Source: Thermococcus sp. JdFR-02 (GTDB taxonomy: Archaea; Methanobacteriota_B; Thermococci; Thermococcales; Thermococcaceae). From it: a stretch of DNA of 64,000 nucleotides. The notes beneath the pieces were generated by a model. The model saw only the letters and a program-made list of their open reading frames with translations, was not told the origin of the DNA and ran no database searches. Below are positions 1-64,000 of the stretch, piece by piece. Numbering within the stretch: the first letter of the stretch is position 1; each line of letters begins with the position of its first letter. Location: contig MTLP01000031.1 in assembly GCA_002009975.1 (NCBI GenBank), forward strand, positions 1 to 64,000, given 5' to 3'. Made by a program: the position numbers and the translations under genes.

Positions 1-179
1 CCTAGGCTGTCGACGAGCATCTTATCCATACCCTTAGGACCCAAAGTAGTCCTAACAGTCTCAGCAACAATCCTAGCAGCCAAAATATTCAACCTCTGTG
101 CATCTCTACCAACATACCTTTGAGTTCCTTCAGGCAAAATAATTACTGGTTGTCCGCCTTGTCCAACTAATTGTGCCAT
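1..179 (-). CDS. ths: Thermosome (group II chaperonin) subunit, N-terminal part; runs off the window start
   Basis: Hand translation [59 protein letters not shown], with the chaperonin [11 protein letters not shown] motif; GGAGGT SD upstream; not in the ORF track. Confidence 0.95.
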
Positions 180-225
180 TTTCATACCTCCAAATTTTTG
201 ATTCGAAGAACGTGCGTTAGCATTC

Positions 226-240
226 TATAAAAAGCTTTCG
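226..240 (-). promoter_or_regulatory. BRE/TATA promoter of the thermosome gene
   Basis: Minus strand CGAAAGCTTTTTATA about 50 nt upstream of the start. Confidence 0.65.
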
Positions 241-291
241 TTCAAAAAGTCATTTAAAACATGGTAATCCTGAATAAATGCCAAAAAATAG

Positions 292-1089
292 CTATTTTCT
301 TTTCAAAATGCTAAATTTAAAGATAAGTTCATAATAAAGATAGACAGCGAAAATCATAGATAGTATAAAAATCGCTTTTAGCTCAAAGAGAACCCCCAAA
401 TCCCTTTTGAGGACATGAAGACCTGTAGAAGCAACACCTTTTGCAAGCATTGAGAGGGAAAAGATTTCTAATTCCAATGCAAAGGTTGTGAGGATTCTAT
501 TTTTAAACAAAAGTAAAATTGCTCCAAGAGTTCCAGAACCAAAGGTCATGAGAGCAAAAAGTCCCCAGAGTTCATCTGGAGACTCACCAAAATAGGCATA
601 CTTAAGTTCTAAAAAGCCTCTACCAAAGGAGAACAAAATCACAAAAGTGGCAAAGGTTAAGAGAACATTAAACACCCTTTCATTTAAGCTCACACTCTGT
701 TTTTCTTTTGGAAAATTGACTATTGCAAACAAACCAGCGGACAACATTCCCAAAAATGCTAAGTCAACAATTACACAGCTTATATTTTTGCAAGAATCAA
801 TAAAGTGGGCATTTAACTTATCGATGGATAATGACATGAATGCTAACGCTACTCCAGCCCCCACAAAAAATCTAACTCTATCCTTAAACCCAAAGATAAA
901 AATCAAGCCAAGCAATAAAATTGGTAGCTCCGCTAAAATTAGTTTTGTTCCACTAACCTTAATGCCCCAAATCCAGCCTTCGGGATTTATTGCCAAGAAT
1001 ATTATTCCAAGAACGAAGAATATAATCGATTGAGGCAGAAAGCCTATATATAGGAGGGCTGAGAGTAAACTTTTAGACTTAACCTTCAT
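292..1089 (-). CDS. Hypothetical polytopic membrane protein (about 8 TM)
   Basis: 265 aa with many hydrophobic segments; GGTGG SD-like site; no recognised motif. Confidence 0.75.
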   Translation of the reverse strand: MKVKSKSLLSALLYIGFLPQSIIFFVLGIIFLAINPEGWIWGIKVSGTKLILAELPILLLGLIFIFGFKDRVRFFVGAGVALAFMSLSIDKLNAHFIDSCKNISCVIVDLAFLGMLSAGLFAIVNFPKEKQSVSLNERVFNVLLTFATFVILFSFGRGFLELKYAYFGESPDELWGLFALMTFGSGTLGAILLLFKNRILTTFALELEIFSLSMLAKGVASTGLHVLKRDLGVLFELKAIFILSMIFAVYLYYELIFKFSILKRK

Positions 1090-1142
1090 GCAACCACCAA
1101 TCTAAATTAATTAAATGAGATAAAAAGTTTAGGGTGAGGTTT

Positions 1143-1811
1143 ATGGAACTGATAAAACAAGGTGCAGAGGCTAAGATTTATCTAGCGAGATTTGAGGAGC
1201 TTTATTTTCCATTTAATGATGAAAAAGTTATTGTAAAATATAGGTTACCAAAGCGTTATAGAATAAAGGAAATTGATGAAAAGCTAAGAAAAGAAAGGAC
1301 AGTCAGAGAAGCGAGACTTTTGCACAGGGCTAAAGAATTCGGTGTGAATGTTCCTCACATTTATGAAGTTGATCTGAAAGATATGAAGATAGTTATGGAG
1401 TTTATAGAAGGAGAGAGATTAAAGGAGCTTTTAGAGAAAGTACCGATGGAAGAAAGACTAGAGCTTTGTAGAGAAATTGGGAGGCAATTGGGAAGGCTTC
1501 ACAATGCCGGCATAATTCATGGCGATTTAACGACTTCAAACATGATTTTAAGAGAGGGAAAAATTTACTTCATCGATTTTGGTCTTGGTGAGTTTGATGA
1601 CACTCTAGAAACCCAAGGCGTTGACTTGCACTTATTAAAGAGAGCAATGGAAAGCACACACTACAAGTGGTTTGAAAAAGGATTTGAAGCTGTTCTTGAA
1701 GGCTATGCAGAGGTTAGAGGAAAAGAAAAGGAAAAAGAGTTAAGAGAAAAAATTGACGAGATCGAGAGCAGGGGAAGATACGTGAAAGAAAGAAAGTGGA
1801 TGAAGGGTTAA
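1143..1811 (+). CDS. bud32: KEOPS complex kinase Bud32
   Basis: KQGAEA P-loop, KYRLPKRYR, HGDLTTSN, IDFGL; start moved to ATG 1143 after GGTGAGG SD. Confidence 0.93.
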   Translation: MELIKQGAEAKIYLARFEELYFPFNDEKVIVKYRLPKRYRIKEIDEKLRKERTVREARLLHRAKEFGVNVPHIYEVDLKDMKIVMEFIEGERLKELLEKVPMEERLELCREIGRQLGRLHNAGIIHGDLTTSNMILREGKIYFIDFGLGEFDDTLETQGVDLHLLKRAMESTHYKWFEKGFEAVLEGYAEVRGKEKEKELREKIDEIESRGRYVKERKWMKG

Positions 1812-3508
1812 TCCTTAAATGCCCTAAACACTCTCTCAAAAATTTCTCTCTCCTTTCCTCTCTTTGAGCGATATAAACGCTCAACAATTAACTCTGGAGT
1901 ACTCTTACCCAAAACACCAAATTTTGGCTGTCTATCAACAATTAAGTTCAGCCTTTCATCCAATCCCTTGGCTTCAATTCCATCAACCCTTGCAAAAGGC
2001 AAGAGCTTTTTCAAATCTTCACCCAAATGAGATACAATCACTATGTAAAAGCCATTCTCATATGCAACTTTCAAAAGCTCAGCAATTATTTTTACTGCTG
2101 CACCTGGCTCTGTTATTGCTTCAAACTCATCAATGAGAAGTAACTTTTTCCCCTTTCGCGTTAAAGCCCTAACAAAGGATTTTAAAGCAGTTTCAAATGC
2201 TCCAGCCCCGTAAATACTCTTTTTTCTCCTAAAGAAGAACAGCTCATCCAAAACTTCAACATATGCTTTCTCAGCATTCACTGGAAATCCCATTTGAGTT
2301 AAGATTTGAATCTGAGTAATCAGCTCAAGTAGGGAGGTTTTTCCACCACTGTTAGCTCCAGTTAAAATTATCACTTTCTCACCGTTTGCTCCGTCAAAAG
2401 GAATTTGCGCATTTCCAATTACGTAGCTTATTGGCTGAGGATTCCTGATAAAAAGATGTCTTCCATTAATAAAAGCGATTCCCCCTTCAATAAGTTCTGG
2501 AAATGCGAAACCTTTTGTAAATTCTTTGAGTGCCCTTAAAAACTCAAGCTCATAAGCCCTACTTAACTCTTCCTTAAGCTTTGGTAGCAAATGCTTGATT
2601 TTTTCTAAAACTTCTCTACTCTTTAAATACAGCTCGATTTTAAGTTCTTTTTCAAGCCCTCCCCTCAAAAGCTCAATTTGTTCAGTAAAAACTTCAATTG
2701 GATACAGATTCTCTCTTGAAAAAAGCTCAACAATAATGCCAAGCTTTTCGCTAAGCCTTTTCTCACTTTCATTAATCTCCTTCAAAATTTCCTCTTCAAC
2801 TTCGCTGAAATGCTTAAATATTGCATCATAATTTCCATCCTTTAAATCCCTTAAAAATTCCAAAAGCTCTTCTCCACTCAAAGTTAGACTAAACTTCTTC
2901 AATTTCTCCCCAATTCGTTTATTAAGCTCTCTTTCCTCTTGAGAAATTAGTTCATCCAGATTTTCGAGAAGCTTTTGCCTTTCCATCGTTTCTTCAAGTT
3001 CTTTTAATTGGTTCAAGATTTCTTCAGCAACGCTATTCTCACTAATAATTTCACCAATCTTTGCTAAAGCTTTCAAAGTTTCCCTATTCTCCCAAAGGGG
3101 CATTACATAAAGCTCGGGAGCAACATCACTGACACTAAGCTCAACATCAATTCCATAACCAATTGTGCTTAAGATGATATCATAGCCATCCAGAGGTTCC
3201 GTTGAGACCTCACAAACCCCTAAAGATCGAGCTTCCTCTAATTCATCCTCACTTACCACCAAGAGCCTATCGTGAAGAAAATCTCTCCTAAACCTTATCG
3301 GTTTAATTTTTGCCAAAAGTTCTTTAAGCTCAGGCTTAATTCTTGGAAAATTCTCTTTTAAGTAGAATTGGCGCTTTAGAATTTCTTCTTTATTGTTGGT
3401 TAAGCTAAAGCGTTCAAGATAGGCTAAGCTTTCCTTAAGCTGTATTTCTCTCTTTATTTCACTCAAAATTTGCTTATAAATTTGTCTTGCTTCGCTGTTG
3501 AGTTTCAT
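1808..3508 (-). CDS. MutS-family ATPase (domain V, MutS2-like, no Smr domain apparent)
   Basis: ILTGANSGGKTS Walker A, GAGAFE, LLIDEFE Walker B, VSHL; long coiled coil. Confidence 0.85.
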   Translation of the reverse strand: MKLNSEARQIYKQILSEIKREIQLKESLAYLERFSLTNNKEEILKRQFYLKENFPRIKPELKELLAKIKPIRFRRDFLHDRLLVVSEDELEEARSLGVCEVSTEPLDGYDIILSTIGYGIDVELSVSDVAPELYVMPLWENRETLKALAKIGEIISENSVAEEILNQLKELEETMERQKLLENLDELISQEERELNKRIGEKLKKFSLTLSGEELLEFLRDLKDGNYDAIFKHFSEVEEEILKEINESEKRLSEKLGIIVELFSRENLYPIEVFTEQIELLRGGLEKELKIELYLKSREVLEKIKHLLPKLKEELSRAYELEFLRALKEFTKGFAFPELIEGGIAFINGRHLFIRNPQPISYVIGNAQIPFDGANGEKVIILTGANSGGKTSLLELITQIQILTQMGFPVNAEKAYVEVLDELFFFRRKKSIYGAGAFETALKSFVRALTRKGKKLLLIDEFEAITEPGAAVKIIAELLKVAYENGFYIVIVSHLGEDLKKLLPFARVDGIEAKGLDERLNLIVDRQPKFGVLGKSTPELIVERLYRSKRGKEREIFERVFRAFKD

Positions 3509-3646
3509 ACATACCTACTTCTCTCATCAGCCTTATAAAAATTAGGAATCCAATCTATTAAAGTGAAGGTAGTGAGCGCTGTTAGCAAAAACATTCTTCA
3601 CGATTAGGAGCATAAAGTTCAAAAATCTCATAACTAATCTTTAAAT

Positions 3647-4159
3647 ATGTTAGAGAGGCTTCTCAAACCAAAGTTTATAGTTTTCATGGTAAGATATCTC
3701 CCCAATCCAAAGACAGACGAATTGCTTTTAGAATTAAAGACTAGAGCTACTCGATTTGCTGAAGTAAAAGACAACTCTGAGCTAGAGACGAAGATTGAAC
3801 CTTTTATAGCATCTCTTCTTGAAGAAAAGTACATCTACATTGTAAAATTCTCGGAAAAAGTATTTATCTTTGCAGGCTATGAACCTCTGTTAAAATTCTC
3901 CTCTGGTGATAAAATTCTTGTCAAGCATGAAGAAGCACTTTTAAAAGTCGTCAAGGGCGAATTTGTTAGAAAAGAGAAAATCAGAAGAGTTCTTTTTTCA
4001 ATTTTGTTTGCCATGTTAATTAGCTTGATGCTTTCATATGGAACTCTTGACAAACCTTTTTCTTGGTCTCTCTACTTCATTTTAATTGTCATTGGTGATC
4101 TTATACTTCGTATTCTTGAGTATATACTCGTTGGTTATTGTACGGACTGGGCAATCTAA
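3647..4159 (+). CDS. Hypothetical protein with two C-terminal TM helices
   Basis: 170 aa ORF filling the intergenic gap; hydrophobic C-terminus. Confidence 0.65.
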   Translation: MLERLLKPKFIVFMVRYLPNPKTDELLLELKTRATRFAEVKDNSELETKIEPFIASLLEEKYIYIVKFSEKVFIFAGYEPLLKFSSGDKILVKHEEALLKVVKGEFVRKEKIRRVLFSILFAMLISLMLSYGTLDKPFSWSLYFILIVIGDLILRILEYILVGYCTDWAI

Positions 4160-4161
4160 AC

Positions 4162-4626
4162 TCATGTACCTTTTACTTTTCCAACAACCCTAATATCATA
4201 AATCCTCGTAAATGGGTATTGTCCTTTCTCATCCTTTTCTACTGCCTTAACCATGTCCCAAATGGTCAGCAAGGCAACGCTTACACCTGTTAAAGCCTCC
4301 ATTTCAACTCCAGTTTTGTAATACGCTCTAACTTCGCACGTTGCTTCTATGTAATCCTCACCAAATTCAAAGTTTATGTCAACTCCTGTTAGAGGAATTG
4401 GATGACAAAGAGGAATTATCTCCCAAGTTCTCTTTACCGCCAAAATTCCAGCTATTTGTGCACTCGCAATAACGTTTCCTTTCTTTGTTTTTCCTTCTTG
4501 AATGAGCCTTATAGTTTCAGGTTTGAGCTTTATCTTTCCCTTCGCTACAGCTTTTCTAAAGATTACCTCTTTATGCCCAACTTCGACCATCTTAACACCT
4601 TTTTCATCTACATGTGTCAATTCCAT
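4162..4626 (-). CDS. moaC: Cyclic pyranopterin monophosphate synthase MoaC
   Basis: [32 protein letters not shown]. Confidence 0.97.
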
Positions 4627-4716
4627 AGTTCACACCTAAAAACCACTAGAGTGGGAAAAGTATTTAAGTATTGAAGTCCAAGAATACATCGAGGTCCGAG
4701 GTATGGAGGGATAACC

Positions 4717-5046
4717 ATGGAGAAATTTATTATTACAACAACTGAATCTGTTCCGGGATATAAGATTGTTAAGGTTCTTGGTGTCGCAAGAGGAGCAACT
4801 GTTAGGGCTAAGCATATCGGTAAGGACATTTTAGCTGGGCTTAGAAATATAGTGGGTGGAGAGGTTAAGGAGTATAGCGAAATGCTTGCAGAGGCAAGGG
4901 AAGTTGCTATACAAAGGATGATTGAACATGCAAAAAGCATGGGAGCCAATGCTGTTATTGGAGTTCGCTTCATGACTTCAAGCATAGCCGCTGGAGCTGC
5001 AGAGATCTTTGCTTATGGAACTGCTGTTATCATTGAAAAAGAGTGA
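4717..5046 (+). CDS. YbjQ/UPF0145 family protein
   Basis: TTTESVPGY, GLRNIVGGE, AKSMGANAVIGV, AYGTAV. Confidence 0.92.
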   Translation: MEKFIITTTESVPGYKIVKVLGVARGATVRAKHIGKDILAGLRNIVGGEVKEYSEMLAEAREVAIQRMIEHAKSMGANAVIGVRFMTSSIAAGAAEIFAYGTAVIIEKE

Positions 5047-5066
5047 CCTTTTTTCTTAACTTTTAT

Positions 5067-5116
5067 CGTAAGATTTATAAGTTATAAAGTTTAATTGTTG
5101 TAAAGTTAACTTTACA
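5067..5116 (+). promoter_or_regulatory. Promoter (TATA TTTATAA 5074-5080) plus a perfect 18-bp palindromic operator TGTAAAGTTAACTTTACA (5099-5116)
   Basis: Palindrome read directly; it lies over the expected transcription start, just before the GAGGTG SD of 5129. Confidence 0.7.
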
Positions 5117-5128
5117 TGAGGTGGGAGC

Positions 5129-6079
5129 ATGAATCCCATTCTTAACATTGCAATGAAGGAGGTTTATATTCAACTGAAGACTAAGAGATTTTACATCATA
5201 ATCGGACTCTTTACTCTGCTTTCTCTTGGTTTTGTCTACTTAATAAAGAGCGTTGTTATGGGAAATCCAGAAACTATGAGATTTTATGAAGAACTTTATA
5301 AAGGTGCTTCACCTTTCCAGATGATATTCACATCCTCCTTCTCTGGTGCATTGAGTAATTTACTTCCATTTTTGGGTGGTTTACTTGGTTTTGACTTAAT
5401 AAACAGGGAAATTGAAAGAGGAACAATCAAAATAACCCTAAGCAAGCCTATATATAGAGATCAGTTTATAACTGGGAAGTTTTTGGGTTCAACCTTTACA
5501 ATTCTTGTCGGACTCGGAATATTCTACACCTTAACGATTGCATTTTCTCTTCTTTTAGGGATCCCCATAAGCGGAAAAGACCTAACAATGCTCCTTGCAA
5601 CATTCCCATTTTCTCTACTTTATACGCTTGTATTTTTAGCCCTCGGAACATTGTTCTCTATTATCGTGAAGAAGCCATCTACTGCTCTAATTGAACTAGT
5701 ACTTTCCATATTCTTCCTGCAGTTTATCTATCCGGTAATAGTTAGCATTGTTACAATGTTCTTAATGCGTGAACAAATTTTCCAAAACATGGCAACAAAC
5801 AATCAAGCAGTGATGCCAAATTTTGAAGAATATTACAAAATGGTAATGAGGTTAACATACATAGTTCCCTCAACTCACTATGGTGCAATAATGGGATCAA
5901 TCTTTGGTCAAAAAGTAGGAATGAGTGGTATTCAATTCTTTGGAGGGAGCTTATTCGAGGAGCGCTCACTTTTAGAGAGCTTAAGCTTAGTTTGGCAGAA
6001 TATTGTAACTTTAATAGTTATGCTGCTCCTGCCTTTCGCAATAGCCTATGCAAAGTTCATGAGAATGGATGTAAAGTGA
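5129..6079 (+). CDS. ABC-2/NosY-like ABC exporter permease (paralog 1)
   Basis: GFDLINREIERGTIK..LSKPIYRDQ..GKFLG; about 6 TM. Confidence 0.88.
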   Translation: MNPILNIAMKEVYIQLKTKRFYIIIGLFTLLSLGFVYLIKSVVMGNPETMRFYEELYKGASPFQMIFTSSFSGALSNLLPFLGGLLGFDLINREIERGTIKITLSKPIYRDQFITGKFLGSTFTILVGLGIFYTLTIAFSLLLGIPISGKDLTMLLATFPFSLLYTLVFLALGTLFSIIVKKPSTALIELVLSIFFLQFIYPVIVSIVTMFLMREQIFQNMATNNQAVMPNFEEYYKMVMRLTYIVPSTHYGAIMGSIFGQKVGMSGIQFFGGSLFEERSLLESLSLVWQNIVTLIVMLLLPFAIAYAKFMRMDVK

Positions 6080-6081
6080 TT

Positions 6082-6642
6082 CTAAACTAAGCTCTCTGCA
6101 ATTTTTACAGTTATTTTTGCTTCAATTAAAGCGGCGATGAAAATTAAAACTATTGAAATTGCTACGAGCTTGAAGAATTCCTTAGCGTCTTCTTCACTAA
6201 TGATCTCTTCCTTTTTACCCAAGGCAAATCTTAAGGCTTCGTAAGGAATCTTGAAGCCAGCTGCTCCGGCTATAATTAAAGCAGGGATTTCGAAAACACC
6301 ATGAGGAAAAATGAGTAGAAAAAACGCTTTAAGCTCTCCCGAGAGTAGAGAGTCATAAAATAGTGTTCCTAGATTTATGCCATTGAAAATCAAGTTCAGG
6401 AGTGTTAAACCGCCAAAAGTCAAGGCACCACCAAATGAGAGAAGTAGAACAACCTTAAGGTTATTCGTAAAGATGCTATTAAAAGAAGGTAAATTTGTAT
6501 TGACTTCGTATTCTAACAAGGGGGCTAAGTCTACACCATGTGGAATCTTGTAGCGTTTTGAAAGGCTTAATCCGAGAAGGAAGCCTAAGAATAAAAGAAA
6601 AACTGGAAAGGTTGCAAATTTAACGTTTATTCTATTTCCCAT
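6082..6642 (-). CDS. SpoIIM/DUF95 family membrane protein
   Basis: Family motifs IFTNNLKV, FNGINLG, PHGVFEIPA and C-terminal IAALIEA. Confidence 0.9.
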   Translation of the reverse strand: MGNRINVKFATFPVFLLFLGFLLGLSLSKRYKIPHGVDLAPLLEYEVNTNLPSFNSIFTNNLKVVLLLSFGGALTFGGLTLLNLIFNGINLGTLFYDSLLSGELKAFFLLIFPHGVFEIPALIIAGAAGFKIPYEALRFALGKKEEIISEEDAKEFFKLVAISIVLIFIAALIEAKITVKIAESLV

Positions 6643-6976
6643 GCTGTTCCACCATTGCTTTATCTTTTCCTTGTAACTCTTTCCTTACTTCTTCAATGGT
6701 TCCAAGGAAACCAGCAAACCCTATTATCAATAGTGCGAACCCTAATGAGGATCCTATGAAACTTTCCATCGAGTAAACTAGTGGTCTTTCAATCAGTCCA
6801 ACAAGCTGCCAAAGTAAGATTATTATGCTGATAAAAACCCCTGGCACAATGCTTAGCATGATATCCTTTAGCGTTATTTTGCATTTCCCTAGAGTTACAT
6901 AGAACTTCATTTTGCTGTCCCTTAAGGTATTCTGAAGTTTTTCTATCCTAACTATTTTTATAATTTCCTTTGGCAT
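6632..6976 (-). CDS. Small 2-TM membrane protein, candidate immunity/accessory protein (start uncertain: 6976 or 6910)
   Basis: Basic N-terminus plus two hydrophobic helices; overlaps both neighbours, suggesting translational coupling. Confidence 0.65.
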   Translation of the reverse strand: MPKEIIKIVRIEKLQNTLRDSKMKFYVTLGKCKITLKDIMLSIVPGVFISIIILLWQLVGLIERPLVYSMESFIGSSLGFALLIIGFAGFLGTIEEVRKELQGKDKAMVEQHGK

Positions 6977-7352
6977 TGTTCCACTTCCCAGAGTATAAGG
7001 TAAGCAATGTAAGCACAAGACATCCGACTATTAGGGTATAGGCATCTCTCACAGAAGTCTTCATAAGGTTCAAAACCCCTGCAATGACCGCCATACTTAA
7101 GAATACACAAAGCCCAATCCAGAGTAGAAGCGTGAAATGTTTTATCTCAATCTCATCTTTCTCGGCTTTAATGCCGATGTATGCGAGTATTATAACTACA
7201 TAAGACGTAATGAAAGCTAGGGAAAGGATTGGAAATTCCACTATACTGAGGGATTTTGAGATAACAATCTCAGCAAGCAAAGCAGAGAAAATAGCTGTCA
7301 AGAATATTCTTCCTAATAACTTTTCGAGATCTTTCAGTTTTACTCTGCTCAT
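6948..7352 (-). CDS. Small 4-TM membrane protein, candidate immunity/accessory protein
   Basis: 134 aa from ATG 7352 after GAGGTGA SD; four hydrophobic helices. Confidence 0.75.
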   Translation of the reverse strand: MSRVKLKDLEKLLGRIFLTAIFSALLAEIVISKSLSIVEFPILSLAFITSYVVIILAYIGIKAEKDEIEIKHFTLLLWIGLCVFLSMAVIAGVLNLMKTSVRDAYTLIVGCLVLTLLTLYSGKWNNAKGNYKNS

Positions 7353-7369
7353 TTTACTCACCTCGTTAT

Positions 7370-7385
7370 AAATAAAAATTAAAAA
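7370..7385 (-). terminator. Oligo-T tract after the peptide gene (probable partial terminator)
   Basis: Minus strand TTTTTAATTTTTATTT immediately after the TGA. Confidence 0.4.
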
Positions 7386-7691
7386 TCAAGCAGTATCAAT
7401 AACAGCAAGAACCAAAAATCCTTTACCTGCGAATCTACAGAACTTTGTAAATTTTGATGCTCTTCTAAATACCTTTGAAGCTGCAAGAAATCCCCCTCCC
7501 ATTGTCACATGTTTGAGAGCTGCATCAGTCCAACCGAAATATCCTTTAACAAATTCACTAAACCTACCAGTTTTATGCCATCTGTATGCTCCATATGCAA
7601 TTCCTATCTCCGCCTTTTCTTCAACTGCTCCACTCACAACCATTCCTACAGCCATCAACACTAGCCCCAACACCAAAGCCTTCCTCCACAT
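7386..7691 (-). CDS. Secreted cationic amphipathic peptide, putative bacteriocin-like (archaeocin) precursor
   Basis: 101 aa from ATG 7691 after GGAGGTG SD; about 22-aa signal peptide, then a Gly/Ala/Phe-rich, K/R-rich core; first gene of the SpoIIM cassette. Confidence 0.7.
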   Translation of the reverse strand: MWRKALVLGLVLMAVGMVVSGAVEEKAEIGIAYGAYRWHKTGRFSEFVKGYFGWTDAALKHVTMGGGFLAASKVFRRASKFTKFCRFAGKGFLVLAVIDTA

Positions 7692-7737
7692 TTGAAACAC
7701 CTCCTAATTTCCCACTTGTAATTTGCTGTCCGAATAC

Positions 7738-7753
7738 TATTTAAAGTTTTCTT
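7738..7753 (-). promoter_or_regulatory. BRE/TATA promoter of the peptide-SpoIIM cassette
   Basis: Minus strand AAGAAAACTTTAAATA about 50 nt upstream of ATG 7691. Confidence 0.6.
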
Positions 7754-7858
7754 TATATTTCATAATTACTATTGACATTTTTATGATAATTAAACGAAAA
7801 ATATAATAATGATGAATAGTAATACTTTTAAGCAAATAAAACATTATTTAAAAAGGTG

Positions 7859-8836
7859 ATGGAGATGAAGGCTCTGAACATTGCCCTAAAGGATTTTGAA
7901 GTCAGCATAAAAACAAAGCGCTTTCAAATAATAATTGCACTTTTTGCACTTCTATCACTGGGGATGGTTTACTACTCAAAAAGACTCGGTGTGAGCCAGG
8001 AGCTTTACAAAACACCCTTTCAAATGCTTTTTCTTTCAAGCTTTTCGAATAGCTTTAACTATATTATAACATTGCTTGCAATAATCTTAGGCAGCACATT
8101 GATAAACAGCGAAATAGAAAAAGGAACATTAAGGGTTTTAGCCTCAAAACCTCTCTACAGAGACCAAATCGTCTTTGGCAAATTTCTTGGAGGAGCGATG
8201 ATATTAACCGTTGCATTAACATTGTTCTATCTTCTAACATTAGCATCCTCATTATTGCTTGGAATACCTATTACAGTCGCAGATTTAGAAAAACTTGCCG
8301 TCACTTTCCCATTTAGTCTCTTTTATGGATTAGTCTTTCTAAATCTTGGGCTCTTAATTTCGACATTTATCAAAAAGCCAAAAAATGCTTTAATCTTAGG
8401 GGTTTTTCTTTTCATATTCTTTTCTTTCATACTTCCGATAATAGCTGGAATAATAGGGTTTGCAGTTGCTGGTTTACCTCCAATTCCAAACATTCCAGAA
8501 AATACCACTGACTTAACAGAGGAGCAGCTTCAAGAATTTTTCATTAAAGACCCAACTTATCAAGAATGGCTAACTAAATTAACACAAACATCGGAAAAAG
8601 TTCTAATGATCTCCCCGAACTACCACTATCAAGAGATCCTAAGAATACTCTTTGGAGCAAAGCCCCAAATAAGCGAAATAGTTTCTGCCTTTGTTTATAA
8701 TCAGAATGTTGTTGAAGATCGTCCACTTAAAGAATCCCTTTCTTTAATTTGGCAAAACATAACAACTTTAATAGTAATGTTTTTATTATCCTTTATCCTA
8801 ACTTACACCAAATTTATGAAGATGAGCTTGAGGTGA
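7859..8836 (+). CDS. ABC-2/NosY-like permease (paralog 2)
   Basis: INSEIEKGTLRVLASKPLYRDQIVFGKFLG; start may be 7865. Confidence 0.88.
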   Translation: MEMKALNIALKDFEVSIKTKRFQIIIALFALLSLGMVYYSKRLGVSQELYKTPFQMLFLSSFSNSFNYIITLLAIILGSTLINSEIEKGTLRVLASKPLYRDQIVFGKFLGGAMILTVALTLFYLLTLASSLLLGIPITVADLEKLAVTFPFSLFYGLVFLNLGLLISTFIKKPKNALILGVFLFIFFSFILPIIAGIIGFAVAGLPPIPNIPENTTDLTEEQLQEFFIKDPTYQEWLTKLTQTSEKVLMISPNYHYQEILRILFGAKPQISEIVSAFVYNQNVVEDRPLKESLSLIWQNITTLIVMFLLSFILTYTKFMKMSLR

Positions 8837-8841
8837 GAAAT

Positions 8842-9758
<917 letters not shown>

Positions 9759-9759
<1 letters not shown>

Positions 9760-11975
9760 TGAAGATGAAAAAACAAACAATTCTGCTGGTTTTAGTTCTC
9801 CTACTTTCTTTAGTCCCCTTAAGTTATGGTGAACCATGGATAGAAGTTTACACGGGAAAAGTAAAGATTGGAGAAAGCTTAATCGTTGGAGAATACAAGA
9901 TAAAGATAACCCAAGAAGAGACAACCTTAAACCCCTATGCAATAATCTACAAGGGAGATAGCATTATCGCTGTTGGAAGTTTAACATTTGGAAATCAAGT
10001 TGAAGGGGAAAATGTAAGGATAACTGCCGGAAGATCTGATGGAAGGGAAGTTTTTGTTCTCATTCAATATAAGCCAGAGCTAATTAAAGAGATAAAACCT
10101 AAAGCTGGAGAATCCTTTAACATTGATGGTTATATTGTCGAAATACTCGATGCAACCAATGAGAGCGTTTCTCTTAAAATTAAAGGAATAGAGAATGCAG
10201 CACTAACCATAAAAGAAGGATATTCTGTAAACTATGATAAATTAGCCTTTGAATACACGGATGGAAGTTTAAAAGCTTATTTAGCAAAAGTTGATATAAA
10301 AAGAGAAGAAACAAAAGATTACCAAATTTATTATCCCTTTGAGTCTTTAAAAGTAGAGGCTGGAAAAAGCGTTCAGATACCAATAACTGTAATCAATGAA
10401 GGAAATCAAGATCTAATTCTTAGCCTAAAAATCCTTTCAATGCCAAATAACTGGGAAGCAAAGATATTAGATTCTCAAACAAGCTATGAGGTAAGCAAAG
10501 TAACTGTAAGAGCTGGAAGTAGTGTGAGCTTTATTTTGTTTGTTAAAATCCCCGAGAACGCAGAAGGAATAAACAAAGTCAAGTTTGCTATTGGAGAGGA
10601 GATAGGAGAAATCACATTCAACGTGTTCAAAAAGGAAGAAATTGATGTCAGAATTCCAGTTTTAGCTATCGAAAGTGAAGCAGGACAGGTTGTTAATTTT
10701 CCAATTACCCTCATAAACTTTGGAGAAGAAAAAAGTGTTGAAGTTAAGATACTTGAGAAACCAGAAAACTGGGAAGCTTATTTTGTACTTAATGGACAAA
10801 GAGTAAAATCGTTCTCCTTACTTACTCAAGAAACGCTGACACTTGTCATTGAAACTCCAAGAAATGCCGATCTGGGGGAACACAAGATAGAGTTTTCTGT
10901 TAATGGGATTAATTATTCTGTTAGCGTTTTCATCTACAAAACTCACAAGGGTGAAAAAGCCACTTTAACGCTTAGAATTGTTGATGATGAGTCAAAACCA
11001 GTTCCAAATGCTAAAGTAACTATTGGAAATGAAGAATATATAACAGATTCTCAAGGTAGTTTAGAGCTTAAACTAAATCCAGGAGATTACATTATCGAAG
11101 TTGAAAAAGAGGGCTATGAAAAAACCAAAGAGGAGATAAGCCTCTTAGATGGTGAAGAAAAGTCATTGACAATTAGGCTAAATAGGGCAGGCTATTATTT
11201 CAAAGCTGAGATTGAAAGTGATCACTTAACAATTCAGTTTGGATCCCAACTTTCCTATGAAGTGAGGATAGTGAATTTAGGCAAACTTGAAGACGGGTAT
11301 CAGCTCGAATTAAGTGGTTTACCTTCTGATTGGGCATACATGTTCCTAAGGGATCCTCAAAGTAACATCCAAGCTCAAAGTGTTAAGCTTGGTAGTGGTG
11401 AAACTAAGGCGGTGTATCTAAGGATAATACCCTCTTACAATGCACAGCCAGGAACCTACAATGCCACGCTTATAATAACGAGCGCCTCTGGATTGAAATA
11501 CGAGAAAAAGCTAGAGGTGGAACTAATAGGTAGCTACGAAATGGATATCATGCTCCAAAATTATTACGTTCCAGTTCAGGCGGGCAAAGAAATCTCAATT
11601 CCAGTGACACTTCGCAACCTTGGGAGTGCTCCTATAACTAACATAAACTTTGAGGTAAGTGCCCCAGAAGGATGGGAAGTTGAAGTTGTCCCTTCAAGAA
11701 TAGCAAAGCTTGAGCCAAGTTATTCTAGAGAAGGGAAGATGGTGGTGATTGGAAGTGGAGGAGAAAGAGTAACCCTTAACATAAAAGTCCCTGAAACCAC
11801 CCCCGCTGGAGAATACAAAGTCACAATAAGAGCAAAAGGTGATCAAGCAGAGAGAGAAACAGAGCTTAGGGTAAGGGTTAGACAAAGCTCAAGTTCTGCT
11901 TATCTTGGGATTTTAATTCTAATCCTTGCATTTGGAGGACTAATATTCATGATGAGGCGCATTGGGAGGCGTTGA
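9759..11975 (+). CDS. Membrane-anchored multi-Ig-fold surface protein (NEW3-domain / carboxypeptidase-regulatory-like repeats)
   Basis: Signal peptide; repeated (N)xG..P..W..P....G.Y beta-sandwich units; PGDYIIEVEKEGYE; C-terminal TM with basic tail. Confidence 0.8.
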
Positions 11976-11976
11976 G

Positions 11977-12960
11977 ATGAAGGAGCTAAACATAGCAATG
12001 AAAGAGTTTTACATAGCAGTGAGGAGCAAGAGATTCATTGGTCTTTTGCTTTTTTACATTATCTTGTTAGTTTTGATGAACTATGCTCAAAAAGATGAGA
12101 TAATAAACTTAGCTGGTCAAATAAGAGTTACACGTTTCGGTGCACTCGGAGGAGAAGGTACTGTTGTGTTTACTGCAGTTTCATTGTCAATATTCTCAAA
12201 TTTAATGAGTTTGTCAGTTTTTGGTGCTCTAATTGGAATAACCCTTGGTGCAGACGCTATAAATAGGGAAATTGAAGAAGGAACGGTAAAAGTTTTAATG
12301 AGCCATCCCATTTATAGGGATCAGGTGATTAATGGGAAGTTTTTAGGAAACGGTTTAGCTCTTTTGCTTATGATTATAATCGGATATACAATAACAATGT
12401 CATTCCTGCTTTTAATTGGAGTTCCATTGGATCAAGAATCTGTGATTAGGGCATTCTTGGCATCTTTTTACACGCTCATATATATGCTGACCTTTTTAAG
12501 TCTTGGAATAATGATCTCATCAATTATAAAGAAACCCGAAACTTCCATGCTTCTAGCAATAATACTCGCGATAATGCTCACAATAGTGTATCCAGTTATT
12601 TCTACAGTTATCTCTAATAAAATAGCAGGTGATGAGCCTTACTGCCCTCCAAAAATTGAAAGGATAGAGACACCTACAGGAATTCAAGAAGTTAGGATGA
12701 TGGACTATGAATGCCCAGCGTATGTAGAATGGAAAAATAAGAGAGAAATCTGGCAAAAAAGACTAAATCTTCTCACACCAACTTCTCATTATTCTCAACT
12801 CATAGCAAGTGCTTTTGCCGGAGATGAACTTGCACAGGATTATCTGCCAATAAGTGAAGCCATTCCTTTAGCATTTAACAACTTGGCGATACTATTAGTT
12901 CAGCTCTTACTTCCATTTAGCATAGCCTACATGAGATTTATGACAAGTGACTTAACTTGA
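11977..12960 (+). CDS. ABC-2/NosY-like permease (paralog 3)
   Basis: GADAINREIEEGTVKVLMSHPIYRDQVINGKFLG. Confidence 0.88.
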   Translation: MKELNIAMKEFYIAVRSKRFIGLLLFYIILLVLMNYAQKDEIINLAGQIRVTRFGALGGEGTVVFTAVSLSIFSNLMSLSVFGALIGITLGADAINREIEEGTVKVLMSHPIYRDQVINGKFLGNGLALLLMIIIGYTITMSFLLLIGVPLDQESVIRAFLASFYTLIYMLTFLSLGIMISSIIKKPETSMLLAIILAIMLTIVYPVISTVISNKIAGDEPYCPPKIERIETPTGIQEVRMMDYECPAYVEWKNKREIWQKRLNLLTPTSHYSQLIASAFAGDELAQDYLPISEAIPLAFNNLAILLVQLLLPFSIAYMRFMTSDLT

Positions 12961-12988
12961 CCACTTAAATTTTTAAAAGAAAAGAAAG

Positions 12989-14428
12989 TCAGCCCTTTGC
13001 AACTCCCATTGGTCTCATTCTTGCAACAAGCTTTGCTATTCCGGCTTTTGCAACAGTTTGAACAACGTTGTCAACGCTCTTATATGCTCCTGGGGCTTCT
13101 TCAGCAATTACTCTCTTACTTGCTGCTCTAATGTAAATTCCCCTTTGTAATAACTCTCTTTGTACGTTATCTCCTCTATATTGCCTCGTTGCTGCATGTC
13201 TACTCAAAACTCTCCCAGCACCATGGCAAGTTGAACCAAATGCTTCCTTCATAGCTCCTTCTGTTCCAGCCAAAATATAGCTTGCAGTTCCCATTGAACC
13301 AGGTATTAGAACAGGCTGTCCAACATCTCTATAAATCTTCGGAACAGCTTCATGTCCTGGTGGGAATGCCCTTGTAGCACCTTTTCTATGAACAACAACC
13401 TTTACCTTTTTGCCGTTTATCTCATGCTCCTCCAGCTTAGCTATGTTATGAGCAACATCATAGACAATGTGCATTCCTAAATCTTCAGCCTTTTGCTTAA
13501 ATACTTCCTCAAAGCTTTCTCTAACCCAATGCGTTATCATCTGCCTATTAGCCCAAGCAAAGTTTGCAGCAGCTTTCATAGCACTGAAGTATCTTTGACC
13601 CTCTTCACTCTCAAATGGAACGCTAACCAATTCTCTGTCAGGCCAGGGGACATTGTACTTCCTAACAGCTCTTTCCATAATCTTTAGATAGTCACTACAA
13701 ACTTGATGACCTAATCCACGAGAGCCAGTGTGAATCATTACAACAACTTGTCCCTCAAAGAGACCATAAGCTTTTGCAACCTCCTCATCAAAGATCTTAT
13801 CAACAACCTGGACTTCTAAAAAGTGATTTCCACTTCCCAAAGAACCCAATTGAGGTGCTCCTCTTTGCTTTGCCCTTTCACTTACATAGCGGGGATTTGC
13901 GCCTTCCATCCTTCCTCCTTCTTCTAATCTCTCCAAGTCCTCTTTCCAACCATAACCATGATCAACTGCCCATTTTGCACCATTGACCAAAACCTCATCT
14001 AATTGGGTCCAGTAAAGCCTAATCTTTCCTCTACTACCAACCCCACTTGGAACGTTTTTGAAAAGAGTATCTACAATTTGTTTAATTTTTGGTCTAACTT
14101 CCTTTTCGGTTAAGTTAGTTCTAACTAACCTAACACCACAATTGATATCATAACCAACTCCCCCCGGGCTTATAACGCCTTCTTTTGCATCAAAAGCAGC
14201 TACACCACCAATTGGAAATCCATAACCTTGGTGACCGTCTGGCATTACAATAGAATACCTATAAATCCCAGGGAGCATTGCAACATTAGCGGCTTGCTCT
14301 AATGTCTTATCTTGTCTCATCTTTTGGATTAAGAGATCATCGGCATACACTCTACCTGGCACTCTCATCCTTCTATCAAACTTTGGTATTTCCCATCTTA
14401 TATTATCAATTCTTTTCAACGGTATCAT
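12989..14428 (-). CDS. rtcB: RNA ligase RtcB (intein-free)
   Basis: [45 protein letters not shown]. Confidence 0.97.
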
Positions 14429-14477
14429 CCTTCCTCACCCATTATTAGATTTATCTAAAAACTTTAAAGGCTTGCGT

Positions 14478-14903
14478 TTAAATATCAGGAACAAGTTGAA
14501 CAATCCATGTTCCATCTTCAAGTTGCTTTATCTCCATCTCATGATAGGTTATTGCCTTTACTTCTTCCTTTGGCTCATGCTTCTCTAAATCAAGCTCCTC
14601 TCCATAGGCTTTTGCTTTAAGTTTGTAGCTTCTGTTTGTTTTTTCAATCTTAACTTCAAAATCTCTAAATACTAATCCCTCGATATCGTGAATAATTAAG
14701 AGCTGCTCAAGGAAATTATAGAGTAAAGATTGCAAATCTTCACCTTCAGCTTCAACTTCTTTAACCGTTTTCTTTTCAACTTTACTTGTATCCACCATAA
14801 CCTCAAAAAGGGCTATTGCAACGTTTTCAAATGCCTCTTCCAAAGTTTTTCCATAACCCCTAATGCCAATATCAGCAGTATGTTCAAAATGTTCCCACTT
14901 CAT
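14478..14903 (-). CDS. Archease (RtcB cofactor)
   Basis: EHTADIG, VKAITYH, C-terminal DI; adjacent to rtcB. Confidence 0.95.
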
Positions 14904-14960
14904 ATTCCCACCTCCGATAGGTTAATATCCCACAACAGCTTATTAGCCTTGGGGATGCAA

Positions 14961-15827
14961 ATGAGGGAAATAACTCCAAAGAAAATCATTGAGATGAAGG
15001 GGAAAGAGAAGATAGTGATGGTAACTGCTTACGATTATCCCTCCGCTTTAATAGCAGATAAAGCTGGGATAGATATTATCTTTATTGGAGACTCCTTAGG
15101 TATGGTAGTTTATGGGGAAAAGAGCACTTTGAATGTTTCCATGGATCAAATGGTTTATCATACACGGGCAGTTGCAAAAGCAGTGAAAAGAGGATTGGTT
15201 TTAGCAGACATGCCCTTCATGAGCTATGAAGTTAGTGTTGAAGAAGGAATGAGAAATGCAGCAAGACTAATCCAAGCTGGAGCAGATGCAATCAAGATTG
15301 AGGGTGGATACGATTATAGAAAATTGGTTAAAAAGCTTGTTAGGGCTGGAATTCCAGTTATGGGACATACAGGTTTAACTCCCCAACGATATTTAAGATT
15401 AGGTGGTTACCGTTTAATGGGTGAAACTGAAGAGGAAATAGAAGAAATTTTGAGAGATGCTAAAGCTTTGGAAAAAGCTGGTGCTTTTGCCCTTGTTTTA
15501 GAGTTTACATTATCTGATGTTGCAAAATTGGTGACTGAAGAAGTAAAAATCCCAACAATAGGAATTGGAAGCGGTCCTTATTGTGATGGACAAGTCTTGG
15601 TTTGGCATGACCTTTTAGGAATTTATGAGCAAGTTCCACCTTTTGTAAAGAGATATGCAGATTTAAGGAGCATAATCCAATTAGCCTTAGAAAATTATAA
15701 AAGTGATGTAAAAGAAGGCAAATTCCCAGAAAAGCAACACTATTGGGAGTTTTTAGATAAAGATGACTTTGAAAAGAAGAGAAAGAAAGCAATAGAAAAG
15801 CTTTTAGAAGAGCCTGTTGAAGATTAA
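14961..15827 (+). CDS. panB: 3-methyl-2-oxobutanoate hydroxymethyltransferase
   Basis: [46 protein letters not shown]; start re-picked at ATG 14961. Confidence 0.96.
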
Positions 15828-16666
15828 CTCCTCCTTTCGCTCTTTACTTTTGTTATCTTCAATGTTCCAACGGTTATCAAGATAAAGCCAACTGCATGAT
15901 ACAAAGTGAATTCCTCACCTAAAGCCAAAGAAATTGCTATAGCTACAGCTGGAGCAGGGGTTATTATTGCAGTTGCCTTTGAAAGGTTAATTAGCTTTAT
16001 TGACAGATACCATACAACTTGACCAAACGCCAATATTATCGCTTCAACTATTGAGAGTTTAGAAAACTCTAAACCGTGAGATAAAGCCAACATTAAAAGT
16101 ATTAAACCTCCAAAGGTATTCCTAAGTGTTGCTATTAAATAAGGATTGTACGGAAGGGTCTTTGCAATTACATGTCCAATTTGCCAGAAAAGAGGGACTA
16201 ATAAGAGCAACACATCCCCCCTCTGTGGAGTTATTAGCCTTCCGTGTGTTATCACCAACGCCAAACCAAAAAGCACAAGAAAAGATGCATAGAGCTGGCT
16301 TTTTGTTATTTTTTCTCTTAAGAAGATATAGGCAAGAAGAAATGAAAACAGAACCTCTGCTCTTGTTAATAGAGAAGCATTTATAGCAGAGCTAAGCCTT
16401 GCCCCGTAGGAATAGCTGATATAAGCCAAAGCCGTTGAGGAGAGACCAATTAAAAAAGCCTTTGGAAGATATTGAGGATTTTCTTTAATGTCTTGCCAGC
16501 TTTTAGTTGAAATGACAAATATCCAAAGCATTAAAGACGCTAATAAAGCTGAAAAAGCTGCAAAGCTTAAGGGATTGACGGGGTTTGATTTAATAACAAC
16601 TGGCTCCAGTCCATATAGAAACATTCCAACCAATGCTAACAGTGTCCCTTTAATTTCGCTGTTCAT
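15824..16666 (-). CDS. DMT/EamA family transporter
   Basis: About 10 TM in two repeats; FLREKIT and LGEEFT motifs. Confidence 0.88.
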
Positions 16667-16672
16667 TATTTC

Positions 16673-16990
16673 TCACCAAAATACTATGAGGTTTCTTTTA
16701 TGAAGCTCAAAAAGAAATGTTATTAAACGTTCGTATAAAGGTTCCACAGAATCTCCAAACTTTTCTTTTAGTTTTTTGCCAATGTGTTCTACGTCTTTAG
16801 TCCCATCACACAAATTCCACACAAAAACTCCATATTCATCAAGCTCTATTCTCCTATATTTTCCATGAATTTTTTTAGCTAAAATATCAAGAGGAGACTT
16901 CATAGGGATCAGAAGATATTGTTTTCCGTCAATTTCTCTCAATTCAATTTTTTCATTTCTCTTGGGAATTAACCTTAAATAATCCCGCAT
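16673..16990 (-). CDS. Stand-alone PqqD-family (RRE-like) protein
   Basis: IELDEYGVFVWNLCDGTKDVEHI..L...F......L..FL..L....LI pattern; start re-picked at ATG 16990 because the upstream extension overlaps tRNA-Ser. Confidence 0.8.
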   Translation of the reverse strand: MRDYLRLIPKRNEKIELREIDGKQYLLIPMKSPLDILAKKIHGKYRRIELDEYGVFVWNLCDGTKDVEHIGKKLKEKFGDSVEPLYERLITFLFELHKRNLIVFW

Positions 16991-17036
16991 TTTAGACACC
17001 AAAAGCAAAGTTGTAAGAAAAAGCTTAAAGGGTTTG

Positions 17037-17123
17037 TGGCGCCGGGGAGGGGATTTGAACCCCTGAGGGCTTACGCCCACGGACTCTCCAGGCCCGCGCC
17101 TTCCCGGGCTAGGCTACCCCGGC
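17037..17123 (-). tRNA. tRNA-Ser(GGA)
   Basis: GCCGGGG acceptor stem, anticodon loop CTGGAGA, long variable arm, GTTCAAATC, encoded CCA. Confidence 0.96.
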
Positions 17124-17141
17124 GTATAAAAAGGAGGAAAG

Positions 17142-17450
17142 TCATGAGATGAGCTCAATTTCAATAGTAACGTCTTCTGGGACCCTAATACGCATGATTT
17201 GTCTCATAGCTCTCTCATCAGCCTCAATATCTATAAGTCTCTTGTGGACCCTAAGCTCCCACCTATCAAAAGTAGCTGTACCCTCTCCATCCGGGCTTTT
17301 TCTTGTTGTGATCCTTATCCTTTTAGTTGGTAATGGGATTGGACCGCTCATTCTAACTCCTGTTCTCTCTGCAATTTGCTTGACCTGATTACAAACCTCT
17401 TCCAAAGACCTAACATTAGTGCTAGCAAGCTTTATTCTTGCCTTTTGCAT
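17142..17450 (-). CDS. rpsJ: 30S ribosomal protein S10 (uS10)
   Basis: [28 protein letters not shown]. Confidence 0.97.
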
Positions 17451-17509
17451 GCTTGACACCTCTTAAAAATTGTTTAAAGTGTTTAAAGAAGATTTAAGAA
17501 AAAAGGGCT

Positions 17510-18796
17510 TCACTCGCCCTTTTGGATTGAAATAACCATACCAGCTGCGACTGTTTGACCCATGTCTCTAATAGCGAATCTACCGAGTTGTGGAATCTCC
17601 TTAACTGGCTCAATGACCATTGGCTTGGTTGGTCTTAAGATAACTATGGCTGAATCACCTGTCTTTATGAATTGTGGGTTCTCTTCAACGATGTTACCCG
17701 TTCTTGGGTCAAGTTTTGCAAGAATTTGCTCGAATCTAACGGCAACTTGGGTTGTGTGAGCGTGCAAGACTGGGGTGTAACCAATTGTAATTGCTGTTGG
17801 GTGGTTCAATACGATAATTTGAGCCTTAAAGGTGTCTCTTGTTCTAACAACTGTTGGTGGGTTGGTTGTGTGACCAGCAACGTCACCTCTCTTTATGTCG
17901 TTCTTTCCAACACCTCTAACGTTGAAACCAATGTTGTCACCTGGTAGAGCCTCTGGCATGGACTCGTGGTGCATTTCGATAGACTTAACTTCACCTTGTA
18001 TTGGTTTGTGGAAAATTGTTGATGCTGGCTCAAATATAACGACGTCACCAACTTTTAACTTACCGGTTTCTACTCTACCAACTGGAACTGTACCTACACC
18101 CTTAATTGAGTAAACGTCTTGGATTGGGATTCTCAATGGCTTGTCAACTGGCTTTGGTGGCTCTGGAACTTGATCCAATGCTTCAATTAATGTTGGACCG
18201 GTGTACCATGGCATCTTGTCGCTCTTCTTAACGACGTTGTCACCTTCCCAAGCACTAATTGGGATAACTGGGAAGTTCTTGTAACCAAGCATTTGTAAGA
18301 GCTTTGTAACTTGATTTTTAACCTCATTGAATCTCTTCTCGTCATAGTTGACTGTATCCATCTTGTTTATACCAACAATTATGTAGTTGATACCGAGTGT
18401 TCTAGCCAAGAAGGCGTGCTCCTTTGTTTGTGGCATGACACCATCTTTTGCATCAACGATCAAAATTGCAGCATCAGCTTGTGAAGCACCGGTAATCATG
18501 TTCTTAACGAAGTCTCTGTGACCTGGAGCATCGATAATTGTGATGTATCTGTGTGGAGTCTCGAACTTAGTGTGAGCAACGTCAATTGTAATACCTCTTT
18601 CTCTCTCTTCCTTAAGCCTGTCCATAACCCAAGCGAACTTGAATGACTTACCCTTTTCACCCATCTCTTCGAACTTCTTGATGATTTGCTCTGGTATGTT
18701 GGCTGTGTCGAAGAGTAATCTACCGATTGTTGTACTCTTTCCGTGGTCTACGTGTCCGATAAATACTATATTAACGTGTGGCTTCTCCTTAGCCAT
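17510..18796 (-). CDS. tuf: Elongation factor 1-alpha
   Basis: [26 protein letters not shown]. Confidence 0.99.
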
Positions 18797-18843
18797 ATTC
18801 TACACCTCCAAATTTTGGTCTAACCCTTATTGATTAGGATTGG

Positions 18844-18858
18844 TTTTTAAATCTTTCT
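18844..18858 (-). promoter_or_regulatory. BRE/TATA promoter of tuf-rpsJ-tRNA-Ser
   Basis: Minus strand AGAAAGATTTAAAAA about 50 nt upstream of the tuf ATG. Confidence 0.6.
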
Positions 18859-18866
18859 ATAACCTC

Positions 18867-18906
18867 GGCTCTCTTGAGCGGGAAATCCGCTTTTTTCAAG
18901 AGAGCC
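18867..18906. repeat. GC-rich nested inverted repeat (candidate small structured RNA)
   Basis: GGCTCTCTTGA...TCAAGAGAGCC 11-bp stem enclosing a GCGG-GAAAT-CCGC hairpin and a 5-nt bulge. Confidence 0.7.
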
Positions 18907-18976
18907 TCATAAGTTCAAAGGGAAATACGAAGTGGGGTTTAAAAACTTAACTAATGGAATTTTTGTAAAAGTATCG

Positions 18977-19819
18977 TTAGAGCAGAGAATAGATTTTGTA
19001 TGCCTTAATGTGCTTTGTATAGAATTCTTTGATGTAGATTGTATTGTTTGTTACCACAGCGTCTTTAGGAGTGTAGTCAAGCCTTTTACATGCAAGCTTT
19101 ATTAGACTTCTTGTATAAACACAGAAACCCCTCTTCTCGTCTCCTTGAGGTCTTACAAAAGAATAAACAGCTACCACGTATTTCTCTCCAACTCCGATCC
19201 TCACAAGCATTCTTAAATTTTCCCCTTTCCAGGGTTTTGCGACTCTGACTCTCTTCTTGAGTTTGTAATTCTCTAACAGATACAAATAGCCTTCAGTAGT
19301 GGTTACGTAGGTGAAATGATCATACTCTTCAACGTCAGTCACTATACCCTTTCCAGGACAGAAAAATTTAAAGCTTCCATCCATAACATTAACCAAATAA
19401 ACACAGCTATTCAAAAGAATGATTTTGTCATCTTGATAGGAATTAAACCAGACAGCTTTTGCTATGTATAACTCCCAGCGTTTATTTAATGAATAATTAA
19501 GAAACAGCAACTCAGTCCCCGAAGCATAGGGATCCCCCGGATAACCTGCAATTAAGAGAATACCCTCTGGAATGCATATATACTTTCCAAAGAAACCGTA
19601 AAGTGTATAAGTTTTGTCCTTTATCGTGAAATTAACATAATTCTCATACACTCCGCTGTATTCCTTTACACTAATTTTGAAAGGACATTCGAGAAAACTG
19701 CTCTTCTCAAATACAGGTACAATATCAGTTCTGGTTTCAATGATAACCGCTCTCATGAAGAAAAATACTATAATAACCAAGATAATGATCACATTAACTG
19801 TTCCTCTCGAGATTTTCAA
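18977..19819 (-). CDS. Hypothetical N-terminally anchored extracellular beta-rich (propeller-like) protein
   Basis: TTG start after GGAGGTG SD; single N-terminal TM; short beta-strand pattern with several Cys. Confidence 0.7.
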   Translation of the reverse strand: MKISRGTVNVIIILVIIVFFFMRAVIIETRTDIVPVFEKSSFLECPFKISVKEYSGVYENYVNFTIKDKTYTLYGFFGKYICIPEGILLIAGYPGDPYASGTELLFLNYSLNKRWELYIAKAVWFNSYQDDKIILLNSCVYLVNVMDGSFKFFCPGKGIVTDVEEYDHFTYVTTTEGYLYLLENYKLKKRVRVAKPWKGENLRMLVRIGVGEKYVVAVYSFVRPQGDEKRGFCVYTRSLIKLACKRLDYTPKDAVVTNNTIYIKEFYTKHIKAYKIYSLL

Positions 19820-19973
19820 CTTTGCACCTCCTTAACTCCAAACAAGTCATTACTACCAAGAAAAGTTTTATTCTTTATTAAATATAAATCTTATTCTAAT
19901 AAAGCTGAGAAAAATTATCCCACAATGTAACAATAAAAGAGCAAAATATACAGAAAGTCAAAGAAAAAAGGAA

Positions 19974-22172
19974 TCAGAATTGTGGACAAACATCCTTTTC
20001 AGTTGGTGGGGTTGGATCTAAGCCTTTTCTTTGTCTAATCTGCCTAATGATATTTACAGCTAGCTCGTTTGGAACTTTTTCGAATCCTGCATGTTCTGTA
20101 CTCCATAATGCTCTACCACTTGTTGCACCTCTAATTGCACCAGCAAATCCAAACATTTCTGCAACTGGTGCCTTTGAGATAATCGTCATTACTTCTCCTT
20201 CTTGCTTCATGTCCAATAGTTGTCCTCTTCTTTGGCTCATCTCTCTGCTAACTGAACCCATGTAGTCGTATGGAACGTTGATGATAACCTTTTGATATGG
20301 TTCATAAAGAACTGGCCCTGCTTTCATCATTGCACAGTGAATTGCTGTTCTAATGGCTGGGTAAATTTGAGCTGGACCTCTGTGAACGTTATCTTCGTGA
20401 ATCTTTGCATCAACTAATCTAACTATAACCTTCATAACTGGCTCTTTTGCCAATGGTCCCTCATCCATTGCTTGGTGGAAACCATCAATAAGCAAGTCCA
20501 TAACTTCATTGAGGTATTGTATACCCTTTGTATTGTCTAGGAACATGTTTCCTCTGTAAACATCAACTATACCTCTTGCAATGTCGTAATTCATTCCTAA
20601 CTCAGCCAACTTCTTAGCAACTTCTTTTGAGTTCTTAGGTCTCCCTTCTGGAATCTCTCCCTCTCTAATTGCTTGATAAATATTGTCGGGCATTGGTTCA
20701 ACAACAACGTAGAATCTGTTGTGTTTGTTTGGTGACTTACCCTCAACAATTGGGCTAACTTTTGTTATGCTCTCTCTGTAAACAACGATTGGCTCTGAAA
20801 CATCAACATCAATTCCCCAGTCTTCTTTAAGCTTGTAGAGCTTAACTTCAAGATGAAGCTCACCCATACCGCTTAAGAGGTGTTGTCCTGTCTCTTCGTC
20901 AATTTTAACATTTAATGTTGGGTCTTCTTTAGCAAGCTGTCTCAAAGCTTCAATTAATCTTGGTAAGTCCTTAACGCTCTTAGCTTCAATAGCAACTGTA
21001 ACTACTGGTTCACTTGTATAGTGAAGGGCTTCGAATGGTTCAATTGGTTCCTCAGCAACGGTTTCACCTGCAATTGCATCCCTTAAACCTGTAACTGCAA
21101 CGATGTTACCAGCTGGTACGGCTTCCATATTAACTCTCTCTGGACCCATATATATACCGACTTGTTGGATTCTTGCCTTTCTCTTAGCGCTTATAATGTG
21201 AACTTCTTGACCTGTTTTAACGGTACCACTCCATACTCTACCTGTTGCAACTTCTCCAGCATGTCTATCAATGATGATCTTTGTAACCACCATCACCATC
21301 TTACCATTTGGATCACAGTTAATCATCGCTTTACCGACTTCACTTTCTATTTCTCCTCTCCAAAGGTGTGGAATTCTGTACTTTTGAGCTTCAATTGGAT
21401 TTGGTAAGTGCTTAACAACCATATCCAATACAACAACGTGAAGTGGAGCTTTCTTTCTGAGAGTCTTTAAATCACCAGCATTTGTTAGGTCGATAATGTC
21501 CTTGAATGAAACACCTGTCTTTTTCATGTATGGAACACTTAAAGCCCAGTTATAGTAAGCGCTTCCAAATGCAACGCTGCCATCTGTAACGCTAACCACC
21601 CACTTGTCTTTGAATTCCTCTGGTGCGAACTTCCTAATCAATCTGTTAACGTCAGTGATTATTTTAACAAATCTTTCTTGCATTTGTTGAGGAGTAAGCT
21701 TTAACTCCTTAATTAGTCTGTCAACTTTGTTAATGAACAAAACTGGCTTGACGTATTCTCTCAAAGCTTGTCTCAAAACCGTCTCTGTTTGCGGCATTAC
21801 TCCCTCTACCGCATCAACTACGATAATTGCACCGTCAATTGCTCTCATTGCTCTTGTAACGTCACCACCAAAGTCAACGTGACCTGGAGTATCAATTAAG
21901 TTGATCAAGTATTCCCTACCCTCATAATTGTGGACCATTGAAACGTTAGCTGAGTTAATTGTAATACCTCTTGCTTGCTCTTGCTCGTCAAAATCAAGGA
22001 CTAACTGCTTCCCAGCCAATTCTTCACTAATCATTCCCGCTCCTGCCAACAGGTTGTCACTTAAAGTTGTCTTACCGTGGTCAATGTGAGCGGCAATACC
22101 CATATTTCTTATTCTCTCAGGTTGAAGCATTAACTCCTTAATTTTTGCAACCAATTCTTCTCTACGTCCCAT
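19974..22172 (-). CDS. fusA: Elongation factor 2
   Basis: [18 protein letters not shown], diphthamide loop [11 protein letters not shown]. Confidence 0.99.
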
Positions 22173-22233
22173 TTATATCACCTCAAATTCTACTCTCCTT
22201 ATGAGCTTGTCATTTTTCAATCTAAAAGTTTGG

Positions 22234-22248
22234 TTATAAATCTTTCCC
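22234..22248 (-). promoter_or_regulatory. BRE/TATA promoter of fusA
   Basis: Minus strand GGGAAAGATTTATAA. Confidence 0.6.
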
Positions 22249-22389
22249 TTAGCTTTTACAAAGATTAGCAAAGAGATATGCGACTTTTACTAACATCCGT
22301 CTAATAATTAAACAGCAATTTAAGTTAATGTTAAATGATTTGCAAAATACTGCAAATACAAAAGAGACAAACAGAAAAGAAAAAATGCT

Positions 22390-23037
22390 TCATCTTGAAG
22401 CTTGAGCAATCCTTTCGATTTCTTCCTTCTTGCTGTAAGCAAAGCTCTTTGTGTCTTTGTTTGCAGCGGCGATTATTTCTTCAGCTAAAGCCTCTGCATA
22501 GCTTGTCTTATTTCTATAACACTTAGCGCTTGCACCAAGAGCAATGTTTCTCAAAGCAACATCCAATCTCCTTGAAGGTGAAATATCAACAGCTAAGTGG
22601 TACCTAATACCACCGAACATAACTGTAGTTGTGTCTTCTCTTGGAGCTGAGTTCTCAATAGCTCTAATTAAAACTTGAATTGGATTTTGCTTTGTTCTCT
22701 TCTCAATGATCTCGAATGCTTGCTTAACAACCTCATAAGCCTTAATCTTCTTGCTCATTAAGGATCTGTGCTCTCTTCTCATGAAGTGACCAGCCACTTT
22801 GTAACTTGAAGCACCACTTCTCATTACCTTGTTAATTAGTCTCTCAACTATGTGCATGTTAATTTTCCCAAAGCTTTTCTTTGCATACCTTCCATGTGTG
22901 TGAGGTAAAAGCCTTGGTTCTAAGTTAATGTAAGGTCTCAATGAAGGATCATTGACAACAACATCTTCAACGCTCCATCTACCAAAGACCTTAAGCTCCT
23001 TTGGTTGGAAAAATCTCTCTTGTAAGCTCTTTGCCAT
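22390..23037 (-). CDS. rpsG: 30S ribosomal protein S7 (uS7)
   Basis: [29 protein letters not shown]. Confidence 0.98.
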
Positions 23038-23042
23038 AATCA

Positions 23043-23486
23043 TCACCTTCTCGGCTTTTCTTTTCTACCCTTAACCAATTCTTTAAGTGAAACTCTGTTA
23101 ACCTTGACTACCTTATACCTAATTCCTGGAATATCACCCATTGAACCACCCATTGCACCGCCTATTCCCTCAATGATAACTTCATCGTGTTCATCAATGT
23201 GATTAATTGCACCGTCACCTGGAGTAAATGCAGTAACCACTCTACCATTCTTAATTAATTGAACTCTAACTGCTTTTCTCATACCGGAGTTTGGTTGCTT
23301 AGCTTCAACAGCAATCTTCTCTAAAACTATTCCTCTTGCTTGGGGTGCTCCTTCTAGTGGATCGCTCTTTTCCTTGAGTCTTAGCACTCTTCTCTTGAAT
23401 GTAATATCACTCCATCTGAACTTTTTTCTCTTGAGCTTAAGCTTTCTTCCAGCAAATTCTCCATATGGGGCTTTTTTACCAGGCAT
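23043..23486 (-). CDS. rpsL: 30S ribosomal protein S12 (uS12)
   Basis: [21 protein letters not shown]. Confidence 0.98.
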
Positions 23487-23496
23487 GATCATCACC

Positions 23497-23934
23497 TCAA
23501 ATTATTACCACATCCTCAATCCCATGATGTCTCTCCATCAATTCTTTTACTAAATTTATAGTTTGCCCCCCTCTACCAATCGCCCTTGGTTTATCCCTTG
23601 GACTTATATCCAAGAGGGCAACTTTCTTACCATTCTTCTTTTCGGTGATATGAACTTTTTTAACCTTTACGCCTACACTCCTATAAATGTTTCTGAGGAA
23701 TTCCTCGGGATTCTCTGAATGCTCTATCAAGTCAATGCCTTTTCCAAGCATCTCTTGGACTCTTCTAACGTTCATACCTCTCTTACCTAATGCTAAGCCC
23801 ATCTCACCCTTCTTTATGACATAGATTAAGCGATTCTTGTTCCTGTCTATGATACAGTCAAGCACTGTGGCTCCTGTGAAGCTTTCAAAGAGGGCAATAT
23901 ATTTTATTTGATCTGTGTTTAGTTTTAGGGGCAC
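23497..23934 (-). CDS. nusA: Archaeal NusA (KH-domain)
   Basis: GLALGKRG and AIGRGG KH motifs; conserved operon position. Confidence 0.95.
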
Positions 23935-24239
23935 TATTCTCTACCCCCAGCTAAGGCTAAAATGTTGCTCTCTCCAGGTTCTATTATTGCCAAGGAGGCA
24001 ACTACATATGGTTTACCGCACATCATTCCAAGCTCAATGCTGGTACCCTCGAACTCATAAACGGGAATATTACTGAGCTTTGAATAATAGTAGATATCCT
24101 CCTTGAGTTCCTTTGGTGCATTCTTAGCAACTATGATAAGCTTAGCACCACCCGTCTTTGCAAGCTTAACTGTTTTATTTGAACCTATGATAACCTTACC
24201 AGTTTCCATCGCTTTCCTAAGTTCAAAAGCTAAATCCAT
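23934..24239 (-). CDS. rpl30e: 50S ribosomal protein L30e
   Basis: TGKVIIG, ELG..CGKPY, PGESNI. Confidence 0.96.
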
Positions 24240-24251
24240 AACTACACCCCC

Positions 24252-25430
24252 TTACTCCTTTGGTTTTATTGGTAATTTCATCGTTAATCTAACTATACCC
24301 GTTCCCACGGGTACGGGCTGACCTATTAGGACATTTTCAACGACACCATTTAGGGGATCACTTTCTCCCCTTTCAGCTGCTTCAAATAGATGTTGAACAG
24401 TAATTTCGAAAGCAGCCCTAGCCAATACACTCGCTTTTTCACCAACTATACCGTGTCTACCTATTGGTTTAACTTCCCCATCAAGGGTCATCATATCAGC
24501 GACGAGCATGATATGTCTAACATCAACTTCCAAACCTTGCTCTTGCATTGTTTTAGTAATCTCTTCAATTATAGCATTTCTCGCAGCTTCAATTCCAAGC
24601 ACATCAGCTATTTCACGAATATTGTTTGTTCTTGTCCTCTTTGGGTCAATACCAGGTACTTTGAGTACTTGTTTAAAGTTCGAACCCTCAGTATAGATGA
24701 CGTATTCGTCGCCTTCCTTTCTTATAACCGTTTTTCCTACGCCTGAGAGACCTTTAAGTCTGTGACTTTTAACTTTTTCGGCAATTCTTCTTAGGTCAGA
24801 GATTTTCTCAACCTTCTTTGGTCTCACCCTAAGAGTATAACCTTCAACCTCAAATGCTGCAGTTTTAAACGAAGTTTCAAGTTTCTTTTTGATTTTTTCC
24901 ATAGTTAAACCACTCTTTTCTAAACGCTCTGGATCAATTTCCACAACAAATTCCATATTTATAATGTCCATCGTCATTGATTGGGCTAAATTCACAAGAG
25001 TTGTTCCCTCAATCCTTCTTGCAACCTCTAACGCCTTTTCTCTATCATATTTATGTTCTTCATCAAGGTAAACAGTCATGATTGGAGTTGAAGGATTTTT
25101 CCTTGCATCAACAATTTCTATAATTCTTGGCAAACCTAAGGTTACGTTAATCTCAGCAACACCAGCGTAGTGGAAAGTGTTAAGGGTCATCTGTGTTGAA
25201 GGCTCTCCTATGGACTGAGCAGCAACAGTTCCAATAGCCTCGCCCGGTTCAACAATAGACTTTTCATACTCTTGGACAATTTCCTGTATAATAGCCTCAA
25301 TTTCAGCTTTTTTTAGCTTATATTTTTCATTAAATTTAATGAGCCTTTCATAAAGTTCTTGTTTTGTTTTTTCTGGTAAGGATGAGGCTTTCTTTTCAAC
25401 TAAAGATTTAATGGTAGAAGCAGAAACCAT
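24252..25430 (-). CDS. rpoA2: RNA polymerase subunit A'' (Rpo1C)
   Basis: PGEAIGTVAAQSIGEPSTQMTLNTFH, ARAAFE. Confidence 0.98.
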   Translation of the reverse strand: MVSASTIKSLVEKKASSLPEKTKQELYERLIKFNEKYKLKKAEIEAIIQEIVQEYEKSIVEPGEAIGTVAAQSIGEPSTQMTLNTFHYAGVAEINVTLGLPRIIEIVDARKNPSTPIMTVYLDEEHKYDREKALEVARRIEGTTLVNLAQSMTMDIINMEFVVEIDPERLEKSGLTMEKIKKKLETSFKTAAFEVEGYTLRVRPKKVEKISDLRRIAEKVKSHRLKGLSGVGKTVIRKEGDEYVIYTEGSNFKQVLKVPGIDPKRTRTNNIREIADVLGIEAARNAIIEEITKTMQEQGLEVDVRHIMLVADMMTLDGEVKPIGRHGIVGEKASVLARAAFEITVQHLFEAAERGESDPLNGVVENVLIGQPVPVGTGIVRLTMKLPIKPKE

Positions 25431-25435
25431 CTAAA

Positions 25436-28138
25436 TCACCCCTTCTCCCTAAGTTTTAATAATGTTCTCACAATGATCCTATCAACATCAACAGTTTTAC
25501 CTTGCCAGCTCCTCATTGGATCTATACCATCTTCACCGTACTTAAACTGCACAATGATTCCGCTTGGGTCTCTAACTGTTCCATCGTAATCCACTTTCAA
25601 ATCTTGGAGAGCATTGATTAATCTTCTTTGCATGTAACCACTTTGTGCCGTTCTAACTGCTGTATCAACCAATCCCTCTCTACCACCCATTGCGTGGAAG
25701 AAGTACTCTGCTGGAGTTAGTCCGCTCTTATAAGAGTTAATGATAAACCCTTTCGCCCTTGCACCCAAGTCTCTTCTCTTAAAGTGAGCCAAAACCCTAT
25801 CCCTATAACCTCTGTACAAACGCTTACCTCTAATGGATTGCTGACCCAATAAAGCTGACATCTGTGTAATGTTAAGTATCTTACCTCTCGCACCTGTCTT
25901 AGCCATGATAACCGCGTGATTATTCATACCTAAATATTGAGAAGCAACTTCACCAGCTTGATCTCTTGACTCTGCTAATACTGCCATTATCTTGCTCTCC
26001 AAGGTCTCCTCTAGCGTCTTACCAGGCAAAGGCTCTAATTCCTCATTTTCATAGGCTTCAATTAATCTTTGAACTTTTTGCTCTGCTTCCCTAATTATCT
26101 CCCTAATTCTCTCAATTGCCTCTTGTGGCAAGTCTTCATCATCTATTGCTGTTGTAAATCCTCTGTGGGTAATTACCCAAATTGCTAGTTTTGTCACTTG
26201 ATCAAGGAATTGTCTTGCCCTTTCAACCCCGTATTCTCTCACTATAATGTCAAGGATTTTGCCATCTTCCCTGCCATAGGCTTTCTTGTCAATAGCACCG
26301 CTCAAAAGCTTTCCGTTTCTAATATAAACAAATCCATCTGTTGCAACTTTCCTTATCTCCTCTTTACTTGGAATGAGCTTCTCTTCAATTAACTTTTCAA
26401 TAGCCTCACATTCCTTTGGGTCCTCACACAACTTATTGCGATACCAAATCGTCAAATCCTTTGGTAGCAACAATGAGAATATGGTCTTCCCACTCCAAAG
26501 CTCAATCCCATTCTCCACCTTATCAGGCTTTGGCAGTTCCTCAACCTCAACTCCTGCAAACATTAACATTTGTTCAACTTCAAGCCTTGTGAAGTACGCT
26601 CCTTCCCTAGTCAAGAGATAACCGCCAGAGATGTGGTCTTGAATTCCACCAATAATAGGACCACCATACCTTGGTGAAATAATGTGATTTTGGACTTCCA
26701 TCAAGATTCTCGCTTCAGCTTGGGCTTCTTCAGTCTGTGGGACGTGAAGGTTCATCTCATCTCCATCAAAATCAGCGTTGTATGGAGGACATACTGCTAA
26801 GTTTAGTCTAAAAGTCTTATAGGGCATGACTCTAACACGGTGCGCCATGATGCTCATACGGTGAAGTGAAGGTTGTCTGTTAAAGAGAACTATATCCCCA
26901 TCCATTAAGTGCCTCTCCACTGTCCACCCAATGTCAATCATCTCAACTAAGGTTTCTCTGTTAGTTTCCATTATCCTAATCCTTCTCCCCTCTGGGTCAA
27001 TTACATAATTTGCCCCCGGGTATTTCTCAGGACCATTGAGGATTAATTTTTTAAGCTTTTCAATGTTGAACTCAGTAACCTTTTCTGGAACAGTCAACTC
27101 CATTGCAACATCCATTGGAACTCCAACTTCGTTAATACTAATCATTGGATCAGGGCTAATAACGGTTCTTGCAGAGAAGTTAACTCTCTTACCGCTTAAG
27201 TTTCCTCTAAATCTACCTTCCTTACCCTTGAGTCTCTGGGCTAATGTTTTTAGAGGTCTTCCGCTCTTATGCTTAGCAGCTGGAACTCCAGAGGTCTCGT
27301 TGTTTATATAAGTGGTGACGTGATACTGCAATAAATCCCACAAGTCCTCGATAATTAGTTGAGGAGCACCTGCCTCAATGTTCGTTTTAAGACGGTTGTT
27401 AATCCTAATGATGTCAACAAGCTTGTGAGTTAGATCATCTTCAGCCCTTATACCGCTCTCCAATGTGATTGAAGGTCTAACAGTAACTGGTGGAACTGGT
27501 AAAACAGTGAGAACCATCCATTCTGGTCTTGACTTTTCTCTGTCAAGCCCAAGTAAGGGCAAGTCTTTATCTGGAATTCTCTCCAATCTATCTCTTACCT
27601 CGCTCGGCATCATTCTGTGCTTCTCTTCTCCTCTAATTTCCCAGTAGATGGTTGGTCTTTCAAACTTTAGCTCATATTGTGGAGCACCACAGTGAGGACA
27701 AACTTTTCTTTCCTTGGCTTTCTTGTGAATCTCTTTAATGAGTTTCTCCCTTACTTTTCTCCTGTTCTCTATAAGCTCAAATTTCTTCATGTAGCCTTCA
27801 ATTTCTTCATCAGTTAACTTTATCCTTCCACATTCCCTACACGTGCTTTCTAAAACTCTGTAGATTGTCTTTGCAAATCCAACATGAATTACTGGTCTAG
27901 CGAGCTCTATATGACCAAAATGTCCCGGACATTCACCGTATCTTGCTCCACAAGTTTCACACCTCAATCCAGGGTCAATGACGCCCAAGCGCTTATCCAT
28001 TAATCCTCCTTCTATTGGGTAACCATCGTCATCATAAGTGTCTGGAACAGTGACTTCTACTGCACTCATCTTACGAATTTCCTGAGGGGAAAGAATACCA
28101 AACTCAATACTACCAATAACCCTTTTTATTGACTGCAT
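25436..28138 (-). CDS. rpoA1: RNA polymerase subunit A' (Rpo1N)
   Basis: YNADFDGDEMN catalytic motif, Zn ribbons. Confidence 0.99.
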   Translation of the reverse strand: MQSIKRVIGSIEFGILSPQEIRKMSAVEVTVPDTYDDDGYPIEGGLMDKRLGVIDPGLRCETCGARYGECPGHFGHIELARPVIHVGFAKTIYRVLESTCRECGRIKLTDEEIEGYMKKFELIENRRKVREKLIKEIHKKAKERKVCPHCGAPQYELKFERPTIYWEIRGEEKHRMMPSEVRDRLERIPDKDLPLLGLDREKSRPEWMVLTVLPVPPVTVRPSITLESGIRAEDDLTHKLVDIIRINNRLKTNIEAGAPQLIIEDLWDLLQYHVTTYINNETSGVPAAKHKSGRPLKTLAQRLKGKEGRFRGNLSGKRVNFSARTVISPDPMISINEVGVPMDVAMELTVPEKVTEFNIEKLKKLILNGPEKYPGANYVIDPEGRRIRIMETNRETLVEMIDIGWTVERHLMDGDIVLFNRQPSLHRMSIMAHRVRVMPYKTFRLNLAVCPPYNADFDGDEMNLHVPQTEEAQAEARILMEVQNHIISPRYGGPIIGGIQDHISGGYLLTREGAYFTRLEVEQMLMFAGVEVEELPKPDKVENGIELWSGKTIFSLLLPKDLTIWYRNKLCEDPKECEAIEKLIEEKLIPSKEEIRKVATDGFVYIRNGKLLSGAIDKKAYGREDGKILDIIVREYGVERARQFLDQVTKLAIWVITHRGFTTAIDDEDLPQEAIERIREIIREAEQKVQRLIEAYENEELEPLPGKTLEETLESKIMAVLAESRDQAGEVASQYLGMNNHAVIMAKTGARGKILNITQMSALLGQQSIRGKRLYRGYRDRVLAHFKRRDLGARAKGFIINSYKSGLTPAEYFFHAMGGREGLVDTAVRTAQSGYMQRRLINALQDLKVDYDGTVRDPSGIIVQFKYGEDGIDPMRSWQGKTVDVDRIIVRTLLKLREKG

Positions 28139-28143
28139 GATCA

Positions 28144-31100
28144 TCACACCCTATCCTTTAACTTTAGAGATGGTCTTATTACCAAAGCCTTCAACTCATC
28201 TAACAACAGCTTGAAGGCATAACTCATCTCTACTTTACCTATCCTCTCTGTTTCTCCACATACTGGGCAGTAAACTTGTCCTTTACGCTTGTCTTCCAGT
28301 GCTAAATGTCCACAGTTTTCACATACCCATACCTCTGTCTTGTCACTTTCTTCAAGTAATCTTTCTATGAGAAGCATTGCTGCACCATGCCCAACTAAGA
28401 CGTCTCTTTCCATCTCACCAAACCTAAGACCACCTTCTCTTGCTCTACCTTCGGTTGGTTGCTTTGTAAGCACTTGAACAGGACCTCTTGAACGAGCGTG
28501 CATCTTGTCGGCAACCATATGGTGAAGTCTTTGGTAGTAGATGACACCAATAAATATGTCCGCTTCTAACCTTCTTCCAGTTATTCCGTCGTACATTACT
28601 TCTCTTCCGCTGTGCTTAAATCCAAGCTCCTCCAACTCTTTCCTTAATTTTTCTTCTGGCTCTCCAATAAATGCTGTTCCATCAACCCTTCTTCCCTTTA
28701 AAGCAGCAACCTTTCCACCAATAGCTTCAATTAATTGACCAACGGTCATTCTTGATGGAATACCGTGTGGGTTGACTATTATATCTGGAATGATTCCATT
28801 TTCAGTCCAAGGCATATCTTCTTGGGGAACTATCAAACCAATGACACCTTTTTGTCCATGTCTTGAAGCAAATTTATCACCGAGTTCTGGGATTCTAAGG
28901 TCTCTAACAGTCACTTTTACCAACTTAGTGCCATCTCCAGTCTCTGTGATAATAACCTTATCCACAACACCCGTCTCACTTGGTCTTACACCAATACTGG
29001 TTTCTCTCCTTTCTTGAAGTATTATACCACCTAAACCCGTTTGCTCTTCAAGGAATCTTGGTGGTGAAGTCCTACCCACTAAAACATCTTTACCGTTAAC
29101 CTTTGATTCTGGGAATATTATACCATCTTCATCTAAGTTTCTGTAGTATTTTTCTCCTCTAAAGCCCTTAACCGTTGGATCTGGAATTTCGAACTTGTCT
29201 GTTTGACCACCCAAGTACTTCTTCTCCTCGGCTTCATAAGTTCTGAAGAAAGTGCTCCTTGCTAATCCCCTCTCAATCGAAGCCTTGTTGATAATTACAG
29301 CATCTTCCATGTTGTAACCTTGATAGGCTAAAACTGCTACAACGAAGTTTTGTCCAGCAGGTCTCTCTTCAAAACCAACGGCTTTCATTATCCTTGAGTT
29401 AACCAATGGAACTTGTGGATAGTGCATTAAATGACCTCTTGTATCAACCCTAATTCTAAAGTTAGCCCATCCCAAACCTAGGCTTTGCTTTGCCATACCT
29501 GCTCCATAGGTGTTTCTTGGAGCAGCATTGTGCTCTGGGTAAGGAACTAAAGAAGCAGGGATTCCTAATATTGCAGCGGGCATTAACTCAAGGTGAGTGT
29601 GTTCTTCTGTAACTTCCCATGGCCACATGGCAACATAAGCGTTTTCCTCTTCCTCTGCATCTAAGTATTCAATAACCCCCATCCTAACCAAATCACTCCA
29701 AGTTAGCTTACCGCTCTTTATCCCCTCTACATGCTCTCTGGTAAGCTTTGGTTCTCCGTTCTCTACAATAACCAGAGGTCTTCTAACTCTACCATCATCA
29801 CTGTTAACGTAGATTTCCTTAACCTCATCATAATAGGCGATGTTTATTATATCACTAATCTTTCCACTTCTCCTATCGCTCTTAACCTTGTTCACCAAAG
29901 CTAAGCCATCTTCAACTGTTCCAATTAAGACACCATTAAGGTAAACTCTCCAAATGTTTGGATTTGGTCTCCTCTCCTCAACACTAACTACCCCGAGCTT
30001 TCTTAGATATTTAAGAACTTCCTCTTCAGAGATTGCAGTTGTAATTTGAGACATTAAAGCCAAGTTTTTAACTAAACCACAGTTTGGACCTTCTGGAGTT
30101 TCTGTTGGACAAATTCTACCCCAATGGGTACCGTGCAGATCTCTTGCCTCGAAATGAGGTTGATCTCTACTTAAAGGTGAAGTTACTCTTCTTAAGTGAG
30201 ATAGTGTTGACATATAGTTCGTTCTATCTAACAGTTGACTAACACCTGTTCTTCCACCTGGCCAAGCACCTGTTGCTAAAGCATGCTCTATCCTCTCACT
30301 CAATACATCTGGTCTTACAGAGTTTTTAACGAACCTCTGCACATTCTCAAAGACGTATTTTTCTCCTTTTCTTTGATAGGTCTTAGTTAGTTGATATTGC
30401 ATGTCTTTGATCAATTGACCAAAAGCAACTCTAAATAGATCCTTAAGCAAATCTCCCGCTAGCCTTAATCTCTTATTTGCGTAATGATCTTTATCATCCT
30501 CTTTTCTCAAACCGAGAGAAAGTTCCAGAACCTTTAGAGCCATCATTCCCAGATAGTATGCTTTCTTAATCCTATCTTCAGGCTTAACTCCCATATGAGG
30601 CAATAAGTTGTTGTCAATTACATACTCTGCTCTTCTAATCCTATACTCCTTTGGTTGCCCGGGTAGTACTCTCTTTCCAATATATTCCAAAGCCTCTTGC
30701 TGGGTTTGTATATCTGCAGCATCATCAAGATTGTCAAACAATTCCTTCTGAATTTCTGGATCATCAGAAACGGCTTCCACAATCTCTCTATCACTCTCAA
30801 GACCCAAAGCACGCATGACAGCAACAAACTTCACAACACCGGGGACGTTTGGTATAGAAACGTATAAAAGCCCATCTTTACGCTTTTCAACTGCAATTAA
30901 AGCCCTATAGCCATGTCTATACGAGAAACACTTTGCTATGTACTTATCCGCACGCTCATCTCTCTCAACTAATGTTCTATTTGGAGCTAAATCTTCAATA
31001 GAAACAATAACCCTCTCAGAACCGTTAATTATAAAGTATCCTCCTGGATCCTTTGGATCCTCACCATGCTTTATCAGTTCCTCATCGGACATTCCATACA

Positions 31101-31500
31101 AACGGCAGACCTTTGACTTTAGCATTATTGGTAGTTCCCCAATCCTAACTTCCACTGGCTCTTGCTCTATGCCGTTAATAACTGGTATCATCTCCAAGTA
31201 AATTGGGGCTGCATAAGTTAAGTTTCTAATTCTAGCTTCCATTGGATACAGAGGTTTTCTTTGACCTTGAGCTTCTTGGAATTCTGGCTCCCCAACTCTA
31301 ATCCTTCCAAACTTCACCTCAAAGTTCGGTATATCTGGCTTTATAACTCTAAACTCATTAACGACTTCCTGCATTCCATAGTCTATGAAAGCATTGTAAG
31401 AGTCAAGATGCTGCCTTACAAGACCTTTTTCGTTCCAATAACTCTCCATAACATGCCAAAGGTCATCTGGATTAATATCTATAACCGTAGGACCTCTCAT
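28144..31500 (-). CDS. rpoB: RNA polymerase subunit B (Rpo2, unsplit)
   Basis: [23 protein letters not shown]. Confidence 0.99.
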
Positions 31501-31517
31501 AATCTCACCTCAAAAAT

Positions 31518-31766
31518 TCAATCTCCAACAACTATTCTATAATAATAATAGACTCCAGCAGTTGGACTTTTTCTTTTAATCTCTATAACATCTCCTGGCT
31601 TGGCATCTAATGCCTGAACAGCCGGGTCATCAGCCTTTATCTGCGGTAGCTGAGAAAGCTTGATTTTGTACTTTTTAACTAATTCAGCCTTCTCTTCTTC
31701 GCTTAATACCCTATGCTCAGGAACTAACTCATGATCAAATATAGCAAACTCTTTTTTCGCCGTCAC
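31518..31766 (-). CDS. rpoH: RNA polymerase subunit H (Rpo5)
   Basis: HELVPEH, LPQI..DDP, RKSPTAG; GTG start at 31766. Confidence 0.95.
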
Positions 31767-31834
31767 GTAGAATTGCCCCCTTAGAATTTTTAAAAGATGG
31801 AATGAACATGCTAACCTCAAGCTTTAGGTTTGGG

Positions 31835-31849
31835 TATATAAGCTTTTCG
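31835..31849 (-). promoter_or_regulatory. BRE/TATA promoter of the rpo operon
   Basis: Minus strand CGAAAAGCTTATATA. Confidence 0.7.
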
Positions 31850-32031
31850 CGAATCATCTCAACTAACACGCTACATACATCGAAATGAAGGTTTATATTT
31901 ATTGCGCAAAGTTTAAGAAGGGACTTCAAAAGGAAAAAGGCTAAAATAATTGCATTTATGTATATTAATGTTCATTTTACGTAGCTTTATAGTGCTTAGT
32001 TAAAATGGATTTTCTAGAATTAAGGCTGTAA

Positions 32032-32109
32032 TGGTGGGCCCGGGGGGCTTTGAACCCCCGACCACGCGGTTATGAGCCGCGCGCTCTGACCAGGCTGAGC
32101 TACGGGCCC
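32032..32109 (-). tRNA. tRNA with CAT anticodon, most likely tRNA-Ile2 (agmatidine)
   Basis: GGGCCCG acceptor (Ile-type, not initiator AGCGGGG), loop CTCATAA, no intron, CCA. Confidence 0.88.
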
Positions 32110-32118
32110 ATGCAGTGT

Positions 32119-32194
32119 TGGCGCCGCCGCCCCGGCTCGAACGGGGGACCACGCGGTTAACAGCCGCGCGCTCTACCGACTAAGCTACGGCGGC
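32119..32194 (-). tRNA. tRNA-Asn(GTT)
   Basis: GCCGCCG acceptor, loop CTGTTAA, CCA. Confidence 0.96.
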
Positions 32195-32223
32195 ACAGCC
32201 CAATGATAGCAAATAGAACTTGT

Positions 32224-32279
32224 GTTTATAAAGCTTGCGGTGTTTAAAGCCTGTTAAACCTTAGCGAAAACTTTATATA
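32224..32279. promoter_or_regulatory. Divergent tRNA promoters
   Basis: Minus strand CGCAAGCTTTATAAA (about 32225-32239); plus strand CGAAAACTTTATATA (32265-32279). Confidence 0.7.
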
Positions 32280-32305
32280 TTAACCCAGACTTTTCTTCAA
32301 TCGGT

Positions 32306-32382
32306 GCCCCGGTGGCTCAGCCTGGTAGAGCGGCGGACTTGTAATCCGCAGGTCCCGGGTTCAAACCCCGGCCGGGGCTCCA
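32306..32382 (+). tRNA. tRNA-Thr(TGT)
   Basis: GCCCCGG acceptor, loop CTTGTAA, CCA. Confidence 0.96.
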
Positions 32383-32407
32383 TTATCTGGGCTGTTCAGT
32401 GGGACAT

Positions 32408-32485
32408 GGGGCCGTGGGGTAGCTTGGTCTATCCTGCGGGCTTTGGGAGCCCGTGACCCGAGTTCAAATCTCGGCGGCCCCACCA
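32408..32485 (+). tRNA. tRNA-Pro(TGG)
   Basis: GGGGCCG acceptor, loop TTTGGGA, CCA. Confidence 0.96.
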
Positions 32486-32498
32486 TAACGTTTTTCAT

Positions 32499-32575
32499 GC
32501 CCCGGTGGCTCAGCCTGGTAGAGCGCTCGCTTGGTAAGCGAGAGGTCGCGGGTTCAAACCCCGCCCGGGGCTCCA
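32499..32575 (+). tRNA. tRNA-Thr(GGT)
   Basis: GCCCCGG acceptor, loop TTGGTAA, CCA. Confidence 0.96.
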
Positions 32576-32690
32576 TTCTGTTTACTTAATCTGCATAATT
32601 TTCCATTTAGATGACTTTTTATTACCCTTAAATAAGCATTTCTATAGGAATCAACAAAATTTGTGTCCTAATTTCTCCCTTTTGGACAAT

Positions 32691-32726
32691 TGAAACGATC
32701 TGAAACATTCGTTCCATGATGTTCCT
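32691..32726. promoter_or_regulatory. 10-bp-phased hexamer array upstream of the second ABC/NEW3 operon
   Basis: TGAAAC-n4-TGAAAC-n4-GTTCCA-n4-GTTCCT. Confidence 0.4.
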
Positions 32727-32783
32727 TATTTAGGTCTAAACGCTTAGATAGCAATCGAGAATATAGTAACGGAGGCATTTGTA

Positions 32784-33728
32784 ATGTACGTCATTGAAAC
32801 TGATAAACTTACAAAGGTTTATGGAGATATTATTGCAGTCGATCATATTGATCTAAAAGTCAAGAAAAATAGAATATTTGGGTTTTTAGGACCTAACGGA
32901 GCAGGAAAAACAACGACAGTATTGATGCTCTTAGGTTTGATACAGCCCACGGAAGGTAGAGCCTATGTAAATAACATAGATGTTCAAGAAAAACCTATTG
33001 AGGTTAAGAAAATAAGTGGCTATTTACCTTCAGAGAATGGGCTATATCCAAACATGAGCGCTTTAGACAATCTGCTCTTTTTTGCAAAATTCTATAAGAT
33101 CCCAAGGAATGAAGCAAAGAAGATAGCTTTAGATTTGCTTGATCTTGTAGGACTTAAAGAAGTCGCAAAAAAGAAAGTGGGAGAGTTTTCTACAGGAATG
33201 AAGCAACGGTTAGCTTTAGCTCAAGCCCTTATCAACGATCCAGAAATTCTTTTCTTAGATGAACCTACAAGCGGTTTAGACCCAAAAGGGGCAGTTGAAA
33301 TAAGACAACTCATAAAGGACCTTAGAAAAGAAGGCAAAACAATATTTTTAACCTCACATATATTGCCTGAGGTAGATGAAGTATGCGACTCAATAGGGAT
33401 AATAGTTAACGGTAAGCTGGTTGCTATGGGAAGTAAAGAGGAGTTAAAAAGGGCATTTTTGAACGAGAAAGTCAGGATTCTTGTTGAAATTGAGGAATCT
33501 CTACCAGACCTTTCAGAATTTGCAACTGATATTAAACTTTTTACAAAAAACAAGGCAATGATTTATGCTAAGGCTGATATAAGAAAGGAGCTTTTTGAGT
33601 ATCTTAACTCAAATGGATACACGGTTCTTGATCTCCATCTAATGGAACCTACCTTAGAGGAGATCTTTTTGAAAATGGCTTATGGAGAGGAACCTGTATT
33701 AGAAAAAATTACTGAAGGTGAAAGATAA
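32784..33728 (+). CDS. ABC exporter ATP-binding protein
   Basis: GPNGAGKTT, FSTGMKQR, LFLDEP. Confidence 0.93.
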   Translation: MYVIETDKLTKVYGDIIAVDHIDLKVKKNRIFGFLGPNGAGKTTTVLMLLGLIQPTEGRAYVNNIDVQEKPIEVKKISGYLPSENGLYPNMSALDNLLFFAKFYKIPRNEAKKIALDLLDLVGLKEVAKKKVGEFSTGMKQRLALAQALINDPEILFLDEPTSGLDPKGAVEIRQLIKDLRKEGKTIFLTSHILPEVDEVCDSIGIIVNGKLVAMGSKEELKRAFLNEKVRILVEIEESLPDLSEFATDIKLFTKNKAMIYAKADIRKELFEYLNSNGYTVLDLHLMEPTLEEIFLKMAYGEEPVLEKITEGER

Positions 33729-34750
33729 TGCTAATGATCATAGCTGAGAAGGAATTTAAGGATTACATAACAAGTAAACGCTTTCTATTAATTTTCGGCT
33801 TTCTTTTGCTAATAAGTATAGTCTCAATATGGCAGGGATATAATATATATCAAGCAAGACTCGAGAATTATGTTGCAGGCAAAACCAAATTCCAACCAAG
33901 CATATTTGACATATTCACACAAGTTAGAAATTACTTAGGGCTGATTGGAGCAATATTTGCCCTTTCCCTTGGATTTGATGCTATCACAAAAGAACGCGAG
34001 ATGGGAACACTCAAAGTTTTAATGAGCCATCCAGTTTATAAAGATCAAGTAATCTTAGGGAAGTTCCTTGGAGGAGCTTTGACCCTTGGTCTTTCAATTC
34101 TCATAATGACACTAACATCTCTCGGAGCACTCTTAATCTTAGGAGTCCAAATTGACGGCGAATCGCTTATGAGAATAATTCTTTTCATGCTTTTTGCTTA
34201 TCTATATCTCCTACTTTTCCTTGGTGTTGGAATGGCTTTCTCAGCACTTTCAAAAAACAGCAGCAATGCCTTGATGTATTCCCTTGTTTTGTTTCTTATT
34301 CTAATGATAATCTTCCCTACAATAGCTCCGATGATAGGAGAACACTATGCTGGAGATGCACCACAACAACCTCAAGTTTCAAGAAAAGAAGATCCTCATG
34401 CATGGGAACTCTACATAAAGAACTATATGAAATGGCAACAGAAGCGTTATGGAATTGAAAACAAGATAAATAGCTTTTCCCCTTATTACAACTTCCAGCA
34501 GCTCGGTAGTTATATCTTAAATCCTTACAAGTCCACACAATCTAATCTTCCAATAATACAAAGAGTGATAAGCAATCCTCAGCTTGCACAGGTTCTTAGA
34601 AAAAGCGGTATTGTAAAGATAGAACTTGAAAAATATTCACTAAGCCAAAGTCTTTCATTTGCAACATCGCATATAGTTCTCTTAATAGCTCCCCTAATAA
34701 TGAGCTTTATAGTGGCATATGTAGCGTTTATGAGAAGTGATATGAGGTGA
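33728..34750 (+). CDS. ABC-2/NosY-like permease
   Basis: GFDAITKEREMGTLKVLMSHPVYKDQVILGKFLG. Confidence 0.88.
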   Translation: MLMIIAEKEFKDYITSKRFLLIFGFLLLISIVSIWQGYNIYQARLENYVAGKTKFQPSIFDIFTQVRNYLGLIGAIFALSLGFDAITKEREMGTLKVLMSHPVYKDQVILGKFLGGALTLGLSILIMTLTSLGALLILGVQIDGESLMRIILFMLFAYLYLLLFLGVGMAFSALSKNSSNALMYSLVLFLILMIIFPTIAPMIGEHYAGDAPQQPQVSRKEDPHAWELYIKNYMKWQQKRYGIENKINSFSPYYNFQQLGSYILNPYKSTQSNLPIIQRVISNPQLAQVLRKSGIVKIELEKYSLSQSLSFATSHIVLLIAPLIMSFIVAYVAFMRSDMR

Positions 34751-34754
34751 GAAA

Positions 34755-36686
34755 ATGAAGAAGTTCGCCTTATTCTTATTTTTTCTCTTACCATTTGCTA
34801 CAGCGGGTCAAGCTGTTGATGTCTATCTCTATTTAGGACAGCTTATAGAAGTAAACGATGTTCCAATAGAGCTCTTGGATATTTCAAAAACTGGTGACAA
34901 AGCTGCTATAAAAGTAGGTAATGATACTTACGTCTTGAGTTTCGGAGAAAGTATTATCTACGAGAACTGGACAATTCACATGGGGAGCATAGAGCTTTCC
35001 AAGAAGAGAGTTCGTCTAATTCTTGAAGGAGTCGAGAGCATAAAAGGCTCAAGCAGACTGAACATAGAGATTCCCTATCCGAGTAAAGTAGCGTCTCTAA
35101 GAGACGAAGTAAGCTTTACTCTTCAAATTACAAACGAAGGAGATGATGCTCTGTTCCCCCTAAGCTACGCTCTTCCAAAGGACTTTGAGGCTTATTTCTA
35201 CGCTGAGAACAGCAAAGTGAATGAAGTTTACATAAAGCATGGAGAAACGAAAACCATAACCTTTGTTGTTAAAGTCTCAAATGTTGAAGGTGAGTTTGAC
35301 ATCTATGCCTTTGTTGGAAACTCTTCAGCAAAAATGCACTTAAGTGTAGAGAGCAAAGAGGAATATGAAGTTCACGCGGAGTATTTAGGAAAAGCTGTTG
35401 AAGCTGGTCAGGAAGTAACTTTTCCTATAACAATCAAAGCATATAGTGATACATTAGTTTCACTAAATGCATCTGCTCCAGAAGGATGGAAAGTTTACTT
35501 CAAATCTGGGAGTGAGAAGGTTACAAAGCTCTATTTATTTAAGGGAAGCAATATACCTCTAACTTTAGTCATCAGCATTCCAAGTGACACTCTAATTGGG
35601 ACATATAATGTAAGCGCAAATATTGGGAGTGAAGTGCTTGTCTTCGAGGTATATGTGGAAGAAACACACGCTGGCGAAAATGGTATAATAACTTTAAGGG
35701 TCACTGATTCCTCAAATGGCGCTTACATTTCTAGTGCTCTTGTGGAAGTTCTGAATGAAAATGAAACACTTGATCAAGTTTATACAACGCCTGATGGGAG
35801 AGCTCAACTTGAAGTGCCTGAGGGAAGCTATACATTGAGAGTAAGCAAAGAAGGATATGAAAGTTATGAGAAAGAATTTGAAGTTGAAGCAGGAAAAAAT
35901 ATCGATCTTGGAATAATAAGCCTCGATAAAATACCTTACTATTATACTCTTGAGTGCAACGAGCCCTCCAAAAGTGCTGTTCTGGGAGAAAGCCTGCAGT
36001 ATAAGATAATTATAGAGAATCTAGGTTTACAAGATGATTCATACAAGCTGACACTAAGAGACTTGCCTGATAACTGGGCTTACCGCATAGTAGAAAGCCT
36101 TAACTCAAAAGTAGGGATAAGCGAGACATTCGTAAAGGCTGATTCTCAAAAGACTATCTACCTAATAATTATTCCTCCCAATAATGCTGAGCTCAAAAAG
36201 TACAACTTCATTATTGAAGTGCAATCAAGAGGAAACAAAGAAGTGAAAGAGCTTGAATTAGAAGCAAACCTTATAGGGAGCTACGACATGAATATAAACC
36301 TCGAGCGTTATAGTTTCGAAATGAAAACAGGGGAAACAAAAGAGATAAGCGTTTGGATTTACAATAGTGGCTCAAGTCCACTAACGAATGTTCAGCTTAA
36401 TGTAGAAGTACCTGAAGGATGGCTCGTCACTATAGAGCCAGATGGTGTTGCTTCAATAGAAGCAAATAAATATGCCGAGTTTAAAGTTTCTATAACAAGT
36501 CCTCAAAATCTTGAAGCCGGTGATTATAAAATTACAATAAAAGCCAGCAGTGATCAACTTAGCAAAGAAGAAAATGTTAGAATAACAATAAAGAAAAGCA
36601 GTACACAGACCTATTTGGGCATTGGGATAATACTCATCTCCATGTTATTACTAGGTGCATTGCTTAAGAAATATGGAAGAAAGTGA
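34755..36686 (+). CDS. Membrane-anchored NEW3/Ig-repeat surface protein, paralog of 9759..11975
   Basis: Signal peptide, APEGW and LPDNW repeats, VSKEGYE, C-terminal TYLGIGII TM plus KYGRK. Confidence 0.8.
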   Translation: MKKFALFLFFLLPFATAGQAVDVYLYLGQLIEVNDVPIELLDISKTGDKAAIKVGNDTYVLSFGESIIYENWTIHMGSIELSKKRVRLILEGVESIKGSSRLNIEIPYPSKVASLRDEVSFTLQITNEGDDALFPLSYALPKDFEAYFYAENSKVNEVYIKHGETKTITFVVKVSNVEGEFDIYAFVGNSSAKMHLSVESKEEYEVHAEYLGKAVEAGQEVTFPITIKAYSDTLVSLNASAPEGWKVYFKSGSEKVTKLYLFKGSNIPLTLVISIPSDTLIGTYNVSANIGSEVLVFEVYVEETHAGENGIITLRVTDSSNGAYISSALVEVLNENETLDQVYTTPDGRAQLEVPEGSYTLRVSKEGYESYEKEFEVEAGKNIDLGIISLDKIPYYYTLECNEPSKSAVLGESLQYKIIIENLGLQDDSYKLTLRDLPDNWAYRIVESLNSKVGISETFVKADSQKTIYLIIIPPNNAELKKYNFIIEVQSRGNKEVKELELEANLIGSYDMNINLERYSFEMKTGETKEISVWIYNSGSSPLTNVQLNVEVPEGWLVTIEPDGVASIEANKYAEFKVSITSPQNLEAGDYKITIKASSDQLSKEENVRITIKKSSTQTYLGIGIILISMLLLGALLKKYGRK

Positions 36687-36747
36687 GCCTTTTCATCTTT
36701 TTTGAATATCTTTTTTCATTAAATAAAGTTTAGAAAAAAGAAAAAGC

Positions 36748-38253
36748 TCAAATATCAACCTCCCCCTTTTCCTTCAACTCCTTGTACATCTTCCAGGTTA
36801 TTATTGGTCTCTTTGCCGCTAAAACGTCGTCAACCCTTCTTACAGCCGTGTTATGTGGAGCGCTCTTTACCATTTCGGGATTATTGTATGCTTCTTCACT
36901 TATCTTCTTCAATGCATTGACGTAAGCATCAAGCTCTTCCTTTGTAACGGTTTCAGTTGGTTCAATCATTAAAGCTTCATGTACAATTAATGGGAAGTAG
37001 ATTGTTGGAGCGTGTAAACCAAAGTCAAGCAGTCTTTTAGCTACATCTAAGGTCTTAACTCCAGTTTCCTTCTTCATTGGCTCTGCACTAAAGACAACTT
37101 CATGTTTTCTAAGCTCTTTATGAGGTAATTCATAACCTTTTGTTCCTTTGAGCTTTTGCGTTAAGTAGTTTGCATTGAGAACAGCCATTTCTCCTGCTTC
37201 TTTTAATCCGCTCTTGCCCATTATCTTGAGATAAGTTAAAGCCCTAACTAAGACTGCAAAGTTTCCATAAAATTCTTTAACCTTCCCAATACTCTTTGGC
37301 AGGTTATAGTTAAGATAATACCTGCCCTCCTCTTCATCGTAATCCACTATTGGGACTGGAAGGTACTTAATGAGGTGCTTTTTAACTCCAACTGGACCAG
37401 CCCCAGGACCTCCACCACCGTGGGGTGTTGAGAAAGTCTTATGCAAATTAATGTGGACAACATCAAATCCCATATCCCCTGGTCTAACTTTGCCAAGAAT
37501 TCCATTTAAGTTTGCACCATCGTAATAAAGCAATCCACCAGCTTTGTGCACAATCTTGGCTATCTCCAAAATGTCTTCCTCAAAGATGCCCAGCGTGTTT
37601 GGATTGGTTAGCATCAATCCAGCTGTTTTCTCACTTACTGCATTTTCTAAAGCCTCTAAATCCACCATGCCTTGTTCATTTGAAGGAATTTCAATAACTT
37701 TAAAGCCTGCCACTGCAGCACTTGCTGGATTAGTACCATGTGCCGAATCTGGAACTATAATCTCATTTCTTTGCGTTTCACCCTTATCCAGATGGTAAGC
37801 CCTAATTATCATGACCCCAGTGAATTCACCATTTGCACCTGCTGCTGGTTGCAGAGTGAAGCGATCCATACCAGTTATTTCCTTTAACCATTGTTCGAGC
37901 TCATACATTATTTGCAAAGCACCTTGTACTGTTCTTTCATCTTGATAGGGATGAATAAATGTAACCTTTGGATGAAAAGCCATCTCTTCATTAATCTTTG
38001 GATTATATTTCATTGTACAAGAGCCGAGAGGATAAAATCCGCTATCTACACCAAAGTTCATCTCACTAAGCCTTGTGTAGTGCTTAACAATCTCAGGCTC
38101 GCTGACTTCTGGTAAGTCAACTTCCTTTCTCCTTAGTTTCTCAGGAATCTGGATCTCAATATCTTCAATTGGCTCTGGAAGTGAAAACCCAATCCTTCCA
38201 GGTTTGGAGAGTTCAAATATCAAAGGTTCATCCCATTTAGCCTGTCTGAACAT
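36748..38253 (-). CDS. gcvPB: Glycine cleavage system P protein subunit 2
   Basis: [38 protein letters not shown]. Confidence 0.97.
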
Positions 38254-38263
38254 TTTTACCACC

Positions 38264-39619
38264 TCACAGTCCAGCCTCCGCTATTATCTCCTTCAATGAT
38301 TCAACTAACGCATTAATCCATTCTTTTCTTGTTGTTTCAGTTACTGCAAATAAAGCACTCTCTCCAAGCTCTGGAAAGTGCTGTTTTAAGTAAAATCCAC
38401 CGTGAATGTTCCTCTCTAAAAGCCTTTCATGAATTGCATCGTATGGAACATCAAACCTCACCAAGACATCTTTGAAGTTTATCCCATCAAAAGGAATCTC
38501 AGCAACTTCGCTTATACGTTTCTTAAAGTAAGCGGTGTTTTTGAGAATTATTTCACCCAATTTTTGAAGCCCTTTTGGTCCAAGTGAAGCTATGTGAATT
38601 GCAGCAGCTACAGCTACTAAAGCCTCATTTGAACAAATATTTGAAGTTGCTTTAGCTCTCCTAATATGCTGCTCTCTCGTTTGCAAAGTCATTACAAAAG
38701 CTCTCTTTCCTTCAGCATCTTTTGTCATTCCAATTATCCTTCCAGGCATTTGTCTAATTAGTTTTTTATCATTTCTAACAGCAAAAATTCCCGCTCTCGG
38801 ACCACCAAAATTCATTGGATTTCCAAAGAAAGCCGCTTCACCTATTACAACATCTGCCCCATAATTCCCTGGTGCCTCAAAAATTCCTAAGCTGGTTGGA
38901 TCAACGCCGACTATAAATAGAGCATCGTTTTCATGAGCTATCTTTCCAATTTCTTCAACATTTTCTTCAATTAGCCCAAAGAAGTTCGGCATTTCAACAT
39001 AAACTCCAGCTGCACCTTTTACTTTCTTCTCTAGCTCTTCTAAGTTTATCTGTCCTTTTTCATCCCAATTAATGTACTCAATTTGCATGTTAGCCCCAGC
39101 AACATAAGTGTGAAGAACTTTTTTCTTTTCTGGGCTTAAGTGTTTTGGAACAATAAATTTAGCTCTCTTCTTAACTCTATAGCTCATTAAAGCTGCTTCG
39201 CCTAAAGCAGTTCCCCAATCATACATTGATGCATTTACAATCTCCAGTCCAACTAGTTCAGCAATTAGACTTTGGTATTCAAAGAGAGCTTGGAGCATTC
39301 CTTGACTAATCTCTGCTTGGTACGGAGTATAAGCTGTTAAAAATTCGCTTCTTGATATTAGATACTTCACGTGAGCTGGTACATAGTGATTGTAAGTTCC
39401 TGCACCTAAGAAAATGGGAATCTCCAGAGCTGTTTTGTTTTTGCTTAAAATCTCGTTCATTTCAAGGAATACTTCATATTCGCTTTTACCCTCTGGTAAG
39501 TTAAATTCATGCATCACTTCCTTTGGAACATCAGAAAAAAGCTCATCAATGGAAGTAAAGCCAATCTCTCTGAGCATCTCTTCTTTATGCGCTAAATTTG
39601 GTAAATATTGCTTCGCCAT
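38264..39619 (-). CDS. gcvPA: Glycine cleavage system P protein subunit 1
   Basis: [39 protein letters not shown]. Confidence 0.97.
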
Positions 39620-39780
39620 AGGCATCACCTTAAAACAATCATCATAATATTTTGCACATCTAAAATATATGTCTTGTGATTGACTAAACATTAGGTGATG
39701 GATATATAACTTATGGTGTGAAACACATTTGACCAGAAATGCTTAAAAGTGATGAGTATCTACATTGACTCGGTGAAAAA

Positions 39781-40929
39781 ATGATCATCTATTTAGATAA
39801 TGCAAACACAACTAAACCTGACCCAGAGGTTATTAAGATCATGCTTGAGTACTTAGAAGAGAAATACGGAGCTCCAGGAGGGGAATTTGGGCACATATTT
39901 GATGAAGATGCAAGGGAAGCAGTGGAGATAGCAAGGGAAAAGATAGCGAGAGAGATAAATGCATCCCCAGAGGAGATTATTTTTGTCTCAGATGAGATAG
40001 AAGCGGATAATATAGCAATAAAGGGAGTAGCATTCCAAAAGGGCAAGGGGAAAGTGCTGACAAGTAAAATTGAAAGAAAAGCAATCATAAACACGGTGAA
40101 GCGATTGAAAGAATTTGACTTCGAAGCTCATGAAATCAGTGTTGATAGAGAAGGCTTCATTAAAATCGATGAACTGCAGAATAACTTAAATGATGCAATC
40201 CTCTTTGCGACTCATCATGGAAATTTTGAAATTGGTACTATCCAGAATGTAAGAGCTATAAGCGACTTAGTTCATGAGAAAGGTGCGTTGCTCTACTTGG
40301 ATGCAACTCAAAGCTTCGGAAAAGTTAAAATCGATGTCAAAAAACTTGATGTTGATTTAATGAGCATTACAGCCCATCTAATTCATGGACCTAAAGGGAT
40401 AGCCGCCCTCTATATAAGAGATGGAATCAAAATAAAGCCTATTTTAGATGGAGATGTAAGGGAAAGAGGTATTAGACCTGGAATGATAAACGTTCCAGCT
40501 ATTGCTGGTTTTGGAAAAGCTGTTGAGTTAATTAATTATGAAGATGCAAAGAGAATGGCAAAACTGAGGGATAAACTTATTGATTTATTGCTCACGATCC
40601 CAGATACAAAGTTAAATGGTCCAAAAGGGGATAAGAGGCTTCCACATAACGTTAATGTTTCATTTGCTTATGTTGAAGGTGAAAGTGTATTATTGCACTG
40701 CGACATGAGGGGATTAGTATTCTCAACTGGTTCAGCTTGTTATTCCCAAGAACTCCTGCCAAGCCATGTTATCAGAGGTATAGGGGGCTCATTTGAAGAC
40801 GCTCACGGCTCAGTAAGGCTTAGTCTAAGCAAGTGGACAACAGAAGAAGAGATAATTAAGGCTTATGAGATATTAAAAGATGTTGTAACTAAGCTGAGGG
40901 AAATAAGCATTTATGGTGGGAAGAAATGA
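39781..40929 (+). CDS. iscS: IscS/NifS-like (class V aminotransferase fold) protein with a degenerate PLP site
   Basis: IYLDN, DATQSFGK, HGPKG, STGSAC group I loop; the PLP Lys position is Leu200 and the His position is Arg99. Confidence 0.85.
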   Translation: MIIYLDNANTTKPDPEVIKIMLEYLEEKYGAPGGEFGHIFDEDAREAVEIAREKIAREINASPEEIIFVSDEIEADNIAIKGVAFQKGKGKVLTSKIERKAIINTVKRLKEFDFEAHEISVDREGFIKIDELQNNLNDAILFATHHGNFEIGTIQNVRAISDLVHEKGALLYLDATQSFGKVKIDVKKLDVDLMSITAHLIHGPKGIAALYIRDGIKIKPILDGDVRERGIRPGMINVPAIAGFGKAVELINYEDAKRMAKLRDKLIDLLLTIPDTKLNGPKGDKRLPHNVNVSFAYVEGESVLLHCDMRGLVFSTGSACYSQELLPSHVIRGIGGSFEDAHGSVRLSLSKWTTEEEIIKAYEILKDVVTKLREISIYGGKK

Positions 40930-41147
40930 TTAAAATCAATGTTGTTGGAAAACCTTGTCCAGTCCCACTCAATGAGTTTAGAAAAGCGATTAGAAGAGCC
41001 CCAGTTGGCGAAATTATTGAAATAATCGGAACGCATGAGCTTAGTAAAGGAGAAATAGCCCTAGCCGCTGAAGAAACTGGGCAGGAAATTCTGGAAATCG
41101 ATGAAAAAGATGGAGTATGGAGGATAGTTGTAAAAAAGGTGAGGTAA
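40926..41147 (+). CDS. tusA: TusA/SirA-family sulfur carrier
   Basis: 73 aa with the GKPCPVP (CPxP) motif. Confidence 0.88.
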   Translation: MIKINVVGKPCPVPLNEFRKAIRRAPVGEIIEIIGTHELSKGEIALAAEETGQEILEIDEKDGVWRIVVKKVR

Positions 41148-41795
41148 ATGGAGAGATTCGATGCAAGAAAGTGGGATGAGAAGAAACGTATAGGCTACTC
41201 AAGAAAGGTCTTGCAGTTATTCTTAAATCCAAAAAACGTTGGAGAAATTGAAAATCCGTCAGTCACGGCAAAAGCAGGAAGTCCAGCCTGTGGTGACATG
41301 ATAAAGCTTTATTTAAAGATTGAGGATGATAGAATAGTTGATGCAAAGTTTAGGACATATGGGTGTGCCGCTAACATAGCCACAGCTTCTATGCTAACCG
41401 AGATGATAATTGGAAAACCTGTTGAAGAAGCTAAAAAGATTAAATTTAAAGACCTCGTAGAAGCTCTTGGTGGTTTGCCTCAAATCAAATATCACTGTGC
41501 TGTTTTAGCTGCTGAAGGTTTGAGACAAGCTTTAGCAAAGTGGGATGTCATTCAAGGAAAAAGAAAAATTGATGAGAGCTTTGTTAAACTGATATTGGCT
41601 GCTGTTATTGATCCTCTCACAGGTGAGAGCGTTCTTCACGGACATAAATATCTCGGCTGTGAAATAGAAGGTAAAAAAGTCAAGATAAAGCTCGCCATTC
41701 CCAAGGATAGTGAAGAGGCAATTGTGTTTGAAGAGCAAATTAGAGAATCTTTTGAAGGTTTAGATGTTGATTTAGAGATCGAGTTCTTGGGGTAA
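41148..41795 (+). CDS. iscU: IscU/NifU-N Fe-S scaffold with C-terminal DUF59/SufT-like extension
   Basis: NPKNVG, PACGD, YGCAAN, KYHCAVLA; tail LAAVIDPLTG resembles DUF59 VIDPExG. Confidence 0.85.
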   Translation: MERFDARKWDEKKRIGYSRKVLQLFLNPKNVGEIENPSVTAKAGSPACGDMIKLYLKIEDDRIVDAKFRTYGCAANIATASMLTEMIIGKPVEEAKKIKFKDLVEALGGLPQIKYHCAVLAAEGLRQALAKWDVIQGKRKIDESFVKLILAAVIDPLTGESVLHGHKYLGCEIEGKKVKIKLAIPKDSEEAIVFEEQIRESFEGLDVDLEIEFLG

Positions 41796-41851
41796 ACTTT
41801 TTATTTTCATTCTTTTAAAAAAGAGCAACTTATTATGAGGAGGAGCAACTG

Positions 41852-42526
41852 ATGATAGTAGCCTTTGATTTTGATGGCACTTTAGTAGACAGCTATACAG
41901 TAATAGAGGAAGCTTTTAGAAGAGCTTTAGAAAAACACTTTCCTTGGCTCCCCCTCAAGGGTTTCTGGGCTAAGATACTAACTAAAATAGAGCTTTACTT
42001 TGAAAGACCTCGCTTTGGAAAGCATAGAGGAAAAGTAAAACAACCTTTTTTCTTCAGATGGAAGTTTTTTAAAAGCTGGTTTGAAGAGAGAGCAAAGTTA
42101 AGTAAGCCTATAGATGACTCTAAGGAAGTTTTAAAGAAGCTTAGGGAAGAAGGACACAAGGTTATTTCCTTCTCAGCTGAGGATTTTGTAAATGGCATGA
42201 AGGAGTATCGTCTAAAAATTAGCGGTTTTTATGAACTTTTTGATGATGTAATAGTATTTGGCACTGAAATAAGCCCATGCGAGGCTATTCAGATAGTTAG
42301 AGAGAGATACGGTGATGATGTTTTTATTTGGGTAGATGACAAGCCCTGGCGCTTTATTGGAAGAGGGGATGAGAATACAGAATATGTCTGGTATTATTTC
42401 CCGCCAACAGCAAAATTTGTAAATGAAAAAATTTTGGAACAAATTCATCATTTACATGTAATCCAAGACTTGTGGAGCATTTTTGATGTTATTGAAAGGA
42501 TAAAGAAGGAAAGAAAGTCAAAATAA
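41852..42526 (+). CDS. HAD-superfamily hydrolase
   Basis: AFDFDGTLVDS, WVDD. Confidence 0.85.
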   Translation: MIVAFDFDGTLVDSYTVIEEAFRRALEKHFPWLPLKGFWAKILTKIELYFERPRFGKHRGKVKQPFFFRWKFFKSWFEERAKLSKPIDDSKEVLKKLREEGHKVISFSAEDFVNGMKEYRLKISGFYELFDDVIVFGTEISPCEAIQIVRERYGDDVFIWVDDKPWRFIGRGDENTEYVWYYFPPTAKFVNEKILEQIHHLHVIQDLWSIFDVIERIKKERKSK

Positions 42527-42577
42527 AGGATTAGCCTAACCAGAGAACTTTTAAAAACCAAAATTTTAATTTAATTT

Positions 42578-43258
42578 ATGAGCTTACAGCTGCTACCACA
42601 AAAAGCCATCAAGCTTGGAAATGTTCTTATCATTGCTGACCTTCACTTAGGTTTTGAGGAAAGCTTAGCAAGAGAAGGAGCCTATTTGCCCAAAGCATTT
42701 GATGAGATGGTTTCTTCACTAAAAGGACTTCTCATAAAAGAAAAACCCAAAACCCTAATCATAAACGGAGATTTAAAACACTCTTTTATTCCATTTAAGA
42801 GAGAACGGCTCGAACTTAGAGCCTTTCTTGAAGAGATTCTTCCTTTAGTAAGCGAAATAATCGTTGTTAAAGGAAATCATGATGTTGGGATTTCTTGGAT
42901 AAAAGAGTTTGGCGTTGAGATTGTTGAAAAGCTTGAAATTAAAGGCTACACAATAACTCATGGACATCAACTCATTGAAGGGGAGAAATTTATCATAGGG
43001 CATGAGCATCCAGCCATAAAACTTAGAGATGAAGTTGGAGCTTTAATAAAGGTTCCAATCTTTTTGATTAGTGAAGATTTAATTGTTCTACCTGCTTTCA
43101 CCCCTTGGGCTTATGGAAACGATATTTTAAGGGAAATAATTTCTCCATATCTAGAAAAATTTGATATTAAAACATCTAAAATCCTAGTTTCCCTCGAAGA
43201 TGAAATCTTAGATTTTGGAACACTTGAAAAATTGATAGAGGCTCTGAGGAAGATTTAA
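42578..43258 (+). CDS. Calcineurin-like metallophosphoesterase
   Basis: ADLHLG, NGDLKH, GNHD, THGH, GHEHP, LPAF. Confidence 0.9.
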   Translation: MSLQLLPQKAIKLGNVLIIADLHLGFEESLAREGAYLPKAFDEMVSSLKGLLIKEKPKTLIINGDLKHSFIPFKRERLELRAFLEEILPLVSEIIVVKGNHDVGISWIKEFGVEIVEKLEIKGYTITHGHQLIEGEKFIIGHEHPAIKLRDEVGALIKVPIFLISEDLIVLPAFTPWAYGNDILREIISPYLEKFDIKTSKILVSLEDEILDFGTLEKLIEALRKI

Positions 43259-43292
43259 ATTTCTTAAACTCCAAATTTAATTTGGTGATCAC

Positions 43293-43988
43293 ATGGATGT
43301 TTTAAGTGCTATTGTATTCTTTGCATATGCCCCTGCTCTGGCGTTACTTTGGTACTTCTATCACGAAGATAAGCTCGAACCAGAGCCCAAAAAATATGTT
43401 ATTGGGACGTTCTTTTTAGGAGCAACCCTGTCAGTTTTAATAGCAATGCTTGTTGAAAAAATTCTAGTTCCAAATATTCTGCCTCCAACGGTTTTCTTTT
43501 TAGCTCTAACAGCTGGAATTGTTGAAGAACCAGCGAAAGCATTGGCAATTAAACTACCTTATAGAGCCGGGCAAATGGACGGTATTATGGACGGGGTTGT
43601 ATATGGTGTAGCTGCAGGCTTAGGATTTGCCGCAACTGAGAATTTGCTCTATGGTTTGGGTTACGGAATTGGGGCTACCATAGTAAGAGGATTTTTAACG
43701 CCTTTTGCCCACGCTACATGGAGTTCAATCATTGGTATAGGGTATGGCTTAAAGGCTGAAGGAAAAATACATAGCTTAACAAACTATTTTGCATTAGCAA
43801 TTCTGTTGCACTTCATTTGGGATTACTACGCATTCTTAAGCGTCAACATTCCAGCATACTATGTGGTGATATTCTTGTTAATATTCGTTAACATGGCACT
43901 TACAAGATACTTTATAATGCTTGGACAGAGAGAAGATTTGGAAAAAATGTGGTGGTATTGGTTTGTGGGAGGTAGAAGATATGAGTAA
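43293..43988 (+). CDS. PrsW-family intramembrane protease
   Basis: EPEP, GIVEEPAK, GLGFAATEN, AH and LH motifs. Confidence 0.9.
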   Translation: MDVLSAIVFFAYAPALALLWYFYHEDKLEPEPKKYVIGTFFLGATLSVLIAMLVEKILVPNILPPTVFFLALTAGIVEEPAKALAIKLPYRAGQMDGIMDGVVYGVAAGLGFAATENLLYGLGYGIGATIVRGFLTPFAHATWSSIIGIGYGLKAEGKIHSLTNYFALAILLHFIWDYYAFLSVNIPAYYVVIFLLIFVNMALTRYFIMLGQREDLEKMWWYWFVGGRRYE

Positions 43989-44184
43989 AATTGAGGATGC
44001 ACTGTTTGAGGCTCGCCCTTATGTTGAGTATTTCGATGAGCTGAAAAAAACTGTTAAAAAGATAAATGAGATAGCTAAGAGTGAAGAAGAATTTAAAAGA
44101 CTCATTGAAGAGGAAATTCAAAAAGCTCAGGAACCATTTAAAACTGATTTACGGATTTTTCTCCAGAAATTTGAAGCTCTTTGA
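43981..44184 (+). CDS. Small hypothetical helical protein
   Basis: ATG 43981 after GGAGGT SD, overlapping the prsW stop; 67 aa. Confidence 0.75.
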   Translation: MSKIEDALFEARPYVEYFDELKKTVKKINEIAKSEEEFKRLIEEEIQKAQEPFKTDLRIFLQKFEAL

Positions 44185-44242
44185 TTTTTTCTTTTATCGA
44201 AAAATTTATTAACTTTCAGATTAAGTAAATATTGGTGAAACT

Positions 44243-45067
44243 ATGGAAAAATTTGTAACTTTTGGTATTATTTTCTTAATCATAATTTCATTTTCTGCCT
44301 GCATTTCTCAAGAAAAAGAACTCACAAAAGAGAGCATCTTAAAAGCAATCGATGGGATTAATGCCTACACTTATGAGGTAAATAGAGTCGAGAGAAGAGC
44401 AGGCAGAGAATATGAAATATATCTCCATGAAGGGATAGATCGAGAAAGAAAAATATTTTTTGCATTTATAAACATTAGAGTGAAATTTGAAGAAACATCT
44501 GGAAGAACCAGGACATGGGAATATTTTGATGGCTCTAAGCTCTATGCAAGAATTGAGCAAAAAGAAAATGGAAGAATGAAGAATGTGACATTTTCCTATA
44601 CTATTGACGAACTTTACAATCTCACACATAAATATCTAAAAAATGTGAGCAGAGAAGAGTATCTTAAACGCGTGATGAATAGAAGAGACTTTTTAATCAG
44701 CAAACTGAAAGTCTTGCTGTCCAAGGCAGAAATCAAGTCTATAGAAAGGGATGGAAAACAGTACAAGGTAACATTTGAGGTTCATAACGAGTATGAGAGT
44801 GTCCCAAATATAACAATCTCCAATGCTAATCCAACCGTTATAGAAGACTACAAAGAAAGCATGAGAAGCTGGATCATTGAAGAGATGCAAGGCAAACTCT
44901 GGGTCGATAATAAAGGAAGACCTACAAAACTTGAAGTTGAAAACAGAAGACGTATAACATTTAAATTGGCGAACAAAACTTATGAGGAATTCATCCAATA
45001 TAACATTACTTTCACTTACATGTTTGAGCTTCCAAAATGGGTCAATGGAATAAAAGAAAAAAGCTGA
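44243..45067 (+). CDS. Putative lipoprotein
   Basis: Signal peptide with FSAC lipobox-like motif; beta-rich body. Confidence 0.7.
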   Translation: MEKFVTFGIIFLIIISFSACISQEKELTKESILKAIDGINAYTYEVNRVERRAGREYEIYLHEGIDRERKIFFAFINIRVKFEETSGRTRTWEYFDGSKLYARIEQKENGRMKNVTFSYTIDELYNLTHKYLKNVSREEYLKRVMNRRDFLISKLKVLLSKAEIKSIERDGKQYKVTFEVHNEYESVPNITISNANPTVIEDYKESMRSWIIEEMQGKLWVDNKGRPTKLEVENRRRITFKLANKTYEEFIQYNITFTYMFELPKWVNGIKEKS

Positions 45068-45069
45068 AT

Positions 45070-46131
45070 CTAATCACTTGTCAAATTTAAGACCAGCTCT
45101 TGCAACACTTCTCTAGTGAAGGGTTTATTTCCCTTTAAAATCAGGTATAGCTCCCTAAGAAGTGGAACATCTTTAGCTATTTGAAGCTTACCTTCTCTCT
45201 CTAAGTTTAACACTAATTTATATGCAGATGGGAGTGTGCCGTATCCTTCAACAGTCCCCTTCCCTCTACGCCTCATCTCTTCAAGTGCCTCTTCAACAGT
45301 AAGCCCGCTTCCCAAAAGCTCACCAAACATAACGTTTCTTCCACCCCTCGCTGTTGTCTCCAAATCTCCTATTCCTGCTAGTCCATATGCACTCTCACTC
45401 TTTCCTCCAAGCGCTTCAGCTATTTTACCCATCTCTTTAACTGCTTGTGTAAAAAGCAACCCTCTCGTATTGTCTATTGTCTCCACATCTAATTGTCCCT
45501 TCATACCCTCACACATTCCTATGGAAATAGCATAAACATTTTTCAATGCTGAGCATATCTCAACTCCAATTACGTCATCACTAAGAATGGGTCTGTAATA
45601 ATCTGTTTCAAACGCTTCTTTACATTTCTTTGCAGCTTTCAGATCTTTTGAGGCAAATACAACACTTGTAGGAACTTTTTTAGCCAATTCTAAAGCCAAA
45701 GAAGGACCAGCTATTGCAAGTAATGAGATGCTATCCCTTTTCTCTTCAGGTAACTCAGATTTAACGACTTCCAACATAGTATATATTTTTCCTTCAAAAT
45801 CCTCAAGCCCCTTTGCGATAGTAATGACCACAGTCCCCTCCTCAAGATATGGCATAATCCTTCTCGCTATACTTCTAACGCCTGCTGATAAAACACCTAT
45901 AACGACGATTTCACTGCCTTTTACTGCCTCTCCTATCTCCTCAGGCGAAAATAGTTCAACTTCCTTTGGTATTTCAACTTTAAGCCTTGGATGTATCCCT
46001 GTTCTTGCTATCTCCTCCAAAATTCTCCTATCAAATTCTGTGCCCCAAAGCTTTACTCTATTCCCATTTTCTGCTAGAGGTATTGTCAAAGCACTTCCCA
46101 TCACACCCGCACCAAGAACTACCACCTCCAT
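45070..46131 (-). CDS. gpsA: NAD(P)H-dependent glycerol-3-phosphate dehydrogenase (bacterial GpsA type)
   Basis: LGAGVMG, AKGLE, AGPSLA, GVEICSALKNVYAI, GLAGIGDL..T..GGRN, VEG; start ATG 46131. Confidence 0.9.
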   Translation of the reverse strand: MEVVVLGAGVMGSALTIPLAENGNRVKLWGTEFDRRILEEIARTGIHPRLKVEIPKEVELFSPEEIGEAVKGSEIVVIGVLSAGVRSIARRIMPYLEEGTVVITIAKGLEDFEGKIYTMLEVVKSELPEEKRDSISLLAIAGPSLALELAKKVPTSVVFASKDLKAAKKCKEAFETDYYRPILSDDVIGVEICSALKNVYAISIGMCEGMKGQLDVETIDNTRGLLFTQAVKEMGKIAEALGGKSESAYGLAGIGDLETTARGGRNVMFGELLGSGLTVEEALEEMRRRGKGTVEGYGTLPSAYKLVLNLEREGKLQIAKDVPLLRELYLILKGNKPFTREVLQELVLNLTSD

Positions 46132-46182
46132 AAAACTACGCCTCCTAAAAATTTTAAAAATAGCTAACAAGGAGCATGATGT

Positions 46183-47394
46183 TCAATTCCTAACCTTCTC
46201 ATCCACAAGCTTATTGAGTTCTTCTATCAATCTCTCTTCTTTTCCTACATCGACTGTAGTTGCAGCGGCATAATCATGACATGCATCAATGTCTCCTCCA
46301 ACACGCTTTGCTGCCTCCGGAAGTAACCATGCCAAACCAGGCATCTCTTTTGATAATATCCTCTCCTCCAGAGAAGGTGGGACTCTCATTGAAAGCTTTG
46401 CAATATTCCAATCAAACTTACCAAGCTTTGGAACACGTGGGGGCATGTTCTGGAAACCTGCTATGTATTTGTTTGGGTCTATAAATTCCCTAGTGCGGAT
46501 TTCCATACAAAATTCACCAATCACTTTTACCCCCATTGGTTCAAAATCATCATGAACATGGAACCACTGAACATATTTAGTTTGGATTAATCCACCACTG
46601 CTAAGCTTTTCAAGAGCTTTTTCAAATTTCTCCCTCTTTATTCTGTTAAGCTCCTCAAGCTTTTTCTCTGATTTTTCATTTGGTCCTTTAAGGCACATCT
46701 CAATTCCTATTTCTGGTCCGTCTAGATAATAACCCACTGCTCCAAGAACAGTTAAATTCTTTGCAAACTTGGATATAGGTAGTCTTTCACCAAAAACTGT
46801 TAAAAAGTACTCCTCTTTTCCATCTTTCTTTAAGACTTCTACTTGTCCTGCCTTAACTGCTTCTTCTAAGACTTCTCTATTCACGCTCACAAGAGAACCA
46901 AATCTGTGGTGGCTATCTCCAATTGCACCAATAACTCCTAGGTATGCCAAGTCCCTATTGTCTCCTAAAAGGTTTGCAAAAAGATAGGCTGCTGAAGCTG
47001 CCGAAATATCTTTTTCTCCACTCACACCATAAAACTCTGTTGAAAAGTTGAACACTTTTGGATCATCAACCTTAGATGGTAAATGGTGATCTATTATCAC
47101 AACATAGTTCTTTCCGTTATTTATTCTTGCAATTTCTGGGGCTGCTCTACTACCAAGGTCACAAAACAGTATTAGATTGTCATAAAGCTCAAATATCCTT
47201 TTCACGATTAGTGGATGAACCCTTTCTATTGGCACGTTTTCAACTTCATGCCCAGCTCTTTCAAGAGCTGCTTTTAAAATTGCACCCGAAGAAAGACCAT
47301 CAGCATCGTTGTGGTGCACGAGGGTTATTTTTTCGCTTTTTTCTATTAAAGGAAGGACTTTCTTTAAGTCCTCCAAAAATTCTTCTTTTGACAT
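46183..47394 (-). CDS. DHH-family phosphoesterase
   Basis: HNDADG, CDLGS, IDHH, GAIGD, C-terminal DACHDYAA. Confidence 0.87.
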   Translation of the reverse strand: MSKEEFLEDLKKVLPLIEKSEKITLVHHNDADGLSSGAILKAALERAGHEVENVPIERVHPLIVKRIFELYDNLILFCDLGSRAAPEIARINNGKNYVVIIDHHLPSKVDDPKVFNFSTEFYGVSGEKDISAASAAYLFANLLGDNRDLAYLGVIGAIGDSHHRFGSLVSVNREVLEEAVKAGQVEVLKKDGKEEYFLTVFGERLPISKFAKNLTVLGAVGYYLDGPEIGIEMCLKGPNEKSEKKLEELNRIKREKFEKALEKLSSGGLIQTKYVQWFHVHDDFEPMGVKVIGEFCMEIRTREFIDPNKYIAGFQNMPPRVPKLGKFDWNIAKLSMRVPPSLEERILSKEMPGLAWLLPEAAKRVGGDIDACHDYAAATTVDVGKEERLIEELNKLVDEKVRN

Positions 47395-47405
47395 AAAAAC
47401 GCCCC

Positions 47406-48215
47406 CTATATCAATTTCAAAACATCGTTTACGCTGTCAAAAACATAATCAACCAATTCTAATTTAGATTTGTCAACTTTTTCCAAATCCTCACGGCTTG
47501 TTACACCTGTAAGAACCAACACCGTTGTTAAACCGGCTGATTTTCCAGCCTTCATATCTGTATCTATTTGATCACCAACCATTACACACTCATCTGGCTT
47601 GAGTCCAAGTTTTTCAAGCGCCATTTGAACTATTACGGGAGAAGGTTTTCCTACTATAACAGGCTCTACCCCCGTCATAGCCTTAACTGCACCAATGAAT
47701 GCCCCGGTTCCTGGCAACAGTTTTCCATCCTTTCCCGGAAAAGTTGGATCTGGATTAACAGCTACAAACTTTGCTCCTGCTTTAATAGCCCTTAAAGCTC
47801 CCGTAAACTTCCATCTATTTTCCTCCGTTACATAGCCTTTTTCATCAAAAGGTGAACCTGCAACCACGAACTCAGCTTCTTCCGGTTCTTCAACCACTAT
47901 TAAACCTGCCTTTTCAAGTTCTTTCCTAAGACCTCTTGCACCAACCCAGTAGACTTTTTTGCTCTTGCAGTGTTTTGCAACATAATCTGCAATAGCACTT
48001 GTTGCAAGAACTAAATCTTCAGGCTCAGCTGGTATTCCAAGCCTATGCAGCTTTTCAACATACTCTTCACGGGATTTCGTGGAAAGATTTGACAAAAAAA
48101 CTATCTTAATTCCGGCTTCTCTTAACTTTGCTATAGTCTCCTTAGCTCCAGGAATTGGTTTATCTCCTCTACATAAAACCCCATCTATATCAAAGATGAA
48201 TCCCTTGTATCCCAT
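47406..48215 (-). CDS. HAD-IIA (NagD-like) phosphatase
   Basis: FDIDGVL, LSN, NPD, GKP, VGDQIDTD. Confidence 0.92.
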   Translation of the reverse strand: MGYKGFIFDIDGVLCRGDKPIPGAKETIAKLREAGIKIVFLSNLSTKSREEYVEKLHRLGIPAEPEDLVLATSAIADYVAKHCKSKKVYWVGARGLRKELEKAGLIVVEEPEEAEFVVAGSPFDEKGYVTEENRWKFTGALRAIKAGAKFVAVNPDPTFPGKDGKLLPGTGAFIGAVKAMTGVEPVIVGKPSPVIVQMALEKLGLKPDECVMVGDQIDTDMKAGKSAGLTTVLVLTGVTSREDLEKVDKSKLELVDYVFDSVNDVLKLI

Positions 48216-48220
48216 ATCAG

Positions 48221-49282
48221 CTACCTCCTCTCTTTAGGGAACACTATACATTCTTTCAGCTCAACTTTCACAATTTGTCCAACTTCAAGCTCCACTTCAG
48301 GTCCAGTCTTCATTCTAAGTTCTATATCTCCTAAAACAAGCCTATAATCATAGGAATCTCCAAGAAATGTCTTCTTCACAACCTTTGACTCAACAACATT
48401 TACTCCTTCTTTCTGAGCAAGCCTTATATTTTCTGGTCTTATGCTAATGATAGCTTTGGAACCTTTGTGGACATTTCTCGACAGAAATCCTTCTAAAGAA
48501 ATCCCCTCTTTGATTTCTACAGTTGCAATGCCCTTTTCATTATCCACCCCTACAACCCTTCCTTCCAAGAAATTTGAAATTCCTATGAAATCAGCCACAA
48601 AAGGTGTCTTTGGTCTTTTATATATCTCATATGGCGTTCCAATTTGCTCAATCCTTCCTCTATTCATAACCGCAATTCTATCACTGATAACTAACGCTTC
48701 TGCCTGATCGTGAGTGACATAAATTGCTGGTATTTTAAGCTTCTTTTGAAGTTCTACTAATTCAAAACGAACTCTTTCTCTAAGTTTTGCATCCAAGTTT
48801 GAGAGAGGTTCATCAAAGAGCAACATCTTAGGATGAACCGCTATTGCCCTTGCAATTGCAACTCTCTGCTGCTGTCCACCGCTAAGCTGTCTTGGATATC
48901 TATCTTCAAGTCCCTGCAAACCTACAAGCTCTAAAGCTTCTTTAACTCTCTTTCTAATTTCTTCTTCTGGAAGTTTCTTTAACTTTAATCCAAAAGCAAC
49001 ATTTTCAAAGACCGTCATGTGCGGGAAAAGGGCATAACTTTGAAAAACAAAGCCAACTTCTCTCTTCTCTACTGGAACGTCTGTTATATCCTCATTTCCA
49101 AAGTAAACTCTACCCTCATCAGGCTTTATCAATCCAGCGATTATTCTTAGCGTTGTTGTTTTTCCACAGCCACTTGGACCTAGGAGGGAAAAGAACTCAT
49201 CTTTCCTTTTTAGCTCAAAGGTTACCCCATCAACAGCGCGGGTTTTACCATAATACTTCTTTAAGTTAACAACTTTTAGCAT
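48221..49282 (-). CDS. ABC importer ATPase (PotA/FbpC-like, TOBE)
   Basis: GPSGCGKTT, VFQSYALFPH, LSGGQQQR, FDEPLSNLD. Confidence 0.94.
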   Translation of the reverse strand: MLKVVNLKKYYGKTRAVDGVTFELKRKDEFFSLLGPSGCGKTTTLRIIAGLIKPDEGRVYFGNEDITDVPVEKREVGFVFQSYALFPHMTVFENVAFGLKLKKLPEEEIRKRVKEALELVGLQGLEDRYPRQLSGGQQQRVAIARAIAVHPKMLLFDEPLSNLDAKLRERVRFELVELQKKLKIPAIYVTHDQAEALVISDRIAVMNRGRIEQIGTPYEIYKRPKTPFVADFIGISNFLEGRVVGVDNEKGIATVEIKEGISLEGFLSRNVHKGSKAIISIRPENIRLAQKEGVNVVESKVVKKTFLGDSYDYRLVLGDIELRMKTGPEVELEVGQIVKVELKECIVFPKERR

Positions 49283-49292
49283 TTCACCCACC

Positions 49293-50096
49293 TCAGACTC
49301 TTTGGAGAGATATTCCCGTGTATTTCTCAAGCAGGAATATCAATATCAATGAAGGAACTACTAACAAAGTGCTCAAAGCACCAGCCAAGTGAGGTGCCCA
49401 GTAATAACCTCCAGCGTTTTGATAAACTTTAACAGCAATGGTGGCTATTGTTGGATATCCCAGTAGCATTGTCAGAACGAATTCATTTATTGACCACGCA
49501 AAAGCCAAAACACCTGCAGCTGCCAAATATGGCTTTAACAATGGAAGATAAACCTTCCTAATTATTGTTAATCCTTTTGCACCAAAGACTTTTGCCGCCT
49601 CCTCTAACTCAGGATCAATTGATGCAAAACCGTTAGTTAAGTTACGGAAAACATAAGGAACTGCACCAACTGAGTGTGCTAGCACTATACCATGGAAAGT
49701 ATAGAGCCATCCTAACCTTGAATAAACTGGAAGCATTCCAACTCCCAAAGCAACTGCTGGAACTGTTTGTGGTATGCTTCCAAAGGTCTCAAAAAAGTCT
49801 CTCCCAAATTTTATTTTACCTGTTCCAATAACGTAAGCTGGTAGGAGGTTTAAGAGAATAACAAATACTGCAACTGTTATTGCTATAACGAATGTCATCC
49901 ATATTGCTTTGAATATCTCTGGTGTTTGAAAGACTTGGACGTACCATTTAATCCCTACCTTCTCTGGAGCCCACCATTTTTGGATTCTGTACCATTGAGT
50001 TGCCAATGATTCAAGTATCATAACCCCAAGGGGAAAGAAGATGTAGAAGGCAAGTAATGAAGCCAAAATAATTCCGACTTTATCTCCTCTTTTCAT
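49293..50096 (-). CDS. ABC importer permease (PotC-like)
   Basis: EEAAKVFGA EAA loop; 6 TM. Confidence 0.9.
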   Translation of the reverse strand: MKRGDKVGIILASLLAFYIFFPLGVMILESLATQWYRIQKWWAPEKVGIKWYVQVFQTPEIFKAIWMTFVIAITVAVFVILLNLLPAYVIGTGKIKFGRDFFETFGSIPQTVPAVALGVGMLPVYSRLGWLYTFHGIVLAHSVGAVPYVFRNLTNGFASIDPELEEAAKVFGAKGLTIIRKVYLPLLKPYLAAAGVLAFAWSINEFVLTMLLGYPTIATIAVKVYQNAGGYYWAPHLAGALSTLLVVPSLILIFLLEKYTGISLQRV

Positions 50097-50926
50097 TGAT
50101 ATCCACCTCTCCTAAGCCTAATTGAAAGCGTGAAGTATATATATCCTAGAAACATTGAAATTGCGACAAAAACCATTGACATTGCAGAGGCTTTTGCAAT
50201 ATCAAACTCCTGGTTTAGAATGTAATATATGTAGACTGGGAAGTAAGTTGGTTCACTACCTAAAATTAAGGGTATTGAAACTCCTACAAATGCTGCAAGA
50301 AACACTATTGATGTTCCTGTAATTAGTGCACGCCATGTTAAAGGAAGGTAAATTTTTTTGATTATCACCCATCCACTTGCTCCCAATGATCTTGCGGCTT
50401 CAATTATCTCTGGATTAATCTTGACCAATGCCGCATAGGAAATTATGAAAATCATTGGAATATAGAGCCATATGTGGGCAATATTTATTGAAATTCCTTT
50501 ACCCATGAAGTTTATTGGTTCAAAGCCAAGCTTTGTTAGCAGTATGTTAAGGATCATTGTAACGTATCCCTTCGGTGCAAGAAGAGCCCTCCAGATGAAA
50601 CCTATAACTATATAGGGGACAAAAAGAGGAACTCTAAGAACTTGGATTATAACATTTTCATAGGATTTCCTCATGACCAAAATTAGCGCGATTGAGTAGC
50701 CAAAAAACGCTGAGAGCAGTGTTGATACAAAGGCTACTCTTATTGTAAATATCAAGGATTTCCAAGCATATTTGTCTGGTTTAAACAGTGCTAATGCATT
50801 TGCAAGCCCAAATTCTTTGCTGCTAGTGTAAAACACATTAAACAAGGGCCAAAATAAAACCACTGCAAAAAATATTAAAAGAGGTGAAAAATAAAGAAAG
50901 TTCTTTAAGCGCTCATCCATAGACAT
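50093..50926 (-). CDS. ABC importer permease (PotB-like)
   Basis: IEAARSLGA EAA loop; 6 TM. Confidence 0.9.
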   Translation of the reverse strand: MSMDERLKNFLYFSPLLIFFAVVLFWPLFNVFYTSSKEFGLANALALFKPDKYAWKSLIFTIRVAFVSTLLSAFFGYSIALILVMRKSYENVIIQVLRVPLFVPYIVIGFIWRALLAPKGYVTMILNILLTKLGFEPINFMGKGISINIAHIWLYIPMIFIISYAALVKINPEIIEAARSLGASGWVIIKKIYLPLTWRALITGTSIVFLAAFVGVSIPLILGSEPTYFPVYIYYILNQEFDIAKASAMSMVFVAISMFLGYIYFTLSIRLRRGGYQ

Positions 50927-50933
50927 CACGCTT

Positions 50934-52223
50934 TCACCTTTCTTTAACTTCCTCTGTCCACTTCTTCATCATGTAGAACATGTACTCAGCATGTCTGTAC
51001 CTAAGCTCTGGTTTTCTTAATGGGTCTCTCCATGCTTTGAAGTCAATTCCTTCTGGTAACCAAACTCCTATTCCGTTAATTCCATTGAAGGTTGGTGTGT
51101 CTGGCATAGCGTCGGTTTTTATTGGGTAAGCACCAATTTCTTGTGGAATTCTTCTTTGAACTTCATCTGAAAGCATGAAGTTAATCCATACTAATGCAGC
51201 GTACTTGTGAGGTGCGTTGTAAGGAATAGCGTAACCATCAAATCCACCAGAGGCAATTGGTGGATCAATCATGTACATTCCAATCATGTTTGGATCTAAC
51301 CTTCCAGCTTGTATTTCTTGGAGAGTAATTGATGTCCACATTGGGATTAGACCAACTTCACCTTGCTCTAAAAGTTCAATCGTAGCTTTATTCCCTTCAG
51401 GATACGGATTGTTTTTGTACAAGTAAGGTTCAAGTTGGTTTAGATAATCAAATACACGCTTTGAAAGTTCTTCTGCTCTATTTTCATCAAAGGGCTTGAA
51501 AGCATAGGCATCGTAACCGTTAATGTAGTAAGCGACTGAAATTAACCAAGTGTGTCCAGAACCACCTTTATTTGGATCACAGTATGCGAACATTCCGGGG
51601 TTTCTCTTAACCCAGTCTAAAAGTTCATCCATTGTCTTTGGAGGAGCCTCCATCTTTCCTTCTTCAACCCACTTCTTATTGTAGAGCATTGCAACTTGCC
51701 ATTGGAGAATTGGAACGTGTCTTCCATAGGATGGATAGAAGTCGTGGAAGTACTTAGGAATGTATGGGATGTCTTTAGCATTTGGAACAAGATCAACTAT
51801 TGGAACGTCCCACCAAATGCCGGCTTTGTAACCTTCAGCAAATGGTGCTGACCATATCATAACAACGTCAATGTCTCCTACCTCTACCCCTCTCTTCTTT
51901 TCGTCTTTAAGTTTTTCAACCGCTTTAAACCATCCAACGTCTTGATATTCAAACTTTATACCATATTTCTGTTCAAATTCTTTTCCAAGCTTTCTGTAGA
52001 AGTCATGCTCTGCAACACTTCCAAAACCAACCACTACAACTTTTCCTTCTTGCTGTGCACGCTTTACTATTTCTTCCCACGGAACTTCATATGCAAGCTT
52101 GTACTCCACGGCACCAGTAACAGTCTCAGTTACGGTTGCTTGTTCTTTTGAAACACACCCTGCTGCACTTAGCACTATCACTCCAATAAACAAAGCAGCC
52201 AAAAAGCCAAATTTTCTATTCAT
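50934..52223 (-). CDS. ABC importer substrate-binding lipoprotein (PotD/YnjB-like cluster)
   Basis: SAAGC lipobox, Thr-rich linker, PPKTMDELL, AIPYNAPHKYAALVWINFMLS. Confidence 0.88.
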   Translation of the reverse strand: MNRKFGFLAALFIGVIVLSAAGCVSKEQATVTETVTGAVEYKLAYEVPWEEIVKRAQQEGKVVVVGFGSVAEHDFYRKLGKEFEQKYGIKFEYQDVGWFKAVEKLKDEKKRGVEVGDIDVVMIWSAPFAEGYKAGIWWDVPIVDLVPNAKDIPYIPKYFHDFYPSYGRHVPILQWQVAMLYNKKWVEEGKMEAPPKTMDELLDWVKRNPGMFAYCDPNKGGSGHTWLISVAYYINGYDAYAFKPFDENRAEELSKRVFDYLNQLEPYLYKNNPYPEGNKATIELLEQGEVGLIPMWTSITLQEIQAGRLDPNMIGMYMIDPPIASGGFDGYAIPYNAPHKYAALVWINFMLSDEVQRRIPQEIGAYPIKTDAMPDTPTFNGINGIGVWLPEGIDFKAWRDPLRKPELRYRHAEYMFYMMKKWTEEVKER

Positions 52224-52469
52224 AACTTCCCCACCTACTTCCGCTGTTCAACTATTACGCGGATTTAAAACAGCCCAAGATTTTAGCTATATTGACCATA
52301 TACCAATATATAATATATATAGTTTACGCCGAAAATGTTGTCTAAAATTCGTTTATGTTTGTACCGAAATTGTAACAAATTCATTTTTCTCTTCAAACTC
52401 TTAGATAGCTGTAAGGGTTTTATGAATACATTAGCATCATCACATTAAAACGAAGCTTATAATTGAGAT

Positions 52470-53951
52470 TTAAAATGAGCTAACATTCCTTGTCCAGCCT
52501 AAAGCCCTCTTTACAGCCTCTTTCCATGCCCTATAGAGCTTTTCCCTCTCCTCTTCACTCATCTTTGGTTCAAATTCTCTATCAAGTTTCCAGAGATCTT
52601 TCACTTCCTTTAAACTCTCCCAGTAATTTATTGCCAATCCAGCCATATAAGCTACGCCTAAAGCTGTAGTTTCCTGAATTACTGGGCGAGCAAGCTTTTT
52701 ACCTAAAATATCTGCCTGAAACTGCATTAGAAAGTTATTCTTTGCTACTCCACCATCAACCCTAAGTTCTTTAATTGAGATTCCCTTCTCCATCTCTTCA
52801 ATAACATCCCTTGTTAAGTAAGCAATTGCCTCAAGCACCGCTCTAATTATATGTTCCCTCTTTGTCCCCCTCGTAATTCCGATGAACAAACCCCTTGCAA
52901 ATGAATCCCAATAGGGTGCACCAAGCCCTACAAAGGCTGGAACAAAATAAACACCATAATTTGATGCTAATTTTGAGGCAATCTCTTCTGTCTCAGCTGC
53001 ATTTTTTATTATCTTCAAATCTTCCTTAAGCCACTGTATTGCTGCACCAGCGACAAAAACACTTCCTTCTAATGCATAAACTGTCTTTCCTAACTTCCAA
53101 GCAATAGTTGTTGAAAGATTTTTTAAAGAGCGGAATTCTGTTCCTATATTCGCTAAGATATAATTACCAGTCCCATAGGTTGCCTTTGCCATCCCCTCTT
53201 CAAAACATGCTTGCCCAAACAAAGCTGCTTGCTGATCTCCTAAATCTCCACTAACAGGTATTTCCTTCCCAAACAGCGTTTTCTTTGTGTATCCATACAC
53301 TTCGCTTGATCCTCTTACTTCAGGGAGAATCTCCTCTGGAATTTCAAAGATTTCTAAAAGTTCATCATCCCATTTAAGCTTCCTAATGTCAAAAAGCATG
53401 GTTCTTGATGCATTTGAGTAATCTATAACATGCTTTCCCGTGAGTTTATATATTAAAAAGCTATCGACAGTTCCAAACATCACTTCTCCTTTATGTGCTT
53501 TCTTTTTTAACTCAGGAACATTATCCAAAAGCCACTTTATCTTGCTAGCCGAAAAGCATGCATCTGGGACTAGTCCAGTTTTTTCTTTAATGAGCTCTCC
53601 ATACTCCCTTTTAATCTCCTCCATCATTTCAGCCGTTCTTCTGCATTGCCAAACAATTGCATTGTAAACTGGTTCTCCTTTTTTATCCCAAATTATTACC
53701 GTTCCTCTTTGATTTGCAATCCCAATAGCGGCTATCTGCTCAAAAGAAATTTTAGCATTGTATAATGCATTCCTTATAGCTTTGAGCTGAGCATTCCAAA
53801 GTTCATATGGGTTTTGTTCAATCCAACCGGGCTTTGGATAATACTGGGGGAACTCGCATTGCTCCAAACCTAAAACTTCACTATTTCTATTAAAAACAAC
53901 AGCTTTTGCACTCGTGGTGCCCTCATCAAGTGAAAGTATAAATTTATCCAT
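52470..53951 (-). CDS. glpK: Glycerol kinase-like FGGY kinase
   Basis: [49 protein letters not shown]. Confidence 0.88.
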
Positions 53952-54002
53952 AACCTTACCACCTTAAAAAAGAAAAAACCAAAGAGATATAAACCTTTTA
54001 CG

Positions 54003-54758
54003 TCATCTAAGACCCATTTCTCTCAAAAGGTTGAACATTTTCTCTATGTCATCGGTTATTACAACATCAAAAAGCCCTTTAAGTCTCTTTAAATGATCAT
54101 TTTGATAGTAAAGCTCATCAATTTCAGTCCAGAGGATCATTTTAAAGCCCAGTTTTTTAGCCCAAGCAACTGCTTGATAAAATCTCTCAAAACCTATAAT
54201 AGGGATGCCTTCCATTGGGGCATTGGCAGAGTAAAGTTTAAGCTCTTCTTTTAATTTAGGGAGCATTCCCACTATCTCCTCATTACCTATTAAAACACCA
54301 AGCTTAATTTTATTGTCAAGCTCTCTTGCTTTATGAAGGGCTTCTATGTTAAAGGAAGAAATCAAAGTTCTATTAACAGCATTATACTCTTTAATTATAT
54401 CATAAGTTGCTTCAACAGCATCAACATCCTTAATTTCAATGTTTATCAGCGAATCTTTCGGCAGAATTTCTAAAATTTCCCTGAGGGTTGGAATTTTCTC
54501 ACCCATCCCAACATCCGCTTTTTTAAGTTCTTTTAATGTCATATCTTTGATATTTGCCCTAATTTTTGCTGTCCTTTCTAAAGTTTCATCATGAAGTGCT
54601 ATAACATTTCCATCCTTAGTGAGCCAAACATCAACCTCAACACCATCTGCCCCAGCTTCAATGGCTTTTTTATAGGCTAAAAGGGTATTTTCAGGAAACT
54701 TTGCCATGTACCCTCTATGTCCCAGGACTAGTATTCTATCCTCCTCCCAGCTTGGCAT
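54003..54758 (-). CDS. glpQ: Glycerophosphodiester phosphodiesterase
   Basis: GHRG, PENT, EVDV, HD, NIEIK, ISSF, VITD; start re-picked at ATG 54758. Confidence 0.92.
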   Translation of the reverse strand: MPSWEEDRILVLGHRGYMAKFPENTLLAYKKAIEAGADGVEVDVWLTKDGNVIALHDETLERTAKIRANIKDMTLKELKKADVGMGEKIPTLREILEILPKDSLINIEIKDVDAVEATYDIIKEYNAVNRTLISSFNIEALHKARELDNKIKLGVLIGNEEIVGMLPKLKEELKLYSANAPMEGIPIIGFERFYQAVAWAKKLGFKMILWTEIDELYYQNDHLKRLKGLFDVVITDDIEKMFNLLREMGLR

Positions 54759-54990
54759 GGTTACCGCCTTCAGAAATGTTAAATTTTTAGGTAAAAAACT
54801 TTGCTGCATGTTTATGTTCATTTAACCTCAAGTTCGCTTTTAAGACTCTTAAAAAGTCAAGATAATTAATATTCTCCTTAGAATGCATGGATTTTTCACT
54901 CATCGCTTACGCTTAAAAATGAAGCTCAATGCTAAAAATTATAAGAGAGCATGACAAAAATCTAAGATTAGCTTTAAAACAGGGAAAGGG

Positions 54991-55863
54991 ATGATAAAGA
55001 TGATAGCTCAAGCTATTTTGATCTTGGTTGTGGTTTTTATAGCATTTGTTGCTTTTGTATCCTATAGATTAATAAAACCTCCAAGAGAAATCAGCACATG
55101 GACACCAAAGGATTTAGGTTTTGATTACAAAGAGTTTTGGCTCAAAACACGAGATAACTTAAAACTCCATGCTTGGTGGATTGATCAAGGAAATGAAAAA
55201 ACTATTATCCCTCTGCATGGTTACACTGCAAGTAAGTGGAATGAAACATATATGAAACCAATTATTGAGATTTTGCTCAAAGCGGGCTATAATCTTTTAG
55301 TCTTTGATTTTAGAACACATGGAAGAAGTGAAGGAAAATATACAACCATAGGAGACAAAGAGCTAATTGATTTAATTTCAGCAGTAGAGTGGCTTAAGGA
55401 AAATTATCCCAAGAAAGCCAAAAGAATTGGGTTAATTGGTTACTCAATGGGTGGAATTGTGACTATTAGGGCTTTGGCTGAAGATAAGAGAATCAATGTG
55501 GGAATTGCTGACAGTCCACCAGTATATATCGATAAAACTGGAGCTAGAGGGATAAAATATTTTGCAGGTCTTCCAACGTGGTTCTATCTCTTTATTAAGC
55601 CCCTTAGCAGGATTATAAGCAGAGGAAAAGAGATAGATATGATGGAATATGCAAACAAAATTAAAAAGCCCTTGCTTTTGATAGCTGGAGAAAAAGACCC
55701 CTTGGTATTGCAAGAGGAAATTAGGGAGTTTTACGAGCAGAACAAAAAGATAAACCCCAACATAGAGTTATGGATCACCAACGCGAATCATGTGAGGACT
55801 ATACAAATAGCAAAAGAAGAATATGAAAAGAGAATTTTAGAGTTCTTTGAGAGATGGCTTTGA
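54991..55863 (+). CDS. Membrane-anchored alpha/beta hydrolase
   Basis: LHGY, DFRTHGRS, GYSMGG nucleophile elbow, GEKD, NH. Confidence 0.9.
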   Translation: MIKMIAQAILILVVVFIAFVAFVSYRLIKPPREISTWTPKDLGFDYKEFWLKTRDNLKLHAWWIDQGNEKTIIPLHGYTASKWNETYMKPIIEILLKAGYNLLVFDFRTHGRSEGKYTTIGDKELIDLISAVEWLKENYPKKAKRIGLIGYSMGGIVTIRALAEDKRINVGIADSPPVYIDKTGARGIKYFAGLPTWFYLFIKPLSRIISRGKEIDMMEYANKIKKPLLLIAGEKDPLVLQEEIREFYEQNKKINPNIELWITNANHVRTIQIAKEEYEKRILEFFERWL

Positions 55864-55872
55864 GTTCTCTTT

Positions 55873-57108
55873 TTACTCCAATCTCTTTACAACCCAATTA
55901 TAGAGCAATACAGCAATGGTCAAAGCCCCTAACGTTATTAAAGAAAGCCAAATTAGGTCTGGGATTATTTCACTCGCTGGTCTATTGTATAGCTCAAGCA
56001 GTCTTAAATCCTTTAAAGCTCTACCAAGAGGGAAATAATTAACGATCGGTTTTGCCCAAGAAGGGAGAACGCTCTCTGGTAAGACTATTCCAGCCAAAAA
56101 TAGAAGAGGCATTGATATAAAGTTCACTATAGCTGTAGTTGACTTTATGCTCCTTGTGAGCATTGCGATGCTCAATCCAAGACTCATTGAAAAGAGCGAT
56201 GCTATAAAGATTAAACTCCATCCCAAGAAACTTGGATAAATTGTTTCGCCAAAGACTAACCTTGAATAGAAAATACCTATCACTATGCTGATCATTATGA
56301 TAAAAAATGTGGAGAGCATTTTTCCAAGAAGAAAATCCCAAGCGGTTGCAGGAGATGCTGCAATTCTCCTCAAAGTCCCCTTTTCTATTTCCTCAAGTGT
56401 TCCATTTCCTATAGTGAGCATCGTCGCAAATAAGAATTGAATTCCAATGAAGCTTGTGACATAAAATTGTATTGGAGTTGCAGTTTCACCTTCTACTGTT
56501 TTCTCTTCAATCACAAGAGGCTCAGCACTTGCAAGCATATATTCCCTAATCTGCTCAACTGTGAGATTATGCCTCTCAATAATTTCCTTTGGAATGTAAG
56601 CTTCCATGTACTTAAACTGCATCTCCAAGCTTCTCTTTTTCATCTCCTTCTCAAACTCTGAGAAAAATCCTTTGACAATACCGCTTGTTATTTGATAATC
56701 CTGGGGATCTGTTTTATCAAAATACATGTAAATCTTTGCCTGTCTTCCGCCTGAGACATTTGCACCAAATCCCTTGGAAAAAACTACTACAGCATCTACT
56801 CGCCCACTTTTCAATGATTCAATTGCCCCGCTCTCGTTTTTAAACTCGCTAACTTTGAAAAGAGGCACTCCTTCAAGAGTTACATTTTTCATTATCCCAA
56901 CCACATCATAGGCTGTAAAAGGAGAACTCTCATTGTAATAAACAACTCCAACTTTGAGAGTTATGGGCGGACTCTCACCTCCCCATATGCTTCCAAAAAG
57001 TGTGATCCACATAATTGGAAATATGAAAATCCAGAATAAAGCCATTTTCTCTCTTCTAATCTCACGCAAGTCTTTAAGAATAATTCCTTTAATCACCCGA
57101 AGCTTCAT
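55873..57108 (-). CDS. ABC-2 exporter permease with large extracellular loop
   Basis: EEIEKGTLRRI..SP; 1+5 TM layout. Confidence 0.88.
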   Translation of the reverse strand: MKLRVIKGIILKDLREIRREKMALFWIFIFPIMWITLFGSIWGGESPPITLKVGVVYYNESSPFTAYDVVGIMKNVTLEGVPLFKVSEFKNESGAIESLKSGRVDAVVVFSKGFGANVSGGRQAKIYMYFDKTDPQDYQITSGIVKGFFSEFEKEMKKRSLEMQFKYMEAYIPKEIIERHNLTVEQIREYMLASAEPLVIEEKTVEGETATPIQFYVTSFIGIQFLFATMLTIGNGTLEEIEKGTLRRIAASPATAWDFLLGKMLSTFFIIMISIVIGIFYSRLVFGETIYPSFLGWSLIFIASLFSMSLGLSIAMLTRSIKSTTAIVNFISMPLLFLAGIVLPESVLPSWAKPIVNYFPLGRALKDLRLLELYNRPASEIIPDLIWLSLITLGALTIAVLLYNWVVKRLE

Positions 57109-57995
57109 TCCAATCCCCTCCCTGTAAGCTCTAAGAATACGTCTTCTAAAGTTGGCTCTTCAACTTTTACTGCTTTAATCTGCGAGCCTTCTTTAATGAG
57201 AATTTCAATTATCTTGGGCAAAGCTTGTCTCGGCTCTTTAACATGAATCCTTATGGAATTTTCTTTCTCTAAAACTCTTGGAAAGTTGTTTTTTAGCTTT
57301 TCAGCTCCTTTTAAAAGTCCTTCAACTTGAACTATACTCTCTTCCCCAAGCATTTCTTTAAGCTCTTTTGGAGTTCCGACTGCTATTATCTTTCCTTCAT
57401 TTATTATCGCAATCCTGTCAGCTAAAATCTCAGCCTCCTCCATGTAATGAGTGGCAAGTAAAATTGTCTTTCCTTCCTCTTTAAACTGCTTTATCTCCTC
57501 CCAAAGCTTCCTCCTTGATGGAACGTCTAATCCTGTCGAAGGTTCATCCAAAATCAGGATTTTTGGATCATACAAAAGTGAAATCGCCAAATTAAGTCTT
57601 CTTTTAAATCCTCCACTCAATTCTTTCGCCTTCTTCTTTGGAGGTAAATTAAAGCGTTTTATTAACTCACTAACCTTTTTCTTTGGAGCATCATATAAGT
57701 CAGCATAGAAGTTTAAATTCTCCTCAACCGTCAAGAGATTGTAAGCTATACTCTCTTGGGAAACATAACCAATCAATCTCCGCGTTCTCTTTGATATGGA
57801 CTCTCCAAAAATTCTTATCTCACCTTCGTCATATTTCAAACCTTCTGCAAGAATTCTCATTAAAGTGGTTTTTCCAGCACCATTAGGACCTAAAAGTCCA
57901 AATATTTCCCCTTCTTCAACTTCAAGATCAATTCCTTTCAAAGCTTGAAAATCACCATAGCTTTTCTTTAGATTTTTAATTTCAACCGCATACAT
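57105..57995 (-). CDS. ABC exporter ATP-binding protein
   Basis: GPNGAGKTT, LSGGFKRR, ILDEP, THYMEEA. Confidence 0.93.
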   Translation of the reverse strand: MYAVEIKNLKKSYGDFQALKGIDLEVEEGEIFGLLGPNGAGKTTLMRILAEGLKYDEGEIRIFGESISKRTRRLIGYVSQESIAYNLLTVEENLNFYADLYDAPKKKVSELIKRFNLPPKKKAKELSGGFKRRLNLAISLLYDPKILILDEPSTGLDVPSRRKLWEEIKQFKEEGKTILLATHYMEEAEILADRIAIINEGKIIAVGTPKELKEMLGEESIVQVEGLLKGAEKLKNNFPRVLEKENSIRIHVKEPRQALPKIIEILIKEGSQIKAVKVEEPTLEDVFLELTGRGLE

Positions 57996-58057
57996 GTACT
58001 CACCAAAAGGATTTTAACACCTCAAATTATTAAAAGGATGTAGTCTTTCTGAAATTC

Positions 58058-58119
58058 AGAAGGGATGATGATCGTTAGCCACTCTGAGGGATGAAGAAAA
58101 GAGGGTTAACTGACCTTCT
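58058..58119 (+). ncRNA. Box C/D methylation-guide sRNA
   Basis: C ATGATGA 58065-71, D' CTGA 58084-87, C' ATGAAGA 58091-97, D CTGA 58110-13, two 12-nt guides, terminal stem AGAAGG/CCTTCT. Confidence 0.9.
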
Positions 58120-58744
58120 CAGCTCTTCCTAAAAGCTCATGTTCTACCAAAGCAACTATGTCGTTATGGATATCCTCTACAGGTGCGAGAGCATTTACGA
58201 TCCTGATCTCTTTAAATTTCTCGGCTAATTTCAAATAATTCTGTCTGACTCTCTTTTGAAGCTCTGTTATTTTGTCAAACTCGCTCTTAATTTTCCTACC
58301 ATCTATTCTTTTCATACTCTCTTTTACAGGTAAATCCAACAATATAGTTAAATCGGGACGAATAGCGAAAGAATTAATGTTAATAAGCCATTCTAAATCG
58401 AGACCACGTGCCCATTGATAAGCCAGAGACGAATAGAAATACCTATCAGAAATGACAACTTTTCCTTGCTTTAGAGCTGGTTCAATCAATTTTTTAACAT
58501 GTTCAGCCCTATCTGCGGCAAAGAGCAAAGCTTCAGCCTCATGACTAATTTTCGCACCATCAATAATACCCTCTCTTCCACCAGTTAAGACTAATCTTCT
58601 AATTAACTTTCCAAAATCAGTATCTGTTGGCTCTTTTGTCAAGACAACTTCGTATCCAATGTTCTCAAACCATTTAGCCAATAATTTAGCTTGAGTTGAT
58701 TTTCCTGCACCATCAATGCCTTCTATGACTATGAACATGCCCAT
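58106..58744 (-). CDS. tmk: Thymidylate kinase
   Basis: [31 protein letters not shown]. Confidence 0.96.
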
Positions 58745-58842
58745 CCCCACACCTCCACAAATAAGAAGGACCGCTGTTAAATGATAGAGGATACAGTATT
58801 TAATTCTTTTTCGTCAAAATTTTGCTAAAACCGGGAAGAGGT

Positions 58843-59544
58843 TTAAAGGGAGCGCAGATAATCTAAGAGCTTCCACATACTCTTGAAACTCTTTTCCTCT
58901 TCCCCATAAAATTCCACTACCCCTTCTGGCTTGAAGCGTAAGCCAAATATGTAGTTCCCTTTCTTAAGTTTTTGAAGAAATACTTCTTTGGGCTTTGGTG
59001 GAACATAACTCGTCATCATATCGTTTATTAATTCTGCTTCAAAACCAAAGTGCTCGTTAAATCTTGGGAAGAGCAAAACGGCTGGAGTGTTCATACAATC
59101 AACAAGAACTTTTCCTTCAAGCTTGATGTTGTAGTGCTTAAAGACTTCATGGAGAAAGTCCTCAAGGGCATTTGGATAATAAACCGTTGCGCCTATGTCA
59201 TTTGGAGGAGCTTCGATAAAATTCTTGCTTTCTATTATAGCATCTATTTCATCCACATCAATTCCTCCAACTTCAACTCTAACCCCTTTGTGATAGTAGA
59301 TGTAAGCCAGGGGAAGTCCCTTTTTGTGGGCAAAATCTCTGAGAACTATAAGTGGAATTAATCGCACATCCATTATAGCAGAGCCAGTGCTAACAACACC
59401 AACAACTAGTGCTCTCTTACCATATCGTGAAATTGCCCTTCCATCTCTTCCAACAATTATTGTCCCTTGAGTCACTGTTCCAACTGCCCTTCCTAATAGA
59501 GCCAACTCTTCTGGATTAAACTTTTCGGAATGGTAAATTTCCAT
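58843..59544 (-). CDS. Short phosphomannomutase-like protein lacking the catalytic SHN motif
   Basis: VGRDGRAISR and VLVDCMN resemble alpha-D-phosphohexomutase domains I-II; only 233 aa. Confidence 0.7.
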   Translation of the reverse strand: MEIYHSEKFNPEELALLGRAVGTVTQGTIIVGRDGRAISRYGKRALVVGVVSTGSAIMDVRLIPLIVLRDFAHKKGLPLAYIYYHKGVRVEVGGIDVDEIDAIIESKNFIEAPPNDIGATVYYPNALEDFLHEVFKHYNIKLEGKVLVDCMNTPAVLLFPRFNEHFGFEAELINDMMTSYVPPKPKEVFLQKLKKGNYIFGLRFKPEGVVEFYGEEEKSFKSMWKLLDYLRSL

Positions 59545-59555
59545 TTTTTATCACC

Positions 59556-60641
59556 TCAATCTGGCAATATTATGCTTTCTTTCCCAATTCTTGATTCAAC
59601 CCAAATCTTGATATTAGCGCCAATTTTCGTGAACTCTTCAATAACACTGTTATCCCCAATAACGCTACCTTCTTCAATTACAGCACCTTTACCTATATAG
59701 ACATTCTCTCCAATTATTGCTTCCCTTATTTCAGCCCCTTCTTCAATTACAGTATTTGAAAATATTACAGAGCGTTCTATTTTAACATTTCTCCCAATTT
59801 CAACATTATCACCTATCACAGCAAATCCTCTCACATTAAAGCGTCTAAGTCTACATCTCTTTCCTGTAAATATCGCTCCTCCATATTCAATGTTCCCTTT
59901 TAAGGTGTCTACTCTAATCTCTCTAAGCCTTAACTTTCCAAAGAAGGCATCTTCAGTTGCCTGCAAATAGCTCGAAGGTCTCCCAACATCATTCCAATAT
60001 TCTTTAAATGGAAACCCATATAATGGTAAATTTTCCTCGAGCATCTTTGGGAATAGGTTTAGAGAATAATCAAAATTTTCCCCCTTAGGAACTAAGTCAA
60101 AAACCTCTGGTTCAAAAACATAAATTCCAGCATTGACGAGATTGCTAAAGGCTTCTTCAGGTTTTGGCTTTTCTTTAAACCTCAATATTCTATTATCGCT
60201 ATCTACGATTGCAACACCGTATTGTGTAGGATCTTCAACTTGAGAAAGGGCAATTGTAGCTAAGGCTTTTTTCTTTTTATGGAACTCAAAAAGCTCTATT
60301 AAGGTAAGATTTGTCAAAACATCACTTGAAGCCACTATAAAAGTATCATCTATTTTATCCACAACCTTTTTAGTCGCACCAGCTGTTCCAAGATTTATAT
60401 TTTCTCCATTAGAATAATGTATCTCTATTCCATACTCACTACCATCCCCAAAATAATTCATAATCCTCTCTTTTAGATATCCAACTAAGACAAATACCTC
60501 ATCAACCCCAGCTTCAATTAGGTTCCTAAGAATATATTCCATCATAGGCTTATTAAAAAATGGTATCATGGGTTTAGGTCTGTAAACTGTTAAAGGAAGC
60601 AATCTTGTTCCTTTTCCACCTGCCATAAGGACTGCTTGCAT
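59556..60641 (-). CDS. NDP-sugar pyrophosphorylase (mannose-1-phosphate guanylyltransferase-like) with hexapeptide tail
   Basis: MAGGKGTRLLPLT..RPKPM, LGTAG, FKEKP, NAGIY, WNDVG; left-handed beta-helix repeats. Confidence 0.9.
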   Translation of the reverse strand: MQAVLMAGGKGTRLLPLTVYRPKPMIPFFNKPMMEYILRNLIEAGVDEVFVLVGYLKERIMNYFGDGSEYGIEIHYSNGENINLGTAGATKKVVDKIDDTFIVASSDVLTNLTLIELFEFHKKKKALATIALSQVEDPTQYGVAIVDSDNRILRFKEKPKPEEAFSNLVNAGIYVFEPEVFDLVPKGENFDYSLNLFPKMLEENLPLYGFPFKEYWNDVGRPSSYLQATEDAFFGKLRLREIRVDTLKGNIEYGGAIFTGKRCRLRRFNVRGFAVIGDNVEIGRNVKIERSVIFSNTVIEEGAEIREAIIGENVYIGKGAVIEEGSVIGDNSVIEEFTKIGANIKIWVESRIGKESIILPD

Positions 60642-60817
60642 AATTACACCACATAAAGTCTATCCTCTCGATAGGTTAAATATTTAGTGGTTTGATGGAT
60701 GATAAACGACTAAAAACAACAAAGATACCAATATAACTTTCTGAAAGAATGCCAATGTCAAATAGGAAAGACTAATAAATGGAAGGCATAATAAGATTTG
60801 AGTGGTGAATAGGAACA

Positions 60818-61435
60818 ATGGAGGATATAGAGGAGTTTGAGTATGAGCCGAGAAGTGTTAAAGAGTTATTTATTGAGATGAAAAACATCGTTGAGTTGAT
60901 GGTTGACCTTGCGTATTCATCAATTCTCTTTGGAGATAAGGAAATAGCTGAAGAAGTTCTTGATTTGGAAGAACGGATGGATTTGCTTAATTATCAAATG
61001 ATGGTTCATGCTGTTCTCGCTGCAAGGAATGTAAAAGAAGCAGAAAAAGTAACGTCTATACTCCAAATGGCAAACGCAATAGAAGACATTTCAAATGCAG
61101 CTGGAGATTTAGCTAAAATGGTTCTTGAGGGATTGGAACCTCATCCAGTTATAAAGGAGGCAATATTGGAGAGTGAAGAAATCATTGCAAAGATAACTGT
61201 GACTCCCAATTCAATTTTAGCCGGGAAAACCCTTGGTGAATTAAAATTAGCAAGCAATACTGGGGTTTGGATAATAGCTGTAAGGAGAGGCAAAAGGTGG
61301 ATATTTGCACCTGACAAAGACTTTAGGATAAAACCTTTGGATGTATTAATTGGAAGAGGCACCCACACATCAATAGAGCACTTAAAGGAGATAGCGAGAG
61401 GAGTTATAAGGGTGGTTGGTCATGAAAGAGCTTGA
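60818..61435 (+). CDS. PhoU-like plus TrkA-C (RCK_C) domain protein
   Basis: EMKN..ELMVDLAYS helical bundle plus GKTLGELKL...TGVWIIAVRRG. Confidence 0.85.
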   Translation: MEDIEEFEYEPRSVKELFIEMKNIVELMVDLAYSSILFGDKEIAEEVLDLEERMDLLNYQMMVHAVLAARNVKEAEKVTSILQMANAIEDISNAAGDLAKMVLEGLEPHPVIKEAILESEEIIAKITVTPNSILAGKTLGELKLASNTGVWIIAVRRGKRWIFAPDKDFRIKPLDVLIGRGTHTSIEHLKEIARGVIRVVGHERA

Positions 61436-62024
61436 AGAGATAAAGGATATTTTAATTGAGATGAAAAATCTCTCATCTCTAATGATAGATTTGGCTTTTT
61501 CATCTGTCATGTATAACAGTGAGGACATTGCTGATGAGGTTTATATTTTAGAGGATAAAGTAGATGATCTAACCTTAAAAGTTAAGAAACTTGCATTGAA
61601 TGCTGCAAAATATGAAGAAAATCCAGATAAGCTTCTAAGCATAATAGAAATGGCTACAATAAATGAGCAAATTTCGGATTCTGCCTACGAAATAGCAGAT
61701 TTGGTTTTAAGAGATGTTGAACCTCACCCAATAATAAGAAAGATCATGCACGATGTTGAAGAGGAGATTGGTAGAGTTAAGGTAAATGAAGGCTCCATCC
61801 TCATAGGACAAACACTAAAACAGCTCAAGTTACCAACAAAGATAGGAGTTAAGATTTTGGCGATAAAAAGAGGAACCCGCTACATATATAACCCAAGCAA
61901 AGATGAGGAGATAAAAGAGGGAGATATTTTAATCGCTGTAGGTTCTGGGATTGATAGACTTAGAGAGCTCTCAAATGAGGTAGAAGAAGAGGGAGAGATG
62001 TTTGAAGAGGAAGAAGAGGAGTGA
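61422..62024 (+). CDS. PhoU-like plus TrkA-C domain protein (tandem paralog)
   Basis: EMKNLSSLMIDLAFS; GQTLKQLKL..KIGVKILAIKRG. Confidence 0.85.
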   Translation: MKELEEIKDILIEMKNLSSLMIDLAFSSVMYNSEDIADEVYILEDKVDDLTLKVKKLALNAAKYEENPDKLLSIIEMATINEQISDSAYEIADLVLRDVEPHPIIRKIMHDVEEEIGRVKVNEGSILIGQTLKQLKLPTKIGVKILAIKRGTRYIYNPSKDEEIKEGDILIAVGSGIDRLRELSNEVEEEGEMFEEEEEE

Positions 62025-62064
62025 TTTTAATTTGCAGCATAGTGCTCAACTCTAGAACACCTTA

Positions 62065-62619
62065 TCACCGATAGTCTAATGAGATTTCTACGCTATAATT
62101 GGCTTCACCCCAGATATTTACTACTAACGTCTTAATTTTAACCTTTGGATTAATTTCAAGAACAGGCTGTGCAAGGATATCGAAACATCCTGCTTCAGAC
62201 CTACATTCCTTATCGTCGCAAATCTTCCAACTTGGTCTTGGATCACATTTGTAAAAGTAAAACTTCAGGAAGAGGGTCTCATTTTCATAAGCACAAGTCG
62301 TTAGGTTGAAAAAGGGATTTCCAGCACCATAGAATCCAAAAATTATGGTAATTTTATTATCCTTAATTAGCACACTACTATTATTAACTCTTGTCCTATT
62401 TCCTTTGGGAATTTCTTCAAAGAAGGGCAATATCCTTCTGTATTCAACAAAATTAGAGCAGTTAGATTGCCAAATGGAGGGCTTTCTCACGACTTTAAAA
62501 TGTTCATTCATGCTTATGTTGTTTGGGGTGGTTTCATTAATACTTATTTCCCGATTGTGATAAAAGAAAACAGCAACAAGCAAAAGCAGAAAAAGGGATA
62601 TTAAAGCTTTCTTGAACAT
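62065..62619 (-). CDS. Membrane-anchored Cys-containing hypothetical protein (paralog of 63394..63933)
   Basis: N-terminal TM; shares WQ.NCS.FV.Y, PKGN, FYGA, FNLT.CAYENETLFLKF. Confidence 0.8.
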   Translation of the reverse strand: MFKKALISLFLLLLVAVFFYHNREISINETTPNNISMNEHFKVVRKPSIWQSNCSNFVEYRRILPFFEEIPKGNRTRVNNSSVLIKDNKITIIFGFYGAGNPFFNLTTCAYENETLFLKFYFYKCDPRPSWKICDDKECRSEAGCFDILAQPVLEINPKVKIKTLVVNIWGEANYSVEISLDYR

Positions 62620-62731
62620 CTTGAGACACCTCAGGTATTACTTTCAAATCTTATCTAGTGTTAACCTTCATATTTTCATTTTTCGATAATTAAGTTATTG
62701 TTAAAATCTATGTAAACTTCTTTTTAAGACA

Positions 62732-63154
62732 TTAATCCTTAAAGACAAAAATTTCTGTTTTTGTAACCTTCTTCAAAAACTCAACTTTTAAGCCGCCATA
62801 ACCAACAAATTCACACCCCACCATTGTATCATTAGTTAAATTATATCTGTTCCTAGTTAAATTGAACACTTCCTCACATCTGTCATTAAGCCAAATTTTT
62901 ACCTCTACAGTTTCATTTCCCTTTTTGCATTCTATCGCAGTTATCTTATCAATCAAAAAATTCTCCTCAAATAAAACTGCCCCAACAATGGAGCCTACGG
63001 AAATTGTCCTATTGTCAACAATTTTTGTTTCACTCCAATTTGGAATTATCTCCACTAGGATATATTTCTCACAGGATAAGGGCGAATATTGAGGTTTATG
63101 CATTATCAACAAGAAAATAATGAGAAAAAGAAGGATTAACACTTTCCTAAACAT
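62732..63154 (-). CDS. Membrane-anchored hypothetical protein
   Basis: MFRKVLILL N-terminal anchor similar to that of 62065..62619; 4 Cys; NxS/T sequons. Confidence 0.7.
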   Translation of the reverse strand: MFRKVLILLFLIIFLLIMHKPQYSPLSCEKYILVEIIPNWSETKIVDNRTISVGSIVGAVLFEENFLIDKITAIECKKGNETVEVKIWLNDRCEEVFNLTRNRYNLTNDTMVGCEFVGYGGLKVEFLKKVTKTEIFVFKD

Positions 63155-63276
63155 TATGATACACCCCATGTTACATCACTCATTACTACTTCATTTAGTT
63201 CAGTCACACAGGAACTAGGAATCATTTACTATACTGTTATGACAAATTTTCCTTATATTTCTCTTTGTTATTTGTT

Positions 63277-63387
63277 CTAAGAGATTTCAATACTACAATT
63301 AGTATCATTATACATACAAACAGTCAACTTCTTAAGTTTGATTTTTAGTGTAATCTCAAGAATTGAGGATGCCAAGTCTCACAATTG
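63277..63387 (-). pseudogene. Decayed C-terminal fragment of a further paralog
   Basis: Hand translation LASSILEITLKIKLKKLTVCMYNDTNCSIEIS* aligns with LAQPVLEINPKVKIKTLVVNIWGEANYSVEISL. Confidence 0.65.
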
Positions 63388-63393
63388 TTGCGG

Positions 63394-63933
63394 TTATTTT
63401 TCACCTTCATGCCATTCCAGCGGATATCTCAGTGGAATTTCGAGTGTATAACGAAGCTTTCCCCAAGTTTGTATTACAAGCTTTTTGGCTTTTACTTTAG
63501 GAGTTATCTCAAGGATTGGAGGCTCTTTAATATCCAAGCATGTCCAAGTCACAGAAGAGACTTTGTTGTGATAGTAACAATCACCAAACTGAAACTTTAA
63601 AAAGAGTGTTTCATTCTCATAAGCACAAGAAGTCAAGTTAAAGTAATGGGGTATTGCTCCATAAAATCTCTCTTTTCTGAAAATTACTATAATTGTGCCA
63701 TTTTTGATTAATACCTCGCTATCCTCAACTTCTGTCCAATTTCCCTTAGGAACCCCTTCAACCGGTCTAAAAATCACCTTATAATCCACAAAGTCAGAGC
63801 AGTTAGGTTGCCAAGCAGGAAATTCTCTGGTTTTTGGGGAAATGTCAGTGTTGTGTTTTCCAACATTCCAAGTAACTATGATGATAACAAAAAGAAAAAG
63901 GAAAGTTAAAAATATTTGAACATTTCTTCGCAT
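63394..63933 (-). CDS. Membrane-anchored Cys-containing hypothetical protein (paralog of 62065..62619)
   Basis: ATG 63933 after GAAGGTG SD; shared motifs as above. Confidence 0.8.
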   Translation of the reverse strand: MRRNVQIFLTFLFLFVIIIVTWNVGKHNTDISPKTREFPAWQPNCSDFVDYKVIFRPVEGVPKGNWTEVEDSEVLIKNGTIIVIFRKERFYGAIPHYFNLTSCAYENETLFLKFQFGDCYYHNKVSSVTWTCLDIKEPPILEITPKVKAKKLVIQTWGKLRYTLEIPLRYPLEWHEGEK

Positions 63934-64000
63934 TTTAAACACCTTCAACTAATATCAAGCACTATTCCCAAATCCTCTTCAATTCCATCAATAGGGCTAT

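Follow-up and report, generated by a model that had tools for sequence, protein, structure and literature searches.

What does a compact group of minus-strand genes do that couples a small, secreted-type peptide to a SpoIIM/DUF95 membrane protein in the genome of a hyperthermophilic archaeon? The group lies near one end of the window, the whole 64,000-nucleotide stretch of Thermococcus sp. JdFR-02 analysed here. A sequence-only reading had taken it for an archaeal relative of circular-bacteriocin loci, making a membrane-active peptide, possibly cyclised, together with its immunity proteins. This interpretation is partly supported: the gene set and its resemblance to bacterial circular-bacteriocin clusters stood, while the polymorphic, multi-copy nature of the locus and the flanking ABC operon as part of the system had been missed. 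We put at about 60% the probability that hyperthermophilic archaea have a polymorphic, bacteriocin-like toxin/immunity system and that the locus is one of its cassettes.

Gene order and control signals of the cassette

All four minus-strand genes were found at the positions originally proposed: a gene for a secreted-type peptide of 101 aa (7386-7691, its ATG at 7691 following a GGAGGTG ribosome-binding site), one for a 134-aa protein with four transmembrane (TM) helices (6948-7352), one for a 92-aa 2-TM protein (6632-6910), and one for an accessory SpoIIM/DUF95 protein of 186 aa with five predicted TM helices (6082-6642). The last three genes had been described as overlapping; the overlap is in fact confined to the last two, where the end of the 2-TM gene and the beginning of SpoIIM have 11 nt (6632-6642) in common. 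Given the start used by its homologues (ATG 6910), the 2-TM gene begins 37 nt downstream of the 4-TM stop. Homologues of the peptide leader, the 2-TM protein and SpoIIM occur in this same order in other genomes, and the locus therefore goes beyond a chance arrangement. Base composition carries no island signal, with GC at 0.34-0.42 throughout.

The cassette had also been credited with a promoter of its own, and a BRE/TATA element (AGAAAAC plus TTTAAATA) is indeed present on the minus strand at about 7752-7738, approximately 50 nt upstream of the peptide ATG. The corresponding motif, GAAAACTTTAAATAGTAT (AAAAACTTTTTAT in another genus), precedes most of the leader genes in an alignment of 26; three genes that start directly behind a preceding SpoIIM gene lack it. 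As the motif is kept across leader genes, it is more than a chance AT-rich match. Promoter and leader together show 79-81% nucleotide identity among paralogues of the same genome. The T-tract noted after the peptide gene is likewise there: TGATTTTTAATTTTTATTT stands directly behind the peptide stop, and the minus-strand stretch between this stop and the 4-TM gene (7353-7385) contains T5, T5 and T3 runs. On reading the alignments, similar tracts lie behind the peptide gene in about 6 of 25 other cassettes, the remainder being directly coupled; the tracts may act as an archaeal oligo-T attenuator in front of the genes for the membrane proteins. Transcription of the cassette is only hinted at. 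RNA-library contigs match only its conserved ends (5900-6423 and 7626-7900). Identity is about 90% for some of the contigs, and most continue into dissimilar sequence. These contigs represent the cassettes of relatives and are no proof that the window's own cassette is transcribed, and the uncovered middle is uninformative.

Conserved leader, hypervariable cores and their small membrane partners

Residues 1-22 of the peptide (MWRK...SGA; 7626-7691, minus strand) form a conserved, hydrophobic, signal-peptide-like leader, with the n/h/c layout of a signal peptide visible by inspection. M1, W2, K4, L6, G9, V11, L12 and G16 are invariant in an alignment of 22 peptides. The leader is conserved under selection, with a pN of 0.126 and a near-saturated pS of 0.59 over 28 genes (pN/pS 0.21). 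Recent gene conversion was considered as a source of this conservation and rejected, since DNA identity is just 70-86% and synonymous sites are near saturation. We propose that the leader is an export and recognition element, which would be cleaved off at the GG(A) turn or behind it. Because it resembles an ordinary Sec signal and weakly matches the N-termini of unrelated ORFs of 347-403 aa in five genomes, a dedicated peptidase is not required.

Pilins also combine a conserved N-terminus with a variable C-terminal part, and the peptides might be pilin-like, their N-terminal hydrophobic helix belonging to a class III signal peptide. The motif recognised by prepilin peptidase is a basic residue, then G or A, then a hydrophobic stretch, which K4-A5-L6 of the Thermococcaceae leader fits. 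However, this motif is absent in most homologous cassettes of the Archaeoglobaceae and Methanococci-like loci, whose leaders instead have in common the way the helix ends (G-x-x-V followed by GG or P). In addition, the cores are helical and Gly/Ala-rich, unlike pilins, and pilus genes are not linked across loci, which makes this origin extremely improbable.

The part of the gene behind the leader (7386-7625, minus strand, including the stop codon) encodes the variable core, the putative membrane-active product: 79 residues following ..SGA, with a net charge of +7 and a pI of 9.9, and predicted to be all-helical. The core in the window is cationic and amphipathic, contains no TM-grade segment, and has only the block YG.YRWHKTG in common with related cores. 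Nucleotide similarity to other cassettes is absent across 7567-6912, DNA similarity between cassettes being limited to the promoter and leader and to the 3' part of SpoIIM. At least seven unrelated types of core occur across cassettes. Among the 22 peptides, cores are 45-88 aa long (whole products 68-110 aa), and 20 of the 22 cores, by reading, end in a hydrophobic residue without a charged tail. Immediately past the presumed cleavage site, acidic residues predominate (VEE...). The cassettes thus join a conserved N-terminal part to a hypervariable C-terminal part under different selection, the pattern looked for in polymorphic cassettes.

Profile searches with the window peptide returned no Pfam or NCBIfam family (in NCBIfam, nothing at E <= 0.1), no bacteriocin-family profile matched any of the 22 peptides at E <= 1, and the Protein Atlas gave rows at chance level only (<= 0.81). 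A Bacillus circular-bacteriocin precursor, used as a positive control, matches PF09221 (E 2.3e-6); BLASTP found no similarity between it and the window peptide (E 17). A compact saposin-like fold of 4-5 helices with adjacent termini had been expected for the core; AF2 modelling from eight sequences produced four helices, but the model is unreliable (pLDDT 54, pTM 0.33), and a Foldseek search of the PDB with it gave no match at E <= 0.001. The window core has no small-xxx-small triple motifs (glycine zipper), of which other cores have up to 15, and the Pfam Gly-zipper models reach E 0.06-0.07 at best, in two of the 22 peptides.

Many cores carry strongly hydrophobic, Gly/Ala-rich C-terminal segments (KD19 > 2 in 7 of 22) that could be TM helices. 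The cassettes might then have no role as weapons, the peptides being small membrane proteins inserted or handled by SpoIIM for remodelling, vesicles, surface variation or kin recognition, with the TM proteins as structural partners. The lack of a toxin family match would agree with this, as would the prediction, in passages of PMC5898192, that archaeal SpoIIM (arCOG01994) acts in membrane remodelling or vesicle formation. Against it stand the cationic, amphipathic window core, the co-occurrence of a dedicated ABC exporter, and the combination of patchiness, multi-copy arrays, decay and hypervariable cores with partner genes that is typical of conflict systems. We judge such a role to be quite unlikely.

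Of the two small membrane proteins, the 4-TM protein is unique to the type of cassette seen here: no homologue was found in the other fetched cassettes, a search of 5.8 billion proteins returned only the protein itself and one 89%-identical metagenome protein, and family searches gave sub-threshold hints in Pfam and nothing at E <= 0.1 in NCBIfam. The 2-TM protein belongs to a divergent family encoded directly upstream of SpoIIM in many cassettes. It has tblastn matches of 46-59% identity in loci L006, L007 and L009, behind related cores, and only far-sub-threshold rows in NCBIfam. Across genomes, the family of the small TM protein tracks the core type (5/5 for type c, 4/4 for d, 2/2 for e and 2/2 for g), so that the downstream partner switches with the core, and decayed modules occur; both are features of polymorphic cassettes. 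Such co-variation is the pattern expected of immunity genes, and the 4-TM protein is a candidate cognate immunity protein and the 2-TM protein a candidate immunity protein or SpoIIM partner; linkage alone can also account for the co-variation of neighbouring genes.

The leader was found in 20 of 96 related genomes of the family, with up to six matches per genome, and in none of 36 genomes from five other families; the window's own genome has three leader-linked cassette loci. SpoIIM lies downstream in 20 of 21 leader loci from the first round of searching, the exception being a contig of 396 nt, and behind 29 of 34 leader genes overall. Tandem arrays are present, and decayed copies, with split or stop-containing SpoIIM and peptide genes, are frequent. 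SpoIIM loci with variable small precursors, for which the sequence-only reading had suggested comparing other Thermococcales, do occur in relatives, with a conserved leader and a hypervariable core. Far from being an invariant housekeeping protein, the peptide is a member of a family that is patchily distributed, hypervariable and encoded next to an extra SpoIIM copy.

Some cassettes lie beside HEPN/nucleotidyltransferase pairs, a PIN gene or AAA_14/DUF4143 ATPases, neighbours that would also fit a defence island. With their small, toxin/antidote-like format, such cassettes could encode a self-acting membrane toxin and its antidote, i.e. an addiction or abortive-infection module in place of a secreted antimicrobial. 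However, other cassettes are found amid housekeeping genes (pyrophosphatase, Rpo7, SRP54, purS/Q), SpoIIM has no match in phage records, and both the ABC exporter and the conserved leader, with its likeness to a signal peptide, suggest an outward direction, leaving this a very unlikely explanation. Plasmid matches of SpoIIM include none from Thermococcales.

The accessory SpoIIM protein and the ABC operon

Assignment of 6082-6642 to SpoIIM/DUF95 is secure: the translation matches PF01944 with an E-value of 1.1e-29 (104 bits, cut-off 26.9) over profile positions 3-162 of 163, and it carries the NN, NG, PHGxxE and C-terminal E..T motifs. N61, N87, G92, P113, H114, G115, E118, E174 and T178 are invariant across 35 accessory and housekeeping SpoIIM sequences. 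The sporulation equivalog TIGR02831 scores 14.1 bits, far below its cut-off of 100.2, and so the protein is not the B. subtilis sporulation protein itself. Among accessory copies, the C-terminal ~100 aa are near-invariant and the N-terminal ~90 aa are variable, this N-terminal half varying with the cassette. An AF2 model of the window SpoIIM (pLDDT 82.4) found no PDB match with Foldseek at E <= 0.001, so that its structure gives no pointer to the fold of a protease or a transporter. A predicted complex from SpoIIM and precursor alignments, run without controls, scored 0.15 against a mark of 0.32, a value that speaks neither for nor against an interaction. SpoIIM proteins also have other roles, a point against the weapon reading: each genome contains a copy without a peptide, and parts of the literature tie the family to membrane remodelling and lipoprotein biogenesis (excerpts of PMC5898192 and PMC12462473). 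DUF95 is implicated in leader cleavage or secretion (excerpts of PMC13463998 and PMC7132975). We propose that the accessory SpoIIM takes part in processing the leader and/or in export.

A SpoIIM match is present in all 79 good genomes, with exactly one in 56; more than one is found in 22 others, 19 of which bear the leader. The housekeeping archaeal protein (arCOG01994) has one copy in each of the 11 genomes checked, and its locus in the window's own genome is without a leader peptide. It shares with the accessory SpoIIM the Pfam family, the invariant N, N, PHG..E and E..T residues and five predicted helices, but is only 27-37% identical to the window protein, lacks the accessory copies' invariant loop (GFKIPYE..R.A.GKKEE..EEDAKEFFK), and falls in a separate, well-supported clade in a quick tree (SH-aLRT 99 vs 98). 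The possibility that the accessory SpoIIM arose recently by duplication of the housekeeping copy was rejected on the strength of these separate clades, from the quick tree only.

Divergent from the cassette is a plus-strand operon, which begins with an ABC-2 permease (7856-8836; PF12679, E 4.7e-37) and continues with a DrrA/GldA-like ABC ATPase (8842-9759; PF00005, E 2.4e-32, plus DrrA1-3_C, and TIGR01188 at E 1.5e-87, just under cut-off), a 739-aa surface protein (9756-11975; NPCBM_assoc/NEW3, CarboxypepD_reg and weak CARDB) and a second ABC-2 permease (11962-12960; PF12679, E 1.8e-54). A further plus-strand ABC-2 permease (5129-6079), 48% identical to that at 7856-8836, is convergent with SpoIIM. 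The domain searches with these ABC genes showed no C39 peptidase domain. Orthologues of the permease at 7856-8836 with at least 55% identity occur in 15 of 96 other genomes, all among the 20 that bear the leader; the 76 genomes that lack a strong match to the leader have none. Of the five leader genomes lacking such an orthologue, two are ~80% complete and one has a 72-residue match. The operon is adjacent and divergent to a cassette in 7 of the 15 orthologue-bearing genomes, and in the other genomes the orthologous permease is accompanied, ~4 kb away, by a second, weaker permease match. Two near-complete genomes of one genus have neither the leader peptide nor the ABC-2 operon. Most cassettes elsewhere have no adjacent ABC gene. 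The co-occurrence of a specific ABC exporter with the cassettes is supported by these distributions.

Proposed mechanism and relation to known systems

The same architecture, with different leaders, is found in Archaeoglobaceae, a Methanococci MAG and an unclassified archaeon, and CARDB proteins and an ABC ATPase lie behind SpoIIM in the Archaeoglobales and Methanococci loci. The Methanococci locus reads, on one strand, peptide-3TM-SpoIIM-Yip1-CARDB-170 aa-ABC ATPase; with its Yip1, CARDB and ABC ATPase genes, it recalls the Bacillus circular-bacteriocin cluster. On B. thuringiensis plasmid pYGD30, this cluster, of the uberolysin/carnocyclin family, has the order annotated circular bacteriocin-Yip1-572 aa-ABC ATPase-SpoIIM, and the parallel in gene content claimed from the window alone is borne out by the comparison of the two.

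The core might accordingly be cut from its leader and joined head to tail as a circular archaeocin, the accessory SpoIIM being a leader peptidase/cyclase or export partner. Passages of PMC13289728 term DUF95/SpoIIM class-defining for circular bacteriocins, and Yip1 is described for Bacillus clusters in part of PMC8534725. The window has a DUF95/SpoIIM gene in the peptide's operon, a small precursor ORF (101 aa, with a 22-aa leader) and an ATP-binding protein, encoded at 8842-9759 in the adjacent divergent operon and on the same strand in the Methanococci locus. The lengths and uncharged hydrophobic ends of the cores also agree with a circular product, and the PF09221-matching Bacillus precursor likewise starts with a long, hydrophobic, signal-like leader. 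On the other hand, none of the 22 peptides matches PF09221 or another bacteriocin family, and the acidic residues past the presumed cleavage site are of a kind that mutagenesis, in excerpts of PMC13463998, found unfavourable, namely charged residues at the ligation site. Gene maps, by reading, show no large polytopic protein in the archaeal cassettes like the product of the Bacillus 572-aa gene. The window SpoIIM is 36% identical to that of the Bacillus bacteriocin cluster versus 38% to the housekeeping copy, and its link to the former is weak in a quick tree (SH-aLRT 84). A circular product therefore appears possible, if rather unlikely.

Gene order, conservation pattern, co-variation, copy-number dynamics and co-occurrence are what the sequences show; secretion, cleavage, toxicity, immunity and a partnership of SpoIIM with the ABC transporter are inferred from them. 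If the locus is a polymorphic toxin/immunity cassette, as we prefer, with a linear or a circular product, the conserved promoter would drive the precursor, whose conserved hydrophobic leader would enter the membrane. The variable core would be freed outside the cell as a 79-aa, +7, helical, amphipathic peptide and would attack the membranes of competitors without the matching cassette, while small membrane proteins that vary between cassettes, the 4-TM and/or the 2-TM protein in this one, would shield the producer. The accessory SpoIIM would serve the peptides of all cassettes via their common leader; acting through its invariant C-terminal half (PHGxxE, the later Glu/Thr and the conserved loop), it would process and/or export the peptide, probably with the co-occurring ABC transporter. 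A bolder version, which we hold to be doubtful, is that SpoIIM uses its invariant outer-leaflet His/Glu to recognise the leader, cut it, close the ring and pass a heat-stable cyclic product to the ABC exporter. If this were true, the DUF95 family would gain a biochemical function, and the housekeeping archaeal copy might be a signal-peptide-processing protein.

The role of DUF95 is still unsettled, including in bacterial circular-bacteriocin biosynthesis, and one leader and one SpoIIM half serving many cores would constitute a natural experiment on DUF95 recognition. The family would provide natural membrane-active peptides that presumably withstand heat and that come with candidate immunity genes paired to them and, if the peptides are weapons, would be relevant to strain competition in hydrothermal communities. 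As carriers of the cassette belong to cultivable genera, with accessory SpoIIM copies present in Thermococcus and Pyrococcus species, the idea is directly testable. We know of no characterised archaeocin from Thermococcales. Few archaeocins have been described in detail, according to part of one account (10.64898/2026.07.27.741052).

With circular bacteriocin clusters (pYGD30 and, from partial descriptions, the AS-48 type), the archaeal cassettes share a leader-bearing small precursor adjoining a PF01944 membrane protein, small hydrophobic candidate immunity proteins, an ABC ATPase with permeases and, in one archaeal relative, Yip1. Circular-bacteriocin leaders are variable and motif-free in the excerpts of PMC13463998, in contrast to the conserved leader with swapped cores seen here. 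The window peptide also differs in having no sequence similarity to known circular bacteriocins, and the cassettes in being multi-copy and polymorphic within one genome, with ABC genes mostly outside the cassette operon and an archaeon as host.

Class II bacteriocin loci encode several variable peptides behind a common type of leader, the double-glycine leader, together with small immunity proteins. An archaeal example of this type, with a C39 peptidase, is mentioned in part of PMC6393860. The cassettes resemble such loci in their shared leader with GG near its end, variable Gly/Ala-rich cores that may be membrane-active, small TM immunity candidates and ABC transporter, but the leader is a hydrophobic, signal-like helix and not a polar double-glycine leader, and SpoIIM stands in place of the C39 peptidase.

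In polymorphic toxin/immunity loci, the N-terminal parts are conserved, the toxic ends vary, and orphan modules occur. Their occurrence in archaea is discussed in parts of PMC8416519 and PMC6393860. Like these loci, the cassettes join a conserved N-terminal part, proposed to act in export, to a hypervariable C-terminal end with its cognate partner gene downstream, include tandem and decayed "orphan" copies, and are patchily distributed. They differ in that their products are peptides of 68-110 aa without an enzymatic toxin domain, and not large multidomain proteins, and in that their conserved 3' boundary is a SpoIIM gene, the N-terminal half of which depends on the cassette.

The cassette and its copies in the genome

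Four closely packed genes lie on the minus strand from 6082 to about 7752. The first encodes a peptide of 101 aa (7386-7691), with an ATG preceded by a GGAGGTG ribosome-binding site and TGATTTTTAATTTTTATTT directly 3' of the stop codon. It is followed on the same strand by a 134-aa protein (4-TM, 6948-7352) containing four hydrophobic segments, a 92-aa protein (2-TM, 6632-6910) containing two, and a 186-aa protein (6082-6642) whose assignment to SpoIIM/DUF95 in the sequence-only reading is confirmed by Pfam (E 1.1e-29; 104 bits, cut-off 26.9). The last protein is not the Bacillus sporulation SpoIIM equivalog, scoring 14 bits vs the NCBIfam cut-off of 100, and the peptide, 4-TM and 2-TM proteins have no above-threshold family in Pfam or NCBIfam. 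The gene layout stands as first described, except that the supposed overlap of the last three genes is confined to 11 nt between the 2-TM and SpoIIM genes; if the 2-TM gene has the start used by its homologues, 37 nt separate it from the 4-TM gene. The core, i.e. the variable part of the peptide after the SGA turn, has 79 aa, a net charge of +7 and a pI of 9.9, and no hydrophobic stretch of membrane-spanning grade was seen in it.

The peptide has nine matches among 5.8 billion clustered proteins and its profile 25 representative clusters among 1.84 billion proteins, and a search of 5.8 billion proteins brought a single relative of the 4-TM protein, at 89% identity. The segment 5900-7754 is present letter for letter in an independent marine metagenome. 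No anomaly of base composition was seen in the surroundings of the cassette, where RtcB RNA ligase (12989-14428, minus), MoaC (4162-4626, minus) and a YbjQ-family protein (4717-5046, plus) are ordinary neighbours. A 566-aa ORF at 1808-3508 (minus), with weak, sub-cut-off MutS_V/AAA_14 P-loop matches (E ~1e-5), is an uncharacterised ATPase.

The genome carries four SpoIIM genes, one (L002) without an adjoining leader peptide and three at loci with a leader gene, namely the window, one on contig 7 and one on contig 15, where near-identical first 22 residues open the upstream gene. Alignment of 22 peptides gives the consensus MWRKALVLGLVLMAxGMVVGGAVE, with eight invariant positions, beyond which no alignment between core types is possible. 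Over codons 1-22 of 28 leader genes pS is 0.59 vs a pN of 0.126, and the leader is therefore kept by protein-level selection, not by recent copying. DNA similarity of the window's cassette to others is limited to the promoter and leader (7900-7567; 81% and 79% to the own-genome paralogues) and the 3' part of SpoIIM (6474-6089; 69-85% identity), and 7567-6912 is unique to it in the same comparison. A BRE/TATA motif, GAAAACTTTAAATAGTAT (AAAAACTTTTTAT in another genus), is found about 45-50 nt 5' of most of 26 aligned leader genes; the three that lack it all lie directly behind a preceding SpoIIM gene. The BRE/TATA that had been proposed for the compact operon is borne out, and the locus proves to be one of a family of cassettes. 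The contig-7 locus also houses a decayed second cassette downstream of the intact one (L025:2351-3091), which looks like an orphan module: a stop splits its leader gene into 46 aa and a Gly-rich remainder of 60 aa, and it further encodes a TM protein of 123 aa and a fragment of 66 aa that resembles a SpoIIM N-terminus.

Linkage, distribution and copy dynamics

Of 21 first-round loci, 20 have a SpoIIM homologue downstream of the leader gene, the remaining one being a contig of 396 nt; in the larger set SpoIIM stands behind 29 of 34 leader genes. The peptide profile has strong matches (E <= 2.4e-10) in 20 of the 96 other family genomes; five further, weak ones (7e-5 to 9e-4) fall on ordinary signal peptides at the N-termini of unrelated ORFs of 347-403 aa. 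The profile has no match in 36 genomes from five other families of the same phylum. SpoIIM itself is matched in all 79 good-quality genomes, exactly once in 56; more than one match was found in 22 other genomes, 19 of them leader-bearing.

Copy number reaches six matches per genome, five leader-gene matches can be arrayed inside 9 kb, and split, truncated or stop-bearing copies are frequent. One such array, with its SpoIIM genes, is L035 (G086:C47:225500-239000), in which some copies are truncated and two overlapping minus-strand ORFs (138 and 141 aa) are interposed, equal in size to the HEPN/nucleotidyltransferase pair of locus L043. Cassettes of one genus (L028, L029, L034, L043, L045 and L049) occupy a single recurring site adjoining a 429-aa ORF (an AAA_14/DUF4143 ATPase in L028), joined at four loci by a 179-aa ORF (inorganic pyrophosphatase in L028), sometimes with Rpo7 upstream; in L049 the site retains only a split SpoIIM.

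Co-varying partners and the divergent ABC operon

Across different genomes the same core type is accompanied by the same small membrane protein family. The VGLVFAKDYLID core is paired with a 105-110-aa 3-TM protein (5/5 cassettes), HKYN..EKYH.YM with a 65-72-aa 1-TM protein (4/4), NLTYRLTK with a 71-aa protein (2/2), ESF.VWK.T.SE with a 70-75-aa protein (2/2) and YG.YRWHKTGD..CPY with the window's 2-TM family. The C-terminal ~100 residues of the accessory (cassette-linked) SpoIIM are almost identical in all copies, and two types can be told apart in the N-terminal ~90 residues, each with a different set of cores. Such co-variation is the pattern predicted by toxin/immunity pairing, and physical linkage alone would also produce it. 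In L026:2192-2740 (contig 15 of the same genome), L027, L043 and L045 which share one cassette type, the downstream 1-TM protein includes 31-32 residues with 62-69% identity to the helical N-terminal part of its own peptide core (E 3e-11); this was seen in all four cassettes of the type and in four of 31 tested overall. Such a protein could confer immunity by mimicking its toxin or pairing with it.

Divergent from the peptide gene is an ABC operon (7856-12960, plus) of an ABC-2 permease (7856-8836), an ABC ATPase (8842-9759), a 739-aa surface protein with NPCBM_assoc/NEW3, CarboxypepD_reg and weak CARDB matches (9756-11975) and a second permease (11962-12960). Orthologues of the first permease (at least 55% identity, E <= 1e-121) were found in 15 other genomes, all leader-bearing, and in none of the 76 genomes that have no strong match to the leader; the next-best full-length matches are at most 46% identical. 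Seven of the 15 have the permease next to the cassette and divergent from it, the arrangement of the window, and in one genus it is located elsewhere; two near-complete genomes of that genus have neither leader peptide nor ABC operon. Among the five leader genomes without a permease orthologue, two are ~80% complete and one has a 72-residue match beside the cassette. Since kin are not independent, we count the co-occurrence as four genus-level coincidences and attach no statistic to it. On these comparisons the ABC operon appears to belong to the cassette system, and the ABC-adjacent arrangement may be the older one, because the contig-15 paralogue still resembles the permease gene over its first 44 nt. 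A paralogous permease-ATPase-large protein-permease operon occurs in three genera, cassette present or not (first permease 38-46% identical).

A proposed mechanism and comparison with circular bacteriocin systems

Architecture, selection pattern, co-variation and co-occurrence are observed directly; the mechanism is inferred. The hydrophobic leader would bring the precursor into the membrane, and signal peptidase or SpoIIM would then release the core on the outside, close to the GG(A) turn. The peptide would target membranes of cassette-free cells, and the small TM proteins would shield the producer. The invariant SpoIIM half may serve every cassette by way of the leader that they have in common and of a common partner, and the single-copy ABC system is the obvious candidate for this partner. 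Published accounts give DUF95 proteins a part in cleaving the leader and possibly in circularisation (PMC13463998), and in secretion alongside an ABC ATPase (PMC7132975); they also take DUF95 as the defining mark of the circular bacteriocin class (PMC13289728, PMC8534725). Several points weaken the bacteriocin-like reading. The leader could be a plain Sec signal, SpoIIM also occurs in other contexts, having been linked to membrane remodelling (PMC5898192) and to the lipoprotein-biogenesis gene aliA (PMC12462473), and HEPN/NTase, PIN or AAA_14 genes lie beside some cassettes. The AF2 model of SpoIIM (pLDDT 82.4) has five helices and resembles no solved structure (Foldseek vs PDB), so that a catalytic role stays hypothetical. 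It also speaks against the bacteriocin-like reading that no bacteriocin-family match was found for any of the peptides and that the core fold is not predictable by AF2.

Makarova et al. 2019 (mBio) reportedly predicted archaeocin-like loci, and that paper or its supplements, which lie outside the literature searched, may list these cassettes. We read the cassette as putative circular-bacteriocin-like machinery recast as a polymorphic archaeal cassette. The literature searched yielded no description of archaeal peptide-SpoIIM cassettes. None appears in passages of PMC5898192, PMC6393860, PMC8416519, PMC9425974, PMC12462473 and 10.64898/2026.07.27.741052; in these passages the first describes archaeal SpoIIM genes as mostly stand-alone, and the last, which surveys archaea for homologues of known bacteriocins, is silent on circular bacteriocins and on DUF95.

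Outside the family, relatives were sought with an Archaeoglobus SpoIIM that has 47% identity to that of the window. In Archaeoglobaceae, a Methanococci MAG and an unclassified archaeon, SpoIIM is again preceded by small TM proteins and a peptide of ~100 aa, the SpoIIM gene being truncated at some loci. The leaders are unlike that of Thermococcaceae and conserved inside each group; common to all are a hydrophobic helix ending in G-x-x-V, then GG or P, and the SpoIIM C-terminal motif is retained. At two Archaeoglobales loci a CARDB protein and an ABC ATPase come after what remains of SpoIIM, one locus adding a MacB/FtsX permease, and the Methanococci locus encodes on one strand the peptide, a 3-TM protein, SpoIIM, Yip1, a CARDB protein, a 170-aa ORF and an ABC ATPase. 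Plasmid pMETHO01 of Methanomethylovorans hollandica (L153:2589-4237) has two near-identical, very hydrophobic 66-aa ORFs upstream of SpoIIM, without a match in Pfam, amid Yip1, a regulator and ABC permeases; it is possibly another archaeal peptide-SpoIIM system, borne on a plasmid.

In a quick maximum-likelihood tree with midpoint root, the accessory Thermococcaceae SpoIIM copies form one clade (SH-aLRT 98) that joins other peptide-linked archaeal copies (83-91), is separate from the housekeeping SpoIIM clade (99) and has a weak link to Bacillus bacteriocin SpoIIM (84). On a B. thuringiensis plasmid, the gene for an annotated circular bacteriocin of the uberolysin/carnocyclin family (PF09221, E 2.3e-6) precedes those for Yip1, a protein of 572 aa, an ABC ATPase and SpoIIM.

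Follow-up and report, generated by a model that had tools for sequence, protein, structure and literature searches.

Two archaeal systems are the closest published relatives of the operon described here, the IscS2-IscU pair of Archaeoglobus fulgidus and the isc1 cluster of M. acetivorans. In the portions of the published accounts available to us, A. fulgidus IscS has Asp in place of the Schiff-base Lys, is inactive as a desulfurase and provides its Cys as a cluster ligand (PMC7585200, PMC8918507). The same protein binds PMP/PLP non-covalently, and a stable [2Fe-2S] cluster was present between the IscS Cys and IscU D35A in the complex as isolated (PMC8918507). Therefore, loss of the Lys alone is no proof of a cofactor-free protein. 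The M. acetivorans cluster consists of IscS1 (MA0808), IscU1 (MA0807) and four genes of unknown function, and is presented as uncharacterized in the part of the report at hand (PMC7585200). According to the same part, IscS1 went into inclusion bodies; it is missing PLP-binding residues including the Lys and contains STGSACFS, and IscU1 has C45, D47, C72 and C116 and, at 24.2 kDa, matches an IscU-DUF59 fusion in size (PMC7585200). In addition, MIS (MisS-MisU, Garcia et al. 2022) is outlined in excerpts of two papers as a two-component system of the IscS/IscU type that lacks chaperones, ferredoxin and an A-type carrier and occurs in archaea beside SMS/SUF (PMC12442378, PMC13066941). In E. coli, IscS binds both TusA (3lvj) and IscU (3lvl) directly, as far as the accounts available to us in part describe these complexes, and sulfur passes from the PLP site of IscS to the partners. 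In E. coli lacking IscS, sulfide can supply IscU, according to an excerpt of PMC13015791.

The locus compared here to these systems is located in a window of 64,000 nt, by which we mean the whole stretch of DNA analyzed (Thermococcus sp. JdFR-02, assembly GCA_002009975.1, contig MTLP01000031.1, positions 1 to 64,000 of the forward strand). It encodes an IscS-like protein, a TusA and an IscU. The preliminary description took A. fulgidus IscS as the analogue, and this is borne out, as 4eb5 is the best solved-structure match for both the IscS-like protein (E about 2e-88 to 4e-88) and IscU (1.6e-35). The A. fulgidus complex (4eb5, 4eb7, 4hvk; D199K variant 4r5f) and the window pair have in common the type I fold, the absence of the Schiff-base Lys, the kept Cys loop and the adjacent IscU. 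However, A. fulgidus IscS2 has Asp at the Lys position and keeps SGATE, EH and NNE, while the window protein has Leu and all three motifs are changed. In 4eb5, the chain of the A. fulgidus IscU has 153 residues and no counterpart to the DUF59-like residues 153-215 of the window IscU, and its descriptions, in the portions at hand, do not mention TusA. M. acetivorans IscS1 resembles the window protein in its missing PLP-binding residues and its Cys motif, and from motif and size it may belong to the same clade. The window operon is similar to MIS in being an IscS/IscU pair without HscAB, Fdx and IscA, alongside SUF/SMS genes. In contrast, MisS is described in the excerpts as a cysteine desulfurase while the window protein lacks the PLP site, and both TusA and the DUF59 domain are outside the MIS definition as given there. 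Compared to E. coli, the same three families are present but the PLP site is not; therefore, if TusA binds, the sulfur flow would be reversed or would bypass the IscS-like protein.

Operon and genomic surroundings

The ORF calls confirm the tightly coupled IscS-TusA-IscU operon of the preliminary description, with three genes on the + strand (Table 1). The IscS-like stop and the TusA start overlap in ATGA, and the IscU ATG is directly 3' of the TusA stop. A promoter and a ribosome-binding site are presumed upstream, as read from the sequence of that region. The same region also lies 5' of a divergent minus-strand gene. Genes for an HAD hydrolase and a metallophosphoesterase follow the operon, and the genes preceding it are presumably glycine-cleavage-like. 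Among the ORFs around the operon, no HscAB, Fdx or IscA gene accompanies the IscS-like/IscU cluster. No SurR-type GTTN3AAC site was found in 35321-44780, operon included, and the whole window has 18 such sites vs 17.3 expected. A bacterial promoter/terminator scan gave no signal above shuffles, with models that are bacterial and ill-suited to archaea. Metatranscriptome contigs about 96-97% identical (four runs of one sample in one study) cover the operon, a single one reaching across 39804-42147; neighbour genes are covered alike, and such contigs are no proof of transcription.

Table 1 Features of the operon in window coordinates
Feature	Position	Strand	Details
Upstream intergenic region, presumed promoter and ribosome-binding site	39692..39780	+	A/T-rich boxes, GGTGA 39772-39776
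IscS-like (class-V aminotransferase fold) pseudo-desulfurase	39781..40929	+	382 aa
Codon AGA, Arg99	40075-40077	+	Sequence
Codon CTA, Leu200, PLP Schiff-base lysine position	40378..40380	+	Sequence and alignment to 1p3w, 4eb5
Codon TGT, Cys320, persulfide/ligand cysteine, mobile loop	40738..40740	+	Sequence and alignment
TusA-family sulfur carrier	40926..41147	+	73 aa; PF01206 and C11-P-V-P14
IscU-DUF59 fusion scaffold	41148..41795	+	215 aa
IscU (NifU_N) domain	41196..41555	+	C48, D50, C73, H116, C117, LPQIK motif
C-terminal DUF59/MIP18 (FeS_assembly_P)-like domain	41556..41792	+	Residues about 137-215
T-rich tract, presumed transcription-unit end	41796..41826	+	Read 3' of IscU stop; inferred

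Elsewhere, the genome has an intact gene for a class II cysteine desulfurase (motifs FSGHK and RSGHHCA) and SufB/SufD-like genes; therefore, the operon represents a second system and not the sign of a cysteine-independent organism. Our preferred reading, to which we assign a probability of roughly 0.6, is that the operon is a second, ISC/MIS-type Fe-S assembly module whose IscS-like subunit has ceased to work as a PLP enzyme. The operon probably builds Fe-S clusters without the IscS-like protein taking sulfur from cysteine.

TusA, the IscU-DUF59 fusion and related loci

Both partners are as first described, a CPxP TusA and an IscU with three Cys and the Asp. TusA scores 64.4 bits for PF01206 (cut-off 28.6), and C11, P12, P14 and L15 are invariant in an alignment of 27 rows. 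The predicted complex of the IscS-like protein and TusA has an ipSAE of 0.51, vs 0.00 for the best of three controls, with runs sharing at least 85% of contacts and a partner pLDDT of 91. Among solved complexes 116 of 157 attain the mark applied, against 2 of 215 mismatches, and scores up to 0.60 count as weak, so the prediction lends weak support to binding; its pass may reflect likeness because the E. coli IscS-TusA complex has been solved. IscU scores 140 bits for NifU_N in Pfam, and its C48, D50, C73, H116 and C117 are invariant in 34 relatives. The C-terminal part of the window IscU scores 16.5 bits (E 0.011) and 14.5 bits for PF01883, under the 23.5-bit cut-off, while PF01883 matches all 34 aligned relatives (best E 3.4e-14). 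The domain also shares its fold with CIAO2B (6tbl_C, Z 8.6, rmsd 2.3 over 77 residues), and residues 139-215 match T. thermophilus 2cu6 (Z 7.9), which we take to be a DUF59 protein, and ApbC (Z 7.1). Homology of the relatives and the shared fold together show that the C-terminal part of IscU is a DUF59/MIP18 domain.

The window IscS-like protein falls in a large lysine-less clade, mostly Lys-to-Leu, with members in many archaea and in Chloroflexota. Related loci were collected with a pattern containing LIHGPKG, which biases the sampling of the Leu clade. Among 80 such loci, IscU and TusA are both adjacent in 47 and IscU only in 19; 12 loci are cut short and two have neither. Of the 16 bacterial cassette ORFs tested, 15 have a DsrE-type gene. 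By contrast with these, the operon has no DsrE-family gene, and PF02635 and PF13686 have no match in the whole genome (99.99% complete). Two loci with a short IscU (L095 and L101) have a stand-alone DUF59 gene 3' of it. Judged by sequence, the Thermococcaceae operon is a DsrE-less variant of a TusA-DsrE-IscS-IscU-DUF59 cassette, its IscS being lysine-less and its cofactor pocket further decayed.

These partners can also be read in another way, namely that the module moves sulfur for a purpose outside general Fe-S assembly, such as thiolation of tRNA, molybdopterin or some other thio-cofactor, or selenium handling, with the IscS-like protein as an adaptor for TusA. E. coli TusA takes sulfur of IscS for tRNA thiolation and Moco, in the accounts seen in part, the window TusA weakly matches the YedF selenium-metabolism models (E 7e-6, below cut-off), and the DsrE-type carrier of the bacterial cassettes points in the same direction. 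However, the most constant partner is an IscU with its full set of ligands, which adjoins the lysine-less IscS in 66 of the 68 loci having enough flank, and it occurs without TusA in the 19 loci above. Moreover, a DUF59 of Fe-S assembly is fused to IscU or lies 3' of it. We consider trafficking of this kind unlikely, although it deserves some weight.

A second alternative is that the complex serves to hold, sense or repair: a cluster would be kept between IscU and Cys320, and not made de novo, for storage, for signalling to a nearby regulator or for repair. The stable cluster of the isolated A. fulgidus complex, as reported in the portion at hand, would fit such a role, and the module of two related genus groups is located between an HTH regulator, directly on its 5' side and with three cysteines in the C-terminal part, and a CPYC thioredoxin-like gene on its 3' side. 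In the present genome, however, the regulator and thioredoxin-like genes are sited elsewhere, without the module, and Asp50 of IscU, the residue that makes clusters labile for transfer, is conserved. The chance of this alternative seems small to us.

Cofactor site and conservation of the IscS-like protein

The substitutions were read from an alignment of the IscS-like protein with IscS of E. coli (1p3w) and IscS2 of A. fulgidus (4eb5). The phosphate loop SGATE corresponds to S70-D71-E72-I73-E74 (G71D, A72E, T73I), E-H to E98-R99 with the stacking His replaced by Arg, NNEIG to N148-F149-E150 with Asn149 changed to Phe, S-x-H-K to T197-A198-H199-L200 with the Schiff-base Lys changed to Leu, and RSGT to R232-P233-G234-M235 with Thr235 changed to Met. 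The phosphate loop SGxT, the stacking His, the Asn of NNE, the Gln and the Thr of RSGT are cofactor or substrate contacts of IscS in the E. coli structure. SGSAC corresponds to T316-G-S-A-C320. The losses of the SHK Lys, EH, SGATE and RSGT listed in the preliminary description are thus reproduced by alignment, and codon and alignment agree that Cys320 of STGSAC is intact. Asp174, His199 and Arg346 are retained; so is Gln177, which is His in the other orthologues. Pfam assigns the protein to Aminotran_5 (PF00266, 204 bits). The NCBIfam equivalog scores are below cut-off for both NifS (389.4 vs 530.75) and IscS (335.5 vs 643.2). The AlphaFold model (pLDDT 87.0, pTM 0.87) predicts an intact fold. 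Judged on these features, the protein would pass as a type I cysteine desulfurase in fold and Cys, and fails in the Lys, the other contacts and the equivalog scores.

Similar differences are seen across the clade. His99 is present in 24/91 lysine-less vs 121/121 canonical rows, Asn149 in 0/91 vs 113/121, Gln177 in 22/91 vs 114/121 and Thr235 in 23/91 vs 117/121, while the Schiff-base Lys is present in 121/121 canonical rows. Cys320 and Ser318 are each found in 91/91 lysine-less rows, and Asp174 (86/91) and Arg346 (84/91) are still conserved. In two trees the A. fulgidus lineage (P0174) is on the canonical side of a starred branch, apart from the lysine-less clade, which suggested independent loss of the Lys. 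We dropped this idea after an AU test, in which joining the lineage to the clade was not rejected (p 0.59) and the constrained tree was 7.7 log-likelihood units higher. For the lysine-less clade, the literature searched yielded A. fulgidus and M. acetivorans as the sole described cases; the Leu clade and its neighbours may already appear in the MIS-defining paper or its supplements, or in Fig. S1 and S2 of PMC7585200. Such genes should not be annotated as cysteine desulfurase, as public names do.

Could the IscS-like protein still catalyze cysteine desulfuration, or some other PLP/PMP-dependent reaction, without a Schiff-base Lys? Its predicted fold, the retained Asp174, His199, Arg346 and Cys320, and the PMP reported for Lys-less A. 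fulgidus IscS in the available portion would allow this. However, that A. fulgidus protein is reported there as inactive, the Lys is kept by every canonical relative, the phosphate loop, the stacking His, Asn149 and Thr235 have also changed, and the equivalog scores are far under their cut-offs. We regard continued PLP-dependent catalysis as very unlikely. A protein free of cofactor is likely because the losses in the pocket go beyond the Lys, although the A. fulgidus precedent and the conserved Asp174 and Arg346 mean that a cofactor may still be bound. The PLP-independent system of the preliminary description therefore stands in part: the cofactor site is gone, but the A. fulgidus precedent, in the portion at hand, keeps PMP/PLP, and the genome has its class II desulfurase.

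Within Thermococcaceae, the IscS-like gene is present in 12 of 97 genomes, with 0/62 in one genus-level group (g4) and 0/9 in another (g3), and IscU is present in exactly the same 12. The module was first presented as unexpected for Thermococcales, which is right as to its rarity in the family; the wide lysine-less clade shows that it is not an oddity of Thermococcales. The same cofactor-site substitutions occur in 11/11 full-length orthologues from four genus-level groups, all with Leu at the Lys position. The 11 sequences are 84-97% identical without stops or frameshifts, and the median dN/dS is 0.052 (range 0.031-0.141; NG86, 42 of 55 pairs with dS < 3). The substitutions are fixed under strong purifying selection, and strain-specific decay, named beforehand as the outcome to count against the original reading, is not seen. 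A functionless decaying remnant, which the many missing catalytic residues might suggest, is scarcely credible given these intact orthologues, a dN/dS of about 0.05 and a clade that keeps the same neighbours across archaeal and bacterial phyla.

Proposed sulfur route and its meaning

In the preferred reading of a second Fe-S assembly module, the IscS-like dimer would bind IscU in the manner of the A. fulgidus (IscS-IscU)2 complex. Cys320 may complete the coordination of the nascent cluster as its fourth ligand, may relay persulfide, or may do both. The sulfur source would be external to the IscS-like protein: sulfide, polysulfide, or a persulfide on the co-encoded TusA, perhaps loaded by the class II desulfurase of the genome. 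The DUF59 domain fused to IscU would help to pass the cluster on, like SufT/CIA2-type proteins. In T. kodakarensis, the available part of PMC12442378 describes only SmsBC and one desulfurase, with an S0-dependent route already present. This route, and the class II desulfurase and SufB/D of the present genome, count against the preferred reading in that they leave no obvious need for the module.

More tentatively, and with the odds against it in our estimate, the lysine-less clade as a whole may represent a widespread cysteine-independent Fe-S route in anaerobes. Sulfane sulfur or sulfide would then pass via TusA, and DsrE where present, to the Cys320 loop and into a cluster on IscU to be handed on by the fused DUF59. 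The Thermococcaceae form would be a minimal version, and the former PLP pocket would either be vacant or have taken on a new ligand.

How sulfur is fed into the Fe-S clusters of anaerobes living on sulfide or S0 is treated as an open question for SMS and MIS in the parts of reviews available to us. A conserved pseudo-desulfurase that goes with IscU, and in many cases with persulfide carriers as well, is a concrete candidate for a route of this kind. Among the Thermococcaceae are genetically tractable, well-studied hyperthermophiles. Since the module coexists with a normal desulfurase and SUF/SMS, its contribution would be separable by genetics.

A cysteine desulfurase homologue without its cofactor site

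The three coupled, same-strand ORFs at the locus matched Aminotran_5 (204 bits), the TusA family (64 bits) and NifU_N (140 bits, residues 17-136) in Pfam, which agrees with the IscS-TusA-IscU operon proposed in the preliminary description. As read in the window sequence, the TusA start is overlapped by the IscS-like stop (ATGA), the IscU ATG abuts the TusA stop with a gap of 0, and a T-rich tract lies downstream of the IscU stop. Two long divergent ORFs upstream (504 and 475 aa) resemble the two subunits of glycine-cleavage P protein and have weak PF00266 matches; the listed start of the 475-aa ORF may be too far upstream. Downstream are a HAD-family hydrolase and a calcineurin-like metallophosphoesterase with no evident link to the operon, relatives having a thioredoxin-like gene there instead. 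The span 39804-42147 is covered at about 96-97% identity by contigs of four metatranscriptome runs, all from a single marine-sediment sample, with one contig covering the operon in a single piece; these contigs come from a close relative rather than from this strain, and contigs in such runs are no proof of transcription.

The IscS-like protein aligns over the full length of the NCBIfam equivalogs NifS and IscS but scores far short of their cut-offs (389 against 530.75 and 335.5 against 643.2). Among solved structures it is closest to A. fulgidus IscS2 (4eb5/4r5f, E about 1e-88), then to E. coli IscS. Alignments to these two proteins reproduced every substitution that had been described: the SGATE position reads S-D-E-I-E, E-H reads E-R99, S-x-H-K reads T-A-H-L200 and RSGT reads R-P-G-M235. 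The NNE position reads N-F149-E, and STGSAC320 is unchanged. We take the replaced positions, after the E. coli enzyme, to be those of the Schiff base, ring stacking and phosphate binding. The cofactor site is lost, and the Cys loop is retained and conserved. The AlphaFold model of the protein (pLDDT 87) is uncertain just where loops surround the former active site (residues 30-39, 223-234 and 320-324).

Features of the operon and of related loci. Column Location denotes positions in the window, or in the named contig (C) of the same genome or fetched locus (L; L108, L105 and L001 are from the same genome). Strand is given where available.
Feature	Location	Strand	Remark
GGTGA	39772-39776	+	precedes IscS-like ATG
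IscS-like ORF	39781-40929	+	382 aa
Codon AGA (Arg99)	40075	+	read in sequence
Codon CTA (Leu200)	40378	+	read in sequence
Codon TGT (Cys320)	40738	+	read in sequence
TusA ORF	40926-41147	+	73 aa
IscU ORF	41148-41795	+	215 aa
Divergent ORFs	36748-39691	-	504 and 475 aa
HAD-family hydrolase	41852-42526		PF00702, E 4e-12
Metallophosphoesterase	42578-43258		PF00149, E 5e-9
Class II desulfurase	C2:186782-187882; L001:1462-2661	-	399 aa
Second TusA-family protein	C38:3238-3447; L105:1495-1734	-	79 aa
HTH gene without module	L108:1501-1896		contig 1
Thioredoxin-like gene without module	L108:1947-2303		contig 1
HTH gene beside module	L018:1023-1436		likewise L016, L019
Thioredoxin-like gene beside module	L018:3576-3926		likewise L016, L019
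Stand-alone DUF59 genes	L095:5745-6041; L101:3532-3837
Corrinoid adenosyltransferase genes	L095:6093-6644; L101:3902-4453		CobA/BtuR-type
Two-IscS cassette	L037:23-4003		one strand

The lysine-less clade and its origin

A word-indexed protein search, which prefers words held in common, such as LIHGPKG, gave Leu at the lysine position in 118 and Met in 2 of the best 120 matches. Twelve of these are Thermococcaceae-type at 83-97% identity, followed by a gap down to 53-58%; for two of the twelve the source gives a name, 'cysteine desulfurase family protein' (Thermococcus sp.) and 'hypothetical protein' (Palaeococcus pacificus). In an unbiased search of 50%-identity representatives, the best 150 matches carried Lys (133), Leu (7), Thr (3), Asp (2) or Pro, Met, Ser, Ala and Gln (1 each). 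The top representative (P0121, 385 aa, 48% identical to the window's protein) has decayed SDEV and IERK motifs, yet reads A-D-K at the lysine position, owing either to reversion or to an alignment that is off by one residue. Scanning species-representative genomes with patterns that include LIHGPKG, and hence with a Leu bias by design, returned 80 loci. The archaeal ones are in Thermococci, Thermoproteota (including Korarchaeia, Bathyarchaeia, Nitrososphaeria and Nitrosopumilales), Thermoplasmata, Methanobacteriota, Methanofastidiosia, Iainarchaeum, and Hod- and Heimdallarchaeota; the bacterial ones are in many Anaerolineae and other Chloroflexota, with single loci in Spirochaetota, Cloacimonadota and Rokubacteria.

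A FastTree phylogeny of 218 rows gathers 91 of them behind one branch of 99% local support (85 with Leu, 2 with Thr and one each with Gln, Ser, Pro and Lys). When 76 rows were chosen for a quick IQ-TREE tree, 44 lysine-less rows split from the 32 others with an SH-aLRT of 97. The window's protein groups with representative P0122 and then, at 98% support in both trees, with proteins from MAGs labelled as Methanobacteriota and Thermoplasmata, which have the same gene order IscS-TusA-IscU and a decayed pocket. Counted over the kin rows, where positions 200-206 are uninformative for the 67 lysine-less rows fetched by a Leu-containing pattern, the canonical His99, Asn149, Gln177 and Thr235 are kept in 24, 0, 22 and 23 of 91 lysine-less rows and in 121, 113, 114 and 117 of 121 canonical rows, respectively. 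Cys320, Ser318, Asn148 and Glu150 are each present in 91/91 lysine-less rows, and the residue after Cys320 is aromatic in 79/91. Replacements at the old cofactor contacts differ between lineages, which fits relaxed constraint on the pocket with constraint retained on the Cys loop.

Like the window's protein, A. fulgidus IscS is lysine-less. The representative closest to 4eb5 (P0174, SSNDIYGPKG, 431 bits) falls on the canonical side in both trees, as do a further row with Asp and one with Ala. However, the AU test did not reject joining these three rows to the lysine-less clade (p-AU 0.59), and the constrained search had a likelihood 7.7 units above that of the quick free search; the lysine may therefore have been lost once or repeatedly. 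At least one separate loss is suggested by two rows inside a starred canonical group, one with Leu from Rokubacteria and one with Met. In the available text of PMC7585200, M. acetivorans IscS1 is also lysine-less and uncharacterised, with STGSACFS (Table 1), its IscU1 is 24.2 kDa, and four more genes are given without a function. The available part of a 2026 review on MIS makes no mention of the lysine-less clade, TusA or DUF59.

Gene neighbourhood and the IscU-DUF59 fusion

The IscS-like protein is strictly linked to a complete IscU, often to persulfide-carrier families, and fused or linked to DUF59. IscU and TusA lie beside it in 47 of the 80 loci and IscU alone, with at least 2 kb of flank, in 19; 12 loci are ended by contig ends and 2 have neither. 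The order S-T-U is found in Thermococci and two other archaeal loci, and S-U-T in Chloroflexota, other bacteria and Asgard archaea. The cassette TusA motifs G-x-x-CP[VI]PL and GTH-x-SK-x-EI are common to archaea through Chloroflexota. Among the 37 of 217 flanking ORFs that were picked by position and tested against Pfam, the ORF right after TusA in bacterial loci was DrsE_2 in 15/16 (E 1e-29 to 1e-39) and rubrerythrin in 1/16. An archaeal MAG locus, L037, is a cassette with two IscS paralogues: after DrsE_2, IscU-DUF59 and a TusA-like gene come an IscS-like gene with a weaker match (E 9e-75) and then the Leu-type IscS-like gene.

Taken by themselves, residues 137-215 of the window's IscU stay below the Pfam cut-off (PF01883 at 16.5 bits, E 0.011). 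All 34 long IscU relatives in our alignment (A2) matched PF01883 (best E 3.4e-14), and in the short-IscU loci tested (L095, L101) a stand-alone PF01883 gene comes next (E about 1e-22), itself followed by a corrinoid adenosyltransferase gene. In the AlphaFold model of IscU (pLDDT 92.1, pTM 0.87), the top solved match of residues 139-215 is CIAO2B (6tbl_C; Z 8.6, rmsd 2.3 over 77 residues), and 2cu6 (Z 7.9) and the ApbC N-terminal domain (8zkc; Z 7.1) also match. Although Z values of 7-8 are common when taken alone, together with the profile matches and the split forms they led us to accept this part as a diverged DUF59/MIP18 domain. It has no conserved cysteine.

An additional system in Thermococcaceae

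The IscS-like gene was found in 12 of the 97 family genomes scanned, namely the window's genome and 2/3, 1/14 and 8/8 genomes of the genus-level groups g2, g5 and g6, and not in g3 (0/9) or g4 (0/62); exactly these 12 genomes have IscU (PF01592), in one copy each. The g5 orthologue is 97% identical to the window's protein. One orthologue is split over two contigs, and the 11 full-length ones (84-97% identity) all have SDE[IT]E, IERK, GNFEIG, [ST][AS]HLIHGPKG, RPGM and STGSAC. TusA comes next in all 11, then a long IscU wherever the locus extends that far. Of the 55 pairs, 13 were saturated and left out; the other 42, with dS below 3, have a median NG86 dN/dS of 0.052 (range 0.031-0.141). Strain-specific decay, which the preliminary description had considered, is ruled out by these fixed substitutions and this ratio.

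The module of g6 and g2 is immediately preceded by the gene for an HTH protein of 131-152 aa, which has three cysteines at its C terminus, and is followed by a CPYC thioredoxin-like gene. These genes adjoin without the module on contig 1 of the window's genome and in 3/3 g5 loci examined, which suggests that the module was inserted between them or excised from there; the HTH regulator was found in 72/97 family genomes. In the window's genome the module sits at another site than in g6 and g2.

A stronger PF00266 match elsewhere in this genome (473 bits) has FSGHKGPLGP and RSGHHCA and is, judging by these motifs, an intact class II (SufS/Csd-type) cysteine desulfurase, like that characterised in T. 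kodakarensis (PMC12442378, available text) and T. onnurineus. It adjoins a 270-aa ORF, TrmB-like by a guess from sequence. Contig 1 carries adjacent SufB- and SufD-like frames. Because the class II and SufB/SufD-like genes are present, the operon is an extra system beside the normal one, which weakens any claim that the whole organism does without cysteine as its source of sulfur. The genome has two more TusA-family matches; a second TusA-family protein has C-P-D in place of CPxP, and its PF01206 score (73.5 bits) is above that of the operon TusA. No DsrE-family gene (PF02635, PF13686) was found in this genome, which is 99.99% complete.

By analogy with A. fulgidus IscS as described in PMC7585200 and PMC8918507, the IscS-like dimer would hold IscU, with Cys320 as fourth ligand to the nascent [2Fe-2S] cluster. 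Sulfur may arrive as sulfide or as TusA persulfide, a step suggested by the linked carriers; in E. coli, sulfide can serve IscU without IscS (PMC13015791, available text). A predicted IscS-like/TusA complex scored 0.51 against 0.00 for the best of 3 controls, a mark reached by 116/157 solved complexes and 2/215 mismatches but still a weak value (0.60 or less). At least 85% of contacts recur across the runs, and the partner pLDDT is 91. The model weakly suggests binding, and the score may reflect mere likeness because the E. coli IscS-TusA complex has been solved.

What is new here is a Thermococcaceae form without DsrE anywhere in the genome, an IscS-like pocket decayed beyond that of most of its clade, and the coexistence of this module with a class II desulfurase and SufB/D.
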